A DNA stretch of 11,011 bases from the IMG/VR virus record IMGVR_UViG_2740892233_000013, one strand, 5' to 3'. Within the stretch, counting starts at the first letter, position 1, and every line of letters starts with the position of its first letter. Below the pieces are notes generated by a model that made no database searches, was not told where the DNA came from, and worked only from the letters and a program-made list of their open reading frames with translations. This DNA comes from a virus (taxonomy: Duplodnaviria > Heunggongvirae > Uroviricota > Caudoviricetes). The translations under genes were made by a program, and so were the position numbers. This document shows, in pieces, positions 1-11,011 of this stretch.

Positions 1-1
1 C

Positions 2-413
2 CAGATACGTATTCGCGGTGAGGACACGGCACCGGAGGCGGTGTACGCCCGTCTTCACGAACAGTTGGGTGAGGGAACGGTCATCCACATTGTGCCGCGA
101 CTGGCCGGGGCCGGAAAGGGTGGACTGCAGATTGTGCTGGGGGCGGCAGCCATCGTGGGCTCTTTCTTCACTGCCGGGGCATCAATGGCGTTATGGGGTT
201 CAGCCCTGGCAGCCGGTGGTTTTTCTGCCACCACAATGCTGTTTTCACTGGGGGCCAGCATGATACTGGGTGGTGTGGCTCAGATGCTTGCCCCGAAGGC
301 AAAAACACCGGATTACCGCGCAACGGATAACGGCAGACAGAACACGTATTTTTCCTCGCTGGATAACATGATTGCCCAGGGGAACCCGATGCCGGTGCCT
401 TACGGTGAAATGC
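2..413 (+). CDS. I: Tail assembly protein I, partial (5' end outside window, 3' end runs into N gap)
   Basis: Frame translation ...AVYARLHEQLGEGTVIHIVPRLAGAGKGGLQIVLGAAAIVGSFFTAGASMALWGSALAAGGFSATTMLFSLGASMILGGVAQMLAPKAKTPDYRATDNGRQNTYFSSLDNMIAQGNPMPVPYGEM resembles lambda gpI C-terminal half (from memory). Confidence 0.85.
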
Positions 414-423
414 NNNNNNNNNN

Positions 424-661
424 TCTGGGTGGTGTGGCTCAGATGCTGGCCCCGAAGGCTAAAGTACCGGAGTACAAAAGCACGGATAACGGCAGACAGA
501 ACACGTACTTTTCCTCGCTGGATAACATGATTGCCCAGGGGAACCCGATGCCGGTGCCTTACGGTGAAATGCTGGTTGGCTCCCGGCGAATCTCCCAGGA
601 CATCAGTACCCGTGATGAAGGCGGTGACGGGAAGGTGGTGGTTATCGGGCGGCAGGCATAA
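424..661 (+). CDS. I: Tail assembly protein I, C-terminal fragment with stop (second allele, overlaps previous segment)
   Basis: LGGVAQMLAPKAKVPEYKSTDNGRQNTYFSSLDNMIAQGNPMPVPYGEMLVGSRRISQDISTRDEGGDGKVVVIGRQA, stop TAA at 659-661. Confidence 0.85.
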
Positions 662-666
662 AAGCG

Positions 667-704
667 AAAAAATCCCGCAGTGCTCACGGACAGGAACTGC
701 GGGA
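667..704 (-). terminator. A-run plus hairpin (tcccgcag ... ctgcggga) just after I stop; on the minus strand it reads as hairpin followed by U-run
   Basis: Inverted repeat 673-680 / 697-704 with A6 at 667-672; orientation fits termination of leftward transcription. Confidence 0.3.
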
Positions 705-765
705 GCGTTACGAAGATTGAGTGTAAGGAATTATTCTTATGTCACGACAAAAANNNNNNNNNNGC

Positions 766-798
766 GGAAAGGTCGTGGTTATCGGGCGGCAGGGGTAA
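766..798 (+). CDS. I: Tail assembly protein I, extreme 3' end of a third allele
   Basis: GKVVVIGRQG then TAA at 796-798; same C-terminal motif as 424..661 with a different last residue. Confidence 0.6.
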   Translation, partial: GKVVVIGRQG

Positions 799-804
799 AA
801 AGAA

Positions 805-829
805 TAAAAAAATCCCGCAGAGTTGCGGG
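805..829 (-). terminator. Variant of the post-I A-run plus hairpin (cccgca gagt tgcggg)
   Basis: A8 at 805-812 followed by 6-bp stem and 4-nt loop at 814-829; minus-strand terminator-like. Confidence 0.3.
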
Positions 830-969
830 GACAGACAAAGATTAACGTTAAGGAGTTATTTTTGTTTCTGGTGCTCGGGCAAAAAAAACATTAACGCAGA
901 GAAATTATTAGCACCACAGTCAGTTTGTGAAAATGTGAAGATATTCAGAAGTTTTATTCAATCATGATA

Positions 970-999
970 CAGGCATCCTCCGGGATGCCTGTTGTTTTT
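970..999 (+). terminator. Hairpin plus T-rich tail in I-J spacer (empty, no-sodC allele)
   Basis: caggcatcc tccg ggatgcctg (9-bp perfect stem) followed by ttgtttttg; about 180 nt upstream of J start. Confidence 0.5.
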
Positions 1000-1117
1000 G
1001 TGCGTAACAGTTATCACAGTAAAGGNNNNNNNNNNACATTAACGCAGAGAAATTATTAGCGCCACAGTCAGTTTGTGAAAATGTGAAGATATTCAGAATT
1101 TTTATTCAGTCATGATA

Positions 1118-1147
1118 CAGGCATCCTCCGGGATGCCTGTTGTTTTT
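1118..1147 (+). terminator. Same hairpin plus T-rich tail in the overlapping segment
   Basis: Identical caggcatcctccgggatgcctg + ttgtttttg; 35 nt upstream of J ATG at 1182. Confidence 0.5.
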
Positions 1148-1181
1148 GTGCGTAACAGTTATCACAGTAAAGGGTGAGACA

Positions 1182-1291
1182 ATGGGCAAAGGTGGCGGCA
1201 AGGCGCACACGCCGGTAGAGGCAAAGGACAATCTTAAGTCCACGCAGATGATGAGCGTGATTGATGCCATTGGTGAAGGGCCGATTGAAGG
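1182..1291 (+). CDS. J: Host specificity protein J, N-terminal fragment (allele with empty I-J spacer)
   Basis: ATG at 1182 preceded by aaagggtgagacaATG; [37 protein letters not shown] matches lambda gpJ N-terminus. Confidence 0.85.
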
Positions 1292-1361
1292 NNNNNNNNN
1301 NCATTAACTCAGAGAGGGAGGATGTGCCGTTCTTTTCAGGGAGAAAGGATTTATCGTCCTG

Positions 1362-1392
1362 AGGAATAAAGGTAAGGGGCCCGCCCCTTACC
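1362..1392 (-). terminator. Intrinsic terminator of sodC
   Basis: Just 3' of sodC stop on minus strand: ggtaagggg / ccccttacc inverted repeat (1371-1392) followed on the minus strand by TTTATT. Confidence 0.55.
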
Positions 1393-1399
1393 TGACTGA

Positions 1400-1927
1400 T
1401 TATTGAATGATGCCGCAGGCCATTCTCGCACCACCACCGCCCAGGGGCTCCGGATGGTCATGATGGTTATCACCGCCAGCATGAAGCATGAGAGAACGCC
1501 CTTTAATCTCTTTTAATGAGTTCAGTCTCGGGGCCAGGACCGGGTAGTTCGCTTTTCCGTCATGCGTCACGAACAGCGCAGGGAGGTCGCCCAGGTGTCC
1601 ATCCGGAGACCAGGGGCCAAGATGTTTGCCGGTGTTTTTCGGGTCAAAGTGACCGCCAGCCGATAATGCTGCGACCGGTTTTCCGTCTTTCAGTGCCGGG
1701 GCGCAATTTCCTTTTTCGTGCACATGAAAACCATGAATGCCTTCAGACAGAGAGTGAAGGGCTGGTGTGAACAGCAGACCGTAGGGGGTCTCCTGAATGG
1801 TTATTTTTCCAATGCTGACTTCTTTTCCGTCAGCACTGACAAGGTTCATTGGGACTTCCTGTTCTGCTGCGTATCCGCATGATGCTGCTGTCAGCATGGC
1901 AATGGCAGCAATGATTTTACATTTCAT
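1400..1927 (-). CDS. sodC: Periplasmic Cu,Zn superoxide dismutase (prophage-borne SodC, moron)
   Basis: 175 aa; signal peptide [20 protein letters not shown]; SodC motifs [53 protein letters not shown]; SD GAGGG 4 nt before ATG (rc of 1925-1927); stop rc of 1400-1402. Confidence 0.92.
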
Positions 1928-2060
1928 AAAACCCTCATTAATTCCGTTAACAGACTGAGCTTGCTGGTTACAGGGTAACAAACAGCGTTCTGATGATATC
2001 GCGCAATAGCTGTGCAATATCCTATCACTGCGATTAATAATACCAATTGAGAGGAACATT
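1928..2060. promoter_or_regulatory. Divergent sodC / J intergenic region; should hold the sodC promoter and the J RBS
   Basis: 133 bp AT-rich spacer between divergent starts; J SD gagagga at 2049-2055; only weak sigma70-like hexamers seen on minus strand (TTGCAC ... TATCAT), promoter position not resolved. Confidence 0.35.
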
Positions 2061-2181
2061 ATGGGTAAAGGTGGCGGCAGGGCGCACACACCTCGTGAGG
2101 CGAAGGACAATCTCAAATCCACGCAGATGATGAGCGTGATTGATGCCATTGGTGAAGGGCCGATTGAAGGTCCGGTGAAGG
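2061..2181 (+). CDS. J: Host specificity protein J, N-terminal fragment (allele next to sodC)
   Basis: [40 protein letters not shown]; SD gagagg 5 nt upstream. Confidence 0.88.
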
Positions 2182-2194
2182 NNNNNNNNNNGCA

Positions 2195-2516
2195 ATGGGC
2201 AAAGGTGGCGGCAAGGCGCACACGCCGGTTGAGGCAAAGGACAATCTTAAGTCCACGCAGATGATGAGCGTGATTGATGCGATTGGTGAAGGGCCGATTG
2301 AAGGTCCGGTGAAGGGGCTGCAGAGTATCCTGGTGAACAAAACCCCGCTGACGGACACGGACGGTAATCCTGTGATACATGGTGTGACAGCGGTCTGGCG
2401 CGCCGGGGAGCAGGAGCAGACACCACCTGAAGGCTTTGAGTCCTCCGGGGCGGAAACCGCACTGGGCGTGGAAGTGACGAAGGCAAAGCCGGTGACGCGC
2501 ACCATTACGTCCGCGA
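2195..2516 (+). CDS. J: Host specificity protein J fragment (about aa 1-107)
   Basis: MGKGGGKAHTPVEAKD...GLQSILVNKTPLTDTDGNPVIHGVTAVWRAGEQEQTPPEGFESSGAETALGVEVTKAKPVTRTITSA. Confidence 0.9.
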
Positions 2517-2526
2517 NNNNNNNNNN

Positions 2527-3037
2527 GGCTGCAGAGTATCCTGGTGAACAAAACCCCGCTGACGGACACGGACGGCAATCCTGTGATACACGGTGTGACC
2601 GCGGTCTGGCGCGCCGGGGAGCAGGAGCAGACACCACCGGAAGGCTTTGAGTCCTCCGGAGCGGAAACCGGACTGGGCGTGGAAGTGACGAAGGCAAAGC
2701 CGGTAACGCGCACCATTACATCCGCGAACATTGACCGCCTGCGGGTCACCTTCGGGGTGCAGTCACTGTTGGAGACCACCTCAAAGGGCGACCGTAATCC
2801 CTCTTCTGTCCGACTGCTGATTCAGTTACAGCGTAACGGTAACTGGGTGACGGAAAAGGATGTCACCATTAACGGCAAGACCACCTCACAGTACCTGGCG
2901 TCGGTGATTCTGGAGAATCTGCCTGAGCGGCCCTTTAACATCCGGATGGTCCGGGAGACGGCGGACAGCACCACGGACCAGCTGCAGAACAGAACGCTGT
3001 GGTCGTCATACACCGAAATCATCGATGTGAAACAGTG
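2527..3037 (+). CDS. J: Host specificity protein J fragment (about aa 42-210)
   Basis: LQSILVNKTPL...NIDRLRVTFGVQSLLETTSKGDRNPSSVRLLIQLQRNGNWVTEKD...YTEIIDVKQ; overlaps previous segment with SNPs. Confidence 0.9.
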
Positions 3038-3047
3038 NNNNNNNNNN

Positions 3048-3472
3048 GTGCAGACCACGTCAAAGGGTGACCGAAACCCGACATCCGTCCGACTGCTGAT
3101 TCAGTTACAGCGTAACGGTAACTGGGTGACGGAAAAGGATGTCACCATTAACGGCAAGACCACCTCGCAGTTTCTGGCGTCGGTGATTCTGGATAATCTG
3201 CCTGAGCGGCCCTTTAACATCCGGATGGTCCGGGAGACAGCGGACAGCACCTCGGACCAGCTGCAGAATAAGACGCTCTGGTCGTCATACACCGAAATCA
3301 TCGATGTGAAACAGTGCTACCCGAACACGGCGATTGTGGGGCTGCAGGTGGATGCGGAGCAGTTCGGCGGTCAGCAGATGACGGTGAACTACCATATCCG
3401 CGGTCGCATCATCCAGGTGCCGTCAAACTACGACCCGGAAAAACGCACTTACAGCGGTATCTGGGACGGCAG
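3048..3472 (+). CDS. J: Host specificity protein J fragment (about aa 130-260)
   Basis: VQTTSKGDRNPTSVRLLIQLQRNGNWVTEKDVTINGKTTSQFLASVILDNLPERPFNIRMVRETADS...RGRIIQVPSNYDPEKRTYSGIWDG. Confidence 0.9.
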
Positions 3473-3482
3473 NNNNNNNNNN

Positions 3483-3992
3483 GTAATCTGCCTCCCCGTC
3501 CTTTTAACATCCGGATGGTCCGGGAGACAGCGGACAGCACCTCGGACCAGCTGCAGAATAAGACGCTCTGGTCGTCATACACCGAAATCATCGATGTGAA
3601 ACAGTGCTACCCGAACACGGCGATTGTGGGGCTGCAGGTGGATGCGGAGCAGTTTGGCGGTCAGCAGATGACGGTGAACTACCATATCCGCGGTCGCATC
3701 ATCCAGGTACCGTCAAACTATGACCCGGAAAAACGCACGTACAGCGGCATCTGGGACGGCAGCCTGAAACCGGCATACAGCAACAACCCGGCCTGGTGCC
3801 TGTGGGACATGCTGACTCACCCGCGCTACGGCATGGGAAAACGCCTGGGGGCCGCGGATGTGGACAAGTGGGCGCTGTATGCCATCGGGCAGTACTGTGA
3901 CCAGCGTGTCCCGGACGGCTTCGGAGGGACAGAGCCGCGGATGACCTTTAATGCGTACCTGTCACAACAGCGTAAGGCGTGGGACGTTCTCA
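3483..3992 (+). CDS. J: Host specificity protein J fragment (about aa 168-335)
   Basis: NLPPRPFNIRMVRETADS...CYPNTAIVGLQVDAEQFGGQQMTVNYHIRGRIIQVPSNYDPEKRTYSGIWDGSLKPAYSNNPAWCLWDMLTHPRYGMGKRLGAADVDKWALYAIGQYCDQRVPDG...QRKAWDVL. Confidence 0.9.
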
Positions 3993-4002
3993 NNNNNNNN
4001 NN

Positions 4003-4331
4003 TGGTCGCATCATTCAGGTACCGTCAAACTATGACCCGGAAAAACGCACGTACAGCGGTATCTGGGACGGCAGCCTGAAACCGGCATACAGCAACAACC
4101 CGGCCTGGTGCCTGTGGGACATGCTGACTCACCCGCGCTACGGCATGGGAAAACGTCTGGGGGCGGCAGACGTGGACAAATGGGCGCTGTATGCCATTGC
4201 GCAGTACTGCGACCAGACGGTCCCGGATGGCTTCGGGGGCACAGAGCCGCGGATGACCTTTAATGCATACCTGTCACAACAGCGTAAGGCGTGGGACGTT
4301 CTCAGTGATTTCTGCTCGGCGATGCGCTGTA
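4003..4331 (+). CDS. J: Host specificity protein J fragment (about aa 245-345)
   Basis: GRIIQVPSNYDPEKRTYSGIWDG...ALYAIAQYCDQTVPDGFGGTEPRMTFNAYLSQQRKAWDVLSDFCSAMRC. Confidence 0.9.
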
Positions 4332-4341
4332 NNNNNNNNNN

Positions 4342-4686
4342 TGGCGGCGGATGTTGACAAGTGGGCGCTGTATGCCATCGGGCAGTACTGCGACCAGACG
4401 GTCCCGGATGGTTTCGGGGGCACAGAGCCGCGGATGACCTTTAATGCGTACCTGTCACAACAGCGTAAGGCGTGGGACGTTCTCAGTGATTTCTGCTCGG
4501 CGATGCGCTGTATGCCGGTATGGAACGGCCAGACGCTGACGTTCGTTCAGGACCGCCCGTCGGATGTGGTGTGGCCGTACACCAACTGCGATGTGGTGGT
4601 GGATGATAACGGCGTGGGGTTTCGCTACAGCTTCAGCGCCCTGAAGGACCGCCACACGGCGGTGGAGGTGAATTACACCGACCCGC
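4342..4686 (+). CDS. J: Host specificity protein J fragment (about aa 290-400)
   Basis: AADVDKWALYAIGQYCDQTVPDG...MPVWNGQTLTFVQDRPSDVVWPYTNCDVVVDDNGVGFRYSFSALKDRHTAVEVNYTDP. Confidence 0.9.
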
Positions 4687-4696
4687 NNNNNNNNNN

Positions 4697-5073
4697 CCAC
4701 CCGCGCTACGGGATGGGGAAACGCCTGGGGGCCGCGGACGTGGACAAATGGGCGCTGTATGCCATCGGGCAGTACTGTGACCAGCGTGTTCCGGACGGCT
4801 TCGGAGGGACAGAGCCGCGGATGACGTTTAATGCGTACCTGTCACAGCAGCGTAAGGCGTGGGACGTTCTCAGTGATTTCTGCTCGGCGATGCGCTGTAT
4901 GCCGGTATGGAACGGCCAGACGCTGACGTTCGTTCAGGACCGTCCGTCGGATGTGGTGTGGCCGTACACCAGCAGCGATGTGGTGGTGGATGATAACGGC
5001 GTGGGGTTCCGCTACAGCTTCAGCGCCCTGAAGGACCGCCACACGGCGGTGGAGGTGAATTACACCGACCCGC
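4697..5073 (+). CDS. J: Host specificity protein J fragment (about aa 280-400)
   Basis: HPRYGMGKRLGAADVDKWALYAIGQYCDQRVPDG...VVWPYTSSDVVVDDNGVGFRYSFSALKDRHTAVEVNYTDP. Confidence 0.9.
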
Positions 5074-5083
5074 NNNNNNNNNN

Positions 5084-5647
5084 GACCGAGCCGCGGATGA
5101 CCTTTAATGCGTACCTGGCACAACAGCGTAAGGCGTGGGACGTTCTCAGTGATTTCTGCTCTGCGATGCGCTGTATGCCGGTATGGAACGGTCAGACGCT
5201 GACGTTCGTTCAGGACCGCCCGTCGGATGTGGTGTGGCCGTACACCAACAGCGATGTGGTGGTGGATGATAACGGCGTGGGGTTCCGCTACAGCTTCAGT
5301 GCCCTGAAGGACCGGCACACGGCGGTGGAGGTGAATTACACCGACCCGCAGAACGGCTGGCAGACCTCCACGGAACTGGTGGAAGACCCGGAAGCCATAC
5401 TGCGCTACGGGCGCAACCTGCTGAAGATGGATGCGTTCGGTTGCACCAGTCGCGGTCAGGCCCACCGTGCCGGGCTGTGGGTGATAAAGACCGGACTGCT
5501 GGAAACGCAGACGGTGGATTTCACGCTCGGGTCACAGGGGCTGCGTCACACACCCGGTGACATTATTGAAATCTGTGATAACGACTATGCCGGGACCATG
5601 ACCGGCGGACGTATCCTGTCCATCGATGCCGCCAGCCGCACCCTGAC
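5084..5647 (+). CDS. J: Host specificity protein J fragment (about aa 315-495)
   Basis: TEPRMTFNAYLAQQRKAWDVL...PYTNSDVVVDD...NYTDPQNGWQTSTELVEDPEAILRYGRNLLKMDAFGCTSRGQAHRAGLWVIKTGLLETQTVDFTLGSQGLRHTPGDIIEICDNDYAGTMTGGRILSIDAASRTL. Confidence 0.9.
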
Positions 5648-5657
5648 NNNNNNNNNN

Positions 5658-6167
5658 ACGCAACCTGCTGAAGATGGACGCGTTCGGCTGTACCAGCCGC
5701 GGTCAGGCCCACCGTGCCGGACTGTGGGTGATAAAGACCGAACTGCTGGAAACGCAGACGGTGGATTTCACGCTCGGGTCTCAGGGGCTGCGGCACACAC
5801 CCGGTGACATTATTGAAATCTGTGATAATGACTATGCCGGGACCCTGACCGGCGGACGTGTCCTGTCCATTGATGCTGCCACCCGCACCCTGACGCTGGA
5901 CCGTGAGGTTACCCTGCCGGAGACAGGTACATCGGCGGTGAACCTGATTAACGGCAGCGGTAAGCCGGTGAGTGTGGACATCACCGCACACCCCGCGCCG
6001 GACCGGATACAGGTCAGTACCCTGCCTGATGGTGTGGAGACATACGGGGTGTGGGGACTCTCCCTGCCGTCACTGCGCCGTCGCCTGTTCCGCTGTGTCT
6101 CCGTCCGGGAAAACACGGACGGCACCTTTGCCATCACGGCGGTGCAGCACGTACCGGAAAAAGAAGC
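5658..6167 (+). CDS. J: Host specificity protein J fragment (about aa 420-590)
   Basis: RNLLKMDAFGCTSRGQAHRAGLWVIKTELLETQTVDF...LDREVTLPETGTSAVNLINGSGKPVSVDITAHPAPDRIQVSTLPDGVETYGVWGLSLPSLRRRLFRCVSVRENTDGTFAITAVQHVPEKE. Confidence 0.9.
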
Positions 6168-6177
6168 NNNNNNNNNN

Positions 6178-6504
6178 ACTGGACCGTGAGGTGACCCTGC
6201 CGGAGACAGGTGCCGCCACGGTGAACCTGATTAACGGCAGCGGTAAGCCGGTGAGCGTGGCCATCACTGCACACCCCGCGCCGGACCGGATACAGGTCAG
6301 CACCCTGCCTGATGGTGTGGAGACATACGGTGTATGGGGACTCTCCCTGCCGTCACTGCGTCGTCGCCTGTTCCGCTGTGTCTCCATCCGGGAAAACACG
6401 GACGGCACCTTTGCCATCACGGCGGTGCAGCACGTACCGGAAAAGGAAGCCATCGTGGATAACGGGGCCAGCTTTGAGCCGCAGTCAGGCACCCTGAACA
6501 GCGT
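6178..6504 (+). CDS. J: Host specificity protein J fragment (about aa 495-605)
   Basis: LDREVTLPETGAATVNLINGSGKPVSVAITAHPAPDRIQVSTLPDGVETYGVWGLSLPSLRRRLFRCVSIRENTDGTFAITAVQHVPEKEAIVDNGASFEPQSGTLNSV. Confidence 0.9.
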
Positions 6505-6514
6505 NNNNNNNNNN

Positions 6515-6723
6515 TACCCTGCCGGATGGTGTGGAGACATACGGTGTGTGGGGGCTTTCCCTGCCGTCACTGCGTCGTCGCCTGTTTCGCTGTGTCTGCA
6601 TCCGGGAAAACACGGACGGCACTTTTGCCATCACGGCGGTGCAGCATGTGCCGGAAAAAGAAGCCATCGTGGATAACGGGGCCAGCTTTGAGCCGCAGTC
6701 AGGCACCCTGAACAGCGTCATCC
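6515..6723 (+). CDS. J: Host specificity protein J fragment (about aa 540-605)
   Basis: TLPDGVETYGVWGLSLPSLRRRLFRCVCIRENTDGTFAITAVQHVPEKEAIVDNGASFEPQSGTLNSVI. Confidence 0.88.
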
Positions 6724-6733
6724 NNNNNNNNNN

Positions 6734-6996
6734 TACCTTTGCCATCACGGCAGTGCAGCATGTGCCGGAAAAAGAAGCCATTGTGGATAACGGGGCCAGC
6801 TTTGAGCCACTGTCCGGTTCGCTGAACAGCGTCATCCCGCCGGCAGTACAGCACCTGACGGTGGAGGTGAGCGCGGCTGACGGTCAGTATCTGGCACAGG
6901 CGAAATGGGACACGCCGCGGGTGGTGAAGGGTGTGCGCTTCAGTCTGCGCCTGACCAGCGGAAGCGGAGAAGACAGCCGTCTGGTGACCACCGCCA
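6734..6996 (+). CDS. J: Host specificity protein J fragment (about aa 580-665)
   Basis: [87 protein letters not shown]. Confidence 0.88.
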
Positions 6997-7006
6997 NNNN
7001 NNNNNN

Positions 7007-7188
7007 TATTCCACCGGCAGTGCAGCACCTCACGGTGGAGGTGAGCGCGGCTGACGGCCAGTATCTGGCACAGGCGAAATGGGACACGCCGCGGGTGGTG
7101 AAGGGGGTGCGCTTCAGTCTGCGACTGACCAGCGGAAGCGGAGAAGACAGCCGTCTGGTGACCACCGCCATCACTGCGGATACAGAGC
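7007..7188 (+). CDS. J: Host specificity protein J fragment (about aa 607-670)
   Basis: [60 protein letters not shown]. Confidence 0.88.
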
Positions 7189-7198
7189 NNNNNNNNNN

Positions 7199-7395
7199 AC
7201 CGGCAGCGCCTGCCGGTGTTGAACTGACGCCGGGGTATTTTCAGATAACGGCAGTCCCGAAACTGACCATTTATGACCCGACGGTGCAGTTTGAGTTCTG
7301 GTTTTCGGAGGCAAAAATTGCAGACACATCTCAGGTGGAAACCTCTGCCCGTTATCTGGGGACCGGCAGTCAGTGGAGTGTCTCCGGTCCGCACA
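7199..7395 (+). CDS. J: Host specificity protein J fragment (about aa 705-770)
   Basis: [65 protein letters not shown]. Confidence 0.88.
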
Positions 7396-7405
7396 NNNNN
7401 NNNNN

Positions 7406-7475
7406 GCCGCACAGGTGGAAACCTCTGCCCGTTATCTGGGGACCGGCAGTCAGTGGAGTGTCTCCGGTCCGCACA
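7406..7475 (+). CDS. J: Host specificity protein J short fragment (about aa 750-770)
   Basis: [23 protein letters not shown]; 70-bp segment duplicating the end of the previous segment. Confidence 0.75.
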
Positions 7476-7485
7476 NNNNNNNNNN

Positions 7486-7834
7486 TCTCACGGTGGAGGT
7501 GAGCGCCGCTGACGGGCAGTATCTGGCGCAGGTGAAATGGGACACGCCGCGGGTGGTGAAGGGGGTGCGCTTCAGTCTGCGCCTGACCAGCGGAAGCGGA
7601 GAAGACAGCCGTCTGGTGACCACCGCCATCACCGCGGATACAGAGCACCGTTTCAGCGGTCTGCCGCCGGGGGAATACACCCTGACGGTCAGGGCGATTA
7701 ACAGTTATGGCCAGCAGGGGGAACCGGCCACCACCACGTTCAGGATTAATGCACCTGCGGTACCCGCCACGATTGAGCTGACACCGGGCTATTTTCAGAT
7801 AACAGCGGTCCCGCGTCTTGCGGTGTATGACCCG
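7486..7834 (+). CDS. J: Host specificity protein J fragment (about aa 612-727), fibronectin type III-like region
   Basis: [116 protein letters not shown]. Confidence 0.9.
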
Positions 7835-7844
7835 NNNNNNNNNN

Positions 7845-8465
7845 ATCGTTTCAGTGGTCTGCCGCTCGGGGAATACACCCTGACAGTCAGGGCAATTAAC
7901 AGTTATGGCCAGCAGGGCGAACCGGCCACCACCACCTTCCGGATTAACGCGCCAGCAAAACCCGCCACCATTGAACTGACGCCGGGGTATTTTCAGATAA
8001 CGGCGGTCCCGCGTCTTGCGGTGTATGACCCGACGGTACAGTTTGAGTTCTGGTTTTCGGAGACAAAAATCGCAGACACATCTCAGGTGGAAACCTCTGC
8101 CCGTTATCTGGGGACCGGCAGTCAGTGGAGTGTATCCGGCCCGCACATTAAGCCCGGGAAGGATTTCTGGTTTTACGTGCGCAGCGTCAATCTGGTGGGC
8201 AAGTCTGCGTTTGTGGAAGCCAGCGGGCAGGCCAGCAATGATGCAGAAGGGTATCTGGACTTTTTCAGAGGAGAAATAGGAAAAACGCATCTGGCTCAGG
8301 GGTTGTGGGAACTGATAGATAACAGCCAGCTTGCAGATGAGATGGCGGAGATGAAGACCAGCATCACGGAAACCCGCAATGAAATCACACAGACGGTCAA
8401 CAAAACGCTGGAGGACCAGAGCGCCACCATACAGCAGATACAGCGCGTGCAGAAGGACACAAATG
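7845..8465 (+). CDS. J: Host specificity protein J fragment (about aa 672-860)
   Basis: [140 protein letters not shown]...[11 protein letters not shown]. Confidence 0.9.
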
Positions 8466-8475
8466 NNNNNNNNNN

Positions 8476-9623
8476 TTAAGCCCGGAAAGGATTTCTGGTT
8501 TTATGTGCGCAGCGTCAACCTGGTGGGTAAATCTGCTTTTGTGGAAGCCAGTGGACGGGCGAGCAATGATGCTGCGGGCTATCTGGAACTTTTCCGGGAA
8601 AAGATAGGAAAAACGCATCTGGCAGAGGCGCTGTGGGCAGAGATTGACAACAGTCAGCTGAAGGACGAGATGGCGGAAATGCAGACCACCATCACAGAAA
8701 CCCGCAATGAAATCACACAGACGGTCAGTAAAACGCTGGAAGACCAGAGCGCCACCATTCAGCAGATACAGCGCGTGCAGAAGGACACAAATGATGACCT
8801 GGCTGCGCTGTACATGCTGAAGGTTCAAAAAACGAAAGACGGCATTCCCTATGTGGCCGGGATTGGTGCAGGGATTGAGGATACTGATGGCCAGCCACTG
8901 AGCAACATACTGCTGCTGGCTGACCGTATCGCGATGATAAATCCGGAGAGCGGCAACAGCACGCCGTTATTTGTGGCGCAGGGGAATCAGCTGTTCATGA
9001 ACGACGTGTTCCTGAAGCGACTGTTTGCGGTGAGTATCACGTCATCCGGCAACCCCCCGACGTTTTCCCTGACGCCGGAAGGGAAGCTGACAGCCAGGAA
9101 CGCGGATATCAGCGGAGCAATTACCGCGAATACCGGCACGCTCAATAATGTCACCATTAACGAGAACTGTGTCATCAGAGGGAAACTGTCTGCAAACCAG
9201 ATTGAAGGCGACCTGGTGAAGACGGTGGGGAAAGCCTTTCCCCGGAATAACAGTTATGCCAGCGGGACGGTAACCGTCACAGTTTACGATGACCAGGGCT
9301 TCGACCGGCAGATCATCATTCCCCCGGTGCTGTTTCGCGGGACGAAACACCAGAATTTCAACAGCCCGAATCAGCAGTCGTACTGGTATTCCACCTGTAA
9401 GCTGCAGGTGCTGAAGAACGGGGTTGAGATTTTCCATGAACCGGCAACGGATGTCAGCCGGGTGTTCTCATCGGTGATAGATATGCCGGCAGGGCGGGGT
9501 CATGTCACCCTGACGTTTAATGTGTCGTCGGCCGGTGCGAACAACTGGACGCCGACAACGTACATCAGTGATTTACTGGTTGTGGTGATGAAAAAATCCA
9601 CAGCAGGTATCAGTATCAGCTGA
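8476..9623 (+). CDS. J: Host specificity protein J, C-terminal third with stop (receptor-binding domain allele 1)
   Basis: [39 protein letters not shown]...[71 protein letters not shown]...[21 protein letters not shown], stop TGA 9621-9623; matches lambda gpJ C-terminus (..[18 protein letters not shown]..). Confidence 0.9.
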
Positions 9624-9673
9624 ATTTTATAACCCAGAANNNNNNNNNNATTGCAGAAAAGCGAGAGGTAATT

Positions 9674-9703
9674 ATGCGTAAACTTTATGCCGCCATTTTG
9701 TCC
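9674..9703 (+). CDS. lom: Lom/Ail/PagC-family outer membrane protein, first 10 codons (segment ends in N gap)
   Basis: gagaggtaattATG, MRKLYAAILS; same sequence as 10349..10378. Confidence 0.7.
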
Positions 9704-9713
9704 NNNNNNNNNN

Positions 9714-10281
<568 letters not shown>

Positions 10282-10299
10282 ATTTTATAACCCAGAACG

Positions 10300-10324
10300 G
10301 GCGTCAGAAATGACGCCTTTTTTT
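10300..10324 (+). terminator. Rho-independent terminator after J
   Basis: ggcgtca gaaa tgacgcc (7-bp perfect stem, GAAA loop) followed by T7 at 10318-10324; 19 nt after J stop. Confidence 0.75.
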
Positions 10325-10348
10325 ATTGCAGAAAAGCGAGAGGTAATT

Positions 10349-10382
10349 ATGCGTAAACTTTATGCCGCCATTTTGTCCGCAG
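10349..10382 (+). CDS. lom: Lom/Ail/PagC-family outer membrane protein, 5' fragment
   Basis: SD gagagg 6 nt upstream of ATG at 10349; MRKLYAAILSA (start of signal peptide). Confidence 0.8.
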
Positions 10383-10392
10383 NNNNNNNNNN

Positions 10393-10556
10393 GTTTGTGC
10401 AGCCATTTTGTCCGCAGCCATCTGTCTGGCCGTATCCGGTGCGCCTGCATGGGCGTCTGAGCAGCAGGCCACGCTGAGCGCGGGGTATCTTCATGCCCGG
10501 ACGAACGCTCCCGGTAGCGATAATCTTAACGGGATTAACGTGAAATACCGTTATGA
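10393..10556 (+). CDS. lom: Lom/Ail/PagC-family outer membrane protein fragment (signal peptide and first strands)
   Basis: AILSAAICLAVSGAPAWASEQQATLSAGYLHARTNAPGSDNLNGINVKYRYE; lambda Lom has ..KGINVKYRYE.. Confidence 0.85.
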
Positions 10557-10566
10557 NNNNNNNNNN

Positions 10567-10642
10567 ATGGTGACGTCTTTCAGCTATGCAGGAGACAAGA
10601 ATCGCCAGCTGACCCATTACAGCGATACCCGCTGGCATGAAG
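10567..10642 (+). CDS. lom: Lom/Ail/PagC-family outer membrane protein short fragment
   Basis: [24 protein letters not shown]; overlaps next segment with one nonsynonymous difference (H vs R). Confidence 0.75.
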
Positions 10643-10652
10643 NNNNNNNNNN

Positions 10653-11011
10653 ATTCACGGACACGCTGGGGCTGGTGACGTCATTCAGCTATGCAGGAGA
10701 CAAGAATCGCCAGCTTACCCGTTACAGCGATACCCGCTGGCATGAAGATTCCGTGCGTAACCGCTGGTTCAGCGTAATGGCGGGGCCGTCTGTGCGCGTG
10801 AATGAATGGTTCAGCGCGTATGCGATGGCGGGTGTGGCTTACAGCCGTGTGTCGACTTTCTCCGGGGATTATCTTCGCGTAACTGACAACAAGGGGAAAA
10901 CGCACGATGTGCTGACCGGAAGTGATGACGGTCGCCACAGCGACACCTCTCTGGCGTGGGGAGCTGGCGTGCAGTTTAACCCGACCGAATCCGTGGCCAT
11001 TGATATTGCTT
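10653..11011 (+). CDS. lom: Lom/Ail/PagC-family outer membrane protein fragment, 3' end beyond window
   Basis: [67 protein letters not shown]...[21 protein letters not shown]; lambda Lom has ..[37 protein letters not shown]. Confidence 0.88.

Follow-up and report, generated by a model that had tools for sequence, protein, structure and literature searches.

A known prophage-borne sodC gene in the I-J spacer of lambda-like prophages and the alternative module found at the same site

Prophage-borne sodC genes contribute to fitness or virulence in EHEC and Salmonella as accessory factors, and the closest described relative of the gene considered here is SodC-F of Escherichia coli O157:H7 (D'Orazio et al. 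2008, PMC2569942). In that work, superoxide dismutase activity was measured for SodC-F1, which is one residue apart from SodC-F2, and SodC-F was reported to be dimeric and more stable than the chromosomal SodC, to split into soluble and lipid-anchored forms by way of an AASC lipobox and a signal peptidase I site, to be expressed independently of rpoS, in log phase and anaerobically, and to be relatively enriched in intracellular bacteria; promoter-lacZ fusions were reported as well. The chromosomal SodC, in contrast, is monomeric and rpoS-dependent and is produced only in stationary-phase aerobic cultures (PMC2569942). The copy carried by prophage Sp10 of O157:H7 strain Sakai is also on record in a second paper. 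Genes of this kind belong to the category of morons, which, in the definition of Juhala et al. (2000) as relayed in PMC4104026, are extra genes that separate two genes found side by side in related phages and that come with their own promoter and terminator.

The other system that bears on the present locus is a family of small RNAs. The Hfq-CRAC study of Tree et al. (2014, PMC4104026) described EcOnc22, EcOnc23, and EcOnc24 as three homologous peaks in the Sakai prophages Sp15, Sp14, and Sp11, respectively. EcOnc22 was detected as an RNA of about 85 nt on a Northern blot and was destabilized without Hfq, and three intergenic regions, ECs2942...ECs2945, ECs2718...ECs2721, and ECs2161...ECs2162, ranked 49, 40, and 48 among the top 50 Hfq-bound intergenic regions (PMC4104026). 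In a 2021 review, the targets of the EcOnc22 sRNA are listed as unknown.

The window, that is, the entire stretch of 11,011 nt analysed here, is broken by 27 runs of exactly 10 N into 28 pieces. When mapped on finished prophages, these pieces tile the I-J-lom-tail-fibre region; their order is broadly ascending, and a given stretch can be represented by as many as four overlapping variants. The window thus strings together short assembly fragments of several related lambda-like prophages and is not a physical map. The sodC coordinates, 1302-2181, correspond to exactly one N-delimited piece of 880 nt, in which sodC and the start of J are contiguous and I is absent. A preliminary description of this DNA had seen an occupied and an empty allele of the I-J junction lying side by side. 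Because the pieces are N-joined, however, the two alleles are not physically adjacent: they are separate N-delimited fragments, both of which branch from a third piece, 424-753 (+), whose role as the common left flank that description had missed. This piece contains the 3' end of I (stop codon at 659-661; PHROG annotation, tail assembly protein) and the proximal part of the I-J spacer, and it is the true left flank of both alleles: virtual joins of position 753 to 1302 (sodC allele) and of 753 to 1036 (sodC-less allele) yield exact 40-mers in finished genomes. The practical lesson is that N-joined windows must not serve as physical maps.

The explanation that we hold, as a whole, to be very probable is that of a known prophage gene, sodC-F, in an I-J slot that accommodates alternative modules, sampled here through fragments of several related prophages. 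On this reading, positions 1302-2181 are a fragment of a lambda-like prophage from an E. coli of the Shiga-toxin or attaching-effacing type, in which sodC-F is transcribed against the late operon within the I-J gap and yields an exported, partly lipid-anchored enzyme; by removing periplasmic superoxide, SodC-F benefits the lysogen and not the phage. The sodC-less fragments derive from further, related prophages of that assembly. The slot itself holds either of two modules, namely, a 745-nt sodC cassette together with a variant 5' end of J, or a 131-nt module that provides the promoter of an antisense, Hfq-bound sRNA and a conserved hairpin upstream of J, with both modules abutting the same sRNA body and terminator beside the stop codon of I.

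The junctions were defined by aligning a finished sodC allele, that of strain JB2, with a finished sodC-less allele, that of E2865, and this alignment of finished alleles bears out the proposal that the piece at 1036-1291 (+) represents the same junction without sodC. Both alleles have nearly the same left flank as far as AAAAACATTAAC(T/G)CAGAGA, beyond which 745 nt of the sodC allele (1316-2060) stand against 131 unrelated nt of the sodC-less allele (1051-1181, 39% GC), so that the left boundary lies where it had originally been drawn, directly after the shared motif. The motif itself, CATTAACTCAGAGA, occupies 1302-1315 and is the last sequence common to the two alleles; the stretch first singled out, 1302-1314, was correctly located, but its counterpart in the sodC-less piece, where the full motif spans 1037-1050, lies at 1037-1049 and not at 1042-1054, a shift of five bases. 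The 745 nt specific to the sodC allele (GC 50.5%) comprise a distal 3' region, a hairpin, the coding sequence, and a 133-nt upstream region. On the right side, homology had been thought to resume only at the start of J. Similarity returns around the J ribosome-binding site, J of the sodC-less allele starting at 1182, and complete identity is regained only from nucleotide 58 of J: nucleotides 1-57 show 10 differences and nucleotides 58-110 none. The divergence of the sodC-linked N-terminus of J, noticed at the outset, stands, with GRAHTPRE in the sodC-linked form (2061-2181, +; annotated as gpJ in genomes) versus GKAHTPVE. The window contains a second sodC-less variant, at 764-1025 (+), with a different 3' end of I and a different sRNA body and with the same filler as the first variant save for 3 SNPs. 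Across phages, the I-J spacer measures 60 nt in lambda, about 240 nt in Stx phages that lack sodC, and 851 nt in the sodC allele.

Because the sodC-less allele carries 131 nt of unrelated sequence, the polymorphism is one of module replacement and not a clean insertion. The allele that had been called empty is thus not empty: it holds 131 nt of AT-rich sequence, within which lie a conserved hairpin and the promoter region of an EcOnc22-24 relative. The replaced module reaches about 57 nt into J, and block replacement by recombination between mosaic phages fits the junctions better than simple insertion, although the direction of the replacement event is something that we infer. Under the simple insertion scenario, a self-contained sodC cassette would have landed in an I-J spacer that held nothing else, and the intact target would be preserved in the sodC-less piece. 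The near identity of the left flanks of both alleles up to CATTAAC(G/T)CAGAGA agrees with such an event, as does the short I-J spacer of lambda (only 60 nt), but nothing in the sodC allele corresponds to the 131 nt of the sodC-less allele, in which the conserved hairpin is found together with the -10 element of an sRNA that is expressed, and the first 57 nt of J differ too. Furthermore, no target-site duplication or repeats at the cassette ends were noted in the junction alignment of JB2 with E2865, a general alignment as opposed to a dedicated repeat search. We regard simple insertion as improbable. Base composition gives no independent sign of foreign origin, the GC content of the sodC segment (50-53%) barely differing from that of the flanks (54-58%).

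The enzyme encoded by the sodC module is readily recognized. The minus-strand frame at 1400-1927, which encodes 175 aa followed by a TAA stop at 1400-1402, was initially described as a Cu,Zn superoxide dismutase with a signal peptide, and it matches the relevant protein families far beyond chance: the Pfam Sod_Cu profile (PF00080) is matched with E = 3.9e-32 and 111.9 bits against a cut-off of 28.9, across profile positions 3-133 of 133; the NCBIfam SodC equivalog model (NF007628) scores 218.4 bits against a cut-off of 165; and PHROG 1975, "superoxide dismutase precursor", which is assigned to the category 'moron, auxiliary metabolic gene and host takeover', is matched with E = 9.5e-97. Solved bacterial Cu,Zn superoxide dismutases, the best relatives in the PDB, are recovered with E around 1e-62. 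When the protein is aligned with the O157 copies and with SodCI and SodCIII of Salmonella, the copper ligands H68, H70, H93, and H149 and the zinc ligands H93, H102, H111, and D114 are invariant, such that none of the Cu/Zn-binding histidines has been lost, and the same holds for the C75-C171 pair and for the catalytic arginine, R168. All the ligands, along with C171 and R168, also align with their counterparts in human SOD1, which we take to be H46, H48, H63, and H120 for copper and H63, H71, H80, and D83 for zinc; in this BLAST alignment, C75 is placed opposite a gap, and its assignment as the disulfide partner comes from its invariance in the SodCI/SodCIII/O157 alignment.

The export signal comprises 20 residues (1868-1927, -). 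Residues 14-17 form a lipobox, AASC, whose Cys17 is encoded at 1877-1879, and a signal peptidase I site lies between A20 and A21. As the preliminary description had held, the gene has its own Shine-Dalgarno sequence, GAGGG, read at 1932-1936 (-), 4 nt upstream of the sodC ATG. A terminator hairpin had been placed at 1362-1392; the hairpin is real, being a 10-bp GC-rich stem with a 4-nt loop that folds at -17 to -19 kcal/mol, but it lies at 1370-1393 (-), 6 nt past the stop codon, and its U tail, UUAUUCCU, is weak, which makes it terminator-like. A second terminator on the minus strand is found 185 nt beyond the sodC stop. The 133-nt region upstream of the gene should hold the predicted sodC promoter; no sigma-70 site with at least 9 of 12 matches was found there (1928-2060), and the best candidate is TTGGTA-16-TAGGAT, with 8 of 12.

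Comparison with the described enzymes leaves little room for novelty. The protein is identical over 175 of 175 residues to ECs_1989 of Sakai prophage Sp10, and it is a single residue, L112P, apart from an EDL933 copy (copies are known in CP-933R and CP-933V). Sp10 also shares the I-sodC(-)-J position with the window allele, and the 880-nt DNA is 98.9% identical. The AASC lipobox and the signal peptidase I site after residue 20 are both as in SodC-F1 and SodC-F2 (PMC2569942), from which the window protein differs in nothing of substance. To judge by its identical protein sequence, the window gene is the known SodC-F, with its published biochemistry, and is as such already known; the present copy adds nothing to published knowledge. 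The assignment to a recognizable class of prophage sodC morons, made from the outset with reference to SodCI and O157 prophage SodC, is thereby upheld.

The Salmonella relatives are more distant. SodCIII of Fels-1 (STM0924) belongs to the same enzyme family and is encoded in the same I-J slot in the same antisense orientation, but the proteins are only 60.5% identical, the DNA is about 70% identical within the coding sequence, and the non-coding flanks have no detectable similarity; furthermore, the gap between I and sodC in Fels-1 is 53 nt and lacks an EcOnc22-like sRNA body. SodCI of Gifsy-2 (STM1044) is likewise a prophage-borne periplasmic Cu,Zn superoxide dismutase encoded antisense to tail genes, with metal ligands that match those of the window protein in alignment, but the identity is 58.8% and the gene occupies another slot of the tail cluster, between the lom/M side and L instead of I-J, so that its locus is not orthologous to the window sodC. 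The chromosomal SodC of E. coli K-12 (b1646) shares the family and the metal ligands and is 60% identical, but it has a plain signal peptidase I signal and resides in a core-genome context, ydhK-sodC-ydhF.

It could also be imagined that the window copy is a non-functional pseudogene, the remnant of a decayed moron, and many prophage genes are indeed degraded in these strains, lom and the portal gene of JB2 among them. [quoted passage not shown] Decay of this copy therefore strikes us as very improbable, and we return to SodC-F as a gene carried intact in the I-J slot.

The distribution of the 880-nt piece fits this reading. It is present at a coverage of at least 80% in 547 of the 5426 complete E. 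coli genomes, among them strains JB2 and 03_3013, where it is 100% identical; in the best 20 genome matches, the annotation lists sodC and a tail protein of the J type, called gpJ or host specificity protein J, and at least 1000 contigs encode exactly this 175-aa protein. The sodC piece is also present in two Stx2a phage genomes. In all copies examined, namely, those of JB2, O26:H11 FWSEC0001, Sakai Sp10, and phage Stx2_EH2201, the gene order is K, I, sodC (reverse), J, lom, tail fibre. The position of sodC between I and J, antisense to both, as first proposed, is thus shown by complete genomes and not by the window, whose sodC piece lacks I; the context in the finished genomes is that of a lambdoid prophage. 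As a gene that sits between I and J, which are neighbours in related phages, sodC fits the presence/absence criterion of a moron, and the hairpin past its stop codon, weak though the U tail is, gives it a terminator of its own. The prophage of JB2 is partly decayed, its lom gene being interrupted by ISEc12 and its portal gene frameshifted. An assembly artefact or chimera, in which a chromosomal sodC or a misjoin would have come to lie beside phage pieces by concatenation only, has practically no probability: the window is admittedly an artificial chain of 28 fragments, in which adjacency proves nothing, but sodC and the start of J are contiguous within the piece itself, the same 880 nt form one uninterrupted stretch between I and J in two phage genomes and hundreds of finished genomes, and the SodC encoded on the E. 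coli chromosome, between ydhK and ydhF, shares only 60% identity.

The sodC-less version of the spacer turned out to have an identity of its own. It is found in 149 phage records, mostly of Stx phages, and is usually unannotated, and it is the locus of the published EcOnc22-24 sRNA family, whose Hfq binding is known from the Sakai alleles. The common left flank contains, on the minus strand at 667-753, the predicted body and terminator of an RNA of this family, with a hairpin at 674-703 and a U run at 667-672. This antisense terminator lies directly beside the stop codon of I, and its stem is invariant between alleles, so that it shows no base-pair covariation. The predicted 5' end of the sRNA continues, again on the minus strand, into 1036-1045 in the sodC-less allele or 1302-1311 in the sodC allele. 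A promoter-like site, TTCACA-16-AATAAT, with 10 of 12 matches, lies at 1052-1079 (-) and is a candidate for driving the antisense sRNA. Its -10 element abuts the junction and keeps its position in diverged alleles, where it reads AATAAT or TATCAT; a good -35 element is present in some alleles only. With the start site that we infer from this element, the predicted RNA, from -10 to terminator, would be about 90 nt long in the Sp15 allele and 97 nt in the window allele. Rfam yielded no family, neither for the window at the gathering threshold nor, with E values of up to 5 allowed, for the contiguous sodC-less spacer.

The correspondence with the published family was established by mapping to the Sakai genome. 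In the current Sakai record, the three Hfq-bound regions listed above lie between J and I in Sp15, Sp14, and Sp11, and the EcOnc22-24 peaks fall on the strand opposite the late genes. The coordinates in PMC4104026 are those of an older Sakai record, offset from NC_002695.2 by +139 to +143 nt at AsxR and AgvB1, and the offset that would apply at 2.2-2.9 Mb is extrapolated from these two points. With the offset, the peaks lie just 5' of the antisense terminator; even without it, they still fall within the spacer. A calibration at 2.9 Mb from stx1 coordinates gave an inconsistent +414 and was dropped in favour of the sequence-anchored AsxR and AgvB1 calibrations and of the intergenic table, which is based on gene names. 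The window and Sakai loci share the I-J slot, the late-antisense strand, and the positions of the -10 element and the terminator, and the window alleles are about 82% (1036-1291 together with 424-753) and about 72% (764-1025) identical to the Sakai EcOnc alleles; the window sequence homologous to the sRNA comprises 667-753 plus 1036-1050. The AgvB/AsxR and Pas sRNAs were also considered as identities for the spacer RNA and were ruled out, their published sites being the PR' moron site or positions near the Q, holin, and RusA genes, outside the tail region.

As the I-J site without sodC is, in Stx-type prophages, the locus of an Hfq-bound sRNA, the presence or absence of sodC would also change the sRNA promoter content of the prophage. 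The sodC cassette starts immediately after CAGAGA, within about 5 nt of the predicted sRNA start, and the -10 element of the sRNA is missing from the sodC allele; the body and terminator of the sRNA are retained there, essentially identical, behind the weak-tailed hairpin of sodC, this strong terminator being the second one noted above, 185 nt past the sodC stop. We found no description, in the literature cited here, of an sRNA body and terminator kept downstream of the sodC hairpin with the -10 element removed. From this arrangement, production of the sRNA as a read-through 3' UTR of sodC emerges as a modest possibility. A more general proposition, which we put forward tentatively and consider rather unlikely, is that the I-J gap is a two-state slot for late-antisense cargo, occupied either by an autonomous EcOnc22-24 sRNA gene or by sodC, and that in sodC prophages the sRNA, if made at all, would be a read-through 3'-UTR RNA. 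Were this the case, the sRNA would come under sodC regulation (log phase, anaerobiosis, intracellular growth), and an oxidative-defence enzyme and a riboregulator would be coupled in one transcript. The genes of the I/sodC region of Sp10 (ECs1986-ECs1990, "sodC") have no entry in the Hfq-CRAC supplementary files, and these files show no Hfq signal for the I-sodC spacer of Sp10 (1963484-1963673 in NC_002695.2), which is not evidence of absence. The change of the sRNA promoter at the I-J site may merit work at the RNA level.

The sodC-less spacer has a second conserved element, on the opposite strand. In alleles that have otherwise diverged, a block of about 70 nt has hardly changed; within it, a plus-strand hairpin precedes a T run, and in the first variant this hairpin lies at 1117-1140 (+), 41 nt upstream of J. 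The second variant displays the same arrangement, with the antisense terminator at 814-829 (-), a promoter-like site at 904-931 (-), and the hairpin at 969-992 (+). The hairpin is confined to the sodC-less allele, and its stem shows a compensatory change, from T-A to C-G, between alleles.

The 11,011 nucleotides of the window (1-11011) consist of 28 fragments, each joint between them being a run of exactly 10 N (414-423, 754-763, 1026-1035, 1292-1301, 2182-2191 and 22 more). The order of the fragments approximately follows position along the lambdoid tail region, with overlapping allelic variants placed in succession; neighboring pieces of the window are, therefore, not physical neighbors. The same part of the tail gene J is covered by four pieces within 4003-5647 (4003-4331, 4342-4686, 4697-5073 and 5084-5647), with 94-99% identity to references, which implies that the source contains at least four lambdoid copies of J. 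Furthermore, there are two different C-terminal receptor-binding domains of J (8476-9639 vs 9714-10382), both matching Pfam Ig_GpJ_C; when each is compared with the two reference prophages, nucleotide identity to one or both is as low as about 68-76%, so that, judging from these sequences, the source assembly appears to hold prophages that differ in host-receptor specificity.

The I-J spacer that lacks sodC presents another facet of this region, namely, a match to the locus of EcOnc22/23/24, Hfq-bound sRNAs of Escherichia coli Sakai prophages (Tree et al. 2014, PMC4104026). The matching stretches lie on the minus strand, at 667-753 together with 1036-1079 and, in a second instance, at 798-931, and the corresponding Sakai locus spans 3316-3429 of the Sakai stretch L015. 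Transcription of these sRNAs runs opposite to that of the late genes and ends at a terminator that adjoins the stop codon of I. Rfam searches of the window and of the contiguous sodC-less spacer recovered no family covering EcOnc22/23/24. The coordinates in Table S2 of Tree et al. 2014 are offset from the current RefSeq NC_002695.2 by +139 to +143 nt at two anchors, AsxR (1268630-1268681) and AgvB1 (1941922-1941978), and re-use of that table requires re-mapping.

Upstream of J, on the plus strand, a block of about 70 nt (1075-1145 and 927-997) is nearly invariant among the alleles, with the surroundings diverged to about 73% (alignment A3, which covers this block). It includes, in this order, GAAAATGTGAAGATATTCAGAA, a hairpin and TGTTTTT, and the hairpin carries a compensatory change from T-A to C-G. 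Candidate roles for this block include a terminator or pause site of the late operon, RNA processing, and part of the antisense promoter region.

In the current Sakai annotation, the locus tag ECs_1988 does not exist; the gap, between ECs_1987 and ECs_1989, is exactly the stretch of prophage Sp10 with the retained sRNA body (5485-5674 of L021), and the tag may have denoted a small ORF call since withdrawn.

A sodC piece 100% identical to that of the window is carried by a prophage of E. coli JB2 (L001, 13303-16488). In this prophage, lom is interrupted by an IS21-family element, ISEc12, and the portal gene is frameshifted; the prophage is likely to be defective, yet its sodC is intact.

Follow-up and report, generated by a model that had tools for sequence, protein, structure and literature searches.

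Overlapping fragments of a lambdoid tail locus in an 11,011-base scaffold record at least five templates of the tail tip gene J

The window, by which is meant the whole stretch of 11,011 bases analyzed here, contains 28 pieces of called sequence (S01 to S28) and, between them, 27 gaps of exactly 10 N each. When mapped to finished Escherichia coli genomes, all 28 pieces fall on one lambdoid tail locus, with a common orientation and an order that broadly follows the locus. In this locus, the 3' end of the tail-assembly gene I is followed by the I-J spacer, a gpJ gene of 3.4 kb (annotated in finished genomes as 'phage attachment tail tip protein J'), and an Ail/Lom gene. Piece coordinates are expressed on a reference locus, L001, in which J occupies positions 6492-9965. 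The reference J contains the FNIII-A_GpJ, Phage-tail_3, Ig_J, Ig_J_second, Phage_Tail_Tip, and Ig_GpJ_C domains, all scoring far above their Pfam cut-offs, and pieces S06 to S25 are 82-100% identical to it. The gene order follows the lambdoid synteny L, K (C40 peptidase), I, J, lom, with S01 and S02 falling in gene I and S26 to S28 in the Ail/Lom gene. In its full domain set and in its flanks, the tail-assembly gene I and Lom, the reference J resembles gpJ of phage lambda (TipJ family), whereas the window is without any single intact J and holds allelic fragments only. The features are listed below by window coordinates and strand, with the corresponding L001 positions; G-R, A-T, and G-T denote versions of an upstream protein motif in J, and NC, SS, and NS denote the residue pairs encoded at a downstream site.

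1-1291, plus strand: S01 to S04, alternative versions of the gene I C-terminal end, the I-J spacer, and the J start (L001 5755-6601, depth 1-3)
1302-2181, minus strand: S05, a variant I-J junction with sodC (Pfam Sod_Cu), followed by the J start on the plus strand
2192-3472, plus strand: S06 to S08, overlapping alleles of N-terminal gpJ fragments, FNIII-A region (L001 6489-7279)
3483-3992, plus strand: S09, gpJ fragment covering approximately J residues 170-339, allele G-R (L001 7000-7509)
4003-4331, plus strand: S10, gpJ fragment, allele A-T (L001 7208-7536)
4342-4686, plus strand: S11, gpJ fragment, alleles G-T and NC (L001 7366-7710)
4697-5073, plus strand: S12, gpJ fragment, alleles G-R and SS (L001 7334-7710)
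5084-5647, plus strand: S13, gpJ fragment with the Phage-tail_3 domain (PF13550, E = 3.6e-40), allele NS (L001 7445-8008)
5658-9639, plus strand: S14 to S23, overlapping alleles of central and C-terminal gpJ fragments (L001 7772-9984, depth 1-4)
9650-11011, plus strand: S24 to S28, covering the alternative receptor-binding end of J (S25), the spacer between J and lom, and alleles of Lom (Pfam matches Ig_GpJ_C and Ail_Lom)

Because the pieces overlap one another on L001, the window is not a continuous sequence but strings together several different versions of a single locus. The versions differ throughout. Overlapping pairs among S01 to S04 are 82-98% identical, those among S06 to S08 are 93-96% identical, and every overlapping pair among S14 to S23 differs, with the exception of S19 and S20, which have their final 64 nt in common. 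The greatest depth in the whole window is five, reached at L001 7445-7509 within the J pieces S09 to S13. Taken at face value, the window has one J segment recurring head-to-tail in a single orientation, as would be expected if parts of J were truly duplicated, in tandem or dispersed, inside one gene, or if a system such as a diversity-generating retroelement caused programmed hypervariation of J. This explanation is extremely unlikely, as a 10-N gap stands at every repeat boundary and, with S09 to S13 taken together as one query, all five fall on the same 1,008-bp stretch (L001 7000-8008) of a normal 3.4-kb gpJ in 4,134 finished genomes and in 212 phage records.

Pieces S09 to S13 are the part of the window for which a number of templates had been proposed, and the sequence features cited in that proposal are all present. 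The codon pair aac tgc occurs at 4584-4589 in S11, agc agc at 4971-4976 in S12, and aac agc at 5247-5252 in S13. The upstream motif is ALYAIGQYCDQR in both S09 and S12 (G-R), ALYAIAQYCDQT in S10 (A-T), and ALYAIGQYCDQT in S11 (G-T). The segments overlap as had been described, and the ranges quoted for them are exactly those of the N-delimited pieces. Chance is not at issue here, because codon pairs and motifs are exact sequence states. The original prediction, that these haplotypes come from at least three templates, is upheld, since distinct sequences at one homologous position need distinct templates, and it proves to be a conservative bound. Although S09 and S12 have the same G-R protein motif, they show 8 nucleotide differences over their 176-nt overlap. 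All ten pairs that can be formed from S09 to S13 differ, with 2 to 20 mismatches per overlap, and the 65 nt of L001 7445-7509 are covered by all five pieces with five mutually different strings. Because five sequences differ over one position, and one template has one sequence there, no fewer than five J templates, rather than three, were present in the sequenced DNA. The two variable sites had also been offered as independent evidence, which they are not: S11 and S12 each span both, and jointly the sites give three haplotypes at the protein level. Recombination was considered as an explanation for the third haplotype and is not required, as each pair of sites shows only three of the four combinations that could arise.

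One protein difference in this region was absent from the earlier account. S13 has a private serine-to-alanine substitution at J residue 330 (codon at approximately 5117-5119), reading AYLAQQRK where S09 to S12 read AYLSQQRK.

The nature of the differences and their recurrence elsewhere bear on whether the haplotypes might be artefacts in part, arising from consensus or sequencing error or from chimeric nodes, with only one or two true templates behind them. Among the columns covered by at least two pieces in S06 to S18, third codon positions account for 102 of the 131 that are variable (78%); transitions account for 78 of the 131, and every substitution type occurs. Within S09 to S13, 30 of 35 variable codons are synonymous. 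Judged on the sequences, this pattern is the signature of diverged functional paralogues and not of error. It also speaks against hypervariation, since the differences are gene-wide, mostly synonymous, and of all substitution types, with no adenine-specific pattern. A diversity-generating retroelement was considered by its usual marks, a short variable repeat and adenine-specific substitutions, and was rejected in view of the 78 transitions among 131 variable columns and the 78% share of third positions.

The alleles themselves are real. Many finished genomes, among them those of O26:H11 11368, O55:H7 CB9615, and O157:H7 SS17, match S11 perfectly along its 345 nt, and 308 records reach 99% identity or more. 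S12 has perfect matches in 35 finished genomes. S10 is matched at best at 99.4% in a finished genome, with 72 records at 99% or more, and its first ∼200 nt recur exactly in an independent IMG/VR contig (L007), up to the end of that contig. The best finished-genome matches of S13 and S09 are 99.8% and 99.6%, respectively. An artefactual origin could draw on the finding that none of 5,426 finished E. coli genomes gave a 100% full-length match to S09, S10, or S13, and on the coincidence of the branch between S24 and S25 with a T6/T7 homopolymer difference. It is nonetheless very improbable, given that the overlaps differ at 2-20 positions and not by single errors, that the differences are concentrated at third codon positions and are largely synonymous, that S11 and S12 occur exactly in many independent finished genomes and S10 does so for ∼200 nt in L007, and that NC, SS, and NS all exist in a finished chromosome. 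Bubble-popping in de Bruijn-graph assemblers may give slightly chimeric nodes, an effect that could reduce the count of nodes found together but could not increase it.

The way in which the pieces begin and end identifies how they were made. Ten of them (S01, S03, S09, S10, S11, S12, S17, S19, S20, and S23) end exactly 64 nt past the last mismatch with a sibling, and none extends more than 64 nt past it. S09 and S10, for example, each stop 64 nt beyond their last difference from S11, and S11 and S12 have a common end base 64 nt past their last mutual difference. At the other end, the first base differs from that of a sibling in 19 of the 27 non-first pieces, and is typically a third-codon-position variant. 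The piece boundaries are thus those of de Bruijn-graph nodes with k = 65, each written without its first k-1 bases. In the constant 10-N gaps, the starts at private bases, the ends at k-1 = 64 nt, and the chaining of allelic nodes in rough positional order, the window resembles the fragmentation of repeats by short-read de Bruijn assembly. Velvet outputs node sequences without their first k-1 bases and writes gaps of less than 10 bp as 10 N, and we infer that the assembler was Velvet or a Velvet-style program. A literature search gave no support for these conventions of Velvet, including that of the 10-N gap.

The order of the pieces does not strictly follow their position in J. S11 precedes S12, S19 and S20 precede S21 and S22, and S24 precedes S25, so that the blocks at window positions 4342-5073, 7199-8465, and 9650-10382 are out of order. 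These inversions are consistent with imprecise distance estimates by a scaffolder.

A finished chromosome shows that haplotypes of this kind coexist in one genome. The chromosome of strain 2013C-3277 (NZ_CP027331.1) carries NC, SS, and NS in three separate gpJ genes. At 0.47 Mb lies a J identical to S11 (NC and G-T), which is truncated by ISEc31 and belongs to a degraded prophage; at 1.00 Mb lies a J identical to S12 (SS and G-R); and at 1.32 Mb lies an S13-like J (98.9% identity; NS and G-R). The SS and NS copies have the full L-K-I-J-lom context, whereas the NC copy has only lom and a tail-fibre gene downstream of J. In the extracted NC locus (L003, NZ_CP027331.1 469042-477386), the truncation by ISEc31 is N-terminal, and the truncated J adjoins a broken head-protease gene. 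Because the NC copy in 2013C-3277 is an ISEc31-truncated J, counts of J haplotypes include defective prophage remnants. The original prediction had equated the haplotypes with prophage copies, which is plausible in that the three coexist in finished 2013C-3277, but the term must be widened to include such remnants. The window shows one mark of polylysogeny, several differing J sequences at a single homologous site; a second mark, separate loci within one genome, is seen in 2013C-3277.

The number of J copies in a single genome can be considerable. Finished genomes that have J carry it at 1-14 places (median 2-3); 2013C-3277 has 9 J places, and the STEC genomes in the match lists have 8-13. Genomes of the STEC and EPEC kind have 8-14 J-bearing prophages or prophage remnants. 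The window is like the EHEC prophage pool, represented by O157:H7 Sakai Sp3-Sp15 and by O26, O111, O103, and O145 STEC, in that many lambdoid prophages there share near-identical tail genes, and the exact S11 and S12 alleles are found in such genomes. It is unlike that pool in showing neither chromosomal positions nor a single-strain origin for its copies. In O157 Sakai, 18 prophages are present, 11 of them lambdoid, and their morphogenetic genes are nearly identical (PMC2669165).

The templates could instead have come from more than one organism, if the culture was mixed, the isolate contaminated, or the sample metagenomic, in which case the haplotypes would represent strains or free phages. 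Nothing in the window anchors a piece to a chromosomal site, and no single genome in the finished-genome collection has all five pieces exactly; in the closest group, formed by 2013C-3277 and its relatives, S11 and S12 are present at 100% and the relatives carry S09 at 98.4%. An exact 81-nt segment of S10 had no match among genome contigs and matched three IMG/VR contigs, none of them the source of the window, and an exact look-up of the X-containing open reading frame at 4263-5807 was likewise without a match. A mixed source is nevertheless unlikely. Five copies are well inside the range of a single genome, which extends to 14 places, and the finished chromosome of 2013C-3277 has the three protein haplotypes together. 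In addition, a junction-specific pattern across a 10-N gap was not found in the JGI metagenome collection, and paired-read scaffolding at k = 65 would be typical of isolate pipelines. A single polylysogenic, STEC/EPEC-like E. coli appears to be much the likelier source.

The explanation that best accommodates these observations, to which we assign a probability of roughly 85%, is that the window is a scaffold of k = 65 nodes from a tangle of lambdoid-prophage tail genes with at least five J templates, likely from one polylysogenic E. coli. Several lambdoid prophages with 90-99% identical I, gpJ, and lom genes would form a repeat 'tangle' under short-read assembly, in which each node would represent sequence private to a single J paralogue or to some of the paralogues. 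Links from paired reads would then set allelic nodes side by side, producing the interleaved appearance, and the joins between nodes would be written as minimum-length gaps of 10 N. A more specific version of this scaffold reading stands at about even odds: that a single strain carried at least five J-bearing lambdoid elements, that S09, S10, and S13 represent new mosaic J variants formed by recombination between resident prophages, and that two receptor-binding ends were present. Lambdoid polylysogeny in E. coli, and the assembly tangle that results from it, are already well known.

The main value of the analysis is therefore as a caution about data quality, in that the window is unfit for analysis as a continuous sequence. 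Its apparent repeats, its long X-containing open reading frames, and its 'tandem' J segments are products of scaffolding. In biological terms it shows no more than the presence of at least five lambda-type J genes in the sequenced DNA, as is usual among Shiga-toxin-producing E. coli and related strains; this multiplicity of J genes explains why short-read assemblies of such strains break in the prophage tail regions. For a draft assembly, counting the distinct graph nodes in a column quickly gives a minimum number of lambdoid prophages, and the boundary signature at k = 65 reveals the method of assembly from the sequence alone.

The pieces on either side of S09 to S13 add detail on how the J loci differ. 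Among the alternative I-J junction pieces S02 to S05, only S05 (1302-2181) contains sodC, a complete gene at 1400-1927 on the minus strand, between gene I and J (Pfam Sod_Cu, E = 3.9e-32). This sodC looks like a prophage cargo gene. Two IMG/VR contigs, L006 and L008, match S05 at 99.9% identity.

At the other end of J, two C-terminal ends are present, S23 (8476-9639) and S25 (9714-10382), which are 72% identical over 584 nt. Of the two, S25 was scanned against Pfam and scores as the Ig_GpJ_C receptor-binding domain (E = 1.6e-37). The presence of two receptor-binding ends sets the window apart from lambda gpJ, and the J copies probably do not all have one receptor specificity.

The J-lom junction shows smaller differences. 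S24 (9650-9703) is an exact 54-nt duplicate of positions 10325-10378 in S25, and the J-lom terminator hairpin, just upstream, has 7 T in S25 versus 6 T in six comparison loci. The branch between S24 and S25 may be due to this difference in homopolymer length, be it real or a sequencing error. A deletion of the terminator joining S23 to S24 was considered and rejected, as the hairpin is kept in all comparison loci and the difference lies in the T6/T7 run. The Lom signal peptide occurs in two alleles, MRKLYAAILS in S25 (10349-10382) and ...CAAILS in S26 (10393-10440). Finally, S28 matches Ail_Lom (Pfam, E = 1.5e-67), and S27 and S28 are likewise alleles of part of Lom, differing at 4 of 76 nt.
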